64,000 bases of DNA from an uncultured Pelagibacteraceae bacterium. GTDB lineage: Bacteria; Pseudomonadota; Alphaproteobacteria; Pelagibacterales; AG-422-B15. A program made the position numbers and the translations under genes. A model generated the notes under the pieces. That model worked only from the letters and a program-made list of their open reading frames with translations. It had not been told where the DNA came from and did not search any database. The stretch lies in contig CACNXQ010000002.1 in NCBI GenBank assembly GCA_902624455.1, positions 60,155 through 124,154 on the forward strand, written 5' to 3'. Shown one piece after another: positions 1-64,000 of this stretch. Within the stretch, counting starts at the first letter, position 1. Every line of letters starts with the position of its first letter.

Positions 1-1069
1 CATATCTACAGTTATTTAAACCTAAAAGTTTTTTTATATTTTTCAAAACTAACTGATTGCATATCCAAAACATTAGTTTTAATTTGAGAGGCGGTTCCTT
101 TCCCTCAATAAAATATTCTTTATACTTTGCACCAGTATTGATAGATAAATTGTAAAAATATCTTCCTATGAAAGTTGCATCCTTCATTAAAATGGTAATT
201 GATGAATAAAACTTTTCCCAAATTCTTGGAACAGCAACAAAGACCGTTGGTGATACTTCTCGTATATTTTCAGGAACAGTGTCTATACTCTCAGCAAAAT
301 TTACAACAGCACCGGTTTTAAGTGGAAACATCACAGATACTGATCTTTCAAGAATATGACATAGTGGAAGAAATGATAATTGCTCCTCATGTTCTCTAGC
401 TTCAAAAATTTCAACACCTGTATTGACCGAGTAGAGTAAATTTTTATGATTTATCATAGCTCCTTTTGAAGGACCTGTTGTTCCTGATGTATATACAAGT
501 ATTGCTATATCATCTGCTTCTACACTATTGATTGACTGAAGCCAGAGGTCTGGTTGATCTGAATCTACTTTTTTTCCAAGTTGTATGAATTCTTCATAAC
601 TTAAAACCTGATCGTCTTTAAAGTCATTTAAGCCCTCCATATCATAAACAATGATTTTCTTTAATGAGGGACACTCATTTCTAACTTCCAATATCTTATC
701 GAGCTGTTCCTCATTTTCTGCAAAATAAAACTTTGTCTTACTGTCATTTACTAAATATTTAACCTGCGCGGCAGAGTCAGTTGTGTAAATTCCACTTGAA
801 ATACCTCCAGCACCAATTGTTCCCATATCTGTAAATAACCATTCAGGTATCCCCTCACTAGCAATTGATACAACATCTCCTTTTTCTAAGCCAAGAGATC
901 TAAGAGCTAAACCAGTAAACTTTGCACTTTCTCCGTATGAGGACCACGATGTTTCTTGCCATATTCCTAAATGCTTTTCTCGCATTGCGATTTTTTCAGC
1001 GCGATCTTGGACAGTATTCCAAAATAACTTTGGAATTGAATTTATCTCCACATTTTCTTTTTCTTCCAT
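1..1069 (-). CDS. AMP-dependent acyl-CoA synthetase/ligase (long-chain fatty-acid-CoA ligase-like), N-terminal ~356 codons; 3' end lies beyond the window edge
   Basis: Absent from the ORF track because it runs off the window. Manual minus-strand translation from ATG (complement of 1069-1067) gives MEEKENVEINSIPKLFWNTVQDRAEKIAMREK... with AMP-binding signature LVYTSGTTGPSKGAMINH. Start overlaps the upstream ABC ATPase stop by 28 nt. Confidence 0.8.
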   Translation of the reverse strand, partial: MEEKENVEINSIPKLFWNTVQDRAEKIAMREKHLGIWQETSWSSYGESAKFTGLALRSLGLEKGDVVSIASEGIPEWLFTDMGTIGAGGISSGIYTTDSAAQVKYLVNDSKTKFYFAENEEQLDKILEVRNECPSLKKIIVYDMEGLNDFKDDQVLSYEEFIQLGKKVDSDQPDLWLQSINSVEADDIAILVYTSGTTGPSKGAMINHKNLLYSVNTGVEIFEAREHEEQLSFLPLCHILERSVSVMFPLKTGAVVNFAESIDTVPENIREVSPTVFVAVPRIWEKFYSSITILMKDATFIGRYFYNLSINTGAKYKEYFIEGKEPPLKLKLMFWICNQLVLKNIKKLLGLNNCRY

Positions 1070-1815
1070 CTTCTCTCACCTCTAACACCTTCATCTTGTT
1101 GGCCAAGATAAAATTCTTTAATATCTTCTTTCTCAAGAAGTTCTTTGCTATCACCTTCCATAACAATTCTTCCTAATTCTAAAACATATCCAAAATGTGA
1201 ATTGCTTAACGCGATATTTGCATTTTGTTCTACAAGAAGTATCGTTGTTTTTAATTCTTGATTAATCCTGATAATTATTTCAAAAATTTCTTTAACAAGC
1301 TTGGGTGATAAACCTAAAGAAGGCTCATCCAATAACATTATTTTAGGCTTGCTCATCAATGCACGACTAATGCACAGCATTTGTTGCTCTCCACCTGAAA
1401 GTAGTCCTGCAGGTTGACTCTTACGTTCTTTCAAGATTGGAAAGTATTCAAAAACTTGTTCAATATCTTTCTCAATTTCTGACTTATTTGACCTCGTAAA
1501 TGCTCCCATTTGCAAATTTTCCAATACAGAGCAGTACGGGAATACTTCTCTGCCCTCAGGAGCATGACTCATACCTAATTTAAGAATTTTATCAGGATCT
1601 TTTTTTTGAATTTCACTACCATTTAATAGCACCTTTCCTTTTCTTGGATCGATTGCACCGCTAATGGTTTTTAAAATTGTTGTTTTTCCTGCTCCGTTTG
1701 AACCTAAAATAGTTACAATGCTCTCGGGAAAAACTTTAAAACTAATACCTCTTATCGCCATTATGGGACCATAATAGGTCTCAATATTTTCTACATTTAA
1801 TAAAGGTTCAGCCAT
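1042..1815 (-). CDS. livF: Branched-chain amino acid ABC transporter ATP-binding protein (LivF family)
   Basis: Walker A GSNGAGKTT, ABC signature LSGGEQQML, Walker B IMLLDEPS; N-terminus LLNVENIETYYG typical of LivF/BraG. Confidence 0.8.
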   Translation of the reverse strand: MAEPLLNVENIETYYGPIMAIRGISFKVFPESIVTILGSNGAGKTTILKTISGAIDPRKGKVLLNGSEIQKKDPDKILKLGMSHAPEGREVFPYCSVLENLQMGAFTRSNKSEIEKDIEQVFEYFPILKERKSQPAGLLSGGEQQMLCISRALMSKPKIMLLDEPSLGLSPKLVKEIFEIIIRINQELKTTILLVEQNANIALSNSHFGYVLELGRIVMEGDSKELLEKEDIKEFYLGQQDEGVRGERRWKKKKMWR

Positions 1816-1827
1816 AATTGAGGGATA

Positions 1828-3612
1828 TTATAGTAACTTTTCAGGAATAGGAACTTTTTGATCCAACAGTATTTGTGCATATGCCTTACCCTGAGGATCA
1901 TTCCTTAGGCTTGCAGGACCACCACCACCTAAAACATCATTTAATACAAAATTAATCGCGCAAGAACCAGGCAAATAGTAGGTTTCAACAGACCCTTCTA
2001 GAAATTTTTTAAAACACTTTGCAACAACATCTCCATTTAAGAAATCACAGATAGCAGGATAGAATTTTTCATGACGAGAAATAATGCCGATATTTGCTTT
2101 ATTTCCTTTATCTCCACTTCTTCCATAAGCAACTTGAATAAGGGGTACATCAATAAATTTTTCATTTGTACTGTCAAAAGACGGTTTGGAAGTTTTTTCA
2201 ATAGAACTTTGATCAAAAGCTTCATGTGAAAAAATATCAAATCTTTTTTTTGTATTACCATCGTCTATTTCAATATCTACTTCAGACTTATCTATTAGAA
2301 ATGAAAACAATCTTACAATTGGAGATGGTTTTGGCCTACCTCCAACAAAACCAGATAATCCTGGAGGAGTTGCAAGACCTAGTCCAACTGACTCTTTTAA
2401 CATTATACCAACTGCCCGAATATCTTGATGCTTTGCAGCAAATTTTAAAACAACTTCACGATTATTTTCATTTGACCCCTGATTGCTATACTGACTATTA
2501 TCCCCTAAAAGTTCAATGCTAGTTTCTTCAAAATCTGGAATATTCATCATTCTCATAATCATTCTCGATCGTTCAAAAATTGCCTCTCCAAAAGCTTGAG
2601 CTTTTTTTGCTGCATCTATTCCAACAAATGAACATAAGTGACCTGCCCTGAAGCCATCTGTATACGTTGCACAAACTTTATATTCATTAGATGGTGGATA
2701 TCCTAATGCACCAGATATACTGACAACGTTTTTATCTGTTTCTTTAATTTGCACTTGGGAAAAGTCACAAATTACATCTGGAAGTTCGTAAGCTTGTGGA
2801 TTGCCAATTTCATATAACATTTGTTCAGCAACCGTTCCAAAACTTACAAGACCTGAACTATTTTTTGATTTAGAGCATGTGAAATTAGAATCCTCTTCAA
2901 TTTCTACTATAGGATAGCCTATTTCATGCAAATTCTTTGTAGACTCCTCCCAGTCGGTGAAATTACCACCAGTACTTTGCGTCCCACATTCAATAATATG
3001 ACCCGCAAGACTTCCTCCTGCTAACTTATTATATTCATCTTCTTGCCAACCAAATGAATAAATACAGGCAGCAAGTGTTACTGCGCTGTCTACACTTCTT
3101 CCTGTTATTACTATATCTGCCCCATCGTTAAGCGCTTGAGCAATTGGGAAAGCACCTAAATAAGCATTTATACTTGCTATATTTTCAATTTTTGGAAAAT
3201 CAGTTTCAGAGTACATTTCTTTTAGTTTTTGATCTGAAAACTTATCCTTTTTTTCAATTAGTTCGTCACCTAAAACAACAGCCACCTTTAAATCAAGTTT
3301 AAGTTCTTTTATTAATTCTCTTATGGCTTTAGCACATGCTTCTGGATTCACTCCACCTGCATTAGATAGAATTTTGATTTTTTGATCTGCAATTTGTCTC
3401 AAATTGAGCTTGAGAACACTTGAGACAAAATCTACTGCATAACCTTTCTCAGGATCTTTTGCTCTAGCTCGAGCCATGATGGACATGGTAATTTCAGCGA
3501 GATAGTCATAAACTATAAAATCAAGATTATTACCATTTAATAATTGCGGAGTAGCGATGATTGAGTCTCCCCAAAATCCGCTGGCACCACCTATTCTAAT
3601 CTTTTTGTTCAT
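1828..3612 (-). CDS. Acyclic terpene utilisation AtuA-family protein (DUF1446)
   Basis: N-terminus MNKKIRIGGASGFWGDS and ~594 aa length match my recollection of the AtuA/DUF1446 family. Start moved to the internal ATG at 3612 because the 30 upstream codons of the track ORF are low-complexity. Confidence 0.65.
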   Translation of the reverse strand: MNKKIRIGGASGFWGDSIIATPQLLNGNNLDFIVYDYLAEITMSIMARARAKDPEKGYAVDFVSSVLKLNLRQIADQKIKILSNAGGVNPEACAKAIRELIKELKLDLKVAVVLGDELIEKKDKFSDQKLKEMYSETDFPKIENIASINAYLGAFPIAQALNDGADIVITGRSVDSAVTLAACIYSFGWQEDEYNKLAGGSLAGHIIECGTQSTGGNFTDWEESTKNLHEIGYPIVEIEEDSNFTCSKSKNSSGLVSFGTVAEQMLYEIGNPQAYELPDVICDFSQVQIKETDKNVVSISGALGYPPSNEYKVCATYTDGFRAGHLCSFVGIDAAKKAQAFGEAIFERSRMIMRMMNIPDFEETSIELLGDNSQYSNQGSNENNREVVLKFAAKHQDIRAVGIMLKESVGLGLATPPGLSGFVGGRPKPSPIVRLFSFLIDKSEVDIEIDDGNTKKRFDIFSHEAFDQSSIEKTSKPSFDSTNEKFIDVPLIQVAYGRSGDKGNKANIGIISRHEKFYPAICDFLNGDVVAKCFKKFLEGSVETYYLPGSCAINFVLNDVLGGGGPASLRNDPQGKAYAQILLDQKVPIPEKLL

Positions 3613-3671
3613 AAACAATGAATTATATATAAAATAAGAGAAATAATATAAAAAAATTAATATTTGAAAGT

Positions 3672-4067
3672 ATGAGCTTTGTAGCTGCTGTAAAAAATGC
3701 ATTCATAAAATGTTTTGATTTTAAGACACGATCATCTAGATCAGAATTTTGGTACTTTTATATCTTTACTACTATTATGGGCTTTATCGGATTACAGATT
3801 GATCAATTATTTCAATTGAAGATAATGGGTCTTCAATTCGATAATATTAGTGGGACTGTTATCTTGGGTCCTCTATATATATTTTTTTATTTTCTTTTTT
3901 TTATACCCTCTTTAGCTCTCTACGTTAGAAGACTCCATGACATAAATCGATCAGGTTGGTGGTTATTAATTGTATTAATTCCGTTCATTGGATTGATAAC
4001 ATTGATTTTCTTTTTTTGTTTGAAGGGCTCAAAAAACCGAAATGATTTTGGTGAAATACCTACCTAG
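3672..4067 (+). CDS. DUF805 family inner-membrane protein
   Basis: RRLHDINRSGWW motif flanked by hydrophobic helices, characteristic of DUF805 (YhaH/YhaI-like). Confidence 0.7.
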   Translation: MSFVAAVKNAFIKCFDFKTRSSRSEFWYFYIFTTIMGFIGLQIDQLFQLKIMGLQFDNISGTVILGPLYIFFYFLFFIPSLALYVRRLHDINRSGWWLLIVLIPFIGLITLIFFFCLKGSKNRNDFGEIPT

Positions 4068-4237
4068 TCTTTTTCTTGATTTCCTTTAAAAGCTTTTGGA
4101 CCTGAACAATTACAATCTGCATCTTCTATGAAGATATTTTCGATATTATTATCTTGTATATTTGACGTTAATACAAAGTAAGATGATACAAATAAAAGAA
4201 TAATGGAAATAATCAAAATATAACTTGTTTTCAGCAT
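4064..4237 (-). CDS. Small membrane-anchored protein (57 aa from MLKTSY...), unknown function
   Basis: Single N-terminal TM helix (ILIISIILLFVSSYFVL) followed by a CNC motif. Lies directly downstream of the flavin reductase gene on the same strand. No homology recognised. Confidence 0.3.
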   Translation of the reverse strand: MLKTSYILIISIILLFVSSYFVLTSNIQDNNIENIFIEDADCNCSGPKAFKGNQEKD

Positions 4238-4247
4238 CTTTGAATTT

Positions 4248-4715
4248 CTAGGTGATCTGTTTATATCCACTTCTATAGTAAATTAATGGCTTCTTCTCAT
4301 TGTTCGTATCAAGGGTTTCTACTTTTCCAATAACAAGGACATGATCAGCAATATCAATTTGTTGAAATACTGTCAGCTCAATTACTCCAAGGCTGTTATC
4401 AATAATAATATTTCCTTTTTCTGAAATGTGATGTTGAGTTTTTGATACTTTATTTTCATCTTTGGTAGCAAATAGTTTTGAAGTTTCTTCCTGATCGCTT
4501 GATAGTATATTAATGGCAAACCTATTTGTTTTTAAAAATTCTACATGATCGGTTTCAGTTTTATAAATATTAAAAATTATAAGTGGAGGCTCGAGGCTAA
4601 GTGAAGCAAACGAATTTATGGTAAATCCACTTGAGTGAGATGTTGCTACAGCTACACCCGTTGCAAAAGAGCCAAACGCTCTCTTTAGATCATCTTTATG
4701 AAAATTATCAGACAT
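4248..4715 (-). CDS. Flavin reductase domain protein (FMN-binding split barrel, HpaC/RutF-like)
   Basis: N-terminal FGSFATGVAVATS motif and ~155 aa size typical of flavin reductase-like domain proteins. Confidence 0.7.
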   Translation of the reverse strand: MSDNFHKDDLKRAFGSFATGVAVATSHSSGFTINSFASLSLEPPLIIFNIYKTETDHVEFLKTNRFAINILSSDQEETSKLFATKDENKVSKTQHHISEKGNIIIDNSLGVIELTVFQQIDIADHVLVIGKVETLDTNNEKKPLIYYRSGYKQIT

Positions 4716-4737
4716 GATTGTTTATTTAAAATAACAG

Positions 4738-5685
4738 TTATACTAAAACTGACTTAAGTAAAGAGATGTATCCTTTTTTAATTTCCATCCTCTTATCATA
4801 TTGCTTTTCAATAAGCATTCTGTGAGCATCTTTGAGTTTGTAGCAAGGAATGAACATCAAGAGATGGTGCTCTAAATGATAATTTACATAATAAGGAGCA
4901 ACTAATGCTCGTTCAATAAATCCTGCATATGTTGTTCTTGCATTATTAAAATCATCACTATCGTGAGGTACACCAGCATGCTCAGCAATATTTCGTATTC
5001 TTAAGAATAGTTGAAAAAATGTAAATAGAGGCAATAACCAAAAGGCAAAATAATACCACCAGCTACCAATCATTGTCATTATAAGTAGTATTGCTAAATT
5101 AGAAAATAAAATTCCATACAATGTATTGGTCGACTTAAAACCTGAAATTCTTTTTCCATCATTTTTATCAATATCTGTTTGTAATAGAGTTTTGAAAATT
5201 AATTCATATCTTTGAACAATACCCGTTATACCAAAAATATCCCTCAAGGCTTTTCTTAAGAAACTTAACTTACTTACTGGAAATGGTTTTGACAAACTGA
5301 GGTCTGGGTCGTCTTCAAGTTGAGTATTTCTATGATGAGCTAAATGATAATGACGGTATCCATAAGTATCTAACCAGACAGGAAATGCACAGATCCACTG
5401 AGATAGCCTATCATTACTTTTTGTTTTATTAACTATCAAGCCATGTGCGCCTTCATGCATTAATATTGCTAATCCTAATTGTCGACCTGCAATGATTAAA
5501 ACTGCGATAAAAAAAGTTAAAATATTAGGAAATAAAGAAAATAAGAATACAGTTAAAAAAACTACAGCCCATGCATGAAATAAAAGTGATATCCCTCTAA
5601 CATCACTTTTTTCACGAAGCCACTGAATTTGATCCTGATCTAGTATTTCAGATGGTTTTATGAAAGGTGTAAATTTTTTAGTCAT
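4738..5685 (-). CDS. Membrane fatty acid desaturase family protein (di-iron, three His boxes)
   Basis: His boxes HEGAHG, HLAHHRN and HLEHH, plus hydrophobic segments in the expected arrangement. Confidence 0.8.
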   Translation of the reverse strand: MTKKFTPFIKPSEILDQDQIQWLREKSDVRGISLLFHAWAVVFLTVFLFSLFPNILTFFIAVLIIAGRQLGLAILMHEGAHGLIVNKTKSNDRLSQWICAFPVWLDTYGYRHYHLAHHRNTQLEDDPDLSLSKPFPVSKLSFLRKALRDIFGITGIVQRYELIFKTLLQTDIDKNDGKRISGFKSTNTLYGILFSNLAILLIMTMIGSWWYYFAFWLLPLFTFFQLFLRIRNIAEHAGVPHDSDDFNNARTTYAGFIERALVAPYYVNYHLEHHLLMFIPCYKLKDAHRMLIEKQYDKRMEIKKGYISLLKSVLV

Positions 5686-5849
5686 TTAATGTAATATATA
5701 TTTTTTTACAAAGTTTCACATTATTTTTGAATAACTAAAATATTTCAATAACTTAAGAAAATCCGACCACTATTTGTTGAGTCTAGATTCTATCATGGTT
5801 TTGCATGACAGATAAAATATGATTTTTTCTTTTTTATAAGGAGAATTTA

Positions 5850-6548
5850 ATGAAAAATAAATTAAAGGCTTTATGCCTCTCAATTGTTCTCATGGCATTT
5901 TCAACTTTACCATCAAAAGCATTCATTATGGATGTTTGGGAATTAAGAGGTGTCACAGGAGAAGAAGTATCTGAAGCTACTATTGCGTTTAAAGAAAAAG
6001 CAATGGCTGGTGGTGCAAAATACACTGCATTTAGATCGTCTACAAAAGTAAGAGGAGATGATACTCTTGATACGACATTTGTTCACGCATATTACGATAG
6101 TTATGAAGATCAAATGACTACACAAGTGCTCGTTGGTCAAAACCCTGATTGGTTTGCAAGTACGTTCGGTGAGTTAGACTTTACTGATGTAGACAATATC
6201 ACTTGGGCTAATGATCTTCCTGTTGGAGAAGTTGCAGCTGGTCAAACAGTTGCTTATGCAATGGTTGAAATCACTAGTGGTATCAATTTCCTATTAAACT
6301 TTCCAGAAATGCAAAAGAAAATGCAGGAATTAGGTGCGCCAGTACAAGTTGCATCAGCCAGTTGTGCATTGTGTGGTGCTGAAGTGCTACCAACCAATGC
6401 TATGGTTTATTTCTCAGCAGCTAATCCAGTCGATATGGGTAAAGGATTGGATATATTTGCAAGTGATGAGATGCAGAGATGGATGTTTTCCAACATGGCG
6501 CCTCATGCTAATTTCACTGATCAAGGAATAGTAGTTTTTAATAACTAA
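5850..6548 (+). CDS. Exported protein of unknown function (232 aa)
   Basis: Sec-type signal peptide MKNKLKALCLSIVLMAFSTLPSKA; strong SD AAGGAG 6 nt upstream of the ATG; C-terminal CALC motif; no family recognised. Confidence 0.6.
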   Translation: MKNKLKALCLSIVLMAFSTLPSKAFIMDVWELRGVTGEEVSEATIAFKEKAMAGGAKYTAFRSSTKVRGDDTLDTTFVHAYYDSYEDQMTTQVLVGQNPDWFASTFGELDFTDVDNITWANDLPVGEVAAGQTVAYAMVEITSGINFLLNFPEMQKKMQELGAPVQVASASCALCGAEVLPTNAMVYFSAANPVDMGKGLDIFASDEMQRWMFSNMAPHANFTDQGIVVFNN

Positions 6549-6556
6549 CTATTTAT

Positions 6557-6587
6557 GGCATAGTCGCGAATTAGATGCGGCTATGCC
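6557..6587. terminator. Hairpin between convergent genes (possible bidirectional terminator)
   Basis: GGCATAGtCGC...GCGgCTATGCC inverted repeat between the stop of 5850..6548 (+) and the stop of 6581..7765 (-). There is no clear U-tract, so its function is uncertain. Confidence 0.3.
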
Positions 6588-7765
6588 AACATGTAATCCC
6601 TTTTATCTGGGACTGTTTTTTTATTTTTTGATAGCTGTAATTGAAAAACAACCAAAGTTGACTCTTCAAATGAAGCTTGAGATGAAGAAAGATAGAAATC
6701 CCACATTCTACAGAACTTTTCATCATAAATTTCTTTTACTTTATCGATATTGTCATAGAAATTATATCTCCATCGTTTAAGCGTTTCTGCATAATGAAAT
6801 TTCAGAATTTGAATATCGGTCATCGACAATCCTGACTTTTCTATCTTTGAAACCGTTTCGCTAAGTGCTGGTATGTATCCACCTGGAAAAATGTACTTTT
6901 CGATCCATGGATCGTTGGTACTCGGCTTACTTAGTCTTCCAATTGTATGAATTAAAGCTACTCCAGTGTCGTTAAGAAGATCGTAAACTTTATTAAAAAA
7001 ATCTTGATAATGTTTTGTTCCTACGTGTTCGAACATGCCAACAGAAACAATACGATCATACGTTTCATTTACTTTCCGGTAGTCTTGAAGTTTATATTCT
7101 ACATTGTGAAGTGACTCTGTCTGTTTTCTTTTATTTGCATACTGAATTTGTTCTTCAGATAGTGTAATGCCTTTAACATTAACATCTGAGCGTTTAGAAA
7201 GAAATGATGCCATGCCTCCCCATCCACATCCTATATCTAAAACATTTTGACCTTTTTCTAATAAAAGTTTTTTCGCAATTAATTCTTTCTTATTTGTCTG
7301 TGCTTGATCAAGAGTATCATTTGGAGAATTGAAATAGGCACATGAATACTGTCGGTCTTTATCCAAAAATAGGTCATATAGTTGATCAGATAAATCATAA
7401 TGGTGAGCAACGTTTTTTTTACTTTTTGAAAGGTAATTTCCAACATTAAATTTACTTAAAATAAATCTTACAGTCCTTGATACGTCCATGATCCAGTGAT
7501 CAACATCTATTTTAGAATTTGAAAATAAAAGTTTGAGTAAGTCGTGTATTCTACCCTCTTCCATAATCAGAGATCCATTCATATAACTTTCACCAAATTG
7601 TAATGATGGGTTAAGTAATAACTTTACTTCTGAAAAATCTTTAGTCGTTCTTATCTTGATAAGTTCCCCTGATCCATCTCCATAATGATGAACATTTCCA
7701 TCATGTTGAATCCAAGTTAAATTACCTTTTCTTATAACTCGTGATAAAACACTTTTTATAATCAT
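6581..7765 (-). CDS. Cyclopropane-fatty-acyl-phospholipid synthase family SAM-dependent methyltransferase
   Basis: SAM motif VLDIGCGWGGMASFL, HYDLSDQLYDLFLD and MFEHVG motifs, and ~394 aa length typical of CFA synthase-like enzymes. Confidence 0.75.
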   Translation of the reverse strand: MIIKSVLSRVIRKGNLTWIQHDGNVHHYGDGSGELIKIRTTKDFSEVKLLLNPSLQFGESYMNGSLIMEEGRIHDLLKLLFSNSKIDVDHWIMDVSRTVRFILSKFNVGNYLSKSKKNVAHHYDLSDQLYDLFLDKDRQYSCAYFNSPNDTLDQAQTNKKELIAKKLLLEKGQNVLDIGCGWGGMASFLSKRSDVNVKGITLSEEQIQYANKRKQTESLHNVEYKLQDYRKVNETYDRIVSVGMFEHVGTKHYQDFFNKVYDLLNDTGVALIHTIGRLSKPSTNDPWIEKYIFPGGYIPALSETVSKIEKSGLSMTDIQILKFHYAETLKRWRYNFYDNIDKVKEIYDEKFCRMWDFYLSSSQASFEESTLVVFQLQLSKNKKTVPDKRDYMLA

Positions 7766-7807
7766 TCTAAAATTAAATAACTAAAATTTAATGGAATCAA
7801 TAAAAAG

Positions 7808-8887
7808 TTATGCAGGAATTTCGGTTAGAAAAAGCATGACATTACTTGAAGAATTAAGTTCTAATTGATTTTGACTCATGGCATCGATTAATCCTGCATA
7901 ACCTGCTCCACCTGAGGGAGAAGTTTCGAAACCATGTTGTTCTAATTCGTTCAAACACTCAGAAGCATCTTCATCAGTAATTGTCATGAAATGTGTGCTT
8001 GTTCGAGCAAGTGAAGATAATGCCCGAGTAGATGGAGCTTTACAATCTAATCGACCCATATTTGAAACATCTCCAACGACTTCTACAGCTTTACCAGCCT
8101 TAATAGACTCGATTACTACAGGTGCTTTAGTTGGTTCAACAATTATAATTTTTGGATCATTTCCATAAATCTTTCTTGCATATGCCGCCATTGATGCTGC
8201 AAAACCCCCTACTCCACATTGTAGAAATATATGTGATGGAATGTTTGGACAATCTTCATATGCTTCAGCAGCAGCCGCAAGATAACCCTCCATAACTTTT
8301 AATCCCATATCATATCCATCCCAAGTTACATCAGATAACAGTATCCAATTATTATCTTTTGCTGCTTTTTGCGCATGCAACATGCTTTCTTCATAATTAT
8401 TACCCGCGATTACAACATCAGCTCCATAACTCCTAATTTTATCAGCAAATGATTTAGGAACGGTCTTTGAAAAATATATCACCGCTTTAGCTCCAAATAA
8501 TCTTGCGCCAGCGGCTAAAGATAATCCATGGTTACCTGCGCTAGCTGTAACGTATGTTGTACCATTCAGTGATTTCTCCCATACTTCATAGGGACTATCC
8601 ATTGGAGTTACTTCAGCTGCATGACTTGCAATAACATAAGCAGCACCGAGTGCTTTGAAGCTCCCCAATCCCATTCGCTCTCTTTCATCTTTAAACCAGA
8701 GATTTTGTACACCAATTTTTTGTGCTAATTCGGGTGATATAGTAAGTGGTGTTCTATCTGCCTTTGGACAGTACTTGAGAAGCTCTCTAACGGAATCAAC
8801 ATTAGTACTAACCAAATCAATGCCATTATCAGAAGGCAGACCTTTTGAAAAAAAAGGATTGGTTATAATTTCTTTTGTTGTTTGCAA
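7808..8887 (-). CDS. PLP-dependent fold-type II enzyme, diaminopropionate ammonia-lyase (DpaL/YgeX)-like
   Basis: KDERERMGLGSFKALGAAYVIA (PLP lysine context) and TASAGNHGLSLAAGARLFG align block-for-block with my recollection of E. coli YgeX. Confidence 0.6.
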   Translation of the reverse strand: MQTTKEIITNPFFSKGLPSDNGIDLVSTNVDSVRELLKYCPKADRTPLTISPELAQKIGVQNLWFKDERERMGLGSFKALGAAYVIASHAAEVTPMDSPYEVWEKSLNGTTYVTASAGNHGLSLAAGARLFGAKAVIYFSKTVPKSFADKIRSYGADVVIAGNNYEESMLHAQKAAKDNNWILLSDVTWDGYDMGLKVMEGYLAAAAEAYEDCPNIPSHIFLQCGVGGFAASMAAYARKIYGNDPKIIIVEPTKAPVVIESIKAGKAVEVVGDVSNMGRLDCKAPSTRALSSLARTSTHFMTITDEDASECLNELEQHGFETSPSGGAGYAGLIDAMSQNQLELNSSSNVMLFLTEIPA

Positions 8888-8893
8888 GGGAAT

Positions 8894-9184
8894 TTAATTT
8901 TCGTGAATTACAGGTCCTGATACAGGATCAGTAACTCCTAATTCAGGAGAAATTTCTTCAAGCATATCTCTAACACTATCAAGCCATGAGATCATACTTT
9001 GCATTTCAGCATCCATTGCTTCTTTAGACTCCCATAATCCATAGCCACAAAAAGTATTGTCGCCCGTTTGAATCGTTCTGCCCTCTATTTGACCTTTCCA
9101 TTTTGGCTGACTTTTCAATTTATCAAGATAATCATTAATCCTATCCGGTTTCACAATAAATCTTACAACGTTCATATGTGTCAT
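8894..9184 (-). CDS. Small ferredoxin-fold protein, ABM (antibiotic biosynthesis monooxygenase)-like
   Basis: 96 aa with a GLWESKEAMDA motif resembling ABM domains. Lies 6 nt upstream of the PLP enzyme on the same strand. Confidence 0.4.
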   Translation of the reverse strand: MTHMNVVRFIVKPDRINDYLDKLKSQPKWKGQIEGRTIQTGDNTFCGYGLWESKEAMDAEMQSMISWLDSVRDMLEEISPELGVTDPVSGPVIHEN

Positions 9185-9232
9185 GAATTTCTCCTTTAAA
9201 ATTTTAGTCTAAAAAATATATAATAATACATA

Positions 9233-10117
9233 ATGGTAAAAATTAGGATATTAATTCTGCTTTATTTACTAGGAACTTCTATTGCTTTTGCAGATAAAAA
9301 AGAAGGTAGAGAATTTGTTGACTTACCTGATGTCGATAATGGATACAATATTCATGTAATGTATGTTCTTCCAATAGATGGAATTGATAAAGAGTACGAT
9401 TTAAATAGTAAAATTGGCATGCTGGTCTATCAAATGGACAAGTGGTTCAACAACAAGACTAAAGGAAGGCTATTTGAAGAAGGTCAAAAACTTAAATTTG
9501 ACCGCAAAGAGGATAACAGACTTGATATAACCTTCTTACGTCTTGATATAGAGGATATTGATATTTCTAAAAGAGGCATCAATGCTGTCAATGTATTACA
9601 GCCCGCTATAGCTCGTTTTGGATTCAATGATCCAAAAAAAGTTTACTTCATTGTTTATGGTGGAACCAATAAAGATGTATGTGCTTCATCACAATTACCG
9701 GGTCATGTGCCTCTGGGAGTTACAGCTAATACTGCTGCCGTTTATATTCCAGGCAAAAGAAGCGGCTCGTGTATTGAAAATAACGGTGGCTTTAAGCCTG
9801 AATTCAATAATACTACGAGATCAAGTTTACATGAAGTTTTACATATTCTTGGTGCAGTACCAAAGTGTGCGCCTGATCATCTAATTTTTGAAGATGCAGG
9901 TACTATTAATGATGGTATAGGCGGGCATTTAGAGATACCGGGAGATATCATGTATAGTGTTCAGTCCAATGTAACTTACGACAAAGCTAAACATTTAGAT
10001 TTTAAAAGTTCAAACTATTATAACCATGATAATGAAGGTTGTTTAGATATTGCAAAAAGTATCTATGTAACACCAACCGTCGAAAACCCTCAGCTTACAA
10101 CCTACGGGGTTGAGTAA
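9233..10117 (+). CDS. Exported protein with HExxH motif (putative zinc metallopeptidase), unknown family
   Basis: Signal peptide MVKIRILILLYLLGTSIAFA; HEVLHILG zinc-binding-type motif; 5 Cys in the mature part. Confidence 0.5.
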   Translation: MVKIRILILLYLLGTSIAFADKKEGREFVDLPDVDNGYNIHVMYVLPIDGIDKEYDLNSKIGMLVYQMDKWFNNKTKGRLFEEGQKLKFDRKEDNRLDITFLRLDIEDIDISKRGINAVNVLQPAIARFGFNDPKKVYFIVYGGTNKDVCASSQLPGHVPLGVTANTAAVYIPGKRSGSCIENNGGFKPEFNNTTRSSLHEVLHILGAVPKCAPDHLIFEDAGTINDGIGGHLEIPGDIMYSVQSNVTYDKAKHLDFKSSNYYNHDNEGCLDIAKSIYVTPTVENPQLTTYGVE

Positions 10118-10120
10118 ACA

Positions 10121-10630
10121 CTAATCTGGTATTGATGAGTATTTGTATTGAACATATAATTGCTGATAGCACAGCTTACCATTTCGCATAGCGTAGTCTT
10201 GATGGTAATCCTCTGCTGGATAAAATTCAGTTGCTTCTCTTAACTCTGTAACAACGGGCCTACGATGTTCACCTGATAAATCTATTTCTTTAATTTTCAT
10301 TTCAGCAATATTCTTTTCTTCATCTGAATTATAAAAAATTATTGATTTGTATTGTTCGCCTATGTCTGGGCCCTGTCTATTTAAGGTTGTTGGATCGTGT
10401 ATGAAAAAAAATGTATCAATGAGATCGCTATAACTGATCTCACTTTCATCATAATCAATTTTAACAACTTCTATGTGACCAGTTTTACCTGTTAAAACTT
10501 GTTCATATCTCGGGTTTTGAAGAGATCCACCCGCATAACCTGAAACAACGTCTTTTACTCCGGGTAATTCTTCATACAAAACTTCCACTCCCCAAAAGCA
10601 ACCGGCGCCAACTATTAATGATGACAACAT
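10121..10630 (-). CDS. msrA: Peptide-methionine (S)-S-oxide reductase
   Basis: Active-site GAGCFWGVE near the N-terminus, conserved GYAGG and HDPT motifs. Confidence 0.9.
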   Translation of the reverse strand: MLSSLIVGAGCFWGVEVLYEELPGVKDVVSGYAGGSLQNPRYEQVLTGKTGHIEVVKIDYDESEISYSDLIDTFFFIHDPTTLNRQGPDIGEQYKSIIFYNSDEEKNIAEMKIKEIDLSGEHRRPVVTELREATEFYPAEDYHQDYAMRNGKLCYQQLYVQYKYSSIPD

Positions 10631-10668
10631 GTAAAATATATATAATTAAAAATATAGAATTAAAGTAA

Positions 10669-11772
10669 TTATTTTCGCTCAATCACAATCATTTCGTCAT
10701 TAAACCAAAGACCGTCATTGTCTTTAATGACCTTTTCAACACTTTGAATATAACTCTGATCTGACTCTTTTTCTTTAACCATTTGATCACTTATCTGTGC
10801 TACATAAGTACATGCATTCCATGCAGAAAAAACAAGTGATGTTGCGATACCGCTGTTTATTTCATTGGGTTGAGATCTTAAGTTATATTTAAATATTTCA
10901 ACTGGTTTAAAATGGAGATCTTTTAGAAGATTGGTATCAAGATTATTTTTAATATAATCAATCATTTCATCGCCTTTATTTGGAAAAGGTTGCTCAGATG
11001 GCCATAGATCTCTTATAGCATCATATCCTGGATCATTTCCGTGTGAATGAAATATGGCAAGTTTCCCTCCAGGCGCTATGAGATCAATCATTGGTTTTAC
11101 CACTCTATTTACTTTTTTATCAACGCCTGCTCTTGATCTATATGCTTGGGAAACAATCACAAGATCAAAGCTATTTATTGACTGTTCTGGAGAAGGAATG
11201 ATCTGTTCTAGAGCAAACTCTTGGTCCTTTCTATATATGACAACTGTAGATGGTTGTTCATAGGTAGTATTGCCATGTTCGTTTTCCTCAACTCTCCATG
11301 TATCTCTCAACGTAGGTCCAAGTTTTCTAAGTTGCTCGTAAAAACCAAAAGATGAATTACCTTCGAGTTCTAGAGAATTCCAATTCATTTTTTCCTGTTT
11401 TTTTGAATTATTCGATTTAAGAAAACCTGCCTCCGAATAATGTAGATTTGATATGACGAAAACCATATTAGGATGTTCAACAAATCGATCTCCAAGTTTT
11501 TCTATTGTAATTCTTGCGTCTTCCATGCTTACATCTTTACAAGATACATAGAATGGAATGGTTGGAAATTTTTGGTGACAAATACGAAGAACGTTCATTA
11601 AAACTGCGCCATCGCCTACTCCTGCATCAAATATCTTTAATGCTGGTTTTGATGGCTTTAAATCGTCAATTTCATGAAATAATTTTTCTGCAATGACAGC
11701 TTTCTCATTTGTAGTAGTTACAAAAAGCAAGTATCTTTGCCTACTATCAAAAAAATGAGCTTCTTCTGCCAT
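10669..11772 (-). CDS. Class I SAM-dependent methyltransferase, histamine N-methyltransferase (HNMT)-like architecture
   Basis: Motif I LKIFDAGVGDGAV. The N-terminal helix, the post-motif-I segment and the C-terminal end (LWFNDEMIVIERK) parallel my recollection of HNMT. The assignment is tentative. Confidence 0.45.
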   Translation of the reverse strand: MAEEAHFFDSRQRYLLFVTTTNEKAVIAEKLFHEIDDLKPSKPALKIFDAGVGDGAVLMNVLRICHQKFPTIPFYVSCKDVSMEDARITIEKLGDRFVEHPNMVFVISNLHYSEAGFLKSNNSKKQEKMNWNSLELEGNSSFGFYEQLRKLGPTLRDTWRVEENEHGNTTYEQPSTVVIYRKDQEFALEQIIPSPEQSINSFDLVIVSQAYRSRAGVDKKVNRVVKPMIDLIAPGGKLAIFHSHGNDPGYDAIRDLWPSEQPFPNKGDEMIDYIKNNLDTNLLKDLHFKPVEIFKYNLRSQPNEINSGIATSLVFSAWNACTYVAQISDQMVKEKESDQSYIQSVEKVIKDNDGLWFNDEMIVIERK

Positions 11773-11817
11773 AAATTAATCTTAACAAGTAAATAAAAAA
11801 ATGAAACACTTGCATTA

Positions 11818-11997
11818 ATGGATACAGACGAGCTAGAACCGTTAAAAAAATCAGAAAAAATTGATTTTGATACCTTAAGCGTTGAAGAGCTCAGAGAATA
11901 TATTGAAGAATTAAAGGCTGAGATAGCAAAAGCAGAAAGCTTTATTCAATCTAAACAAGGTGACAGATTAAAAGCTGAGGAATTATTTAAGAAATGA
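11818..11997 (+). CDS. DUF1192 family small protein (59 aa)
   Basis: Below the ORF-track cutoff. Manual translation gives MDTDELEPLKKSEKIDFDTLSVEELREYIEELKAEIAKAESFIQSKQGDRLKAEELFKK. The LSVEEL...LKAEIA...AEELFKK pattern matches the alphaproteobacterial DUF1192. Its stop overlaps the next ATG (ATGA). Confidence 0.7.
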   Translation: MDTDELEPLKKSEKIDFDTLSVEELREYIEELKAEIAKAESFIQSKQGDRLKAEELFKK

Positions 11998-12224
11998 TTA
12001 ATAGATACGGCATGGTGCCCTTAGCTTTCGCATTATTTATATTTGTTATTTTCTTCACAACCCTTGTACCATCAACTCATAAGACCTGCATTGATAGCAA
12101 TATGGCAATTCTAGATACCTTAGATCCTGAAAAATACTCTGATGAGGAAATAAATATCTTGGGCAAATCAATTGGCACAGGCTGTAAGCAAGATCACTCC
12201 TTTAAACTTACAGCCAATAAATAA
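11994..12224 (+). CDS. Small membrane-anchored protein (76 aa), unknown function
   Basis: N-terminal TM helix VPLAFALFIFVIFFTTLV; translationally coupled to DUF1192 by an ATGA overlap. Confidence 0.4.
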   Translation: MINRYGMVPLAFALFIFVIFFTTLVPSTHKTCIDSNMAILDTLDPEKYSDEEINILGKSIGTGCKQDHSFKLTANK

Positions 12225-12291
12225 TACTATGATGAAAAGTTAATTAGAGCTTCCTCTGCCATAATGGAAAGCCACATTAGCATTACGTAAA

Positions 12292-12642
12292 TTATTCGCC
12301 CCACTTTCCAGCAAACTCATAGACGACTGCTTCCTCATTCCCTTCAACCCATCCGTCATGACCAGGAGCAATGGAATACGCATCACCTGCTGAATAAGAC
12401 ATTTCTGTTCCATCATCATGTTTAACACAAACTTTACCTGAAACAATTACACCTAAATGACTCGCTTGACAGCTATCTGTTCCGACAGTTGGTTTAATAT
12501 CGCTAGACCATTTCCAGCCTGGTTGCAATGTAAGCTTCATAATTCTTTGATTGCCTACATTAACAGCTTCAATTTTTGCATTATTAAAATTATCGTTTAC
12601 TTCATCGGCGCTATTAAAGCTTTTAACTTCTACTGAACTCAT
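12292..12642 (-). CDS. Cupin domain protein
   Basis: 116 aa beta-rich protein with HLGVIVSGKV...DDGTE...GDAYSIAPGHDGW resembling the cupin_2 two-motif pattern. Confidence 0.6.
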   Translation of the reverse strand: MSSVEVKSFNSADEVNDNFNNAKIEAVNVGNQRIMKLTLQPGWKWSSDIKPTVGTDSCQASHLGVIVSGKVCVKHDDGTEMSYSAGDAYSIAPGHDGWVEGNEEAVVYEFAGKWGE

Positions 12643-12666
12643 TTTTTTTGTCCTTTTATTTAAAAA

Positions 12667-13050
12667 TTAATTATTAATCATTGCATTAAATGCCGTCAAA
12701 GTGTCATCGAATGTCATCATAACTTTCATTTTTCCATCTTCGACTTCAAAATAATGCCCAAAAAGCGTATCCATGCCTTGGGCTGTACCCTTTACAATCA
12801 CAAATACTTTATTTCCTTCACTGATCATAGAGATTGGTTTTACAGAAAACTCATTCCACGCTTCAGGTATTTTTGCAAAGTTGGACATGCATTCTGCTTT
12901 GCCTTTATAAACACCTGACATTGGGTGCTTTCCCTCAACTCCTGGAAATGTCCATGTAATGTCATCGTGCATTATTTCATTCATAAATGCTTCCATATCT
13001 CCAGATCCAAAAAGATCGTATCCTTTCTGAACTATTTCTTTGGCTTCCAT
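12667..13050 (-). CDS. SnoaL-like / NTF2-fold (ketosteroid isomerase-like) protein
   Basis: MEAKEIVQKGYDLFGSGDMEAFMNEI... is a typical SnoaL_2 N-terminus. Start set at 13050 with the strong SD AGGAGG embedded in the end of the upstream gene. Confidence 0.6.
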   Translation of the reverse strand: MEAKEIVQKGYDLFGSGDMEAFMNEIMHDDITWTFPGVEGKHPMSGVYKGKAECMSNFAKIPEAWNEFSVKPISMISEGNKVFVIVKGTAQGMDTLFGHYFEVEDGKMKVMMTFDDTLTAFNAMINN

Positions 13051-13051
13051 A

Positions 13052-13378
13052 TTAACCTCCTGGTTTAGAATAATTTCCAAGTGCAGTACCTGCCTTGGTT
13101 ACAATTTCGGTCATATCAACTGCTTCAAGTATTACTGCATCAGATACCATTCCAGTCGATTGAACTGCTATTTTTGCGCCTGCAACTGAAGTGAAATCAG
13201 TTCCGTCAACCGATATAATAAGATCGTAAGGACCTCTTACAATATCAAACGTAAGAACTTTACCTCCAACAGATTCTACAAGCTTATTAACTGCAGCTTT
13301 TCTATCATCAGAGGGTTTGCTCATAAATCCTTTAAGTGCCTCTGGTGTATATTTCGCCATCATATAAAATTTAGCCAT
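13052..13378 (-). CDS. GYD domain protein
   Basis: 108 aa; FYMMAKYTPEALKG start and RGPYDLI motif characteristic of the GYD family. Confidence 0.6.
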   Translation of the reverse strand: MAKFYMMAKYTPEALKGFMSKPSDDRKAAVNKLVESVGGKVLTFDIVRGPYDLIISVDGTDFTSVAGAKIAVQSTGMVSDAVILEAVDMTEIVTKAGTALGNYSKPGG

Positions 13379-13465
13379 ATTTACTCCTTTAAATAAAATT
13401 ATTATGGACTATCTTGGTTAAATTGTTATTACAAATTTTTATATCTTTTCAAAAACGGAGAAAAT

Positions 13466-14329
13466 ATGACTAATCTTAAGGGAAAAACATTATTTATTAC
13501 TGGTGCAACTCGAGGAATTGGATTTGCTATTGCTAAAAGAGCTGCTGAGGACGGAGCTAATATAGCAATCATAGCAAAGACCACTGAGCCACATCCAAAA
13601 TTACCAGGAACTATCTTTACCGCAGCAGAGGAATTAAATGCAGCTGGAGGTAATGCTATTGGAATTAAAACAGATATTCGTTTTGAAGATCAAGTCATAG
13701 CGGCCGTTGATCAGACCGTAGAGAAATTTGGCGGTATTGATATTTGCGTTAATAACGCAAGTGCAATCAGTCTTACGCCTACTCTTCAAACGGACATGAA
13801 AAGATATGATTTAATGCACGGCATCAATACTCGTGGAACATTTCTTGTCTCAAAATGCTGCATACCTCACCTCAAAAAGGGAACCAATCCTCATATTTTA
13901 AATCTTGGTCCACCACTTAATATGGAGAGCCAGTGGTTTAGTCCTCACGTTGCATACACTATGGCAAAATATGGTATGAGTATGTGTACTTTAGGAATGT
14001 CAGAAGAATTAAAATCATCAGGCATTGCCGTAAATTCATTATGGCCAAGAACTATGATCAATACTGCAGCAGTAAATAATATATTGGCACTATCGATGGA
14101 AGACAAAGGCGTAAGTAAATGTCGAACACCTGCTATTATGGGTGATGCAGCATATCTTATTCTTACACAGGACTCTAAAAAGTTTACAGGTAACATGTGT
14201 GTTGATGACAGTACCATTATCAAGTCTGGTAAAACTGATTTAACAGAGTATTTAGCAACTCCTGATGCTGAACCTTTTCCTGATTTCTTTGTAAATGAGA
14301 ACGATGGTACTGATATTGCTCTAGACTAA
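13466..14329 (+). CDS. Short-chain dehydrogenase/reductase (SDR) family oxidoreductase
   Basis: TGATRGIG cofactor motif, NNAS, and catalytic YTMAK (YxxxK). Confidence 0.85.
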   Translation: MTNLKGKTLFITGATRGIGFAIAKRAAEDGANIAIIAKTTEPHPKLPGTIFTAAEELNAAGGNAIGIKTDIRFEDQVIAAVDQTVEKFGGIDICVNNASAISLTPTLQTDMKRYDLMHGINTRGTFLVSKCCIPHLKKGTNPHILNLGPPLNMESQWFSPHVAYTMAKYGMSMCTLGMSEELKSSGIAVNSLWPRTMINTAAVNNILALSMEDKGVSKCRTPAIMGDAAYLILTQDSKKFTGNMCVDDSTIIKSGKTDLTEYLATPDAEPFPDFFVNENDGTDIALD

Positions 14330-14341
14330 ACGATCAAAGTA

Positions 14342-14455
14342 ATGGAACGGTTTAACTTTCGACAATTCTTACAGATACTTTATAGGATTTTAACCTTTCC
14401 GATTTTAGGATTAATCATTCTTGGATTAGTTTTATTGTTGATGAATGTATTCTAA
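14342..14455 (+). CDS. Candidate 37-aa single-TM peptide
   Basis: Manual translation gives MERFNFRQFLQILYRILTFPILGLIILGLVLLLMNVF. It lies 12 nt after the SDR stop with no clear SD. Its stop abuts the stop of the convergent Zn-ribbon gene. Confidence 0.2.
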   Translation: MERFNFRQFLQILYRILTFPILGLIILGLVLLLMNVF

Positions 14456-14629
14456 TTATTCGTCGAAACGTTTAGTCTTACACGAGTGCATTGTCTCGTC
14501 ATAACTTGGTGCATTTTCACCCGAACAGCATGGATCAATATTAATTTTACAATTTGGACATTGATAATGACCATGAACCTCTATTGGGCTGATTTCATTA
14601 TTACACCAATTACACAGTTGAAGAATCAT
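14456..14629 (-). CDS. Cys-rich zinc-ribbon small protein (57 aa)
   Basis: Below the ORF-track cutoff. Manual translation gives MILQLCNWCNNEISPIEVHGHYQCPNCKINIDPCCSGENAPSYDETMHSCKTKRFDE. It has a paired CxxC...CxxC and an SD AGAGGA just upstream of the ATG. Confidence 0.45.
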   Translation of the reverse strand: MILQLCNWCNNEISPIEVHGHYQCPNCKINIDPCCSGENAPSYDETMHSCKTKRFDE

Positions 14630-14651
14630 TCCTCTTTATACCATTTAGATA

Positions 14652-14846
14652 TTAATTTTGATCTGATTCGATTGCATTGTCTTCATTCATTAAAATGGGC
14701 CTTCCATCATGAGCTGTATTTAATGGTATAATTTTGCCCTTATAACGAACGCATAACGTTGGCGATGATCTTTTCTGTGAGCCAAGGTTTACCTCAAGAT
14801 TTACTAACAAAAGCTCCACATTTTCTATAATTTCGAGAATTTTCAT
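14652..14846 (-). CDS. Hypothetical small protein (64 aa)
   Basis: ORF track entry. It lies 22 nt upstream of the Zn-ribbon gene on the same strand. No family recognised. Confidence 0.4.
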   Translation of the reverse strand: MKILEIIENVELLLVNLEVNLGSQKRSSPTLCVRYKGKIIPLNTAHDGRPILMNEDNAIESDQN

Positions 14847-14920
14847 ATTTTCACTGTTTTCCTAATTTTTTTATTTAATACATTGATTTTTTATAACTTT
14901 TATATAAAAGGTGCAACAAT

Positions 14921-15173
14921 CCACGTTATCATCAAAAGCTTAAATACCCACAAGGTGTTTAAGCTTTTTTCATTTTACATTAACAAAAATCTACAGAGCT
15001 GCTATCATCTATTCTGATGATTAACGTGGAGGTTAAAAAGATGGTGCCACCAACAATTTAGAGGGTGGTGGCCAAAACCGTCTCAACAAAATATTTTAGT
15101 CTGTACAAACAGACGACTGCAAAAAAGCAGTTTACATAATAAAAATCCCATTCAAACGAATGGGATTTTTTTT
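14921..15173 (+). ncRNA. Candidate structured small RNA / RNA switch (unknown family); strand and 5' end uncertain
   Basis: Long-range helix 14921-14934/15015-15029. Hairpins at 14935-14967 (10 bp, followed by a T-run), 15046-15072, 15099-15114 and 15116-15131. Terminator at 15141-15173. No ORF longer than a few codons. Confidence 0.3.
15141..15173. terminator. Rho-independent terminator, bidirectional
   Basis: Perfect 13-bp stem AAAAATCCCATTC / GAATGGGATTTTT with an AAAC loop. It is followed by a T-run on the + strand and by TTTTAT on the - strand, immediately after the stop of 15172..15582. Confidence 0.75.
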
Positions 15174-15582
15174 ATAGATAACTGATGATCAGAAAAATTG
15201 AAATTAAAAGTTGAATAATAAATATTAACACTGAGAAAAAATGAAGTGCTTTAAACATTTTAACAGCATTTTCATTACCACTTAATTGCAAATCACGATA
15301 CGTGTTAATTCTTGGTGTTATGATATAGGCATTGATAAGAAATAAAAAAGCTGTGATCAATGATAATGACCAGTACATTGATAGTTCAGCAAATAAAGCG
15401 CTCAAAGACGCTAATAAAGATAAAATAAATCCATAAATAAACATCCTTGGAAAAATAATTCTAAGGAACTTGCCAGCTTGTTGTTCATCAAGACTCTTAA
15501 AAACTGTTGGTGTCACAATTGACATAAAAAAGATCATAAAACCAATTATGAGGCTGTGTATAAAAATTGTTAAAAATAACAT
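15172..15582 (-). CDS. Integral membrane protein, DUF4149 (TMEM205-like)
   Basis: 136 aa with four hydrophobic helices and an FPRMF motif; the family assignment is from memory. Confidence 0.45.
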   Translation of the reverse strand: MLFLTIFIHSLIIGFMIFFMSIVTPTVFKSLDEQQAGKFLRIIFPRMFIYGFILSLLASLSALFAELSMYWSLSLITAFLFLINAYIITPRINTYRDLQLSGNENAVKMFKALHFFSVLIFIIQLLISIFLIISYL

Positions 15583-15657
15583 AAGTTATGTATCTATCCT
15601 TAAAAGAACACATTTTCAACTGTTGAAATCTGTTTCTATCGATTTAAATTTGTAAGT

Positions 15658-15960
15658 ATGTTTATAGCAATGAATAGGTTCAAAATTATATTGGGCTGTG
15701 AAAGTGATTTTGAAGATGTGTGGAGAAACAGAGAGTCTCATCTTGATGAAGTTGAAGGTTTCTTAGGTTTTAATCTTGTTAAAGGTGCAACCACAGAAGA
15801 ATTTACTCTATATGCATCCCATAGTACTTGGAAAAGTCAAAAGCACTTCGAAGCTTGGACTAAATCAGAGTCATTTAGAAAAGCTCATAAAAATGCTGGC
15901 TCAAATAAAAAACTATACATTGGTCATCCTCAATTTGAAGGATTCAATGTTGTTCTCTAA
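15658..15960 (+). CDS. Antibiotic biosynthesis monooxygenase (ABM) domain protein
   Basis: 100 aa; MFIAMNRFKI start and WKSQKHFEAW motif typical of ABM/IsdG-like ferredoxin-fold proteins. Confidence 0.65.
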   Translation: MFIAMNRFKIILGCESDFEDVWRNRESHLDEVEGFLGFNLVKGATTEEFTLYASHSTWKSQKHFEAWTKSESFRKAHKNAGSNKKLYIGHPQFEGFNVVL

Positions 15961-17398
15961 AAAAAGACTATTTAAACATTTGCTAACAGTTATCATTGTT
16001 TATCTATTAAACTGTAACCTAGTGATGGCAGATTTTTTCCAAAATATATCAAATCTTATTGAAAATAATGTAGATCGTCTAAGCTATGGAGTATCGGTAA
16101 CCGATATTAACAAAGACGGCAAATTCGAATTTGTTGTTACAGGTTTTGGCACCGACAATTTGGCCTTAGGATATGAAGATGGCATTATTAAAAATCTTGT
16201 TACAAATAATAATTTCAACGATACAGATAGGAGAACAATTGGAGTTGCTGCGTGTGACATTGATCAAGATGGATATGAAGAAGTTTATTTTTTAAATACT
16301 GATACTTACAGTGGAGAAAAGCAATACTCAGACAGACTTCTCGATATAAAACAAAATCAAATTATTGATTTATTTTCACTAGATAAAAACATGAAGGAAT
16401 TAAATTATACGGCTGGTAGGTCAGTAGCGTGTGTAGATAGAGAAGGTAATGGTAAGTATGGGATATACATTGCAAATTATGGAGGTCCAACACGCTTTTA
16501 TGAATACCACAACGGTTCAATATCGGATAAAGCACCTGAGTTAAAAATTGATCAGATTACGGGCGGTAGAGCCATCGTGGTAGGACATATACTCTCTGAT
16601 TATAATGATATTTTTGCAGCAAATGAGCGAGGTGCGAATTTTCTTTATAGGAATGACAATGGAAATTTTGTTGATGTAGCAAATGAATTTGAAGTTCAGG
16701 ATATTTTCCAAAATGGGAGAGGTACTACCCTATCAAACATTTTCTATGATGGTGAGTTAGGCATAATTAATGGTAACTGGATGGGCTATCATCGCACTTA
16801 CGTTCGTATGGGAGATAAGTTCAAAGATATTGCAAAGCCTGACTTTGATACGCCAACAAGAGTAAGAACTGTTATATCAGCAGATTTTGATAATGATGGC
16901 TATGATGAAGTATTTATAAACAATATAGGTGAGCCTAATAAACTTTTTAAGATCCTACAATCTGGAGAGTTTGAAAAGATAGATTTAAATCAAGCATTAG
17001 AACCAAATGGCCTTGGCACCGGTGCAGCTGTTGCAGATATTGATAATGACGGTATTTTAGAATTATTAATTTCCCATGGTGAAAGTGGAGAGCAACCGTT
17101 ATCTCTCTATAAAGCAAATGTTCCAAGTAATCACAAATTTATTAGAATAAAACCAATAAATACTTTTGGTGCACCTGCACGTGGGGCAACTGTCAAACTT
17201 TACAGCGATCAGAGGATACATGCTAAGACAATTGATGCAGGATCAGGTTATTTATGTCAAATGGAACCAGTTGCACACTATGGTATAAGAAATTCAGAAG
17301 TAATTGAAAAGATAGAAGTGAAATGGACAAATGGTGAAGTAACAGAATATAAAGATATTAAAATCAATGAAACACTAGTAATCAATCAACTAGATTAA
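15947..17398 (+). CDS. Exported FG-GAP/VCBS repeat protein with C-terminal ASPIC/UnbV domain (CRTAC1 family)
   Basis: Start reset to ATG 15947, in frame with the track ORF, just before the upstream stop; signal peptide MLFSKKRLFKHLLTVIIVYLLNCNLVMA. Repeated Ca-binding DxDxDG motifs (DINKDGKFE, DIDQDGYEE, DFDNDGYDE, DIDNDGILE). The C-terminus matches the UnbV_ASPIC pattern (GATVKLYSD...DAGSGYLCQMEPVAHYGI). Confidence 0.75.
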   Translation: MLFSKKRLFKHLLTVIIVYLLNCNLVMADFFQNISNLIENNVDRLSYGVSVTDINKDGKFEFVVTGFGTDNLALGYEDGIIKNLVTNNNFNDTDRRTIGVAACDIDQDGYEEVYFLNTDTYSGEKQYSDRLLDIKQNQIIDLFSLDKNMKELNYTAGRSVACVDREGNGKYGIYIANYGGPTRFYEYHNGSISDKAPELKIDQITGGRAIVVGHILSDYNDIFAANERGANFLYRNDNGNFVDVANEFEVQDIFQNGRGTTLSNIFYDGELGIINGNWMGYHRTYVRMGDKFKDIAKPDFDTPTRVRTVISADFDNDGYDEVFINNIGEPNKLFKILQSGEFEKIDLNQALEPNGLGTGAAVADIDNDGILELLISHGESGEQPLSLYKANVPSNHKFIRIKPINTFGAPARGATVKLYSDQRIHAKTIDAGSGYLCQMEPVAHYGIRNSEVIEKIEVKWTNGEVTEYKDIKINETLVINQLD

Positions 17399-18105
17399 TT
17401 TGCCATTTGAATAAAAATATCGCCCATTCCACCCTGCACCTCTTCAATGGGTTGACTATTTCTAAATTCACACATAGCGCCTGTCATTTCATTAGAAGCT
17501 ATTGAAACAAGTTGATCGGTAGTACATTCCGATGCATTATGTAATAATCCAATTACTAAATCGCCACCTACTGTAAATACTTGTTCTTTGTCAAGCTTAT
17601 CATTTTTACAAAAATAATTTTTATTAACTCTCCTTGGAAAATTATCTTTTGCACAAGGATCCTTGATCGTTAAGACATAAAATTCATGATCTGTATTATC
17701 AAACGTAAATTTCGCCTTTTTCGTTTTGGCATATTTCATTAAATCACAAGTACAAGGCCAACAGCATCTATAGTATTCACCACAAATTAAATTATTTGTA
17801 TCTTCTTCATAAATCCTTACTAAGTCAGGAGTATCACCTGGTCTTAAAAGGGATCCGGACACTGAGCAGTACATTTTATTGTATTCAACAAAATCTTCAG
17901 CTGTTAAACTTTGTTCAAGAGCAAAGCTAAAAAATTTAGGACCCGCTGCATTTCTGTTGCCATCAGGGAAAATTCCTTCCCAAGACTCGTAAATATGATC
18001 ATAGTATTTTTGGCCTATCTCAATTGGTTCAATACTATCTTCAGCATTTGCATGAAAAGTCATAATATGCAGGCAGAAAATAAGAGCAATAATTTTACGA
18101 AGCAT
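17395..18105 (-). CDS. Exported cysteine-rich protein (236 aa), unknown function
   Basis: Signal peptide MLRKIIALIFCLHIMTFHANA; 10 Cys in the mature part, including CGEYYRCCWPCTC; no family recognised. Confidence 0.55.
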   Translation of the reverse strand: MLRKIIALIFCLHIMTFHANAEDSIEPIEIGQKYYDHIYESWEGIFPDGNRNAAGPKFFSFALEQSLTAEDFVEYNKMYCSVSGSLLRPGDTPDLVRIYEEDTNNLICGEYYRCCWPCTCDLMKYAKTKKAKFTFDNTDHEFYVLTIKDPCAKDNFPRRVNKNYFCKNDKLDKEQVFTVGGDLVIGLLHNASECTTDQLVSIASNEMTGAMCEFRNSQPIEEVQGGMGDIFIQMAN

Positions 18106-18145
18106 AAAACCTTAAGTAATTCTTATTTGGCAAAAGGGAAGTTAT

Positions 18146-18331
18146 TTATAATCTATTTTTTTCTGCCTTCCATGTACCACCATATTGATATCTTTGTAGT
18201 TTTTGTTTTTCAGGAAGACATAGTTTGCATAAAAAAACCCAAGATTTGTCATTTTCGTATCGACATCTATAAAGAACACCTGGAGTAACAGAGCAATTAT
18301 GACAGGATTTTTTCCTAACTCTCTTTATCAT
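18146..18331 (-). CDS. Small basic Cys-rich (putative zinc-binding) protein, 61 aa
   Basis: CHNC ... C ... CKLC pattern and lysine/arginine-rich termini; no family recognised. Confidence 0.4.
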   Translation of the reverse strand: MIKRVRKKSCHNCSVTPGVLYRCRYENDKSWVFLCKLCLPEKQKLQRYQYGGTWKAEKNRL

Positions 18332-18455
18332 CTATTTCTTCAAATTCACCTTCAAACACTCTATCTTGCTTTTTTTCGGGGAAATAAATTTTTTTAATAA
18401 AATAGCTAACTGCAATAATAAAAATTAAAGTTATTAAAATAGTTAATATTTTCAT
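18315..18455 (-). CDS. Candidate 46-aa membrane-anchored peptide
   Basis: Manual translation gives MKILTILITLIFIIAVSYFIKKIYFPEKKQDRVFEGEFEEIDDKES. It overlaps the next ATG by 17 nt and starts 3 nt after the upstream stop. Confidence 0.25.
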   Translation of the reverse strand: MKILTILITLIFIIAVSYFIKKIYFPEKKQDRVFEGEFEEIDDKES

Positions 18456-18457
18456 AT

Positions 18458-19081
18458 TTAATTTTTCTTTGTTTTATAAAAATAAATTGATAAATAATAA
18501 AATACAAACGATCCAATAATCCAAGCAGATTGAGTCTGTAATGCAACAGTTCTATCACCTACCATTTGTAACTTAGGATTAAACCACGAACCAAGTGGCA
18601 TCATTGGTGCCCAGGACAACAAAGTGTTTCCACCAACTTGATGATGATATATAACTATCTCAACCAAAATATTTTGGAACATAAACCATGCAAATAAAAC
18701 AAGAAATACAGACCAATAGAATTTTTTAAAACTCTCTTTATTTCTAAATATCCACCCAACTAAAAGAATTCCAAACCATACAATCCCTGTATCACCTAAA
18801 GAATTTACTATCCAATTAATATTCATTGGTATAGCGCAGCTTAATGCTTCAGATCTTCTAAGGTTAACCTCCTCTCCATTTAATAATCCGTAATTAATCC
18901 AAAGTTCCCATCCTAATGCAGCAATTACAAACGAAGAAACCAAGGTAAGTGATACCCATCTTTCCATTTTATTTTTCAAAATAAGGTATGATGACAAAAT
19001 TAAAGGCGCAGATGCAGCCAAATAAACTACAAATACTCTTCTAGCTTCATAGGGGTCTAAACCGCAATCAAATGGCCACAT
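18458..19081 (-). CDS. Integral membrane protein (207 aa), unknown function
   Basis: Five to six hydrophobic, Trp-rich segments; no family recognised. Confidence 0.5.
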   Translation of the reverse strand: MWPFDCGLDPYEARRVFVVYLAASAPLILSSYLILKNKMERWVSLTLVSSFVIAALGWELWINYGLLNGEEVNLRRSEALSCAIPMNINWIVNSLGDTGIVWFGILLVGWIFRNKESFKKFYWSVFLVLFAWFMFQNILVEIVIYHHQVGGNTLLSWAPMMPLGSWFNPKLQMVGDRTVALQTQSAWIIGSFVFYYLSIYFYKTKKN

Positions 19082-19091
19082 TCAATTATAT

Positions 19092-19244
19092 TTAATTACT
19101 AAATATTAGAAAAGAGACCACACAAATTAATACAAAAGTGTACCAAGTAATTACCCAGTTTCTTGCTTTGTTAGGATTTATGTTTTTTCCCTTTTCGCCT
19201 TCTTTATTATAAGGGCCAAGTTTCTGATAAAATTTACGTGTCAT
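19092..19244 (-). CDS. Candidate 50-aa tail-anchored membrane peptide
   Basis: Manual translation gives MTRKFYQKLGPYNKEGEKGKNINPNKARNWVITWYTFVLICVVSFLIFSN. It lies between tRNA-Lys and the 207-aa membrane protein on the same strand. Confidence 0.25.
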   Translation of the reverse strand: MTRKFYQKLGPYNKEGEKGKNINPNKARNWVITWYTFVLICVVSFLIFSN

Positions 19245-19254
19245 AATTTTTTAC

Positions 19255-19330
19255 TGGCGAGCCCGCTCGGGTTCGAACCGAGGACAACTCCCTTAAAAGG
19301 GGAGTGCTCTACCAACTGAGCTACGGGCTC
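19255..19330 (-). tRNA. tRNA-Lys (anticodon UUU), CCA encoded
   Basis: The reverse complement GAGCCCGUAGCUCAGUUGGUAGAGCACUCCCCUUUUAAGGGAGUUGUCCUCGGUUCGAACCCGAGCGGGCUCGCCA folds as a cloverleaf. It has a 7-bp acceptor stem, anticodon stem CUCCC/GGGAG, loop CUUUUAA and T-loop GGUUCGAAC. Confidence 0.9.
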
Positions 19331-19395
19331 CTCAAGAATCGCCATGTTTAAGTTGTTTAAAATATACTGCTAAATAACTATTTCAAGTAATTAAC

Positions 19396-19701
19396 TTACA
19401 TCATATCTAGTTCTAACCTTGCAACATCTGACATTCGAGACATATCCCATGGTGGATCCCAAATTAAATCAACAGCAACTTTATTAACACCTTCAACAGC
19501 TAAAACTGCATCTTTAACTTTCTTTGGCATTTCATCGGCAACAGGGCAATTAGGAGTTGTTAAAGTCATCTGAATAATAACGTCATTTTCAGGAGTAACC
19601 TCACACTTGTAAATTAGTCCAAGTTCATATACATCAACTGGAATTTCAGGATCAAATACAGTTTTAAGAGCTTCTATTACTTTTTCATCATTTATTTGCA
19701 T
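19396..19701 (-). CDS. sufT: SUF system Fe-S assembly protein, DUF59/SufT family
   Basis: VFDPEIPVDVYELGLIY and LTTPNCPV motifs typical of DUF59; last gene of the suf cluster. Confidence 0.75.
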   Translation of the reverse strand: MQINDEKVIEALKTVFDPEIPVDVYELGLIYKCEVTPENDVIIQMTLTTPNCPVADEMPKKVKDAVLAVEGVNKVAVDLIWDPPWDMSRMSDVARLELDMM

Positions 19702-19702
19702 A

Positions 19703-20284
19703 TCAATTAAAATACTTTACGTAATCTCCATAACCTTTTTCATCCATTTCAGACAAAGGAATAAATCTAAGAGAAGCAGAATTAATACAATACCTCAATC
19801 CTGTTTCAGTAGGACCATCATTAAATAAATGGCCCAGATGAGCCTGACCGTACTCACTTCTTACTTCAGTTCTAGTCATACCATGAGATTTATCAACCAC
19901 TTCAACTATATCTGTTCCTTCAATAGGCCTATCAAAACTTGGCCATCCTGTACCTGAGTCAAATTTATCTTTTGATGAGAACAATGGTTCACCTGAAATG
20001 ACATCAACGTAAAGACCAACCTCTTTACTGTCCCAAAATTCATTTGTAAATGGTCTTTCTGTTCCATTTTCTAAAGCAACAATTCTTTGCTCTTCAGTAA
20101 GGTTATTTATTGCCTCTTGTCTTTCTTCAGGTGTTGCAGAACACCAAAAAGGTGTATCAATTATATTAACTTTTGTCATGTCGTACTCCTCTAAGTTTAC
20201 ATCGGCAAATGTGTTTTTACCGAATGTAAGTTGTAAAACTATTAATGTAACTAGTAGAACTATATATATGTAATAAAGTCGCAT
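19703..20284 (-). CDS. msrB: Peptide-methionine (R)-S-oxide reductase; start ambiguous (20284 gives a signal-peptide form, 20179 a cytoplasmic form)
   Basis: GTERPF, GWPSF, HLGHLFNDGP and catalytic RYCINS motifs; no zinc-binding CxxC pairs. The track ORF start at 20335 was rejected because it overlaps sufU. Confidence 0.85.
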   Translation of the reverse strand: MRLYYIYIVLLVTLIVLQLTFGKNTFADVNLEEYDMTKVNIIDTPFWCSATPEERQEAINNLTEEQRIVALENGTERPFTNEFWDSKEVGLYVDVISGEPLFSSKDKFDSGTGWPSFDRPIEGTDIVEVVDKSHGMTRTEVRSEYGQAHLGHLFNDGPTETGLRYCINSASLRFIPLSEMDEKGYGDYVKYFN

Positions 20285-20721
20285 TACTTGTTCTCCACTG
20301 CTGATTTGAATGTGTGCCAAGCTAAAGTCGCACATTTTACCCTCATGGGAAATGCTTCTACTCCTTTCAAAGCATAAAGTGAATCTTCATCATTTAATAT
20401 TTCTAACGTATCAGCATCACCTTTAACTAGTTTGGTAAAATCATTGAATATACTTTGAGCTTCACTTAATTTCATGCCTTTTAGTTTTTCTGTCATTAGT
20501 GATGCTGAGGCTATTGAAATAGCACATCCCTCACCTGAAAACTTGATATCATTAATAATATCATTTTCGTCTAAGTAAAAACTAAGGTGAACTTTATCTC
20601 CACAAAGTGGATTATGACCATCTGCACTTTTGTTATGGTTTTCACACGTGCCAAAATTTCTTGGCTCTTGGCCATGATCTAAAATTATTTCTTGATAAAG
20701 CTCTTTTAGCAAATCGTTCAT
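20284..20721 (-). CDS. sufU: SUF system NifU-family Fe-S scaffold/sulfur acceptor (SufU-type)
   Basis: ILDHGQEPRNFG, NPLCGD and GEGCAISIASASLMTE motifs. Confidence 0.8.
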   Translation of the reverse strand: MNDLLKELYQEIILDHGQEPRNFGTCENHNKSADGHNPLCGDKVHLSFYLDENDIINDIKFSGEGCAISIASASLMTEKLKGMKLSEAQSIFNDFTKLVKGDADTLEILNDEDSLYALKGVEAFPMRVKCATLAWHTFKSAVENK

Positions 20722-21938
20722 TTTTTGAAAAAATCTCTACATTTTTTAATTGCGTTAATAAAAACTTTTATTTCGTCGGCAGTATTATAAATCCCAAATG
20801 ACATTCTTGATGTAGAATTAACATTCAGTTTTTTCATTAAAGGCTGACAGCAGTGATGACCAGCTCTAATAGCAACACCCTCGACATCTAAAAAAGAAGC
20901 AACTTCATGAGAATGTATGTTTTCTAAATTAAAGGAAATGATAGAGTTTTTATCTGAACTTGTTCCATATATTTCTACAAAGTCAAGATCCATCATTTCG
21001 TTTAAGGCAGTTTTAGTTAATTCAGTTTCATGGTTATTGATATTATTCATTCCTATTTCAGTAACGTAATCTATAGCAACACCTAAACCAAAAGCTTCAA
21101 CAATAGGTGGTGTTCCTGCTTCATATTTTGCTGGCAAACCAGTGAAAGTTGCACTATCAAGAGTTACATCTGCAATCATTCCTCCTCCGCCTTGATATGG
21201 CGGAAGTTGCTCTAATATTTCTTCTTTACCATATAAAATACCTATACCAGATGGTCCATAAAGCTTATGACCAGAAAAAACATAGAAGTCACATCCTAAT
21301 TTTTGAACATCTATATCTAAATGTGCTGCTGACTGACAGCCGTCTAATAATACTGGGATATTTCTATCATTACACAACTTTAATATTTCAGAATTTGTTT
21401 CTGTTCCAAATACATTTGATAAATGGGTAATAGCAACAATTTTTGTCTTATCATTTAATAACGACGCGAAATGCTCTTTATCTATATGCCCATTTTTATC
21501 AATATCTGCAAATTTAATTGTGCATTTATATTTATCACGTACTAGAAACCATGGTATTAAGTTTGAATGATGTTCCATTGTAGTTAAAACAATCTCATCT
21601 CCTTCGTTAATATTTTTTTCAGCAAATGTTTGTGCAATTAAATTAATGCTTTCGGTTGCACTTTTAGTAAAAATAATTTCTTTTTCCGAAGAGGCGTTTA
21701 TAAATTTCTGAACCTTTACACGCGCTTCTTCAAATGCAAAGGTAGACTCTACTGAGAGAGTATGAATTCCCCTGCTTACATTTGAATAGTTTTGTCTATA
21801 AAAATTATCCATCTCACTAATAACTAGTTCAGGTTTTTGAGCTGATGCAGCAGTGTCAAAGTAAATAAGATCTTTTTGATTTAAGATTTTTTTATCTAAA
21901 ATTGGGAAATCTTTTCTTATTTTTGAAGTATTTATCAT
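20718..21938 (-). CDS. sufS: Cysteine desulfurase SufS
   Basis: PLP-lysine context FSGHKLYGPSG and catalytic Cys loop RAGHHCCQP; 406 aa. Confidence 0.9.
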   Translation of the reverse strand: MINTSKIRKDFPILDKKILNQKDLIYFDTAASAQKPELVISEMDNFYRQNYSNVSRGIHTLSVESTFAFEEARVKVQKFINASSEKEIIFTKSATESINLIAQTFAEKNINEGDEIVLTTMEHHSNLIPWFLVRDKYKCTIKFADIDKNGHIDKEHFASLLNDKTKIVAITHLSNVFGTETNSEILKLCNDRNIPVLLDGCQSAAHLDIDVQKLGCDFYVFSGHKLYGPSGIGILYGKEEILEQLPPYQGGGGMIADVTLDSATFTGLPAKYEAGTPPIVEAFGLGVAIDYVTEIGMNNINNHETELTKTALNEMMDLDFVEIYGTSSDKNSIISFNLENIHSHEVASFLDVEGVAIRAGHHCCQPLMKKLNVNSTSRMSFGIYNTADEIKVFINAIKKCRDFFKK

Positions 21939-22856
21939 TTATGAAATTGAAGTAATATAATTGAAAGCTTTTTTTTGCATTTCGTCATTTGAGATTTTAT
22001 CTACAAATTCACCAAGGAAACCCTCAATGTAAATTTTTTCAGCATCTTCTTTTGAGATGCCTCTTGATTTTAAATAAAATAATATGTTTTCATCTGGTTT
22101 ACCTGAAGCTGCGCCATGAGCACATACTACATCGTCATTGTTTATATCAAGCATTGGAATTAAATTAATTCTTGCCTCTTCGTCCATCACTAAACCTTTA
22201 CTTATTTGAGTTGACTCAGTATCTGAACAGTCTTTATCGACAAAGACCATTCCACTAAAAGTAATATTAGACTTTCCTCTTGAGACTGTTTTAAAAGAAC
22301 AGTCTGATTTTGCGGATTTAGATAAATGATTAATTATAAGTTCATTTTTAGCATTCGTAGAATTAGATATTACTGCTCCAGAGCCTATATAACTTGCATT
22401 TTTTTCTTTAAGAGAAATGATTGTTTTACTGTTCATTTCTTGTGAACCGTTTGAAAAATTAAAATCTCTGAATTCACAATTACCTGACAAATCAATCTTA
22501 TGATTAAAGGAATTCACTGACTCTGGATTGAATTTATTGAGCCTAAACAACTCAAATATAGAATCTTTATTTAGTTTCGACTCAATCTTAAATTCAGAAC
22601 CATTATCATAATTTGATTCATCACGAATCTCTAAAAAACAATTAGGTCCGACATCAATATTGAGTGAAAGGTTTATTTTAAAATCTGACTTGTTAATTAA
22701 ATTGACAATCAATCTCTCTGTTGAGTCAGTTAATTTTATGGATCCATCAAAATTGCCCTGTTCACCTTTAAGATTTATTTTATTTTTTGTTAAACTGCCT
22801 TCTAACTCAATCACATCGCTAAATATCAAAGAACAGTTGAGTATTTTTTCAGACAT
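21939..22856 (-). CDS. sufD: Fe-S cluster assembly protein SufD (short form, 305 aa)
   Basis: Position between sufC and sufS. The C-terminal region (CAHGAASGKPDENILFYLKSRGISKEDAEKIYIEGF) matches the conserved SufB/SufD C-terminal core. Confidence 0.75.
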   Translation of the reverse strand: MSEKILNCSLIFSDVIELEGSLTKNKINLKGEQGNFDGSIKLTDSTERLIVNLINKSDFKINLSLNIDVGPNCFLEIRDESNYDNGSEFKIESKLNKDSIFELFRLNKFNPESVNSFNHKIDLSGNCEFRDFNFSNGSQEMNSKTIISLKEKNASYIGSGAVISNSTNAKNELIINHLSKSAKSDCSFKTVSRGKSNITFSGMVFVDKDCSDTESTQISKGLVMDEEARINLIPMLDINNDDVVCAHGAASGKPDENILFYLKSRGISKEDAEKIYIEGFLGEFVDKISNDEMQKKAFNYITSIS

Positions 22857-22858
22857 AG

Positions 22859-23590
22859 TTAACCTGCATAACCTTCTTGATCTATTCTTGATGCAAGTGA
22901 TTTATCGCCTGACTCAACAATAGCACCATCTTGAAAGACATGAACAAAGTCAGGCTCAATATACTCTAAAAGTCTTAAGTAATGAGTAATGATGATAAAT
23001 GATCTATCGCTTGATCTTAATTGATTTACTGCTTCAGATGTACTTTTAAGGGCATCAACATCAAGACCTGAGTCCGTCTCATCCATTATTACGAGACTTG
23101 GATTAAGTAAGTCCATTTGTAATACTTCATTCTTCTTTTTTTCTCCCCCAGAGAATCCCGTATTGACAAATCTAGAATGCATATCCATTGGAATATCAAG
23201 TCGCTTTGATTTTTCTCTGAGTAATTTTAAAAATTCGCCGGCATCGATTGGATCCAAGCCTTCCTTTTTTCTATGAACGTTTACAATTTGCTTTAGATAG
23301 GTAGCATTGGTCACACCAGGAAGTTCTATTGGGTACTGAAATGCCAAAAAAAGTCCAAGCAACGATCTGTCTGAAGGATCAAGTTCTAATAAATTTTTGT
23401 TATGAAACTCTATTTGACCCGATTGAACTAAATAGTTTGGGTTTCCAGCTAGTGTGTGAGCAATAGTGCTTTTGCCTGATCCATTTGGTCCCATGATTGC
23501 ATGAATCTCACCTTTGCCAATATTAAGACTAAGATCCTTCAAAATATGTTTATCTTCAACTGAGACGTTAAGTTTTTTAATCTCTAACAT
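22859..23590 (-). CDS. sufC: Fe-S cluster assembly ATPase SufC
   Basis: Start reset to MLEIKKLNVSV (ATG at 23590), 1 nt after the sufB stop. Walker A GPNGSGKST, signature FSGGEKKKNE, Walker B VIMDETDSGLD. Confidence 0.95.
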   Translation of the reverse strand: MLEIKKLNVSVEDKHILKDLSLNIGKGEIHAIMGPNGSGKSTIAHTLAGNPNYLVQSGQIEFHNKNLLELDPSDRSLLGLFLAFQYPIELPGVTNATYLKQIVNVHRKKEGLDPIDAGEFLKLLREKSKRLDIPMDMHSRFVNTGFSGGEKKKNEVLQMDLLNPSLVIMDETDSGLDVDALKSTSEAVNQLRSSDRSFIIITHYLRLLEYIEPDFVHVFQDGAIVESGDKSLASRIDQEGYAG

Positions 23591-23591
23591 T

Positions 23592-25034
23592 TTATCCAAC
23601 ACTTCCTTCAAGACTAATGTTAACAAGTTTTTGAGCTTCAACGGCAAACTCCATTGGTAACTTCTGCAATACTTCCTTACAGAAACCATTAACAATCAAG
23701 CCTTGAGCGGCCTCTGCATCAAGTCCTCTTTGCATTACATAAAATAGTTGTTCATCACTAATCTTTGATGTTGTTGCCTCGTGTTCTATCGAAGAGTCAT
23801 TAGAACCATTTTCAGTTAATGGAATTGTGTGTGCGCTGCATTTACCACCAACCAATAATGAGTCGCATTGGGTATAATTTTTTGCATTTTTTGCTCTTTT
23901 GTTAAAACTTACTAATCCTCTATATGTATTTGATGACTTACCAGCAGATATTCCTTTGGATATAATCCTACTCTTTGTATTTTTTCCTAAATGAATCATT
24001 TTTGTACCGGTGTCTGCCTGTTGATAATTATTTGTGATCGCCACCGAATAGAATTCTCCAGTTGAATTATCTCCACGCAAAATACAACTTGGATACTTCC
24101 ATGTAATAGCAGATCCAGTTTCAACTTGTGTCCAAGATATTTTAGAATTTACTCCTTTACAAAGTCCTCTTTTTGTAACGAAATTATAAATTCCACCTAC
24201 ACCATTTTCATCACCCGGATACCAATTCTGAACAGTTGAATATTTAATTTCAGCATTATCCAAGGCTACTAATTCAACATTTGCGGCGTGAAGTTGATTT
24301 TCGTCACGCATGGGTGCCGTACAGCCTTCTAAATAACTTACATAACTTCCTTCATCAGCTACTATTAGTGTTCTTTCAAACTGACCAGTCTCTGATGCAT
24401 TTATTCTAAAATAAGTTGATAATTCCATCGGACACTTCACGCCTTTTGGAATGTATACGAAAGAACCATCACTAAAGACTGCTGAATTTAACGTTGCGTA
24501 ATAATGATCAGTAACGGGTATTACCGTTCCCAAATATTTCTTAACCAAATCAGGATGTTTCCTAATTGCTTCTGAAATTGGACAAAATATTACACCTATT
24601 TCATCAAGCTTATCCTTAAATGTTGTAGCTACTGATACACTATCGAAAACAGCGTCGACTGCTACACCAGCAAGGACTTTTTGCTCTTTAAGAGGGATGC
24701 CTAATTTCTCATAGGTCTCTAATAGCTTTGGATCCACTTCATCTAAAGATTTTGGTTTATCCTTAAAGTCTTTTGGAGATGCGTAATAATATATGTCCTG
24801 AAAATCAATATCATCAAATTTGGCCTTCACCCACTTAGGTGGTTCCATATGCTGCAGTCTCTCGTAAGCCTTGAGTCTCCAATCGAGCATCCACTGCGGC
24901 TCTTCTTTCTTTTTAGAGATAAGTCTAATTACATCTTCGTTAAGTCCCTTTGGAATTTTGTCACTCTCAATATCAGTCACAAATCCATATTTGTACTTAT
25001 CTTGTTGAAAATTATCTTTGCTTACTTTATTCAT
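23592..25034 (-). CDS. sufB: Fe-S cluster assembly protein SufB
   Basis: 480 aa; highly conserved SufB blocks ([41 protein letters not shown]). Confidence 0.95.
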
Positions 25035-25474
25035 TGTCTTAATTCATTTCCAATATTCATTTTTGCATTGTTTTCAATCAAATCACTTAAGTTAACTGAG
25101 TTAAGATAATTGCCTATTACACCCTCAAGTTCTTCCCAAAAGTTATGTGTTAAACATTTTTTACCATTGCCTGAACAAAATGCTTTTGGATTATTTCCAC
25201 ACCCAGTTGTTTTAATTTTTTCATCAATAGCATCAAAAATTTCAAGTATTCTTATATCACTTGAATTTTTAGATAATTTATATCCTCCACCTGGACCTCT
25301 CTGGCTTCTAACGAGCTCAGCTTTTTTAAGGTCATTAAAAATTTGTTCGAGGTAAGATAAAGAAATATTTTGACGAATGGAAATATGAGCTAAGCTGCAT
25401 GGAGATGACTCTCCATGTTTAGCTATATCAACCATGGCTAAAACTGCGTATCTTCCTCTCGATGTTATTTTCAT
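25031..25474 (-). CDS. Rrf2 family transcriptional regulator (IscR-like, Fe-S ligand pattern present)
   Basis: N-terminal w[21 protein letters not shown]. The Cys/His cluster [19 protein letters not shown] resembles the IscR C..C..C..H ligand set. It overlaps the sufB start and the cysE stop by 4 nt each. Confidence 0.85.
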
Positions 25475-26148
25475 CTATTCTCCATTAGACTTTTTTCAAG
25501 TTTTTCAATTCGTTCTTTTAATTCAGCATTATCTTTTTCAAGCTGGCTAACTATTGCACTGCGACTGTCATCGCCACGACTAACACCATAAGCCCTGAAT
25601 TTTTTAATCCCAGCTGGACTTGAGGTTGTATACCTTGCAGGGTTACCAATAACGCTTCTATTTGGCTCAATATCTTTTGCTACAACTGAGTTGGATCCGA
25701 CTTTAGAGTTTTCACCAATTGTTATAGGACCTAAAATTTGTGCTCCCGATCCGACAATGACATTATCAGCTAGGGTTGGGTGTCTTTTTTTATTTATTTG
25801 ACTTGCACTGTCTTCACTTGGTGATACACCCCCAAGCGTAACGCCATGATATATAGTAACATTATTACCAATTTCTGCTGTCTCACCAATGACAACACCC
25901 ATTCCATGGTCTATGAAAAATTTTGAACCAATCTTTGCCCCAGGGTGAATTTCAATGCCCGTCAATATTCTAGCTATATGAGACAATAATCTTGCTAAAA
26001 TATAAATTTTAAGTGACCAGACAAAGCTTGCTACGCGATATATGCCTAGGGCATGTAAGCCTGGCGAAGTTAAAACTGTCTCTATTCTACCCTTTGCTGC
26101 AGGATCTCTATCTATATAAGAGTCAATTAAATCAATGATTTTACTCAT
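25471..26148 (-). CDS. cysE: Serine O-acetyltransferase with C-terminal coiled-coil extension
   Basis: N-terminal DPAAKG...[14 protein letters not shown], hexapeptide repeats ([19 protein letters not shown]), and a C-terminal [20 protein letters not shown] tail. Confidence 0.85.
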
Positions 26149-26182
26149 TTAAAAAAAAACCTTGAATTTTCAATATAAAATT

Positions 26183-26208
26183 TAGTATACCGTCTAAGTG
26201 GATATCTA
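26183..26208. promoter_or_regulatory. Imperfect inverted repeat, candidate Rrf2 operator in the cysE-suf promoter region
   Basis: TAGTATACC-N8-GGATATCTA (7/9 arm match), 35-60 bp upstream of the cysE ATG, in the divergent intergenic region. Confidence 0.25.
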
Positions 26209-26248
26209 TAATAACCCACCATTTCAGTCAACTATTTAATAACTATTT

Positions 26249-26911
26249 ATGAATAATCAAGTAAAAGAAGTTGTTTTTACCGGCCCAGATGGCAAGCTTG
26301 TAGGCAAATACAAAAAAGGTCAGTCGTTGAATCCTCCTGTAGCTGTAATCATTCATCCACATCCGCTATATGGGGGTACGATGAACAATCCTGTCGTACG
26401 TGAACTATTTTCAATATTTGACTCACTTGGCTTTTCTATCTTCAGATTTAATTTAAGAGGTGTAGGCAAAAGTGAAGGAAAATTTGATAATGGCTTAGGA
26501 GAATTAGCAGATGCGGCAGCTGCGCTTGATTGGATTCAAAGACAAAATCCTAACACCAATCAATGCTGGGTTGCTGGATTTTCTTTTGGAGCATTACTTT
26601 GCATGCAACTACTTATGCGAAGACCGGAAATAACAAGATTTATAAGTATTTCACCTCAACCAAATTTATACGATTTTAATTTTCTTGCGCCATGTCCATC
26701 ATCTGGCCTCATAGTTCAAGGCAAAAAAGATGATTTAGTTCCAATTGAAGAAACTGCAAAGCTTGCAGAAAAACTTCAATCTCAAAAAAATATAAATATA
26801 GAATATGAAGAGATTACTGGTGCAAACCATTTTTACGACAATGAAATGGAAAAACTTAACAATACAATATCTAGTTATATTGAAAAAGAACTTAACTCCC
26901 GTTTTAGATAA
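26249..26911 (+). CDS. Alpha/beta hydrolase fold protein
   Basis: Nucleophile elbow GFSFGA (GxSxG), a conserved Asp (GKKDDLV) and a C-terminal His (GANHFY). Confidence 0.6.
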   Translation: MNNQVKEVVFTGPDGKLVGKYKKGQSLNPPVAVIIHPHPLYGGTMNNPVVRELFSIFDSLGFSIFRFNLRGVGKSEGKFDNGLGELADAAAALDWIQRQNPNTNQCWVAGFSFGALLCMQLLMRRPEITRFISISPQPNLYDFNFLAPCPSSGLIVQGKKDDLVPIEETAKLAEKLQSQKNINIEYEEITGANHFYDNEMEKLNNTISSYIEKELNSRFR

Positions 26912-27983
26912 TTTTTCCTCCAGTAGTAGCCCTTGAAACATTCGTAGTACTTGGAAAAGAAATTGGAAGACTCTTTAATCGTCTTACTCCCAAGTAACAG
27001 AAGGCATCAGACTCAACAAAATCAACGTTTATATCTAAGTCTTTGTTCGGAATAATCTGAACGTTAGAAAGATCTTTAACAAGTTTTATTATAAACTTAT
27101 TTTTTGACCCCCCACCTGTAATTATTACTTTTTCAATTCTGTGTGCTTGTAATGATTGTACTATCGACACAGCAGTGAAGGCTGAAATTGTTGCACAGGT
27201 GTCAAAAAAATCTAAATGCTTAAATGGAGAAAGTTTAAAATAATTATTATCAAGAGACTTTGGGTAATTTTTTTTAAAATAATTATCTTGCATCAACTTA
27301 TTAATTAAATTCCAATCTATCTTGCCTTTGCTAGAAAATTTTCCATTTTGATCAAATAAGATATTTTTAGTTTGAATAACATATTTATCTAAAAGGCACA
27401 TTCCCGGACCAATATCGTATGCAATTATTTTTCGTGATGATGAACAAATAGATATATTTGAAATGCCTCCAATATTTATAAAACATGTATTACCTATTAA
27501 TTTATTTTTTTTTAGAATTAATTGATGATAAATAGGCGCTAAGGGAGCCCCCTCTCCTCCATTCCGTAAATCTGACTGTCTGAAATCATAAACTACCTTT
27601 TTTCTCATTTCTTTAGCAATGTATGGTCCATCACAAAGCTGTATCGATGATTTCATTGAGGGATTATGATAAACGGTTTGGCCATGTATGCATATAAGAT
27701 CAATTTTATAATTGTGTTTATCTATAAATTTTTGAATAGCTCTGACATATTCTTTTGAAATTTTTTTTCTCAAAAAAATTAAATCTTCAATCGAGTATTT
27801 TGAATTATGGAATCTAACTATACAGTCCTTTATCAGATTTCTTAAGTCTGTTTTATACGCAACATATGATGACTTAATATTTTTGAGTCTTGTTTTGCCA
27901 TCTGTGAAACATAGTGATAGGTCAATTCCATCAAGTGACGTACCGGTCATTATGCCAAGGGCAAAATAGCTACGATTATTCAT
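26904..27983 (-). CDS. anmK: Anhydro-N-acetylmuramic acid kinase
   Basis: N-terminal GIMTGTSLDGIDLS motif and ~360 aa length. Confidence 0.85.
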   Translation of the reverse strand: MNNRSYFALGIMTGTSLDGIDLSLCFTDGKTRLKNIKSSYVAYKTDLRNLIKDCIVRFHNSKYSIEDLIFLRKKISKEYVRAIQKFIDKHNYKIDLICIHGQTVYHNPSMKSSIQLCDGPYIAKEMRKKVVYDFRQSDLRNGGEGAPLAPIYHQLILKKNKLIGNTCFINIGGISNISICSSSRKIIAYDIGPGMCLLDKYVIQTKNILFDQNGKFSSKGKIDWNLINKLMQDNYFKKNYPKSLDNNYFKLSPFKHLDFFDTCATISAFTAVSIVQSLQAHRIEKVIITGGGSKNKFIIKLVKDLSNVQIIPNKDLDINVDFVESDAFCYLGVRRLKSLPISFPSTTNVSRATTGGKII

Positions 27984-28034
27984 ATCAATTTTTCGAGCTT
28001 TTCATTCATATTATAATATTATAATAGTCATTAT

Positions 28035-29264
28035 ATGACATTATTTTCTGAATTAAAGGGAAGAGGCTTCATTCATCAGTGCACGAATGAGGAAGAACTA
28101 TCACGTCTCATCGAAAATAAAAAAATTAAGTTTTATATTGGTTTTGATTGCACCGCAAAATCATTACATGTCGGAAGTCTCATACAGATTATGATCATGA
28201 AGCTTTTTCAAAAGTATGGTCACGTTCCAATTATATTAATTGGTAAGGGTACAACTAAAATAGGAGACCCTTCTGGTAAAGATGAGACAAGAAAAATGCT
28301 TACAGATGATGAAATAGATGCCAATGGAAAGAACCTTGAAAAAGTTTTCTCTAAATTTCTAAATATGTCAGAGAATAACACTTTAATACGAGATAACGCA
28401 AAATGGCTTCAAAAACTAAATTATGTAGATTTTCTGAGAGATTACGGCAAACATTTCACAATTAATAAAATGTTATCATTTGATAGCGTTAAAATTAGAT
28501 TGGAAAGAGAACAATCACTTAGTTTTGTAGAATTTAACTATATGATTTTCCAAGCATATGACTTTTACGAGCTAAATAAAACTGATGATTGCGCCTTACA
28601 AATTGGAGGTTCTGATCAATGGGGTAATATAGTTAACGGTGTAGAACTTATAAGGAGAGTGAACAATAATATCGCTTACGGCTTAACAACGCCGCTTCTT
28701 ACAAATGCCAATGGAGATAAAATGGGCAAAACAGCTGATGGAGCTGTTTGGCTGGATGAGGAAATGCTCTCTCCATACGATTATTGGCAATTTTGGAGAA
28801 ATGTAGATGATCGAGATGTAATTAAATTCATAAAATTATTCACTATTATGGACTTAGAAAAAATTAATGAATTAGAAAAAAATAATAAAAATATAAATGA
28901 ATTAAAAATTTTACTCGCCAATGAAGCTACTAAACTACTTCATGGTGAAAAGGAATCTCAAAAAGCAGAAAAAATTGCAACCGAATTATTTTCAAAAGAT
29001 ACAATGTCAGACGACATGCCGACTTTAAGGCTTAAAGCTAATGAGGTTAAACAAAATCAATATTTGTCTGATTTAATAGTTAGAATGGAAATGGCTTCGT
29101 CTAAGTCAGAGAGTAGAAAATTAATTCGTGGAAATGGAGTCAAAGTGAATAGGAAGTCAATATCAGACGAGATGTACGTCATTAGTCAAAGTGATTTAGA
29201 AAATGAGGGTGCAATACTTGTAAGTGTTGGAAAAAAAAGACATTTTAAAATCACTCTTGATTAA
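28035..29264 (+). CDS. tyrS: Tyrosine--tRNA ligase
   Basis: HIGH-type SLHVGSL, KMSKS-type KMGKT, GGSDQWGNI, and a C-terminal S4 domain. Confidence 0.95.
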   Translation: MTLFSELKGRGFIHQCTNEEELSRLIENKKIKFYIGFDCTAKSLHVGSLIQIMIMKLFQKYGHVPIILIGKGTTKIGDPSGKDETRKMLTDDEIDANGKNLEKVFSKFLNMSENNTLIRDNAKWLQKLNYVDFLRDYGKHFTINKMLSFDSVKIRLEREQSLSFVEFNYMIFQAYDFYELNKTDDCALQIGGSDQWGNIVNGVELIRRVNNNIAYGLTTPLLTNANGDKMGKTADGAVWLDEEMLSPYDYWQFWRNVDDRDVIKFIKLFTIMDLEKINELEKNNKNINELKILLANEATKLLHGEKESQKAEKIATELFSKDTMSDDMPTLRLKANEVKQNQYLSDLIVRMEMASSKSESRKLIRGNGVKVNRKSISDEMYVISQSDLENEGAILVSVGKKRHFKITLD

Positions 29265-31719
29265 CACTATTTAAATTTTGTAAAAATTCTCCTGCTCTCT
29301 CCAAAATTCTTGGTTTAATGATTGTCAAAGGATTTGATTCAACATCTGGATCTTCTGAGCTACCAGTTAAACTAAAGTCAATGGAGAATAATCCTTCTCC
29401 TTCATTACCAACAATAATATCACCCAATACTGGTAAATTTTGAATAATTGCATTAATGAGATGTAAAGGGCTAATTTCACCTTTCATATTAATTGATTTT
29501 AATTCACGATCAATACTTCCATCCATAACAAGTCCAAGACTATCGCTCACAGCAAAAGCTTCAATATTTTCAAAACTTTTCTCAGTTTCAACATATTTGA
29601 GATCACCATAGCCAAACCTAATTCCTTGCTCACCTTCAGCAATACCTACTAAACCTGAAATAGATGGTAGTGAAAGAAGTTTTAAGGATGCAGGTGAATT
29701 AATTAATACAAAATCATTTAATTTTATATTTACATCTGCTTTCAAAGTTTCAAGGTTTCTTACCGATATCATTTCAATATCACCATCACTCAATAACTTA
29801 TATGCTGTATGATCTTCATTCACAAAGTCTGAAATATTATTTGAATAAATTATATTCGTATCTTCATATTCATTTTTTTCTCTTGTGTATTTTAAGTGAG
29901 ATGTTCCATTAGTTGCTCCGCTATGTACCTTTAAATTTAATTTTTCTTTATTTATCGTAGCTTTGAAATTGTCTGCCTGAACATTGCCGTTGAAAATAAC
30001 TTTTCGAGTATTGATTTTGTAAAATTCTTTATTTAAATAAAAACTATTTTTTTTCTTATATTCGATTTTATTTTGTGACAAATCTATAATATCTCCATCA
30101 ATAGACATATGAAGTACTCTTTTTGATAAGTCTCCACTTATGTTGAGTTTTACATTATCTGAATTATCAATAGCAACTTGATCAAAATATAAGTGATTAT
30201 CACTATTCAACCTGAATTTTCCCTTTAAATCAATCGGACTGCCAATGGAGTTAAATTTAACAAAGCTATCATTATCTTGATCAAAAGAACCTGTGAACTT
30301 GATATCAAGTTCATCACCTCTTACTTTTGCTAAATTTATTTGTCTTATATAGGCCTCAGTGTCATTAAAATTAATCTCCCCATCAAAATCAACTTTAGAT
30401 TTTTCAAGATTAAATAAATTAAATTTATAATTAATTTTCCCCGAAATCTCATTTGGAATTTCACGATCATCAAATACATAGTTTATATTCAATGGACCTT
30501 CAAATGTTATTGAAGTATCTCTAAATATTTCATTTGCTTTATTGCGCTTTAAATCAAAGGAAAAAGAAGTGAATACTTTTTGTTTCTCTACTAAGGATGA
30601 CTCTAACAAGTTTATGATTCTAGCATCTTTTGAATCATCCAAACTAAAAAGTCTTTCAAAAAAAGCTATAATAATATCTTTTTCAATTCTAATTGGAATA
30701 TTAGCTGTACCATTACTAAAACTGAGATTATTAGATGAAATATTTGCATCCTTAATAATTAAAATATCATTTTTTAATTCATGAATTGTTAGACTGTTAA
30801 TGTTTTTGTCTTTCAGTAATGATATTTTATAATTGGATAGATAGGACTGTTCATAAAGAAAATCTTCAACTGGATTTAAATTTAATTCATATATGCCGTT
30901 CATTAATAATTCTGAATTTTCAGCAAGTACAAATTTGTCTATATTATATAAATCAAAGTTATCTAAAGTTGTATCAAGATTGATATTTTGCCATCCAATA
31001 AAATTATCAAGTTGACTTAATATCTGTTCTGGAATTGCAAATAACTTTGATTGTAGTATTTTAGGATTTACAGAAAAATTGAGATTTAATTTTAATTTTT
31101 TACTTAAGTTATCAAAATTAATGTGACCCCTATCAATTAGAAAAATATTACTACCCATAAATTTATTTAAAATTATTTTTTTATCATCATGCAAATAATT
31201 CATATCTAATGAGAATGTTGTCTTATCTACTGTTTCAATGTCACCAGATAAATATTGCATGGACGTAAAACCATTTTTTAATGGATTATCTAATACAACC
31301 GAAGCCATTACTTGATCTAAAGAAGGGTCCGCTTTGAATTTTGAGACTAAACCATATATAGGTTCCGAAAAATTAATTTCATCAAATTTTACATTACATT
31401 CATTATTTGATAACTGTTGAAAAATACAACTAATTGGAAGTTCAAGTTTGTTAATTGCTATCTCATTATCTTTACCGTCTAACAATACTACGAAATTATT
31501 TATGTTAAATTGTAATCCTGTGTTAGCGCTATATATCAATAGACCTTTCTTAAAATCAAGTGAGTAATTTTCAAATTTATCCGATAGTTTGCTATTCAAG
31601 TACGGTTTTAAGAAGTTTACTGATAAACCTTTATTTATAATCGACACAAAAAAGTATAAACAAACGGTCAAAATCAAAGATAAAATAGAGATCAGAGTAT
31701 ATTTTAAAATCTTATTCAT
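29251..31719 (-). CDS. Large membrane-anchored AsmA-family / YhdP-like protein
   Basis: N-terminal TM anchor and 822 aa of beta-rich, Asn/Asp-rich sequence. The C-terminus (GLFSIDFSLTGSSEDPDVESNPLTIIKPRILER) resembles the AsmA_2 C-terminal region. Confidence 0.55.
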   Translation of the reverse strand: MNKILKYTLISILSLILTVCLYFFVSIINKGLSVNFLKPYLNSKLSDKFENYSLDFKKGLLIYSANTGLQFNINNFVVLLDGKDNEIAINKLELPISCIFQQLSNNECNVKFDEINFSEPIYGLVSKFKADPSLDQVMASVVLDNPLKNGFTSMQYLSGDIETVDKTTFSLDMNYLHDDKKIILNKFMGSNIFLIDRGHINFDNLSKKLKLNLNFSVNPKILQSKLFAIPEQILSQLDNFIGWQNINLDTTLDNFDLYNIDKFVLAENSELLMNGIYELNLNPVEDFLYEQSYLSNYKISLLKDKNINSLTIHELKNDILIIKDANISSNNLSFSNGTANIPIRIEKDIIIAFFERLFSLDDSKDARIINLLESSLVEKQKVFTSFSFDLKRNKANEIFRDTSITFEGPLNINYVFDDREIPNEISGKINYKFNLFNLEKSKVDFDGEINFNDTEAYIRQINLAKVRGDELDIKFTGSFDQDNDSFVKFNSIGSPIDLKGKFRLNSDNHLYFDQVAIDNSDNVKLNISGDLSKRVLHMSIDGDIIDLSQNKIEYKKKNSFYLNKEFYKINTRKVIFNGNVQADNFKATINKEKLNLKVHSGATNGTSHLKYTREKNEYEDTNIIYSNNISDFVNEDHTAYKLLSDGDIEMISVRNLETLKADVNIKLNDFVLINSPASLKLLSLPSISGLVGIAEGEQGIRFGYGDLKYVETEKSFENIEAFAVSDSLGLVMDGSIDRELKSINMKGEISPLHLINAIIQNLPVLGDIIVGNEGEGLFSIDFSLTGSSEDPDVESNPLTIIKPRILERAGEFLQNLNSVNQE

Positions 31720-31721
31720 GT

Positions 31722-32817
31722 TTATTTGCGTAAATTAATATTAGAAAATATTAATTTATCAATATTTCCATCTAATACAGAATCTGGGTCTGTATCTTCA
31801 TAATTGCTTCTGAGATCTTTCACCATCCTATATGGATGTAAAACATAAGAACGAATTTGGTTTCCCCATCCTATTTCAGATTTTTCTCCTGCTTTAGTTT
31901 TCTTATCCTCGTCCATTTTTTCTCTTTCTATTTCGTAAAGTTTTGATTTTAAGAGACTCATTGCAGTTGCTTTATTTTTATGTTGAGATCTTTCGTTTTG
32001 ACATTGAACTACAATTCCTGTGGGTTCATGTGTAATTCTTATGGCGCTATCGGTAGTATTAACATGCTGACCACCTGCACCCGACGCTCTAAATGTGTCT
32101 ATTCTTAAATCTTTATCATTTATGTTTACCTCAATATTCTCATCTACATAGGGTGAAATCCAAACACTTGAAAAGCTTGTGTGACGTCTTGAATTAGAGT
32201 CAAAAGGTGAAATTCTAACTAATCTATGAATTCCAGACTCTTTCTTCAAGTAACCAAAAGCATAACTTCCTTCTATCAATAATGTTGATGATTTAATTCC
32301 TGCTTCTTCACCAAATGACTCATGAATTAATGTCGCTTTAAAGTTTTTTTTCTCTGCCCATCTTAGGTACATTCTTAACAACATTTGTGCCCAATCCTGA
32401 CTTTCTGTGCCCCCAGCACCAGCATGAATTTCTAAGTAACAATTCTTACTGTCTGCGTCATCTTTAAACTGCAATTTAAATTCTTGAGATTCTAGATCTT
32501 CAATTATTTTTAATATACTTTGGTTACATTCTGAAATAGTTGAAATGTCATTTTCTTCAATCGCTAACTGGTAAAGATCATTATTTTCAGATATTAAGTT
32601 TGAATACTGACTTACTAATTGAAGATTATTTTCAACTTCACTTAGTTTCATCATAGTAAGCTTTGCGCTATCACTATTAGACCAGAAATTTGGATCTTCA
32701 GATAACTTTTTTAGTTTGTCTCTTTCGATTTCTAATTGATCAGTGTCAAAGATGCCTCCTAATTAAGTCGAGCTTTTCTTTTGCAAGTGAGTTCTGATGT
32801 TCAAAGTCAATTTCCAT
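31722..32817 (-). CDS. prfB: Peptide chain release factor 2, requires programmed +1 frameshift
   Basis: ORF1 MEIDFEHQNSLAKEKLDLIRRHL then TGA (complement of 32748-32746). ORF2 is in the +1 frame, contiguous with track ORF 31722..32654. It carries the SPF (RISPFDS) and GGQ (SGAGGQHVN) motifs. Confidence 0.95.
32745..32760 (-). promoter_or_regulatory. RF2 autoregulatory +1 frameshift site
   Basis: The minus strand reads AGGAGG CAT CTT TGA C. This has the same layout as the classical E. coli prfB site: an SD-like element 3 nt before the slippery CTT, then in-frame TGA followed by C. Confidence 0.9.
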
Positions 32818-35201
32818 TAGTATAATACATAATCGTCTGACAAATCCTCCTCAACTTGAATGATTTGAAATCCGTCAGCACCTGTTAAAGTTTCAAAATT
32901 ATTTACAAGATTATCACTTTTACTAAAAGCTTCATAGATAGATTTGGGGTCATTTACACCAGAACTCAACTGTCCGGTTTGATGATTAATTTGTACCAAT
33001 TCTATACCGCTAGGAATAACAAAGGGAAGTGGTGTATCATCTTCATAATATCCAGTCATAAACTCTTTAAATATGGGGAGAGCAACAGAAGAACCGGTTT
33101 CTCTTTTTCCGAGGGATTTAGGGCTATCAAATCCAACATAAATTCCTACGATAATTTCTGATGAAAATCCTATGAACCACGCATCAGTATTATTATTTGT
33201 AGTGCCAGTTTTTCCTCCAATTTCAATGTTTTCGATTTTAGTTTTTTTTCCTGTTCCTCGATCAACTACACCTTTTAAAATAGATACCATTTGATAGGAA
33301 TTTACAGGCGAAAATATAGATGTTTGGTTAGTTTCAAGTTTTGGTCTTGGATCCTCTTCGATAAAAGGATTTGTACAATTTTCACAAACACCAAAATCTG
33401 CAAGATAAATATTATTACCTCTTCTATCTTGAATTCTATCAATTATATTTGGATAAACATGCTTTCCACCATTAACGAATGATGCATATGCACTTGTAAG
33501 TTTGATAAGTGAGGTTTCGCCTGCACCAAGTGACATAGACAGAACTTTTGGCATATCATTTAATATGCCTGTCCGATTGGCTATTTCAGAAACTTTGTCC
33601 ATACCCAAATACTGAGCAATTCTAATTGTCATTAAATTTCTAGAGTTCTCAATTCCTATCCTTAGAGGTGTTGGTCCATAAAACTTTTTTCCATAATTTT
33701 CTGGTTTCCACTTCCCTAGTTCACCACCTTGATCAATTACAAAAGGTGCATCAAGTATTAAGCTATTTGGTTGTAAGCCATTTTCTAAAGCAGACATATA
33801 AACAAATGGCTTAAAAGCTGATCCCGGTTGCCTCTTCGCCTGTAGAGCCCTGTTAAAATTACTTAGTTTGAAATCAAATCCACCAGACATTGCAAGAATT
33901 CTTCCTGAAAATGGATCCATGACAACTATGGCTCCATTGACTTCTGGTATCTGTTCTAAAGAGAATGTTCCATCAAAATTATTTGATACCAATATAATAT
34001 CATCTTTTTCAACTATATCATCGACATTATCAATTTTTGGTCCAACATTGTTATCATTTATATATTTTCTAGCCCATTTAAAATCTGACAAATTGCCTTC
34101 TTTAAGATCTTCATTAATAAGTACTTCAATTATTGCCTTATTGTCGTCAATGAACTTAACCCTAGCTAGTGAAAAACTGTCTGGAATTTTTATTTTTTGT
34201 TTTATAAGCTTTAAATCTACATTCTTAAACTTATTCAATGGTCCTTTGAAGCCATGCCTTTTATCATAATTCTTTAAACCATTTTTAAGCGCATTATCTG
34301 CTAATGATTGAGTTCGAGTATCTAACGATGTTCTTACTGATAAACCACCATGATATAATGTCTCTTCATCAAAAATATTAATTATCTTTTTTCTTATCTC
34401 TTCGATAAAAAATTTAGAAGAATAATATTCTTTTGTTGTACCTAGTTCTGTAATAAGTGGTTTTTTAAGCAATGTTTCCAATTGATTTTTATTTAAGAAG
34501 TCATTTGCAAACATTCTTTTCAAAACATAGTTTCTCCTATCAAAAGCCTTCTCATAATTTCTTTTTGGATGATAGCGACTTGGTGCTTTCGGAAGTGCGG
34601 CTAAAAAAGCCATCTCATCAATTGAAAGTTCACTTAAGGACTTTTTAAAATATCGATTTGAAGCGGCAGCAACTCCGTATGTTCCGGATCCGAGATATAT
34701 TTGATTAAGATACAATTCTAGAATTCGATCCTTTTCTAAAACCTGCTCTATTTTAATTGCTAACAATGCTTCTTTAATTTTTCTACGAAGTGATAATTCA
34801 TCATTAAGTAAAAAGTTTTTAGCAACTTGTTGAGTGATTGTTGATGCTCCCTGAGGTCTTCTTTCATTTAAATAGTTCGATATATTTCTTATGGATGCTT
34901 TAAGTATTCCTATTCCATCAATTCCAAAATGATTATAAAAATTTTTATCTTCTGCAGATATGAATGCTTGCTTTAATTGAATAGGAATATCTTCAATAGG
35001 GATGAAAATTCTATACTCTCTCGAAAATTCTTTTACAAGGGTTCCATCAGATGAGTGAACTCTTGTGAGAACATTCGGCTTATACGTTTTAAGGCTGGAA
35101 AAATCAGGCAACTCATTTAGGAAAATTAAAACAGTTATTAGTGCAGTTATAGGAAGCACTGTAAATAATATGATAAAATTTCTGTAACTAAATAATTTCA
35201 T
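32817..35201 (-). CDS. mrcA: Penicillin-binding protein 1A (bifunctional transglycosylase/transpeptidase)
   Basis: GT51 motifs (ISAEDKNFYNHFGID, GASTITQQ, RKIKE) and transpeptidase motifs SAFKPF (SxxK) and KTGTT. Its stop overlaps the prfB ATG (TAATG). Confidence 0.9.
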   Translation of the reverse strand: MKLFSYRNFIILFTVLPITALITVLIFLNELPDFSSLKTYKPNVLTRVHSSDGTLVKEFSREYRIFIPIEDIPIQLKQAFISAEDKNFYNHFGIDGIGILKASIRNISNYLNERRPQGASTITQQVAKNFLLNDELSLRRKIKEALLAIKIEQVLEKDRILELYLNQIYLGSGTYGVAAASNRYFKKSLSELSIDEMAFLAALPKAPSRYHPKRNYEKAFDRRNYVLKRMFANDFLNKNQLETLLKKPLITELGTTKEYYSSKFFIEEIRKKIINIFDEETLYHGGLSVRTSLDTRTQSLADNALKNGLKNYDKRHGFKGPLNKFKNVDLKLIKQKIKIPDSFSLARVKFIDDNKAIIEVLINEDLKEGNLSDFKWARKYINDNNVGPKIDNVDDIVEKDDIILVSNNFDGTFSLEQIPEVNGAIVVMDPFSGRILAMSGGFDFKLSNFNRALQAKRQPGSAFKPFVYMSALENGLQPNSLILDAPFVIDQGGELGKWKPENYGKKFYGPTPLRIGIENSRNLMTIRIAQYLGMDKVSEIANRTGILNDMPKVLSMSLGAGETSLIKLTSAYASFVNGGKHVYPNIIDRIQDRRGNNIYLADFGVCENCTNPFIEEDPRPKLETNQTSIFSPVNSYQMVSILKGVVDRGTGKKTKIENIEIGGKTGTTNNNTDAWFIGFSSEIIVGIYVGFDSPKSLGKRETGSSVALPIFKEFMTGYYEDDTPLPFVIPSGIELVQINHQTGQLSSGVNDPKSIYEAFSKSDNLVNNFETLTGADGFQIIQVEEDLSDDYVLY

Positions 35202-35420
35202 TATTTAATATTTTTAATTTTTTATGTGGCAATCGTTAGACAATAAGAGACAAAATAGGTTATTTTTATCAATTTTTGATGATATTAAAATATTTGATTT
35301 TTGATAACAACGCATGTAACTATAGGGATAACATATTGAAAAAATGAATAAAATTAATTTATCTAAAATACTATATTCTTCGCTGCTTTTGAATAGCAGC
35401 AATTTGAAAGGTTTCTTTAA

Positions 35421-37265
35421 ATGTCAAACAAACTACTTATTGATGGATCACGCACGGATCAAACTCAGATCGCACTTATTAGCAATGATGGCTTAGAAGA
35501 TTTTGAGTTTGAGTCGCTAAATAAAAAAAATCTAAAAGGTAATATTTATTTAGGCAAGGTATCACGTATTGAGGCCTCGTTGCAGGCTGCTTTTGTTGAA
35601 ATTGGGTCAGAAAAAAATGGTTTCTTGGCATTTGGTGAAATACATCCAAATTATTTTCAAATTCCTGTTGCAGATCGAGAGGCGCTTCTTAAAGCCGAAG
35701 CTGAGCGTGAAGAGCAGCACCAAGAAAATAATGATAATAATTTAGAAGATACCGAAGTTAATGAAAATAACGAAAATGCTAGTAGTTCAGATTCAACAAA
35801 AGAGGATGATCAGTCTGATTCAAATAAATCAAGCCAATATAACAAAAGAAAGAATTTCAATTTTAGACGAAAACTACTTAGATCATATAAAATTCAAGAG
35901 GTAATAAAAGCTGGTCAATTAATTTTAGTTCAAGTTGTAAAAGAAGAGAGAGGAAATAAAGGGGCAGCATTAACATCTTATATTTCTCTTGCAGGAAAAT
36001 ATTCTGTCCTAATGCCAAATTCAACTAAAACAAAAGGCATTTCTCGTAAAATCTCTACATCAGATGATAGGAATAAATTAAAAAAAATAGTAGACGATTT
36101 AAAAGTGCCTGCTGAAATGGGGCTGATCATAAGGACTGCGGGCTTGAATAAAACAAAGAATGAAATTAAAAAAGACTATATTACACTTAATAAACTTTGG
36201 GTTAACGTAGTTGATTCAACGAAAAAAGCCATTGCTCCTGCCCTGATACATGAAGAAGGAAATTTATTAAGAAGAGTAGTGCGTGACGTATACACCAAAG
36301 ATATGAAAGAAGTTTATGTCGAGGGTAGTGAAGCGTATAAAGAAACAAAAAAATACATGTCTCAAGTCCTGCCATCATGTTCTAAATTTGTAAAACAGCA
36401 CAAAAACAAAACTCCAATATTTACCAAGTACGATGTAGAAAAAGAAATTCTTAAGATGTTTAATCAGGAAGTAAAGCTTAAATCTGGTGGCTACCTCGTT
36501 ATAAACCCTACAGAAGCTCTTGTTGCAATTGATGTAAATTCAGGTGGAGCAACCAAAGAAAGAAATATTGAAAAAACAGCTTTAAAAACAAATCTTGAGG
36601 CAGCTGAAGAAATAACAAAGCAAATCAAAATAAGAGACTTATCAGGGCTCATTGTGATTGATTTTATCGATATGTATGAAATGAGGAACAATAGAACAAT
36701 TGAAAAAAAAGTAAAAGAGCTGATTAAAAAAGATAGAGCTAGAATTCAAATATCAAGAATCAGTCAGTTTGGTCTTCTTGAGATGTCCAGGCAAAGACTT
36801 AGACAAAGTTTTATAGACTGGAAAACTGAGCTTTCAATTGGTTCTTCTGCATTAAAAATAATATACAGTATTAACGAAAAAATTAATAAAGAAGAAAAAA
36901 ATTCAATTGAAGTAAATTTAAACCCAACCATGCTTCGATATTTAAATAACAATATGCAAAATGAAATTGAGGGCATGAAAACAAAGACAAAAGTTGAAAT
37001 CTTATTTAAAGAAAATGATGAAATAGAAATTAATGATATTGAGATAAAAACAATAAAAAGTATAAAAAAAAGTAGCATGAAAAAATCAATTTCAAAAACA
37101 AAAAAAGTGAAAAAAAAGACGTCTGCAAACATAAAAAAGAAACAAATAAAATCTAAAAATTCGGTCAAAAAAAATAGTTCTAAGGTAGATAAAGAAATTG
37201 AAAAGACAGTTGCCCCAACAATAAAAGAAATAAAAAATAAGAAAAGTGGATGGTGGCAACAGTAA
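35421..37265 (+). CDS. rne: Ribonuclease E (short form, 614 aa)
   Basis: S1 domain GNIYLGKVSRIEASLQAAFVEIG, a DNase I-like/catalytic region (AIDVNSG, LIVIDFIDM), an acidic insertion and a Lys-rich C-terminal tail. Confidence 0.85.
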   Translation: MSNKLLIDGSRTDQTQIALISNDGLEDFEFESLNKKNLKGNIYLGKVSRIEASLQAAFVEIGSEKNGFLAFGEIHPNYFQIPVADREALLKAEAEREEQHQENNDNNLEDTEVNENNENASSSDSTKEDDQSDSNKSSQYNKRKNFNFRRKLLRSYKIQEVIKAGQLILVQVVKEERGNKGAALTSYISLAGKYSVLMPNSTKTKGISRKISTSDDRNKLKKIVDDLKVPAEMGLIIRTAGLNKTKNEIKKDYITLNKLWVNVVDSTKKAIAPALIHEEGNLLRRVVRDVYTKDMKEVYVEGSEAYKETKKYMSQVLPSCSKFVKQHKNKTPIFTKYDVEKEILKMFNQEVKLKSGGYLVINPTEALVAIDVNSGGATKERNIEKTALKTNLEAAEEITKQIKIRDLSGLIVIDFIDMYEMRNNRTIEKKVKELIKKDRARIQISRISQFGLLEMSRQRLRQSFIDWKTELSIGSSALKIIYSINEKINKEEKNSIEVNLNPTMLRYLNNNMQNEIEGMKTKTKVEILFKENDEIEINDIEIKTIKSIKKSSMKKSISKTKKVKKKTSANIKKKQIKSKNSVKKNSSKVDKEIEKTVAPTIKEIKNKKSGWWQQ

Positions 37266-38599
37266 CCTTTAAGAGATTATTTGCCTCTTTAATTATCTTT
37301 TTTTATTTTTTTATTCATAGTTCTTTTGCATTAGAAATCATTAGAGACGAAGAGCTTGAGAAATTTACCAAAGAATTAACCTCTGAGCTTCTTACGGATA
37401 CCAACTTAAATGTAAAAGATATAAATTTTTATTTTATAAATAATAAGGAAATCAATGCATTTGTGACAGGTGGAAAAAATATTTTTATAAATACTGGATT
37501 AATTACCCAAGCATATGACTATAGAGAATACCAGGCAGTTATTGCTCATGAGCTATCACATATAATCGGTGGCCATATATTTAATACTTCTGCTGAACTT
37601 CAGAATTTAAGCAATAAAGCTCTACCAGTATATTTATTGGGAATAATAGGAATATTCGCAGGATCTGCAGATACAGCAATTACGAGTATAATGTTAGGTC
37701 AAGCGAGTGTTCAAGATGGATTCACCTATTATTCTCGAAATCAGGAAGCTTCAGCAGATCAAGCCGCAATTAATTTAATGTGCTCAAATAATATTGATGC
37801 TTCATACCTGGTAAGTTTCCTTGAGAAATTAGACAGAAAAACTTTAGATAGTGTTTCAAATGAAAATTACTATAGGTCAACACACCCTCCTATAGATAGC
37901 AGAAAAGATTGGATAAATATTTCACTTAAAAATAAAAATTGTGAATATGAAAAAACACAATTCCTTCAAGAAAAATTTAATTTACTTAAATCAAAATTAA
38001 TTGCATTCACTCATAGCAAACAAGAAGTTTATGCAATTTACAGTGGTGAAAGCGATGTAGATTTATATGCAAATGCAATTATATCGTATCTTTCTGGAAA
38101 TCACTCAGTCTCTCTCGAGATTTTAGATAGATTAATAAATCGAGAACCGAATAATCCTTATTTTAGGGAGCTGCTCGGAGAAATTTATTTTGCGAAAGCT
38201 GATTTTGATAATGCAATTAAAAATCAAAGTATTGCGATAGAATTAGCCAATGAGCCAAGCGATCTATACTTCATGATGATTGGAAGCTATTTAGTCGCTC
38301 TTGAGGATCAAGCATCAAAATATGATGGCATTAAAAATTTAAAAAAATCAATTTTTATAAACCCAAAAAATACATATTCCTGGTATCTTCTTGCAAGAGC
38401 ATATGCTGACACAGGTAATTTACCTTTAGCAAATTATGCTACTGCTGAGAGGTATTATTTAATTGGCGAGAGAGGGCTCGCTTTGGAATTCGCCCAAAAA
38501 TCTATAAATTCTATTGAAAAAAATTCACCTGAATGGTATCGAGCCAATGATTTAATGTCTATAATAAGCAGTTCAATAACTGATGAGCCATCAGATTGA
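37250..38599 (+). CDS. M48 family metallopeptidase with C-terminal TPR repeats (BepA-like)
   Basis: Signal/TM segment LFASLIIFFYFFIHSSFA, HExxH in AHELSHIIGGH, and a TPR-like C-terminal half. Confidence 0.7.
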   Translation: MVATVTFKRLFASLIIFFYFFIHSSFALEIIRDEELEKFTKELTSELLTDTNLNVKDINFYFINNKEINAFVTGGKNIFINTGLITQAYDYREYQAVIAHELSHIIGGHIFNTSAELQNLSNKALPVYLLGIIGIFAGSADTAITSIMLGQASVQDGFTYYSRNQEASADQAAINLMCSNNIDASYLVSFLEKLDRKTLDSVSNENYYRSTHPPIDSRKDWINISLKNKNCEYEKTQFLQEKFNLLKSKLIAFTHSKQEVYAIYSGESDVDLYANAIISYLSGNHSVSLEILDRLINREPNNPYFRELLGEIYFAKADFDNAIKNQSIAIELANEPSDLYFMMIGSYLVALEDQASKYDGIKNLKKSIFINPKNTYSWYLLARAYADTGNLPLANYATAERYYLIGERGLALEFAQKSINSIEKNSPEWYRANDLMSIISSSITDEPSD

Positions 38600-38612
38600 T
38601 GATTGATTAAAA

Positions 38613-39056
38613 ATGAAAAATAAAAAAATTAAAATCATTAACGGCCCTAATCTTAATTTACTTGGAACAAGGGAACCTGAAATTTATGGTGGTAACACTT
38701 TAGTTGAGATAGAAAATATGATTAAAAGTTATGTTGATAAAAATTCATACGCATTTGACTTAGACTTTTTTCAGTCTAATAGTGAAGGTGAAATTGTAGA
38801 GTCGTTACAAGATGCCGGTAAAAATTGTGATGGGGTCATAATCAATGCTGGTGGACTAACTCATACTTCTGTAATTATATTGGATTGCCTTCTTGCAGTT
38901 GATATCCCAAAAATTGAAGTTCATATTTCTAATCTATTCACTCGTGAAGAATTCAGGCATAATTCATATATTAGTAAAGGAGTAAACGGTCTAATCTGTG
39001 GATTTGGAGCTAATAGCTATTTACTTGCTATTGATGCTATGCATAAGATAGTTTAA
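38613..39056 (+). CDS. aroQ: 3-dehydroquinate dehydratase, type II
   Basis: INGPNLNLLGTREPEIYG and HISN motifs; 147 aa. Confidence 0.9.
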   Translation: MKNKKIKIINGPNLNLLGTREPEIYGGNTLVEIENMIKSYVDKNSYAFDLDFFQSNSEGEIVESLQDAGKNCDGVIINAGGLTHTSVIILDCLLAVDIPKIEVHISNLFTREEFRHNSYISKGVNGLICGFGANSYLLAIDAMHKIV

Positions 39057-39066
39057 AAATCATATT

Positions 39067-39522
39067 ATGACTGATAAATCAAAAAAAAATATTGATACTA
39101 AACCCATTAAAGATTTAGCTAAATTACTCGATGAATTAAATCTAACTGAAATTTCTTATTCAGATAAAGAATTTTCAGTATCAGTTTCAAAGTCAATTAA
39201 TGTTAATGCTTTACCCCAATCAAACGTTTCATCATCGTCAGAAAATCCAGGTGTTGATGATAATACAAATAATGATTATCAAAATGATCCGAGAGCGATA
39301 ACGTCGCCAATGGTCGGCACTGTTTATCTACAACCAGAACCCGGTGCAAATAAATTTATTAATGTTGGTGATGATGTAAAATCAGGGCAAACACTATTAA
39401 TAATAGAAGCAATGAAAACAATGAATCCAATAGAGTCTTCCCTTCAAGGTAAGGTAACTAAAATTCTTGTCGAGAATGAACAGGCTGTTGAATTCGGACA
39501 ACCACTCGTCTTAGTAGAATAA
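39067..39522 (+). CDS. accB: Acetyl-CoA carboxylase biotin carboxyl carrier protein
   Basis: Biotinyl-lysine motif EAMKTMN near the C-terminus; SPMVGT motif. Confidence 0.9.
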   Translation: MTDKSKKNIDTKPIKDLAKLLDELNLTEISYSDKEFSVSVSKSINVNALPQSNVSSSSENPGVDDNTNNDYQNDPRAITSPMVGTVYLQPEPGANKFINVGDDVKSGQTLLIIEAMKTMNPIESSLQGKVTKILVENEQAVEFGQPLVLVE

Positions 39523-40863
39523 ATGTTTGAAAAGATTTTAATTGCTAACCGTGGTGAAATTGCGGTTAGAATTAACAGAGCATGTCAGGAGCTAGGTATA
39601 TCAACTGTCGCTATCCACAGCGAAGCTGATAGAGACTCAATGCACGTCAGAATAGCAGACGAAAGTGTTTGTATTGGACCAAGCGCAGTTAACAAAAGTT
39701 ACTTGAATACACATGCTATAATTTCTGCTTGCGAGATCACTGGAGCTCAAGCTGTACACCCTGGATATGGATTTTTATCAGAAAATGCCTCATTTGCAAA
39801 AATGCTGGAAGATCACAAATTAAATTTTATTGGACCCAAATTTCAACACATCGAAATGATGGGAGATAAAATACAGGCCAAAAAAATCATGAATGATTTT
39901 GGTGTCCCAGTAGTTCCTGGCTCAGAGGGAAAAATAAAAGATGTTGAGCATGCCATAAGAATATCTAATGAGATTGGATTTCCTGTGCTTTTAAAGGCAA
40001 GTGCTGGTGGAGGTGGTAGAGGGATGCAAATTGTAAAAAATGACGAAGAATTGAGAAAAGTTTTGCCTATACTCAAACAGGAAGCACTTTCTTTTTTTGG
40101 TAATAGCGACATTTATGTTGAAAAATTTATAGATTCACCTCGCCACATAGAAATTCAAGTAATGTGTGATACTCACGGAAACTTTCTTCACCTTTACGAA
40201 CGTGATTGTTCTGTGCAAAGACGTAATCAAAAAGTTATAGAAGAGGCTTTAGCTCCAGACATTTCAGAGGATAACAAAAATAAGCTTTATAAAATTTGCA
40301 CCGATGCAATGTCAAGAATGGGTTATTTGGGTTTAGGTACTCTTGAATTTCTATACTCAGATGGAAATTTTTACTTTATGGAAATGAATACAAGAATACA
40401 AGTCGAGCACCCTATTACAGAAATGATAACTCGCGTTGATTTAGTTAGAGAGCAAATTTGTATTGCTCATGGTGAAAAAATTTTTACTACTCAAGAAAAT
40501 ATCAAGCCATTAGGTCATTCAATTGAGTGTAGAATAAACGCTGAAAATCCAGAAACTTTTCAGCCGTCTGCAGGTCAAGTTCAAATGTATCATGCGCCTG
40601 CTGGTAATGGCATAAGACTAGATACGTTTATATATTCAGGTTACAAGGTTCCTCATTATTACGATAACCTTTTAGCTAAACTAATTGTGACAGGTCGAAC
40701 GAGAAACCATGCAATTAAAAGAGCTCTAAGGGCTTTAAACGAAATTGTAATTGATGGTATTCAAACAAATATTGATCTGCATAAAAAAATACTATCATCC
40801 AATGACTTTAAGCAAGGAGCTGTTCCAATTAATTGGCTTGAAAATAAAATAGATAAAATTTAA
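39523..40863 (+). CDS. accC: Acetyl-CoA carboxylase biotin carboxylase subunit
   Basis: KILIANRGEIAVR, ATP-grasp GGGGRGM and EMNTRIQVEHP motifs. Confidence 0.95.
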   Translation: MFEKILIANRGEIAVRINRACQELGISTVAIHSEADRDSMHVRIADESVCIGPSAVNKSYLNTHAIISACEITGAQAVHPGYGFLSENASFAKMLEDHKLNFIGPKFQHIEMMGDKIQAKKIMNDFGVPVVPGSEGKIKDVEHAIRISNEIGFPVLLKASAGGGGRGMQIVKNDEELRKVLPILKQEALSFFGNSDIYVEKFIDSPRHIEIQVMCDTHGNFLHLYERDCSVQRRNQKVIEEALAPDISEDNKNKLYKICTDAMSRMGYLGLGTLEFLYSDGNFYFMEMNTRIQVEHPITEMITRVDLVREQICIAHGEKIFTTQENIKPLGHSIECRINAENPETFQPSAGQVQMYHAPAGNGIRLDTFIYSGYKVPHYYDNLLAKLIVTGRTRNHAIKRALRALNEIVIDGIQTNIDLHKKILSSNDFKQGAVPINWLENKIDKI

Positions 40864-41342
40864 TTACAATCCTCTATCCAAATATCATAGATCGGATGTT
40901 CTAATGAGGAAATTGAGGGAAGAGTTTTCAACATCCATCCATTAAAGATTTTTTCATTAATTTCTCTATTATAAATATTTAAATAAACAGCCTTCTCAGA
41001 TTTTTCATATTTATCGCTCAGGTAACATTCTATCGCATAAATTTCTAAGTAGTCATATTCATAGTTCTCTTTAAGTTTTATTTCTATTTGATCAACATTA
41101 GCAGTTATTTTATTTAAGATTTTTAGAGTTACTAACATTTCTCTATCAATTTCACCTTGTGTATCTAAAGAAGGAATTTTATTTTCATCTATATTTAAAT
41201 CTTCTTTTTCCTCTTGATCGTAAGTTGGTTCTAATTGATCGAGGCTAATAAGTGGAGCAATTTCAATATTCTCAGCAATGGATACAAAACTAGAAAATAA
41301 AATAAAAGTTAAAATTAGGGAAATTAGTTTTTTGGCTTCCAT
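40860..41342 (-). CDS. Exported DUF2155-like protein
   Basis: Signal peptide. Its position immediately downstream of the NDUFA12-like gene is a pairing I recall as conserved in alphaproteobacteria. The family call is mainly by synteny. Confidence 0.5.
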   Translation of the reverse strand: MEAKKLISLILTFILFSSFVSIAENIEIAPLISLDQLEPTYDQEEKEDLNIDENKIPSLDTQGEIDREMLVTLKILNKITANVDQIEIKLKENYEYDYLEIYAIECYLSDKYEKSEKAVYLNIYNREINEKIFNGWMLKTLPSISSLEHPIYDIWIEDCN

Positions 41343-41695
41343 TTTTCATAACCTAAACTTTTTTGTTTTTTAGTGATTGAATTCTCCTGATCACTTTTTG
41401 GCATATAAGCATTTTGTGTGCCTGTTTGATTAGGTATATGATTTTTTTGCCAAAAATGCTTATTGGCTTCTTTAGGAATATCTTGGCTTGTGAAACGCAA
41501 CCAATTATTCCACTCTGGATTGGTCATCGAAGAGTCGATTTCACCCTCATAAATTACCCATCTCTTAGTATCTGATTTGTTTCTGAAATATCGATTGTTT
41601 TTTTCATCTCTACCTACTTCATAACCATTAAAATATGACCATAATCTTGTTCCAAATGTCTGACCGTTCCACCAAGTGAAAATTTCTTTAATCAT
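41324..41695 (-). CDS. NADH:ubiquinone oxidoreductase subunit NDUFA12-like protein
   Basis: IFTWWNGQTFGTRLW ... RWVIYEGE ... PEWNNWL matches the bacterial NDUFA12 family pattern. Confidence 0.8.
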   Translation of the reverse strand: MIKEIFTWWNGQTFGTRLWSYFNGYEVGRDEKNNRYFRNKSDTKRWVIYEGEIDSSMTNPEWNNWLRFTSQDIPKEANKHFWQKNHIPNQTGTQNAYMPKSDQENSITKKQKSLGYEKWKPKN

Positions 41696-41808
41696 ATGTA
41701 TCCAAAATAATTATGTTGAATTAACAATTTTTTCAACAATATTAGCGTTATAATTAGCCTGTAAGTTATTGTAAAAACTGTATATTTTTAAAATAAACCA
41801 CAGCTCCT

Positions 41809-41855
41809 ATACTGCATATAGTATATATTATTTTTTTTTACACAATATGTTGACT
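41809..41855 (+). promoter_or_regulatory. Two candidate NrdR boxes upstream of nrdJ
   Basis: ATACTGCATATAGTAT (41809-41824; 12/16 to the remembered consensus acaCwAtATaTwGtgt) and ACACAATATGTTGACT (41840-41855; 13/16). The starts are 31 bp apart. Box 2 overlaps a -35-like TTGACT. Confidence 0.45.
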
Positions 41856-41995
41856 TAAGAATTCAAATAAATAAATATACTCAATCTAGAACGTTACTCA
41901 AATAAACATTCTGGCGCAACCGGTCGAAAAGCCACATTTCGAAATATTTTTTTCGACTGTAAAAAATTGTCTTTGGAAAAGAGGAATGAATAATT

Positions 41996-44900
41996 ATGAA
42001 AATTAACCGAGAATTTACAAGCGAAAATCAATCACCATATAAGACTATAAATTTCAAAAAAGTCTCAACAGAAATTCTTAATCCAGATGGATCACTAGTC
42101 TTCAAATTAGAAGATTTTGAAGTTCCTGAAAGCTGGAGTCAAGTTGCAAGCGATATTCTTTCACAAAAATATTTTAGAAAAGCGGGAGTGCCAAATAAAG
42201 TCAAAAAGGTTGAAGAAAAAGGTATTCCATCTTGGTTATCAAAAAGAATTCCTGATGAAAATGGCGAAGGCCTTGAAATGTCTTCTGAAAAAAATTCTCA
42301 GCAAGTTTTCGATAGATTAGCTGGTGCCTGGACATATTGGGGCTGGAAAGGTGGTTATTTTTCAAGCGAAGATGATGCTAAAGCTTTTTTTGATGAAGTA
42401 AGGTTCATGCTTGCTTCTCAGATGGTTGCCCCTAATAGCCCTCAATGGTTTAATACAGGTCTTAACTGGGCGTATGGAATTGATGGCCCTTCTCAAGGTC
42501 ACTTCTACGTTGATGGTGAGTCTGGAAAATTAACACGATCATCGAGTTCATATGAAAGACCTCAACCACATGCATGCTTTATTCAAAGTATTGACGACGA
42601 TCTAGTAAATGATGGCGGTATCATGGATTTATGGGTAAGAGAGGCTAGATTGTTCAAATATGGATCTGGAACAGGAACAAATTTTTCTAATTTGAGAGGT
42701 GCCAGCGAAGGTCTATCTGGTGGTGGACAATCATCTGGATTGATGAGCTTCTTAAAAATTGGTGATAGAGCGGCTGGCGCAATTAAATCAGGGGGTACTA
42801 CAAGAAGAGCAGCTAAAATGGTAGTTGTTGACATCGATCATCCTGATATTGAAGAATTTATTAAATGGAAAGTGACAGAAGAGCAAAAAGTTGCATCGAT
42901 TGTAACGGGATCAAAAATTTGCTCTAAGCATCTAAAAAAAATAATGGCTGCTTGTCATAACTGTGAAGCGGATGGAGAAAGTTGTTTTGATCCAAAGAAA
43001 AATCCAGCTCTTAAGAGAGAGATTATTCTGGCAAGAAATAACGAAATTCCTGAAAATTATATTCAGCGAATTATTCACTTTGCGAAACAAGGATATAAAT
43101 CAATTGAATTTGAGACATATAACACTGATTGGGACTCAGAAGCTTATGTAACAGTTTCAGGGCAAAACTCTAATAACTCTGTGAGAGTTACGGACGATTT
43201 TTTAAACGCTGTTACAAATAATACCGATTGGAATCTTGTGAATAGAACAGATAACTCGATAAATAAAACAGTGAAAGCTAGAGATTTATGGGATCAAGTA
43301 GGTTACTCAGCATGGGCATGTGCTGATCCGGGCATACAATTTCATACAACGATCAATGATTGGCACACTTGTCCAGAAAGTGGTGAAATTAGAGCTTCTA
43401 ATCCATGCTCGGAATATATGTTCTTAGATAATACTGCATGCAACCTAGCATCCCTAAATTTAATGACCTTTATGGATGAGAATAAGTGCCTAAACACTGA
43501 TTTGTTTAAACATGCAGTTAGATTGTGGACTATTATTTTGGAAATTTCAGTAATGATGGCTCAGTTTCCATCAAAAGAAATTGCAAAACTTTCATATGAA
43601 TACAGAACTCTAGGCTTAGGTTATGCAAACCTCGGAGGATATCTTATGTCAAAAGGTGTCGCTTACGATAGTGAAGAAGGTAGAGCTAACTGTGCTGCAA
43701 TTACAGCTCTGATGACAGGCATATCTTATGCAACATCGGCAGAAATGGCCTCAGAACAAGGCCCATTCCCTGGTTACCAGCAAAACTCAAAAAATATGCT
43801 GAGAGTAATCAGGAATCACAGACGAGCTGCATATGGTCATCAAGATGACTATGAAGAATTAAATATTAACCCAGTTCCATTTGAAGTGAGTAATCTTAGG
43901 GATGTAAATCTGGGGGCAGAAGCTCAAAGTGCATGGGATTTAGCTTATCAAGAAGGTCAAAAATACGGTTATCGAAATGCCCAAACAACAGTAATTGCAC
44001 CTACTGGAACAATCGGCCTTGTAATGGATTGTGATACAACTGGTATTGAGCCTGATTTTGCTATGGTGAAATTTAAAAAACTTGCTGGAGGAGGTTATTT
44101 TAAAATAATTAACAGAACAGTACCGGAAGCTCTGCAAGAGCTTCAATACACTCAGGAAGAAATTGATGAAACAATTAATTATGCAGTCGGTCGTGGAACT
44201 TTAAGCAATGCACCTCATATTAACCACGACTCTCTTAGAGAGAAAGGTTTTGGTGACGAGCAAATCGATAACTTAGAACAGAATTTAAAAAATGTATTTG
44301 ATATTAGATTTTCTTTTAATGAGTTTACGCTTGGCAGAAAATTTTGTACTGACACTCTAAATTTAAGTGAAGAGCAACTTGCTGACTTTAATTTTAATAT
44401 GCTTGCAGCTTTAGGTTTTTCTTCAGAAGAAATAGATGCTGCAAATACATATTGTTGTGGGACTATGACTTTGGAGGGTTCCCAATATATTAAAGATGAG
44501 CACCTACCTGTATTTGATTGTGCCAATCCTTGTGGAAGAATAGGAAAAAGATTCTTATCTGTTGAAAGCCATATCAGAATGATGGCTGCTGCACAGCCTT
44601 TTATATCTGGTGCAATTTCTAAAACGATCAACATGCCAGCTGATTCTAACGTAGAAGATTGTAACGAGGCTTACATGTTGTCATGGAAACTTGGCACTAA
44701 AGCTAATGCTCTTTACAGAGATGGGTCAAAACTTAGTCAGCCATTAGCATCAAAACTTGTTGATGACGAAGTTATAGAAGAAGAGCATCAAGAAGCTGTT
44801 TCTCAAGTAGAAAAAACAATTGCAGTCGCAAAAGAAGCCGCAAGTTCTGTTGTTTATGGATCAAGAAATAAAGTTCCTGACAGGAGAAAAGGATATATTC

Positions 44901-45580
44901 AAAAAGCAATCGTCGGTGGCCATAAAGTTTATCTTCATACAGGCGAATATGAAGACGGAAGCCTGGGTGAAATCTTCATCGACATGCATAAAGAAGGTGC
45001 TTTTCTTAGAAGTTTAATGAACAACTTTGCCATAGCTATTTCTATTGGCTTACAGTACGGTGTCCCTCTGGAGGAGTACGTTGAAGCCTATACATTTACG
45101 AGGTTTGATCCTGCTGGTGTTGTACAAGGTAACAATAGAATAAAAAATGCTACATCTATCTTAGACTATGTCTTCAGAGAGCTTGCTGTATCCTATCTTG
45201 GAAGAAATGATTTGGCGCATGCTAATGATACTGACGTAGATTTTTCTCTTGGCACCGGAGCTGAGGAAGGCACCCTAAAAGAGAATGAAATACCTTGGAA
45301 ACTTGTAAAAAAAGTTTCAAGTCAAGGTTATCTTAGAGGTCAAGATAGTCTGTCTGTCGTAGGAAGTTCAGCTGGTGCTGACATATCTGTTGGATCAGAG
45401 CCAGCAATTACTCAGGAAGCGGTTATTACAACCTCAGATCAGTCCATGAGTAAAGTTCAAGCAGCAAGAATGATGGGATATGAAGGTGACGCATGCCCAG
45501 AATGTTCATCTTTTACACTTGTTCGTAATGGAACCTGTTTAAAATGTGATACTTGTGGTGCCACAACTGGATGCTCTTAG
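41996..45580 (+). CDS. nrdJ: Ribonucleotide reductase, class II (adenosylcobalamin-dependent), long form
   Basis: 1194 aa; active-site loop [24 protein letters not shown], a conserved TIAPTGT block, and a C-terminal Cys cluster [22 protein letters not shown]. Confidence 0.9.
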
Positions 45581-47376
45581 TCTTCTTTAGGTAAATCCTT
45601 TTTTAGGTGAAGTTCTTTTAAACTTCTATCGTCGACTTCAGCTGGTGCAAGCATCATTAGATCTTGAGCTTGTTGGTTCATAGGAAATAAAATAACTTCT
45701 CGTATGTTTTTTTCTTTGGCTAAAAGCATCACGATACGATCGATTCCAGGCGCAATTCCACCATGAGGAGGAACTCCATAAGAAAATGCATTAATCATAC
45801 CCCCAAATTTTTCGAGCACTTGATCTTTTTCGTATCCAGCAATTTCAAATGCTTTAAACATTATCTCAGGTATATGGTTTCTAATTGCGCCTGATGATAA
45901 TTCAACTCCATTACATACAATATCATATTGGTAGCCTAAAATATCCAATGGATCTTTATCGATGAGTGCTTCTAAGCCACCCTGAGGCATTGAAAAGGGG
46001 TTATGACTGAAATCTATTTTTCCAGTATCTTCATCCTTTTCATACATAGGAAAGTCGGTTATCCAGCAAAACTTGTAACAATCCTGTTCTATTAAATCTA
46101 AATCTGATGCAATTTTATCTCTCGCAGCTGAGGCAAGATTGTAAGCATCTTTTTGAAAGCCACATGAAAAAAAGATTGAATCTCCTGATTGTAGTTTATT
46201 AATAGCAGCCATGTCTTTTAAGATGTTGTTAGGTATGAATTTTGCAATTGGCCCCTTACCTATTAGATCATCGTTTTCAGTATCTAATATAACGTATCCA
46301 AGTCCTGGAGCATTCATTTCCTTTTGAGCCCATTTATTCAATGAGTCAAAAAAACTTCTTGGTTTCTCACTAGTTTTTGGGGCTGGAATGCCTAGAACGA
46401 TACCACCTTTATCAATTATTTTTTTAAAAGAAGAAAATGATACTTCTGGTAATGAAAATTGATCTGTCATATTTGAAATTATAAGAGGATTTCTTAGGTC
46501 AGGCTTATCTGATGCGTAACGCTCCATTGACTCTTTATATGTTAACCTGGGAAAAGGATATTCAGTTACATCATCTTTTGTAAAATTTACAAATGTTTTA
46601 TATAGCACTGGTTCAATTGCAGCAAAAACATCCTCCTGTTCAGCAAAAGCCATTTCCATATCTAATTGATAAAATTCTCCTGGCGATCTATCTGCCCTTG
46701 CATCTTCATCTCTAAAACATGGTGCAATTTGAAAATATTTATCAAAGCCACCAGCCATTATTAATTGTTTAAATTGCTGAGGTGCTTGAGGTAAAGCATA
46801 AAATTTACCTGGGTGCAACCTACTTGGTACCAAAAAATCTCTTGCTCCTTCTGGGCTTGATGCTGTTAAAATTGGTGTTTGCATCTCAAGAAAACCTGAC
46901 TCAGTCATTAATTTCCTTATAAGAGATATAATTTGTGATCTTAATATTAAATTATTATGAAGTTTCTCACGTCTAATATCAAGAAACCTGTTTGTTAAGC
47001 GAATTTCTTCTGGATAATCATTTTCCCCTGCTACTGGCATAGGAATTTCTTTGGCCTTTGACAATATTTCTACATTACTGATTGAAACTTCAATTTCACC
47101 AGTTTCTAAAGACTCGTTTACAGTATCATCACTTCTCCTGACCACAGTTCCCATAACTTTAATAACTGATTCAGATCTTAGGCTGTCAATTGTATCTAAT
47201 AATGTCTTATTTGTTTTTTCAATAACGCATTGGGTAACGCCATAATGGTCTCTTAAGTCAACAAAAAGTACATTTCCATGGTCCCTTTTCCTGTTAATCC
47301 AACCTGAAATAACAACTTTGTTATTTTCATCAGATTGTCTTAATTGATTGCAATAATGAGTTCTATATGTATTCAT
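45577..47376 (-). CDS. aspS: Aspartate--tRNA ligase
   Basis: OB-fold N-terminus, class II motifs ([28 protein letters not shown]); 599 aa. Confidence 0.95.
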
Positions 47377-47409
47377 ATCTATATATCCTCAACATATATA
47401 GTTTGATTT

Positions 47410-48249
47410 ATGCAAATAGTCCAAGATAATAAATCTCTAGATAAGCTATGCAAAAAACTTAAAAAACATAAAGTTATTTATTTAGATACTGAATTCAAAA
47501 GAGATAAAACATATTGGCCTATTTTATGTACACTTCAATTTAGATTGCCAAGAAGTTCATATTTAGTTGATTTTATTGATGGGAAAGATTTAGATTTTAC
47601 TGAATTAACAAATATTCTAACCAGTAAAAATATACTCAAAGTCATGCATTCAGCTCGTCAAGATATTGAAGTTTTGTACTCACACTTCAAAATCGTCACT
47701 GCACCTATATTCGATACGCAGCTTGCATATCAATTAATTTATCAAGTGAATTCAATTGGATACACTACTATGATAAATAGCTTTTATAAAACAAATCTGT
47801 CAAAAAAGTACCAATTATCTGATTGGACTGTTAGGCCACTAAGCAAAGAACAATTATTGTATGCTGAAAGTGATGTAAAATATCTACCAAAGGTATTTAA
47901 GAAGTTAAATTCAAATATTGATAAGCTTGATCTTAAAGATGCTTTAAAGAAATTACATTTAGGTATTCAAGATATTAAAGATATCTATAACCCAAAGAAA
48001 GCTTTTAAAAGATTTAAGACAAAAAGTATTAATAAAATTGAAATGAAGAAATTAAAACTATTTACATCCTGGAGGGAATTAAAAGCACAAGAAAAAAATA
48101 TTCCAAGAAATTGGATTATATCAGATAAAACAATTGATTTATCTCTTAAGGGTAAATTGCTTGATAAAACATTTAAAAAAAAGAAAAAGAATAACGACAA
48201 TAGTATTGATGAATTTAAAAAGTTTTTAAAAAGTCAAAAATTTATTTAA
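47410..48249 (+). CDS. rnd: Ribonuclease D-like 3'-5' exonuclease (short, 279 aa)
   Basis: DEDDy motifs: YLDTEF (Exo I), MHSARQDIEVL (Exo II), YAESDVKYL (Exo III). Confidence 0.75.
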   Translation: MQIVQDNKSLDKLCKKLKKHKVIYLDTEFKRDKTYWPILCTLQFRLPRSSYLVDFIDGKDLDFTELTNILTSKNILKVMHSARQDIEVLYSHFKIVTAPIFDTQLAYQLIYQVNSIGYTTMINSFYKTNLSKKYQLSDWTVRPLSKEQLLYAESDVKYLPKVFKKLNSNIDKLDLKDALKKLHLGIQDIKDIYNPKKAFKRFKTKSINKIEMKKLKLFTSWRELKAQEKNIPRNWIISDKTIDLSLKGKLLDKTFKKKKKNNDNSIDEFKKFLKSQKFI

Positions 48250-48879
48250 AAATGGTTTTGTAATTTTAGATTTATGTTCTAATGAAAGCTTGTTAATTTT
48301 TTGAAGAGTTAAATAAATATCCTCGTAATTCCTACTTATTCTTTTATTTAAAAATTCGACAACACCTGTATCAATTTTGATTTGTTGTATGCTGAAATAT
48401 TTAAACAAAAGTACTTTTACCAAATGATCATCTGGCTGATAAATTTCAACTGAGTGAAACGAATTGATTCTTGATTTTAAATCAGGAAGTTGAATATTCA
48501 TAATTGAAGTATTATCAATAGTTATCAGAATAGATTTTTTTTGATTTACTGAATTATTGTAAAAATGAAAAAATAATTCTTCTTTATCGTGTTCAAGCAA
48601 ATGAAAATTATCAATTACATTATTTTTAGATGCATCAAAATCAAATTTAAACTTAACATCTGACAAGTCTGAGTAATTGGCTTCATATCTTTTCTTCCAA
48701 ATATGTGCTATATGAGTTTTGCCAGATTTTTTGGGTCCATATACTATTGCACACTTGTTAAGTAATTGATCCATATTTTCAAATGTGGAAGTAACTTCAT
48801 TGTTAGTTTCGCTAATGATAAAATCATCAACACTGAAGTTATCCTTTTTTTCTAAATCAAATACAATTTGACCTGTCAT
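48226..48879 (-). CDS. hdaA: DnaA-related AAA+ protein, HdaA-like
   Basis: P-loop GPKKSGKTHIAHIW and ~217 aa size. Synteny with a CDP-alcohol transferase and divergent purMN is as remembered from other alphaproteobacteria. Confidence 0.55.
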   Translation of the reverse strand: MTGQIVFDLEKKDNFSVDDFIISETNNEVTSTFENMDQLLNKCAIVYGPKKSGKTHIAHIWKKRYEANYSDLSDVKFKFDFDASKNNVIDNFHLLEHDKEELFFHFYNNSVNQKKSILITIDNTSIMNIQLPDLKSRINSFHSVEIYQPDDHLVKVLLFKYFSIQQIKIDTGVVEFLNKRISRNYEDIYLTLQKINKLSLEHKSKITKPFLNKFLTF

Positions 48880-49415
48880 TTTATTTCCTCTTTATATAGC
48901 CACAACTTAATATAGCTTAATAGAGAAAATAGTGTTGTTAACATTACGATTGGAGTTAAATAATATTTTATTGCCTGCAAATTTACTTCATCAAGGTTAT
49001 CTGCAAAGGTTACAATTATGAGAATGAAAACAAAAAAAGTATTAAATTTGCTAATGAACAGTGGTTTAAATGTAATTTCTTCGTTAGTCAGCGATGCTAT
49101 TGCAAAATATCCTATAATTAATATATCTCTAGATATAACAACAATAATTAAAAATATTGGCAATAGATCCAAGACACCAATCAAAGTAAATATTGAAATT
49201 ACAAAAGCTTTATCCGCTACCGCATCAAGATAAGAGCCAAGTTCTGTCTCAGCATTTAAATATCGTGCTAAAAATCCATCCAATAAATCAGATATAGCAA
49301 TTGCAATAATAAATAATGTAGCAAATAAATAAAGATCAACTAATACACACCAAAATACAACTGGTATCATCAACAGCCTCGCCAACGATATAAGATTTGG
49401 TATTTTTTTAATCAT
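48876..49415 (-). CDS. CDP-alcohol phosphatidyltransferase family protein
   Basis: Signature DLLDGFLARYLNAETELGSYLDAVADK (DGx2ARx8Gx3Dx3D) and multiple TM helices. Confidence 0.8.
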   Translation of the reverse strand: MIKKIPNLISLARLLMIPVVFWCVLVDLYLFATLFIIAIAISDLLDGFLARYLNAETELGSYLDAVADKAFVISIFTLIGVLDLLPIFLIIVVISRDILIIGYFAIASLTNEEITFKPLFISKFNTFFVFILIIVTFADNLDEVNLQAIKYYLTPIVMLTTLFSLLSYIKLWLYKEEIK

Positions 49416-50478
49416 ATAAACTTAACTCATGATACTGACCAAAATTTGTTGAAATAAGATTATATTCTCTCAAGACTGGTGCAAATTGATCTATTTCACC
49501 TCTAAATTCAATCGTCCCTTGCACTTTTTCTAAATCAAATTGATTGATGCTATAATTTGAAATCATATCAATCTTTTCAAGACTATTTCTTAATTCAATC
49601 CAGTCGCTTATATTTTTTCCGTTATATTGGTAAGATATAATTTCTATTTTACTATTTGTTTTTGTAGATTGTATCCATATATTCAATATTTCATTTTCAA
49701 TTTCTGTAATCATTTCACTGAAAAGAGTTTCATCAATTACATCGATATTTTGGACTAATGTTTTTTTGAAAGTATTAGATTTATTATTTATTATAAATTT
49801 CACAATGATATCCATAGTAAGCTCATTTTCAGAAATTTTTCTAATCTCAGACCAGATAAGTACTTCATTCTTTTCATTTGATGCTGAAATATCTATATAT
49901 GAAGACTCCAGAAAATCTGAAACATTATTTTTACCATTGAATTCTTCGACTAATTGAATTTTAGCAAATATTTTATTTTCAATGCTTTGTACATTCTTCC
50001 ACCCTGTCTTCCAAATATTTGAGAATAGAAAAAATTTATCACTATCTTTAAATCCAATTGTAATTGGTAAATTCCTAAGTACTACGTCTGAAAATATTAG
50101 TGAATTTGAAGAATAAAATTCTCTGACTCTGTATGGATTGAAATATATGCTAAAAATACCTTCATATGTATCTGAGGATATTTTTTCACTTTCAACCTCA
50201 ATACTTTCTATCAAATTCGAAATAGTAATATCTTCTATACTTAATCTTCTAAATTCTTCTTCTCCTAGAAGATTTCTACTTATTTGATTAAATCCATTTC
50301 TTTTAGCGATTTCTATTGCACTATTTCTGATATCTGAAGCAGCATTGTAATTTATTATTACCTTAATATCTTGAGCGTTGTAAAAACTTTTAGAATCAGG
50401 ATAAGTATTTGAAGATAAAAATATAAAAATATTTATTAACAAAAATAAATATAGTTTATTATAATTAGCTTTTATCAT
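49408..50478 (-). CDS. Exported protein, possibly DUF2066 family
   Basis: N-terminal signal/anchor. The family call rests mostly on remembered synteny (divergent from purM, upstream of the CDP-alcohol transferase and hdaA). Confidence 0.4.
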   Translation of the reverse strand: MIKANYNKLYLFLLINIFIFLSSNTYPDSKSFYNAQDIKVIINYNAASDIRNSAIEIAKRNGFNQISRNLLGEEEFRRLSIEDITISNLIESIEVESEKISSDTYEGIFSIYFNPYRVREFYSSNSLIFSDVVLRNLPITIGFKDSDKFFLFSNIWKTGWKNVQSIENKIFAKIQLVEEFNGKNNVSDFLESSYIDISASNEKNEVLIWSEIRKISENELTMDIIVKFIINNKSNTFKKTLVQNIDVIDETLFSEMITEIENEILNIWIQSTKTNSKIEIISYQYNGKNISDWIELRNSLEKIDMISNYSINQFDLEKVQGTIEFRGEIDQFAPVLREYNLISTNFGQYHELSLYD

Positions 50479-50494
50479 TATATAAATTATTAAG

Positions 50495-51538
50495 ATGAAG
50501 AAAATCTCATACTCTAGTTCTGGTGTAAGTATAGATAAAGGTAATAAGTTTGTATCTCAAATTAAAAAATTAATACAAAAAGATAAAAAATTAAAAAAAT
50601 CAAATATAGGTGGATTTTCTGGACAGTTTATTCTAGATACAAGAATAAAAAAGCCAGTACTAGTTGGTGCTACTGATGGAGTTGGTACAAAAATAGAAAT
50701 TGCCAATATATTAAATAATCATAGAACTATAGGCATTGATCTAGTAGCTATGTGCGTCAATGATTTAATTGTTGATAAAGCTAAGCCTCTTTTTTTTCTT
50801 GATTACATCTCAACTGGGAAACTTAATATTTCAAAAGGAACTCAGATAATTAAAGGCATTATTGATGGTTGTAAGGAATCGGGTTGTTCTCTTTTAGGAG
50901 GTGAAACAGCTGAACACCCAGGTATAGAGTCAAAGAATAATTATGACCTTGCAGGATTTTGTGTTGGTGTCAAAAGCGGTGAAAGCAAAAAAACTGAAAA
51001 ATTAAAAAATGGTGATCTTATTATTGGCATACAATCATCAGGCTTACACTCAAATGGATTTTCTCTAGTAAGAAAAATAATAAAAGAAAATAAAATAAAA
51101 CTTAATAAAAAACTTTATAAAAACAAAACTATTGGAGATCTATTAATTGAACCAACAAAAATTTATGTTACCCCTATTTTAAATTTATTTTCTAAAAATA
51201 TTATCAAATCTTGTTCCCACATAACAGGAGGAGGTATTACTGAAAATCTCCCAAGATCGTTAACTAAAAATGTTCAAGCTAAAATAGATCTAAGCACTTG
51301 GAATGTACCAAAAATTTTTAAATGGATACATAGTTATGGAGTAACTCAATCAGAAATGCTTCGGACTTTTAATTGTGGTTTTGGCATGATTGTCATTTTA
51401 GAAAGGTCAAAACTCAAGTCTTTTGATAAAGTTATGAAGAAATATAAGTTAAAGTACTGTAATATTGGTAATCTAATCCGTGCAAATAATTCTAGTAAGA
51501 AAATTAAATTTCAAAACAAATTAAATTTTGATGACTAA
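50495..51538 (+). CDS. purM: Phosphoribosylformylglycinamidine cyclo-ligase
   Basis: YSSSGVSIDKGN, GATDGVGTK, DYISTGKL and GGETAEHPG motifs. Confidence 0.95.
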   Translation: MKKISYSSSGVSIDKGNKFVSQIKKLIQKDKKLKKSNIGGFSGQFILDTRIKKPVLVGATDGVGTKIEIANILNNHRTIGIDLVAMCVNDLIVDKAKPLFFLDYISTGKLNISKGTQIIKGIIDGCKESGCSLLGGETAEHPGIESKNNYDLAGFCVGVKSGESKKTEKLKNGDLIIGIQSSGLHSNGFSLVRKIIKENKIKLNKKLYKNKTIGDLLIEPTKIYVTPILNLFSKNIIKSCSHITGGGITENLPRSLTKNVQAKIDLSTWNVPKIFKWIHSYGVTQSEMLRTFNCGFGMIVILERSKLKSFDKVMKKYKLKYCNIGNLIRANNSSKKIKFQNKLNFDD

Positions 51539-52103
51539 ACAACCAATCGGTGTCTTTATTTCAGGGCGTGGAACAAATCTTCAATCAATAATAAATGCCA
51601 GTAAAAATGAAAATTTTCCATGTGAGGTTAAAATTGTATTTTCAGACAACCATAGTGCTAAAGGAATTGATTTAGCAAAGGAAAATGGCATAGATACATT
51701 CTCTTTAGAGATAAAAGATTTTATAAACAAAGGAGAGTTTGAAGAACAAATTCTAAAATTAATTAAACCATATGATTTAAGATTAATTTGTTTAGCTGGA
51801 TATATGAAAATATTATCGAGTGAATTTATTGAACATTATCCAAATAAAATATTAAATATACACCCTTCATTATTACCTAAATATAAAGGACTTAATACTC
51901 ACAAGCGTGTATTAGAAAATAATGACGACATAACCGGTTGCACCGTTCATTATGTAAATCATGAACTTGATGGCGGTGAAATAATTGTTCAAAAAAATGT
52001 AAAAGTTGATGCCACAGATTCAGTTACTACGCTGGCTGATAAAGTTTTAAAGCAGGAAAATATGATTTATCCTGAAGCAATTAAGATGGTGCTTAGGAAA
52101 TAA
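51528..52103 (+). CDS. purN: Phosphoribosylglycinamide formyltransferase
   Basis: [23 protein letters not shown] and [13 protein letters not shown] motifs. Confidence 0.9.
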
Positions 52104-52515
52104 TATCTTCTTCAGAAAAGAAATGATTAATTTCAATGTTAGCATTTTCTTGACTATCTGATCCATGTACAGAGTTTTTCTCTAATGAAAGTGCATATTT
52201 TTTTCTAATAGTTCCTTCTGCAGCCTCTTCAGGGTTTGTTGCTCCCATAACATCTCTATTCTTCTTTACAGCATTTTCACCTTCTAGAACTTGAACTATA
52301 ATTGGCCCTGAGCACATGAAGTCACATAAGCTCTGAAAAAATGGTCTATCTTTATGCACCCCATAGAACTGAGCAGCTTTCTCTTGGCTGAGCTTTATTC
52401 TTTTTGAGGCAACAATTCTTAAACCGGCTGATTCAAGCATAGCAGTAATTTCACCAATTTTATTTCGTTCAACTGCATCAGGTTTTATTATGGAAAATGT
52501 TCTCTCAGTAGCCAT
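52093..52515 (-). CDS. ndk: Nucleoside-diphosphate kinase
   Basis: [12 protein letters not shown] and NSVHGSDS (active-site His) motifs; 140 aa. Confidence 0.95.
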
Positions 52516-54041
52516 TATTTTCCTTCGTAATACTTATTAACGAATCTATTTAATAACTTAACTCCAAAAGCAGTGGCACCTTTAGGTGAAGTTGGCAAAG
52601 TTTGTTTTGTCCAAGTAGTCCCAGCAATATCTAGATGAGCCCATGGAACCCTATTAACAAATCTTTGTAAAAACTGAGCTGCAGTAATTGACCCCGCACC
52701 TCTGCCATATGATATATTTTGCATATCAGCAATAGGTGAATTTATCATTTTGTCAAAATTTTCATGAAGTGGAAATCTCCATAGTTTTTCATCTTCAATT
52801 TTGCCAGCATCTTCAAGCTGTTTACTTAATTTGTCATTATTTGAAAATAAACCTGCATATTCATTGCCAAGTGCAATTACTATTGCACCCGTTAAAGTAG
52901 CTAAATTGACCATGAATTCAGGCTTATACTGTTCTTGTGTGTAATAAAGTGCATCAGCTAAAACTAATCTACCTTCAGCGTCTGTATTCAGAACTTCAAT
53001 AGTTTGTCCAGAGTACGATTTGATAACATCACTGGGCCTGGTAGCCATGTTGCCTATATGATTTTCAACAAGACCAACTACACCAATTGCGTTTACTTTT
53101 GCTTTTCTCATGGCGAGGGTTTTCATTAAGCCTACAACTACACCAGAGCCTCCCATATCATACTTCATTTCTTCCATTCCGCCTGAAGGTTTCAATGACA
53201 CGCCTCCAGTATCAAATGACACTCCTTTACCAATGAATGCTAATGGTTTTTTCTTTTTATTTTTATGCCCCTTCCACTCCATGATAGCTAGCTTAGATTC
53301 ATGTTCACTTCCTCGTCCTACACTTAAAAGAGACCCCATACCAAGCTTTGTCATTTCTTTTTCACCAAGTACTGTAACCTTTACTCCATAAGCTTCTAAT
53401 GAAGTGGCATTTTTAGCAATTTCTGGTGGGGTCATTACATTTGGTGGCTCCGTCACTAGATTTCTTGTTAGCGATACCCCTTCAGATATTGCTTTTACAT
53501 TTATATAATTTTTTTCTAATCGAGTATTACTTGATGATGAGACCTTGAATTTAGTTGCTTTTAATGAATTTTTATTCTTTTTATTTCTCTCAGTATCTTT
53601 CTTTTTATATTTATCAAACCTGTACGATGCCAAAGAAAAACCAGTCAGTAGCTCGGTTATTGAATTTATAAAACTAATTTTTGATGAAATTATTCCATCG
53701 GGATATAGGATCACTTTATTTTCTTTATAAAAAGATAATAAAGAAAAAATATGTCCACCTAGAATTTGAAAATCTCTTATTTGATATTCCTTGAACTTTT
53801 TAAGTTTAAAAATATAAAGTTTAGATAATTTTAAGTTTTCCGGTTGATGAACTATAAGATAATCAAAATTTTTAGAATTTCTTATTTTAAAAGACTCATC
53901 TGTATTAAGAATTCGTGAAATATACTTTTTTGAAAGTTGATCCAACTTTTTACCAAAACCAATCAATTTACAGTTTTGGTCACAAAATATAACTCCAATA
54001 TGATCTTTTTCTTGTTTTAAACTATTGAATTGTACGTCCAT
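52515..54041 (-). CDS. pepA: Leucyl aminopeptidase (M17)
   Basis: [11 protein letters not shown] and [15 protein letters not shown]17 signatures. Confidence 0.9.
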
Positions 54042-54081
54042 ACTTATATACCTTTAGCAAAATATTGATATAATTGAAGAA

Positions 54082-55206
54082 ATGTCAAAATTTAACATAT
54101 ATTTAATTAAAGAAATTTTAATTAGTTTTTTACTTCTAACTACACTTCTTACTGGAATACTCTGGCTTGGTCAAGGGCTTAGACACATAGATCTTTTAAC
54201 TAATGATAATATTTCGTTTACTTCTTATCTCTCTTACATTGTAATGTTAATACCAAAAATAACAACATTAACAATACCCATATCTCTATTTCTTACAGTT
54301 TTGATAAGTTTAAATAGAATAAGAACTGATAGTGAATTATTAATTTTATGGGCATCAGGTGAGTCGAATATATCTTTACTGTTAAGGCCCATTCTTCTAA
54401 TTTCTATTTCCATATTTTTTATTTATCTAATAATAACAATTGTAGTTACTCCCTACTCGCTCAATGAAATAAGACAAAAGATAATTGAAATTAGATCCTC
54501 TGGAATAAATTCATCGATCTTACAAGAGCGTAAATTTATTTCTCCCACTGACCAACTTACAATATTTATTCAACAAAGAGATGGAAATGAAATTGAAAAT
54601 TTATTAATCCATGATCTCAAAAATAATAAGAAACCTCAAACATATATTGCTCAAAAAGGTAAGTTTATATCTGATGATAATATAAAATTACTTCGATTAT
54701 TCAATGGGAATATTCAAATCTTTGATAAGTCTGAACAACGTATTTCTGAAATCGAGTTTGATACATACGATCTAGATCTGTCTCCATATAGTAAAGTTGA
54801 GTCAAATCACAGGTATTCAGATGAATTGTTTACATTGGAAATATATAATAATCTTAGAGGAAAATTGCTAGGAAAATTTAATAACTACGAGAAAGAGCAG
54901 TTTGCAGAAATTAATAATCGTATAATTTCTCCTTTGTACATTATTTGTTTATCAATTTTACCTCTTCTGCTACTTAATTATACAAAATCTCCAAACTCAA
55001 GTTCAATTGTGCCAATCTCATTGATATCACTAATAGCTTTGTTGATAAAAATTCTTGAAATTTCGCTGGCCAATTTATTAATAGAAAATAATAATTTAGT
55101 TTATCTTAATTATTTCACACCTTTATTTATTCTAATAATTTTTTTGTTAATAATATATTTTGATAAACCAATTTTTATTTTAAAAAGATATGTTTTCAAA
55201 AATTAA
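54082..55206 (+). CDS. lptF: LPS export ABC transporter permease LptF
   Basis: YjgP/YjgQ-type topology (3 TM, periplasmic beta-jellyroll region, 3 TM); divergent from pepA as in many proteobacteria. Confidence 0.8.
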   Translation: MSKFNIYLIKEILISFLLLTTLLTGILWLGQGLRHIDLLTNDNISFTSYLSYIVMLIPKITTLTIPISLFLTVLISLNRIRTDSELLILWASGESNISLLLRPILLISISIFFIYLIITIVVTPYSLNEIRQKIIEIRSSGINSSILQERKFISPTDQLTIFIQQRDGNEIENLLIHDLKNNKKPQTYIAQKGKFISDDNIKLLRLFNGNIQIFDKSEQRISEIEFDTYDLDLSPYSKVESNHRYSDELFTLEIYNNLRGKLLGKFNNYEKEQFAEINNRIISPLYIICLSILPLLLLNYTKSPNSSSIVPISLISLIALLIKILEISLANLLIENNNLVYLNYFTPLFILIIFLLIIYFDKPIFILKRYVFKN

Positions 55207-56296
55207 TATATACTTAGCAAAAAACTTTTTTGCTTCATTTGCAATTGTTTTTGTCATTTTTGCAGCACTAATAATTATTGGAGATTTTGTTGAACAGTTT
55301 CGAAAAGCTACTGGTAAAGATGTTCCTTTAAAAATAATTTTTCAATTAGCAGTATTTAACTTTTTTAGTTTGATTGAATTTATATTGCCTATTGTAGCTT
55401 TTTTTGCTGCATTACTTACATTCATTTTATTAATAAGAAATTCAGAATTTTTAATTATTAATTCAATAGGTATATCAAATGTAAAAATAATGATACCTGG
55501 AGTAATTATTTTTTTTTTCATTGGAATTTTTTTTATAACTACTATTAATCCTCTTTCAGCAGTATTTTATGATCGTTATACTGAACTTGAATATAAGTAC
55601 ATCGCAAAATCAGACAAATTTGCGTCTATAACCAAAAATGGTATTTGGCTAAAGCAATTCAATGATAAAAAAAATATTTCAAGTGTTTTGTATGCGCAAC
55701 AAATTTCAAATAGTGGCACAACTTTACTAAATTTTATGTTGCTTGAATATGATGATAAAGGCGCATATCAAGGAAGGGTTGATGGAAAAAAAGCCTACCT
55801 TGAAAATGGATTTTGGAGGATGAATGAAGTTCAAGTTTCACCAAAATATAGTCAAGCAAGCTTTAATGCCGAATATATGTATAAGACGAACATTAAGCCA
55901 AGTGATATAACTAATAGTCTATCTTCACCTGATAGTATTTCTATATGGAAAATGGGAAAATTTATTAAGTTCTTAGAGGACCTTGGATATTCTGCCCGTG
56001 AATTTAAATTATACTATTATAACTTAATTTTACTACCATTCTTTTTATCCTTTCTAGCGATTTTGGCGGCCTCATTAATTTCTAATTTAAAACAAAATAG
56101 TAAATTAACAAAAACTATAGTTACTGCTTTTGTATTAATATTTATAATTTACTTTTTGTCTAATCTACTTGATGCCTTAGGATCATCTTCACAAGTTACT
56201 CCAATTATAGCTAAAATTACAACTCCAACATTCGTTATAATATTGTCATTATTATTTTTTTATTATTCTTATTTAAAAAGAAAAAAGTTGATTTAG
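55190..56296 (+). CDS. lptG: LPS export ABC transporter permease LptG
   Basis: Second YjgP/YjgQ paralogue, overlapping the lptF end. Confidence 0.8.
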   Translation: MFSKINIYLAKNFFASFAIVFVIFAALIIIGDFVEQFRKATGKDVPLKIIFQLAVFNFFSLIEFILPIVAFFAALLTFILLIRNSEFLIINSIGISNVKIMIPGVIIFFFIGIFFITTINPLSAVFYDRYTELEYKYIAKSDKFASITKNGIWLKQFNDKKNISSVLYAQQISNSGTTLLNFMLLEYDDKGAYQGRVDGKKAYLENGFWRMNEVQVSPKYSQASFNAEYMYKTNIKPSDITNSLSSPDSISIWKMGKFIKFLEDLGYSAREFKLYYYNLILLPFFLSFLAILAASLISNLKQNSKLTKTIVTAFVLIFIIYFLSNLLDALGSSSQVTPIIAKITTPTFVIILSLLFFYYSYLKRKKLI

Positions 56297-58386
56297 TGAA
56301 TATACTTTACCTAAAGTTAATATATATATTTAATACTTGTTTAGTATTTTTTGTTTTTCTTATTGGCAATAATATCTCTGCTGAACAGAGCGCAATAATA
56401 ATAGCAGATGAAATAAGTACTTATAATACAACTAACATTATTGATGCAAAAGGAGATGTAGTAATTGTAAATCATGATGGCACTAAAATAAAAGCCGATA
56501 AAATTACCTACGACAAACTTGAAAATCGAATAAATGCAGATAATAATATTATAATAAATGATTTACAGGGCAACACCTTCTTTCTTGATGACGCTGTAAC
56601 ATTTGATGGTCTTAAAAAACTTGAAGGTACCAATGTTAAGGCCAGGCTTATAGATGACTCGAGAATTGTTAGTAAAGAAATTTTTAAAAAAGATAATATT
56701 ACTCTACTTACAGATGCAGAATATACTCCTTGTAGTGAAAATAATTATTTAATAGAGAATTGTCCTGGATGGAAACTTAAAGCCAAAAAAATTTATCAAG
56801 ATTCCGAAAGTCAGACTATCTATTACGATCATGCAAAAATATATTTATTTAATGTCCCATTACTATATTTGCCATACTTCGCACACCCTGATCCATCAGT
56901 TAATAAAAGGTCAGGCTTTCTCATGCCAACTATTGAGACTGACAATAATTTAGGGGAAAAATTTAGTATACCATATTTTCTTAATATTGCCGGCAATAGA
57001 GACATAACTTTTACACCAAATTTTCAATCACAAGCAAATAATTTTTACTCGGTAAATTATAGAGAACTTAATGAATTTGGAAATCTTAATATTGATGCAA
57101 GTATTGATGATAACGACGATAACAAAGGTACAAAGAATCATATTTTTGTTGATGCTGATATTAATAATCCTTATGGAAAATTAGATCTTGCAATTAAGAC
57201 GAGCAATAACGATACATATTTGAGGAAAAATAAAATAAATCAGCTTACAGTTCATGAGTCAGGAATAAACTTTAATAGATCTACACAAAATACATATTTA
57301 AATGTAATTGCGTCGTCATATAAACATTTAACCATACAAGATACTAACCAATGGGAATATATTTATCCAAAAATTGAATATAATATTGATAATATTTCTT
57401 ATGACTCTCTAGGAGGAAAATTCTCAATTAATAATGACTTTTCTTACCAAAAAAATTTGGATCAGTCCTATGCATCATTAGCCTCTACTCAAATTAATTG
57501 GTCAGATAGAAAAGTTGATAAAAACTTGGGATTTTTACTAGATAACGAAGCAACATTCAGAATTATTTCAATTTCAAATGATTATAAAGATCAAAAAGAT
57601 ACTGAAAATCTTAGATTTTTTCCACAAATTTCAAGTAAAATATCTTTTCCAATGTTCAGAACCAAAAATAATTCAAATGAGACACTGACGCCAATTATTA
57701 TGCCCATATTAGCTCCGTATAATAATTATACTGATCACAAAAATATTACTAATAGTAATCTTTTTTCTAAAAATCGTGCATCTTCAATTACTGAGTCAGA
57801 AAGTGGCCCTAGAATAAACTACGGAATTGAATGGTTTAATACAAATAAAGACAATTTCGACATAAAAATTGTTGCTGGTCAAAGCTTAAAATTTAATAAA
57901 GAAAGCAATGATACTACTGATGAACTTTCTGACTATTATATAACTTCTAACCTCATTTTTGATGATAATAAATATTTTAATAATTCATTGATTGTTGATA
58001 AAGACAATCACGATGTTAAGACAAGTAATGCAAACTTACTTTTAGCATTAGATAGATTTAGCCTTGGGATTGATTACGATTACAATTCGGGAAAATATTA
58101 TGCTGCAAGTGAACAAATACGAATAGGAAGTAAATTTGAATTTGCGAATCATTTTCAATTTAATTTAAACGGAGCTAGAAATATCGATACCAATAATAAC
58201 ATAGGTTATCAATATGGACTATTATACGAAAATGACTGCATAGGAATTGACCTTAATTATTATAGAGATTTAACAAAAGATAGAGATGTGGCTGAAAGTT
58301 ATGGATATAGTTTTACAGTTGTTTTGAAACCCTTTGGTAGCACAAGACAGTATGGTAATAATAAGGTTTTTGGACCAAAATTATGA
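56296..58386 (+). CDS. lptD: LPS assembly outer-membrane protein LptD
   Basis: GTG start overlapping the lptG stop (TAGTG). OstA-like N-terminal domain, PYFAHPDPSVNKRSGFLMP motif and a large beta-barrel C-terminus; followed by surA and rsmA. Confidence 0.8.
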   Translation: MNILYLKLIYIFNTCLVFFVFLIGNNISAEQSAIIIADEISTYNTTNIIDAKGDVVIVNHDGTKIKADKITYDKLENRINADNNIIINDLQGNTFFLDDAVTFDGLKKLEGTNVKARLIDDSRIVSKEIFKKDNITLLTDAEYTPCSENNYLIENCPGWKLKAKKIYQDSESQTIYYDHAKIYLFNVPLLYLPYFAHPDPSVNKRSGFLMPTIETDNNLGEKFSIPYFLNIAGNRDITFTPNFQSQANNFYSVNYRELNEFGNLNIDASIDDNDDNKGTKNHIFVDADINNPYGKLDLAIKTSNNDTYLRKNKINQLTVHESGINFNRSTQNTYLNVIASSYKHLTIQDTNQWEYIYPKIEYNIDNISYDSLGGKFSINNDFSYQKNLDQSYASLASTQINWSDRKVDKNLGFLLDNEATFRIISISNDYKDQKDTENLRFFPQISSKISFPMFRTKNNSNETLTPIIMPILAPYNNYTDHKNITNSNLFSKNRASSITESESGPRINYGIEWFNTNKDNFDIKIVAGQSLKFNKESNDTTDELSDYYITSNLIFDDNKYFNNSLIVDKDNHDVKTSNANLLLALDRFSLGIDYDYNSGKYYAASEQIRIGSKFEFANHFQFNLNGARNIDTNNNIGYQYGLLYENDCIGIDLNYYRDLTKDRDVAESYGYSFTVVLKPFGSTRQYGNNKVFGPKL

Positions 58387-58994
58387 TTACAAGAATACCT
58401 AAAAAAGTAATTTTGATATTTCTGTTTATCTTTTCTTCTATTGCTTTTGGAGATGAGAATAAATCTAATCGAATAGAAGTTTTAGTGAATGAAAAAATAA
58501 TTACAAAATATGATATTATCCAAAGAATGAGAATGAACGCTATTTTAAAGCGAATAGAAATAAATGAGACTAATTATAAGCAATTAATGGGTGTTGTAGT
58601 CGAAGATTTAGTAGTGGAAAAACTTAAAATTAAAAAAATTGATGAATATAATATTAGTTTTGATAAAGATGAATTTCTCGAACACGAAAATAGATTTTAT
58701 ACAAGTTTGAATTATAAAAAGGAAGATTTAAAAGAGTTACTATCTTTGAATAAAATTAATTATAATAACTTAATAGAATTTATTGAGCTAGAACTAAAAT
58801 GGCAAAAACTTATTTATGGACTATATTTACGAGTTACATCTGTTACAGAGCAAGAAATATTTGATTTGATGAACAAAAATCCTGATATTAGCAGAGAAAC
58901 TGCGAACGATATTATGCTTCAGAAACAATTGGATTTAAAAAGCATGAAACTATTAAAAGACCTTAGAGATGAGGCTACCATTGAATATAAATAA
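58383..58994 (+). CDS. surA: SurA N-terminal domain protein (chaperone module only; no parvulin domains)
   Basis: Signal peptide. NRIEVLVNEKIITKYDI matches the SurA_N start. It is only 203 aa, in the conserved lptD-surA-rsmA position. Confidence 0.65.
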   Translation: MITRIPKKVILIFLFIFSSIAFGDENKSNRIEVLVNEKIITKYDIIQRMRMNAILKRIEINETNYKQLMGVVVEDLVVEKLKIKKIDEYNISFDKDEFLEHENRFYTSLNYKKEDLKELLSLNKINYNNLIEFIELELKWQKLIYGLYLRVTSVTEQEIFDLMNKNPDISRETANDIMLQKQLDLKSMKLLKDLRDEATIEYK

Positions 58995-59766
58995 AAAAGT
59001 AATTGCAAAGAAATCACTTGGACAAAATTTTATATATTGCAACAAGTTTCTTAATAGATTATCTGATAAAATAGTTTCAAATTATAACACCGATATTATT
59101 GAAATTGGACCGGGAACAGGGTCATTAACTGAATATTTAACAAGAAAAAAGTTTAATAAATTAATACTTATTGAGAAAGACTTTCAATTATCAAACAATT
59201 TAAATCAAAAATATTTAAATGAGAAAAATATTGAAGTGCATAATAAAGATGCACTTACATTTGATTTATCAAACCTATCAAAGAACAAAGAAGTTATTAT
59301 CGTAGGCAACCTTCCATTTAATATTTCAAGTCAATTACTTATTAATTGGATCTCTTTTAATAAGTGGCCACCATTTTATAAAAAAATGTATCTAATGTTT
59401 CAAAAGGAGCTAGGTAAAAGGATCATATCTAAAAATAATAATAAAAGTTATGGGAGGTTGAGTATACTCACTCAGTCAAGATGTGACATTAAGGAATTAT
59501 TGGAAGCTCCTGCAAGCATTTTTACTCCAAAGCCAAAAGTTGATGGAATCGTATTAGAATTTACACCAATCGATACATTTAAGAATGTTGATTTAGAAAA
59601 ATTGAAATTAATACTAAAAACTGCATTTAAAAATAGAAGAAAGAAAATTAAAAATTCATTGGGCGAGTATAGTATTTTTTTTGATGATTTGGAGATTAAA
59701 GAAGATATGAGGCCAGAAAATATAGATGTTAAAAAATATTGTTCTTTAGCAAAAAAAGTTAATTAA
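58969..59766 (+). CDS. rsmA: 16S rRNA (adenine1518/1519-N6)-dimethyltransferase
   Basis: KKSLGQNF, EIGPGTGSLT and GNLPFNIS motifs. Confidence 0.9.
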   Translation: MRLPLNINKKVIAKKSLGQNFIYCNKFLNRLSDKIVSNYNTDIIEIGPGTGSLTEYLTRKKFNKLILIEKDFQLSNNLNQKYLNEKNIEVHNKDALTFDLSNLSKNKEVIIVGNLPFNISSQLLINWISFNKWPPFYKKMYLMFQKELGKRIISKNNNKSYGRLSILTQSRCDIKELLEAPASIFTPKPKVDGIVLEFTPIDTFKNVDLEKLKLILKTAFKNRRKKIKNSLGEYSIFFDDLEIKEDMRPENIDVKKYCSLAKKVN

Positions 59767-60361
59767 ATGCTTTTCTTTCTTTTTCTATAATGTTGATTAC
59801 TTTTGCTGTGCATTCTTCAATATCTTCATTTAAAATTATATAATCATATTCATTGGCATGTATCATTTCATTTTCATATTCTAACATTCTTCTCTTTATA
59901 TCTGCAGGACCATCGCCTGTTTCTTTGGATCTTTTTTCCAGCCTCTCAAATACAACTTCTTTTGACGGAGGAACTAAAAAAATAGTTACTATTTTAGCGA
60001 TATTTGACTCTAAAATTTGTGCAGCACCTTGCCAATCTATGTCAAACAAAACATCAAAATCCCCTGATAATATTTTTTTAACGTTTTCTCTTGAAGTTCC
60101 ATAATAATTGCCAAAAACATTAGCGTACTCAATAAAGCTTTTATCAATAATCTTACGATTGAATTCATCGCTTGATATAAAAAAATAATCAACTCCATTT
60201 ATTTCATTATCTCTAGGATCTCTAGTAGTATGTGAAACTGAAAGTTTTATTGTCTTGTCATAATTAATAATTTTTTTACAAATTGATGTTTTGCCTGTAC
60301 CAGACGGTGACGAAATAATAATTAATAATTTATTTTTATAGTCGACAACTCTATTCATCAA
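59759..60361 (-). CDS. gmk: Guanylate kinase
   Basis: P-loop SSPSGTGKTS, TTRDPR and YFFIS motifs. Confidence 0.9.
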   Translation of the reverse strand: MMNRVVDYKNKLLIIISSPSGTGKTSICKKIINYDKTIKLSVSHTTRDPRDNEINGVDYFFISSDEFNRKIIDKSFIEYANVFGNYYGTSRENVKKILSGDFDVLFDIDWQGAAQILESNIAKIVTIFLVPPSKEVVFERLEKRSKETGDGPADIKRRMLEYENEMIHANEYDYIILNEDIEECTAKVINIIEKERKAFN

Positions 60362-61607
60362 ACTTCGAAAACATTAATGATACGTTTGTTCCACCAAAAC
60401 CGAATGAATTTGATATAACATTGTTAGTAATTGTTTGAATTGGTTTATTTTTAATAAATTTTACATTTTTCGAGGGAATTTCTTTTTTTAAATTTAAATT
60501 GTATGGAAGCGTATTATTGATTAGTGATAAGATTGAATATATCGCTTCAACACCGCCTGCGGCACCGAGTAAATGACCTGTTTGAGATTTTGTCGATGAG
60601 ACATATACACCGTCAGTTTCTTCAAAAAGCTTATCAATTGCTTCAGTCTCTGCCTTATCACCTGCAGGCGTAGAAGTGCCGTGCGCATTGATATACTGAA
60701 TGTCTCTAATATTTTTTTTGCCATCTAATATACAATTTTCCATTGCACGATAAGCTCCATCTCCAGTAGGTTCTGGTAAAGTATAGTGATATGCATCTGA
60801 AGACATCCCATATCCAGTAATTTCACACAGGATATTTGCTTTTCTCTTTTTTGCATGCTCCATTTCTTCAAGAATTAATGATGCAGACCCCTCTCCCATG
60901 ACAAATCCATCTCTATTTTCATCAAAAGGTCTTGATGCAAGATGAGGCATATCGTTAAATTTAGTGCTTAATGCTTTACAAGCAACAAAACCCTCGATTC
61001 CTATCGGAGAAATTGTTGCCTCAGTTCCACCAGTTAACATTAAATCAGCTTGTCCATGCTGAATAAGTCGAAAAGACTCGCCTATTGCGTGAGCTGAGGA
61101 AGCGCATGCAGATACAGTAGAGTAACTAGGACCCTTCAAATTATATTTAATCGATAAATATCCAGCGGGCATATTTATAATCCTGCCTGTAATGAAGAAT
61201 GGACTTATTCTTTTTCCTTCATTAAATTCTACTGATGTTGCCTCAATGCCAGGGAGGCCTCCCATGCCAGATCCAATAATGCAACCCGATCTTTTACTTA
61301 ATTTATCACTTATTTTTGATATCTTGCTGTCATTGAAACACTCCTGACTAGAAGCTAGTGAAAATTTGATAAAATCATCAATTTTTTTTATTTCTTTTTT
61401 CTCTATCCATTCCTCTGCTATAAATGAACCAGGTAGATCATTTCCTTTTGGTACCTCACACGCAATTTTACATTTTAGATTTTCAGCATTAAAATTTTTA
61501 ATGTGATTTGCTCCTGAACTACCACTCCTCAGTAATTTCCAATTGTGTGCCACACCACATCCTAATGGGGTAATCATGCCCATCCCAGTGACAACAACTC
61601 TTCTCAT
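60351..61607 (-). CDS. fabF: 3-oxoacyl-ACP synthase II
   Basis: Active-site Cys context VSACASSAHAIG; His motifs NAHGTSTPAGD and KSQTGHLLGAAG. Confidence 0.9.
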   Translation of the reverse strand: MRRVVVTGMGMITPLGCGVAHNWKLLRSGSSGANHIKNFNAENLKCKIACEVPKGNDLPGSFIAEEWIEKKEIKKIDDFIKFSLASSQECFNDSKISKISDKLSKRSGCIIGSGMGGLPGIEATSVEFNEGKRISPFFITGRIINMPAGYLSIKYNLKGPSYSTVSACASSAHAIGESFRLIQHGQADLMLTGGTEATISPIGIEGFVACKALSTKFNDMPHLASRPFDENRDGFVMGEGSASLILEEMEHAKKRKANILCEITGYGMSSDAYHYTLPEPTGDGAYRAMENCILDGKKNIRDIQYINAHGTSTPAGDKAETEAIDKLFEETDGVYVSSTKSQTGHLLGAAGGVEAIYSILSLINNTLPYNLNLKKEIPSKNVKFIKNKPIQTITNNVISNSFGFGGTNVSLMFSKFDE

Positions 61608-61626
61608 AAGTTTTTAATAGTTAGAT

Positions 61627-61857
61627 TTAAGATTCTAGATGTGAAATAGCGTCGCCAACTGTAAGAATTGTCTCTGCTTTTTCATCAGGTATTTCTACAT
61701 CAAATGCTTCCTCGAATGCCATAACTAATTCCACTGTGTCTAAACTATCCGCACCTAAATCATCAATGAATTTTGCATCATCAGTTATTTTTGACATGTC
61801 ATCTATACCTAAATGTTCTGCAATTATTTTTTTTACTTTTTCAGACACTTCGCTCAT
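61627..61857 (-). CDS. acpP: Acyl carrier protein
   Basis: Phosphopantetheine attachment motif [12 protein letters not shown]; 76 aa. Confidence 0.95.
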
Positions 61858-61905
61858 AAAAAAACTCCTATATTTTAAATTTTATCATATGTATTACTTA
61901 AATGC

Positions 61906-62625
61906 TCACATTGTCAAGCCGCCATTAACATGAAGTATTTGTCCAGTAATATATGATGATTCTTCACTGGTAAGAAAGAAAACAGCATTTGCGACGTCAG
62001 AAGCCAACCCGATTTTGCCAGATGGAATTAATTTCACCATATTATCAAGCGATAAAGGATCAATAGTATCTATAATTTCTGTTTTTATGAATCCTGGAGC
62101 AACACAATTAACCGTAATGCCTCTTTTTGCGACTTCATTTGCAATAGTTTTGGTAAATGCCTCTAGAGCGCCCTTAGAGGATACGTAATTAGCTTGTCCT
62201 GGATTACCAATTTTTGCGGCATCTGATGAAATACTTACAATTCTGCCCCATCTATTTTTCATCATTCCTTTTAAAACTAATTTACAAAAAACTGTATGTG
62301 AAATGAAATTAATATTCATAACATCTGTCCAGTCATTATCAGATAATCTGATAAAAAGATTATCTCGAGTTATTCCAGCATTGTTTACAAGTATATTTAT
62401 ATTATTTAAATCTTCTTCATTTTCCTTAAAAATCGATTTGATATCTTCTATGTTTTTCATATCACATGAAAAAACCTTAATCTTATCTTTATATGTATTT
62501 TTTAGATTATCTAATTTCTCTGCATTAGTACCAAAAGCTAAAACAAAATAATTATGAGAAGTATACAATTTTACAAGCTCTGAACCTATGCCTCCTGTAG
62601 CTCCAGTTATGAGAATTTTTTTCAT
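61906..62625 (-). CDS. fabG: 3-oxoacyl-ACP reductase
   Basis: TGATGGIG, NNAG and YVSSK motifs; located between fabD and acpP. Confidence 0.85.
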   Translation of the reverse strand: MKKILITGATGGIGSELVKLYTSHNYFVLAFGTNAEKLDNLKNTYKDKIKVFSCDMKNIEDIKSIFKENEEDLNNINILVNNAGITRDNLFIRLSDNDWTDVMNINFISHTVFCKLVLKGMMKNRWGRIVSISSDAAKIGNPGQANYVSSKGALEAFTKTIANEVAKRGITVNCVAPGFIKTEIIDTIDPLSLDNMVKLIPSGKIGLASDVANAVFFLTSEESSYITGQILHVNGGLTM

Positions 62626-62629
62626 ACTA

Positions 62630-63562
62630 TTATAAGACTTCTAGTTTATCTAAATCTGATAATTTGCCAATGGAAACTGCCTTAATTCCCTCCAGATTTC
62701 TTTTTAACAAATTTGTCAGTACATTTCCTGGACCAATTTCTACAAAAGCTTGAACATTATCTCTTATCATGTTTTGTATTGTTTCTCTCCATCTAACTTT
62801 AGTAACTATTTGCTTTGAAAGCAGTGTCTTTATATTTTTTGAGTCAGATTTTTCAGCAGTAACATTAGAGTAAAGCGGACAAGAAAAACTATTAAAAGTA
62901 AATTTTTCTAATTCTACTTTTAATTTTAAAGATGCATCATTTATTAGTTCGCAATGAAATGGTGCACTCACTGGCAACTTTATTGCTCTTTTTGCTCCTA
63001 ATGATTTTGCATTCTCACATAAGTAGTCAATAGCGCTAATTTCGCCACTCACTACTATTTGACCATCTGCGTTGTCATTAGCAATAAATAATTTTCCATA
63101 AGATTTTAATTTATCAATAATAATCAGAGTCTCTTCTTCTGATTGTCCTAGCACAGCTGCCATTCCTCCTGTACCGATTGGCATACTTTTTTGCATTGCT
63201 TCAGATCTGATTATCAATAACCTAACTGAGTCTTCAAAGCTTAATGAATTATTGGCGACTAAAGCGCTATACTCGCCTAAAGAATGGCCTGCAACACAAT
63301 TTATATTTTTATTGTTGAGAAGACCTCTAGCATTTATTTCTTCCAATATAGCAATACTTACAGACATGATTGCTGGTTGAGAATTGGTTGTTTTTGACAA
63401 TTCCTCCTCTGAACCGTTAAAAATAAGCTCGGACAATTTCTTGCCCATGGTTTCATCTAATTTTTTAAATACTGACTTTGACTCATTTGAATTATCAAAA
63501 AAATCTTGCCCCATCCTTATATATTGGGACCCCTGTCCAGGAAAAATTAATGCTATATTCAT
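62630..63562 (-). CDS. fabD: Malonyl CoA-ACP transacylase
   Basis: FPGQGSQ and active-site GHSLGEYSAL motifs. Confidence 0.9.
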   Translation of the reverse strand: MNIALIFPGQGSQYIRMGQDFFDNSNESKSVFKKLDETMGKKLSELIFNGSEEELSKTTNSQPAIMSVSIAILEEINARGLLNNKNINCVAGHSLGEYSALVANNSLSFEDSVRLLIIRSEAMQKSMPIGTGGMAAVLGQSEEETLIIIDKLKSYGKLFIANDNADGQIVVSGEISAIDYLCENAKSLGAKRAIKLPVSAPFHCELINDASLKLKVELEKFTFNSFSCPLYSNVTAEKSDSKNIKTLLSKQIVTKVRWRETIQNMIRDNVQAFVEIGPGNVLTNLLKRNLEGIKAVSIGKLSDLDKLEVL

Positions 63563-63635
63563 AAAAAGAATTCTTGCTTATAATACAATAATAGAATATT
63601 TATTCATTTTTTATAACTAAGAAATATTTAAATAA

Positions 63636-63962
63636 ATGGCCCTATTCGAACACGTCGTGCTTCTAAAACAAGATCTTAGCTCATCAGATTTAGAAACAGA
63701 AATCAAAAAACATGAAGAGATGATTTCAGAATTTAATGGAAACATCATTTCAAAAGAAAGCTGGGGCCTCAGAAACTTGGCTTATCCAATAAAAAATAAC
63801 AAAAAAGCATTTTATGAACTCATGAATATTGATGTTCCAAATGAAAACATAAAAAAAATCAACGAGAAACTTAATCTAAATGAGAACATAATAAGATATA
63901 TATCTGTTAAGGTTAAAGACTTTAAAGAAGGACCTTCGCCAATGGTAAAAGGAAATGAATAA
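63636..63962 (+). CDS. rpsF: 30S ribosomal protein S6
   Basis: MALFEHVVLLKQDLS start, WGLRNLAYPI motif; 108 aa. Confidence 0.85.
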   Translation: MALFEHVVLLKQDLSSSDLETEIKKHEEMISEFNGNIISKESWGLRNLAYPIKNNKKAFYELMNIDVPNENIKKINEKLNLNENIIRYISVKVKDFKEGPSPMVKGNE

Positions 63963-64000
63963 TGAAAAAACAAACTGACGATAATTCCTCTAATAGTTTT
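63962..64000 (+). CDS. Start of a further CDS (MKKQTDDNSSNSF...), possibly ribosomal protein S18; truncated by the window end
   Basis: The ATG overlaps the rpsF stop (TAATG). rpsF-rpsR adjacency is common, but 13 codons are not diagnostic. Confidence 0.3.
   Translation, partial: MKKQTDDNSSNSF

Follow-up and report, generated by a model that had tools for sequence, protein, structure and literature searches.

A conserved plus-strand RNA locus of one SAR11 family, with two proposed tandem transcripts

What does an apparently empty stretch between the genes of a SAR11 bacterium encode, on which strand, and does it belong to a known RNA family? In the window (the whole stretch of 64,000 nucleotides that was analysed), positions 14847-15171 form the longest internal ORF-free stretch when ORFs of at least 60 aa are masked; the one longer stretch under that masking lies at the edge where the window was cut. 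An original prediction, made from the same letters, had singled out this gap as the longest of the window, described it as non-coding, densely structured and closed by a strong terminator, and proposed either a stand-alone plus-strand RNA or a minus-strand leader of two micro-genes. Its ranking of the gap held, and each of the helices it listed was found again in place. The plus strand folded with a minimum free energy of −93.3 kcal/mol, compared with an average of −53.2 for shuffled sequences (z = −8.54; 0/100 folded as well), in agreement with the dense structure claimed, and the minus strand gave z = −6.42 against shuffles. The statement that no ORF exceeds a few codons was inexact, as a TTG frame of 44 codons is present at 14883-15017; in same-genus relatives, whose sequences were read by eye, this frame ends after 8 codons. 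The results described below indicate that the gap is a conserved, self-contained and putatively regulatory plus-strand RNA locus of one SAR11 family.

Distribution, neighbourhood and strand of the locus

Covariance model R1 was used for the family count. The locus was detected in 33 of the 60 genomes of one SAR11 family (f1), as a single full-length copy and always on this strand, with R1 copies in 22/46 genomes of genus g1, 6/6 of g5, 4/5 of g6 and 0/2 of g7. Among genomes of at least 85% completeness, 16/19 of f1 carried the locus versus 0/131 of f2 (Pelagibacteraceae). A 23-nt core, with up to 1 mismatch allowed, was present in 0/400 other alphaproteobacterial genomes, and viral contigs gave 0 matches to the core block. 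Full or end-cut R1 matches accounted for 42 of 46 metagenome loci; L115, L117, L118 and L123 were pattern matches rather than R1 matches and were treated as chance.

Blocks of 15-25 nt were invariant across three genera, and the remaining intergenic DNA there could not be aligned. The genes on the two sides differed between lineages. The flanks are a 64-aa and a 136-aa gene in the window and a 57-aa and a 209-aa gene in g1, where the upstream gene is divergent; in g5 and g6 one flank is lpdA, which precedes the element and shares its strand, and the other is a gene of 195-200 aa. Pfam searches of the neighbour proteins returned only DUF4149, SDR, GYD, ABM and weak zinc-finger matches, which were functionally uninformative. 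The unit from the first putative promoter (Pa) to the final terminator was intact in all neighbourhoods and outlasted two or more changes of neighbours; in every context the next gene was convergent. The predicted stand-alone plus-strand RNA locus is thus real and conserved.

Alignment of the relatives, a check for which the original prediction had called, gave a consensus fold with 93.2% of cells paired and 17 pairs changed on both sides, which none of 500 shuffles reached. When the alignment was read as plus strand, 97 cells were G.U wobbles versus 13 A.C cells, favouring the plus strand. Both P1, the long-range helix, and P2, the hairpin within it, have support from covariation.

Sequence elements and their conservation

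The elements of the locus are listed in order of position.

14883-14910, plus strand: Pa, putative promoter; −35 TTGATT (14883-14888), 16-nt spacer and −10-like TAAAAG (14905-14910); predicted start near 14915-14918.
14915-14971, plus strand: RNA-1, proposed transcript of about 55 nt consisting of the seed, then P2, then U6; its ends are provisional.
14921-14934, plus strand: 5' arm of helix P1, CCACGTTATCATCA; the same segment is the RNA-1 seed, AAUCCACGUUAUCAUCA, proposed to be single-stranded.
14934-14968, plus strand: hairpin P2, with T6 next (U6 run, 14965-14970).
14980-15008, plus strand: Pb, putative internal promoter; −35 TTAACA (14980-14985), 17-nt spacer ending in TGC and −10 TATCAT (15003-15008); predicted start near 15014-15016.
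15003-15009, plus strand: second copy of TATCATC, overlapping the Pb −10.
15015-15029, plus strand: 3' arm of helix P1, TGATGATTAACGTGG.
15015-15032, plus strand: P1 3' arm with the Shine-Dalgarno (SD) sequence GGAGG (15028-15032); proposed 5' end of RNA-2 and binding site of RNA-1.
15031-15079, plus strand: hairpin P3, with the start and Pro codons inside it.
15031-15034 and 15076-15079, plus strand: P3 lower stem, GGUU/AACC, 99% paired.
15041-15061, plus strand: mini-ORF, ATG GTG CCA CCA ACA ATT TAG (MVPPTI), 8 nt past the SD; putatively translated.
15046-15052 and 15066-15072, plus strand: P3 upper stem, GCCACCA/UGGUGGC, 80.8% paired.
From 15073, plus strand: start of the tail, CCAAAACC, overlapping the P3 lower stem.
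15080-15098, plus strand: single-stranded GUCUCAACAAAAUAUUUUA, in the tail (15080-15131).
15099-15114, plus strand: H4 hairpin, GTCTGT-ACAA-ACAGAC.
15116-15131, plus strand: H5 hairpin, ACTGC-A6-GCAGT, only in the window type and g6.
15141-15175, both strands: bidirectional intrinsic terminator with a 13-bp stem (15141-15173); T8 on the plus and T5 on the minus strand.

At Pa, TTG lies at constant spacing to a TA-initial hexamer in all lineages, with flanks that cannot be aligned; the weakness of the match is that in the g1 and g5 types the hexamer ends in a base other than T. As the upstream gene is divergent in g1, Pa must exist there. The linker downstream of P2 was unconserved apart from a promoter pattern, TTnACA, 16-17 nt, (TGn)TAnnnT, which ends 5-6 nt before the P1 3' arm across lineages and, by its −10, reads on the plus strand only. 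Pb scored 10/12 matches plus TG in the promoter scan; promoter-like hexamers are common in this AT-rich genome (10 in the scan versus 8.2 expected). The −10 hexamers by lineage are TATTAT, TATCAT, TAGACT, TAGTAT, TAAAAT and TAATAA, in which T1 and A2 were always kept and T6 was kept except in the g5 type. Every lineage has either the TG extension or a good −35 at Pb, the lineages that lack TG carrying TTGTCA or TTGTAA at 16 nt. The promoter pattern of the variable linker and the intrinsic-terminator form of P2 had both been overlooked earlier.

The second TATCATC had been interpreted as a competitor for the P1 3' arm and hence as the core of a switch. Complementarity of the box to that arm exists in g6 and the window type; in the main g1 type it includes a wobble. 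The pairing is absent in L045 (TAGACT), L091 (TAGTAT), L102 (TAAAAT) and the g5 type (TAATAA), which argues against the switch, and these non-pairing boxes still fit a −10 promoter hexamer.

Pairing of P1 reached 98.3% over 26 sequences, and 3 of its pairs had both sides changed (e.g. U:A to A:U in L102); the seed YCACGTTATCAT was near-invariant across lineages. Both arms are conserved beyond the need for pairing, for which the two-transcript model described below has no explanation. In P2, 11 of the 15 pairs were changed on both sides, and the stem sequence was swapped between genera with the A-tract, the GC-containing stem and the T6-7 run staying in place. P2 was scored as terminator-like by the scan that found Pb and has all features of the gene-end terminators of this genome; its GC-containing stem with a U-run was found in nearly all lineages, the run being broken in L102. 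P2 has the shape of an intrinsic terminator, at which termination is predicted.

An invariant GGAGG and an 8-nt gap lead to a start codon and a Met-x-Pro-Pro frame of 5-22 codons, which lies inside P3. The gap therefore carries an SD-led mini-ORF, of 6 codons in the window, that had escaped notice when the gap was called non-coding. Frames among the distinct copies read MTPPT[LVS], MVPPT[IV], MNPPA, MNPPT, MSPPKSYG, or 18-22 aa beginning with MxPP; the longer ones, of the g5 type, have no early stop and carry variable tails. The starts are ATG or TTG, and Pro-Pro was kept, including by synonymous CCG in two lineages. By a crude count that took the first ATG as the start, GGAGG within 20 nt upstream was found at only 2 of the 1098 long ORFs of the genome, in which the 16S 3' end is canonical. 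The codons CCA CCA form the P3 5' arm, so that a short SD-led ORF has codons overlapping a stem. No pair of the P3 upper stem was changed on both sides, and a C.A mismatch was present in 7/26 sequences (the GGUAGUG variant). The conservation of Pro-Pro is inseparable from that of the CCACCA:UGGUGG helix.

Downstream of P3 a CCAMAACYAUYU tract is conserved, and a small H4-like hairpin of other sequence was predicted at the equal place in 9/9 lineages folded. A duplex search with a 37-nt query for targets of this tail gave long-loop artefacts only. The final terminator was as described, with a perfect stem and its longest T-run on the plus strand. It would form the 3' end of RNA-2 on the plus strand and serves the 136-aa DUF4149 gene on the minus strand; because the stop codon of that gene (15172-15174, minus strand) lies inside the T-run, the terminator is shared and bidirectional. 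In all lineages this site holds a GC-rich hairpin and its T-run, ahead of a convergent gene. Sequence inspection of each lineage for an attenuator revealed no conserved pairing of the P3 3' arm with the 5' arm of the final terminator.

Rfam and related searches assigned the gap to no known family, as had been supposed. Rfam 15 gave a single match in the whole window, a tRNA at 19258-19330; at E ≤ 10, region 14600-15400 gave 21 weak matches, of which almost all fell on the final terminator and the strongest scored 27.6 bits versus a threshold of 54, and the loci of five relatives gave 0 matches. Matches to the ohsC and AgrB models were confined to the terminator and lay far under threshold. For tmRNA, ARAGORN was blank at 14000-16000 and RF01849 matched elsewhere in the genome (230.8 bits). 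A tRNA-like or tmRNA reading of GCCACCA ... GGGUGGUG was rejected, as the acceptor-stem registers have neither G3.U70 nor a CCA end, and ARAGORN and Rfam were both negative for it. For 6S RNA, RF00013 was unmatched at the locus and genome-wide, and the locus forms three separate helices rather than a rod. For a possible likeness of GGGUGGUG to T-box RNAs, RF00230 gave no match at E ≤ 10. A riboswitch was likewise rejected: in place of a conserved ligand-binding core, the stem and loop of P2 are free to vary, as is the linker, which would be the junction, with only the promoter-like boxes kept, and the next gene in the window, g1, g5 and g6 is convergent, leaving no regulated same-strand gene downstream.

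Proposed tandem RNAs and alternative readings

We give about an even chance to the reading that the locus consists of two tandem plus-strand transcription units, RNA-1 (about 55 nt) and RNA-2 (about 150-165 nt), with RNA-1 masking RNA-2. Transcription from Pa would yield RNA-1, which would carry a free 5' seed, CCACGUUAUCAUC, and end at the intrinsic terminator P2. Pb, right after this terminator, would start RNA-2, whose first nucleotides would be the exact complement of the seed, followed by a perfect GGAGGU site, an 8-nt spacer, the tiny Met-x-Pro-Pro-x frame with its Pro codons in one arm of P3, small hairpins and, last, the strong terminator. RNA-1 would pair with the first 13-17 nt of RNA-2, and in read-through transcripts the 5' arm would pair in cis. 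Loading of ribosomes on the mini-ORF would then be blocked, since P1-type pairing would cover the GGA of the ribosome-binding site and the P3 lower stem its other GG; RNase III may also cut the duplex. On a free site, a ribosome translating the mini-ORF and slowed at Pro-Pro would have to melt P3, by which the conserved GGGUGGUG-CCACAAC tract would be freed.

The predicted RNA-1:RNA-2 duplex has 13-17 bp and a gain of −14 to −21 kcal/mol in 9 lineages, and the RNA-2 5' region is the best match of the genome to the seed, the seed's own antisense strand aside (−20.9 kcal/mol; the runner-up, within a coding region resembling the end of tpiA, reached −20.3). No second genome site was found within 2 mismatches of the window's 3' arm plus SD, and genome-wide complement and duplex scans and a scan of 3873 candidate start regions gave no convincing RNA-1 target beyond the RNA-2 5' end. 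Genes for EF-P and RNase III are present in the genome, in which no Hfq gene was found. Metatranscriptome data give a weak sign of expression: RNA-library contigs from two studies cover 15032-15130 and 15033-15204, and their ends at 15032/15033 coincide with the 3' edge of the P1 duplex. These contigs are strandless and have a depth of 4-6, DNA may be among their sources, and their ends may reflect breaks in assembly. The contig of X20 extends 30 nt beyond the terminator, the X21 and X22 contigs cover flanking genes only, and another RNA-library contig covers 14665-14917. Positions 14918-15031 were uncovered by the contigs of 4 runs, which is uninformative on RNA-1 because a 55-nt RNA would be lost from such libraries.

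A further step, which we regard as speculative and unlikely, is that the pair acts as a growth-control module resembling a toxin-antitoxin system without a toxin protein, in which the RNA-2 minigene would trap ribosomes and RNA-1 would silence it. Translation of the Met-x-Pro-Pro minigene, driven by what would be the strongest ribosome-binding site of a genome in which such sites are rare, would stall or recycle ribosomes and tie up Pro-tRNA or EF-P, RNA-1 would act by masking that site, and the locus would then be an RNA-only brake on, or gauge of, translation capacity in SAR11.

The same elements could instead belong to a single transcript from Pa to the final terminator, in which P2 merely stabilises and P1 keeps the ribosome-binding site closed in cis until a signal (temperature, a protein or an RNA on the 5' arm) opens this cis-folded sRNA or mini-ORF RNA. 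This reading is possible, if rather doubtful. P1, P2 and P3 form together when the full stretch is folded, both by minimum free energy and by consensus, the need for Pa in g1 suits it, and P2 could be a mere long hairpin because its T-run, thus partly accounted for, also pairs with the A-tract. It does not account for the full set of gene-end terminator features in P2, nor for a −10/−35 pattern held at constant distance from the 3' arm despite changes of letters; the contigs, which start at 15032/15033 and of which none spans 14918-15031, also argue weakly against it. A small peptide as the product, with RNA-2 as the mRNA of a 5-22-residue Met-x-Pro-Pro micro-protein with a structured UTR, would fit the strong SD, the optimal spacing, the ATG/TTG starts and the retention of Pro-Pro despite CCG changes, and we nevertheless consider it improbable: only M-x-P-P is common to frames of 5-22 residues with unrelated tails, the g5-type tails read the conserved RNA tract in a frame other than that of g1, and codons 5 and 6 co-change with the opposite P3 arm (CCAGAA/UUCUGG, CCAGC/GCUGG), indicating a constraint on the RNA rather than on a peptide.

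Three readings dispense with a dedicated plus-strand RNA. On the minus strand the region might be a 5' leader, as was originally also offered, or a promoter region for the micro-genes at 14846-14456. The good fold of that strand (z = −6.42), the contig over 14665-14917 and the position of the element, which in minus-strand orientation precedes the 57-aa gene in g1 and the window, are consistent with this. The idea fails in two genera that lack those genes, g5 and g6, where the element follows lpdA on the plus strand and neither micro-gene is present; the 57-aa gene occurs without the element in at least 7 same-genus genomes (G004, G010, G011, G013, G017, G020 and G021), and the G.U excess and the −10 pattern belong to the plus strand, so that this leader is scarcely credible. 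An equally far-fetched reading at the DNA level takes the 14-bp inverted repeats as the bounds of an invertible promoter segment for phase variation. Near-perfect inverted repeats 80-95 bp apart do surround a promoter-like site and a symmetric terminator, whereas a single orientation was found in 108/108 two-armed loci (60 distinct sequences), arm mismatches were almost all G.U-compatible on one strand, and no recombinase gene was among the neighbours; the segment is also very short for site-specific inversion. That promoters and gene-end terminators have simply accumulated between convergent and divergent genes, with no dedicated function, is suggested by the final hairpin, which doubles as the terminator of the minus-strand gene, and by the commonness of promoter-like hexamers in an AT-rich genome. 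It is very improbable in view of the blocks invariant in three genera amid unalignable intergenic DNA and of a single-copy locus kept, with covariation, through its changes of neighbours.

Comparison with known systems

SAR11 bacteria are among the most abundant marine organisms and are known mostly for riboswitches; to our knowledge their transcription factors are very few, and trans-acting sRNAs have seldom been described from them. The locus is a conserved, single-copy, RNA-only module whose own putative promoters and terminators were kept through neighbourhood changes, with a ribosome-binding site that is exceptional for a genome in which such sites are hardly ever used, and it thereby gives a concrete way into the post-transcriptional control of a streamlined oligotroph. 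No description of an sRNA combined with a Pro-Pro mini-frame was found in the titles and abstract openings of the literature searched.

As in translational riboswitches and RNA thermometers, the 3' strand of the closing helix overlaps the SD; unlike them, the locus has no conserved junction or loop core and no regulated gene, and the enclosed segment resembles a terminator and a promoter. The dual-function sRNAs SgrS/SgrT, RNAIII/hld and SR1/SR1P encode peptides of 26-43 residues that are conserved as proteins. RNA-2 would share with them a stand-alone length of 150-165 nt, its own terminator and an ORF beside conserved unpaired tracts; it differs in that its peptide is not conserved as a protein and the target search with its tail found none.

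In Salmonella, the mgtP and mgtL frames in the mgtCBR and mgtA leaders are likewise reported to be very short and SD-led, with consecutive Pro codons in one arm of a stem-loop (PMC3641672, PMC5299641). With Pro codons in a stem arm, the fold of the RNA could be decided by how fast the ribosome passes Pro-Pro, a speed dependent on EF-P and Pro-tRNA. Those frames lie in cis leaders of long operons with attenuators, whereas nothing follows on the same strand in three contexts here. Alternative pairing with the final terminator, as in the mgtP, mgtL and trpL attenuators, was not found at this locus. Toxic minigenes, of which phage lambda bar is an example, resemble it in another respect. Their combination of a strong SD with a frame of few codons and no obvious peptide function is found here as well, and such frames can trap ribosomes or peptidyl-tRNA (PMC2490762). 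The frame described here differs from them in lying inside a conserved structured RNA with a dedicated, proposed masking partner.

In the type I toxin-antitoxin systems tisB/istR-1, zorO/orzO and shoB/ohsC, an sRNA made from its own promoter acts in trans by base-pairing to the 5' region of a neighbouring mRNA. The locus resembles these in its two small adjacent units, its single-copy and portable nature, and the complementarity (13-17 nt) of the 5' end of a short sRNA to the 5' UTR and ribosome-binding site of its neighbour; a block of translation would result and RNase III cleavage would be possible, provided that the transcripts are separate, as we infer. The units here are tandem rather than divergent or overlapping. 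Type I toxins are hydrophobic, typically of 20-60 aa with a membrane helix, whereas the frames here are polar and of 5-22 codons; being this short, not hydrophobic and conserved only in Met-x-Pro-Pro, the ORF encodes no toxin-like protein. If the two-RNA reading is true, the locus would be a compact natural pair of an sRNA and its target, with the ribosome occupancy of a Pro-Pro mini-frame as its output.

Structure and covariation of the locus

The structured gap at 14847–15175 (+ strand) is a real and conserved RNA locus whose two-part design is unusual. With ORFs of at least 60 aa masked, no internal gap of the window was longer than 14847–15171, and re-reading of the sequence recovered every helix and element of the original prediction in its place. 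The dense structure it described was borne out by folding 14847–15180 against dinucleotide shuffles (100 per strand). The + strand MFE was −93.3 versus a shuffle mean of −53.2 kcal/mol (z −8.54), the − strand gave z −6.42, and 0 of 100 shuffles were as stable on either strand. The claim that no ORF exceeds a few codons is inexact, since a TTG frame has 44 codons in the window (14883–15017); in relatives, as read from their sequences, it ends after 8. A conserved 6-codon frame led by a Shine-Dalgarno sequence (SD) had been overlooked at 15041–15061.

Features of the locus, with pairing and both-sided changes from a 26-sequence alignment (46 pairs).
14883–14910, +: Pa, putative upstream promoter
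14921–14934/15015–15029, +: P1, long-range helix; 14 pairs, 98.3% of cells paired, 3 pairs change both sides
14934–14968, +: P2, enclosed hairpin; 15 pairs, 96.8% of cells paired, 11 pairs change both sides, stem replaced between genera
14980–15008, +: Pb, putative internal promoter; −35 TTCACA, TTAACA, TTGTCA or TTGTAA, then a 16–17 nt spacer; −10 TATTAT, TATCAT, TAGACT, TAGTAT, TAAAAT or TAATAA, ending 5–6 nt before the P1 3′ arm
15028–15032, +: SD, GGAGG
15031–15079, +: P3, hairpin; lower stem GGUU:AACY, 99% of cells paired, no both-sided change; upper stem CCACC:GGUGG, 80.8% of cells paired, no both-sided change, C.A mismatch in 7 of 26
15041–15061, +: mini-ORF
15099–15114, +: H4, hairpin
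15141–15175, both strands: final terminator

Overall, 93.2% of cells were paired and 17 pairs changed on both sides; the covariation score was 0.190 versus 0.106 in shuffles and was reached by 0 of 500. Shifting the structure by 1–3 columns as a control left just 36–59% paired. A small H4-like hairpin and a GC-rich terminator are present in every lineage, with differing sequences.

Distribution and novelty

R1, a covariance model trained on the window's copy and ten more from the same genus, found exactly one full-length copy each in 33 of the 60 genomes of the element's SAR11 family (genus g1, 22 of 46; g5, 6 of 6; g6, 4 of 5; g7, 0 of 2) and matched 16 of the 19 family genomes that are at least 85% complete. 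The window's genome is 1.32 Mb in size and the window has 32% G+C. At this completeness, none of 131 genomes of the sister family, to which the complete 1.2–1.5-Mb genomes belong, had an R1 match. With at most one mismatch allowed, none of 400 other alphaproteobacterial genomes and no viral contig had the 23-nt core, and all 29 loci among the core-motif records bore a SAR11 label (Pelagibacteraceae or Pelagibacterales). In metagenomes, 46 loci showed the core pattern and 42 of these matched R1; L115, L117, L118 and L123 carry the pattern and have no R1 match.

The element matched no Rfam family, in line with the original prediction. At gathering thresholds, cmscan against Rfam matched only a tRNA in the whole window; at E up to 10, the element region gave 21 weak matches, nearly all at the final terminator, and the loci of five relatives gave none. 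ARAGORN made no tmRNA or tRNA call at the element, and tmRNA identity was rejected, the two-piece tmRNA of this genome being located elsewhere. The whole genome (99% complete) matched neither RF00013 (6S) nor the Hfq family, for both of which control genomes matched as expected. A second ORF-free gap (41696–41995, 300 bp, AT-rich), in which a patch richer in GC (GGCGCAACCGGTCGAAAAGCC...) directly precedes a start codon, had no Rfam match at gathering thresholds.

The locus is previously uncatalogued; a 2009 metatranscriptome study reportedly found many ocean sRNA groups, and overlap with these is possible. In a search for SAR11 sRNA reports, titles and abstract openings gave no account of the locus; PMC5069720 describes mapping to a Pelagibacteraceae genome, one without the element.

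Promoter-like sites, mini-ORF and a proposed pair of RNAs

P2 retains an A-tract, a GC-containing stem and a T6–7 run while the stem letters are replaced, and by its sequence looks like a terminator. The linker behind it is unconserved apart from the Pb pattern, which looks like a promoter and carries a TG extension in lineages whose −35 is poor; the TATCATC copy originally read as a competing pairing arm is its −10 box. At Pa, the promoter-like pattern (TTGnnn, 16–17 nt, TAnnnn) keeps fixed spacing with a weaker hexamer than that of Pb.

The P1 3′ arm leads into the invariant block GTGGAGGTTAAAAAG, which comprises GGAGG and an 8-nt spacer and is followed by ATG or TTG and a frame reading x-Pro-Pro-x (MVPPTI, MTPPT[LVS], MNPPA, MNPPT, MSPPKSYG). 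In g5-type copies the frame has 18–22 codons with unrelated tails. Pro-Pro is retained despite synonymous CCG changes in two lineages, and codons 5 and 6 vary in step with the opposite P3 arm. M-x-P-P appears to be the sole conserved-peptide-like feature, inseparable from the conserved helix. In this genome, a crude count taking the first ATG as the start placed GGAGG upstream of just 2 of 1098 long ORFs and GGAG upstream of 58; the 16S 3′ end (anti-SD) is canonical despite this rarity.

Separately, L118 (262–442, −) and L123, GC-rich metagenome contigs from an unrelated organism, carry the 15-nt block GTGGAGGTTAAAAAG followed by ATG, a variable codon and CCA CCC in a 12-codon frame (MIPPDAPRSADN or MIPPDASRSVDN) with its own promoter-like site and terminator. 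In its fold (z −4.5), the start codon and Pro codons pair with the SD. Chance is a plausible source of this likeness for a 19-base pattern.

We propose two tandem transcription units. RNA-1 (~14915–14971) would consist of a seed and a terminator, and RNA-2 (~15014–15175) would have the seed's complement at its beginning. Across nine lineages, a gain of −14 to −21 kcal/mol is predicted for the duplex, and the RNA-2 5′ end is the best partner of the RNA-1 seed in the genome. Of the SD, the duplex would mask GGA and the lower stem of P3 the other GG, so ribosome loading would be blocked. RNase III, whose gene was found in this genome, might cleave the duplex; a ribosome on the mini-ORF would open P3, with a pause possible at Pro-Pro (a gene for EF-P was also found).

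Logan contigs from four runs (depth 4–6, strandless, DNA possibly included) give a weak hint of transcription. Two RNA libraries from two studies yielded contigs over 15032–15130 and 15033–15204, both ending at 15032/15033, where the P1 duplex has its 3′ edge, ~17 nt past the predicted Pb start; one RNA-library contig extends 30 nt beyond the terminator. A third library gave a contig over 14665–14917, and no contig in the four runs covered 14918–15031.

Gene neighbourhood, alternative readings and known systems

In same-genus relatives, the element has a zinc-ribbon-like gene of 57 aa (−) on one side and a convergent membrane gene of 209 aa (−) on the other. The g5 and g6 copies lie downstream of lpdA, sharing its strand, and another convergent membrane gene faces them. 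In the window lineage the element is flanked by the 64-aa and 136-aa genes, which adjoin elsewhere in relatives. The unit has thus stayed intact through at least two neighbour changes. At L015 and L020, the 64-aa (window 14652–14846) and 136-aa DUF4149 (15172–15582) genes adjoin ~40 nt apart at another locus, and the 209-aa gene is absent at the window's element. Judged from sequence, the window arrangement is a local rearrangement, with break points that match the RNA unit ends. The stop codon of the − strand DUF4149 gene falls within the T-run of the final terminator, which is therefore common to both strands. At the g5/g6 loci L046–L052, the stretch from the lpdA stop to P2 (~100 nt upstream of the element) shows no evident terminator; the RNA-1 sequence may therefore double as the 3′ untranslated end of lpdA mRNA. 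A hydrophobic 37-codon ORF (14342–14455, +; MERFNFRQFLQILYRILTFPILGLIILGLVLLLMNVF) that separates the SDR gene from the 57-aa gene is conserved as protein at three loci of the same genus (L005, L043, L045; MEQF[SN]FKQFLQIIYRIL...) and is probably a real gene for a small membrane protein.

The original prediction of a stand-alone + strand RNA agrees with the intact unit and with 97 G.U versus 13 A.C cells on that strand (20 and 6 of 46 pairs), a count biased toward the + strand by an alignment fitted to the + strand model, though a MAFFT alignment gave the same one-sided changes. Its other suggestion, a − strand leader of two micro-genes, is contradicted by this wobble asymmetry and by context: g5/g6 copies lack both micro-genes, and in several genomes of the same genus the 57-aa gene occurs without the element, which therefore cannot be such a leader. 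An invertible promoter is contradicted by a single orientation in 108 of 108 loci (60 distinct sequences), and a functionless element by its conservation. A function centred on the peptide is unlikely, since frame length and tails vary. Both P1 arms are conserved beyond what pairing requires, an excess that the two-RNA model leaves without explanation. A single cis-folded transcript is a less likely, though not negligible, alternative to that model.

The proposed pair of RNAs is similar in design to a type I toxin–antitoxin pair, but the locus lacks a toxin-like protein. Proline-codon leader ORFs such as mgtP and mgtL (PMC3641672, PMC5299641) are alike, but the locus has nothing downstream. 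It also resembles toxic minigenes (PMC2490762).
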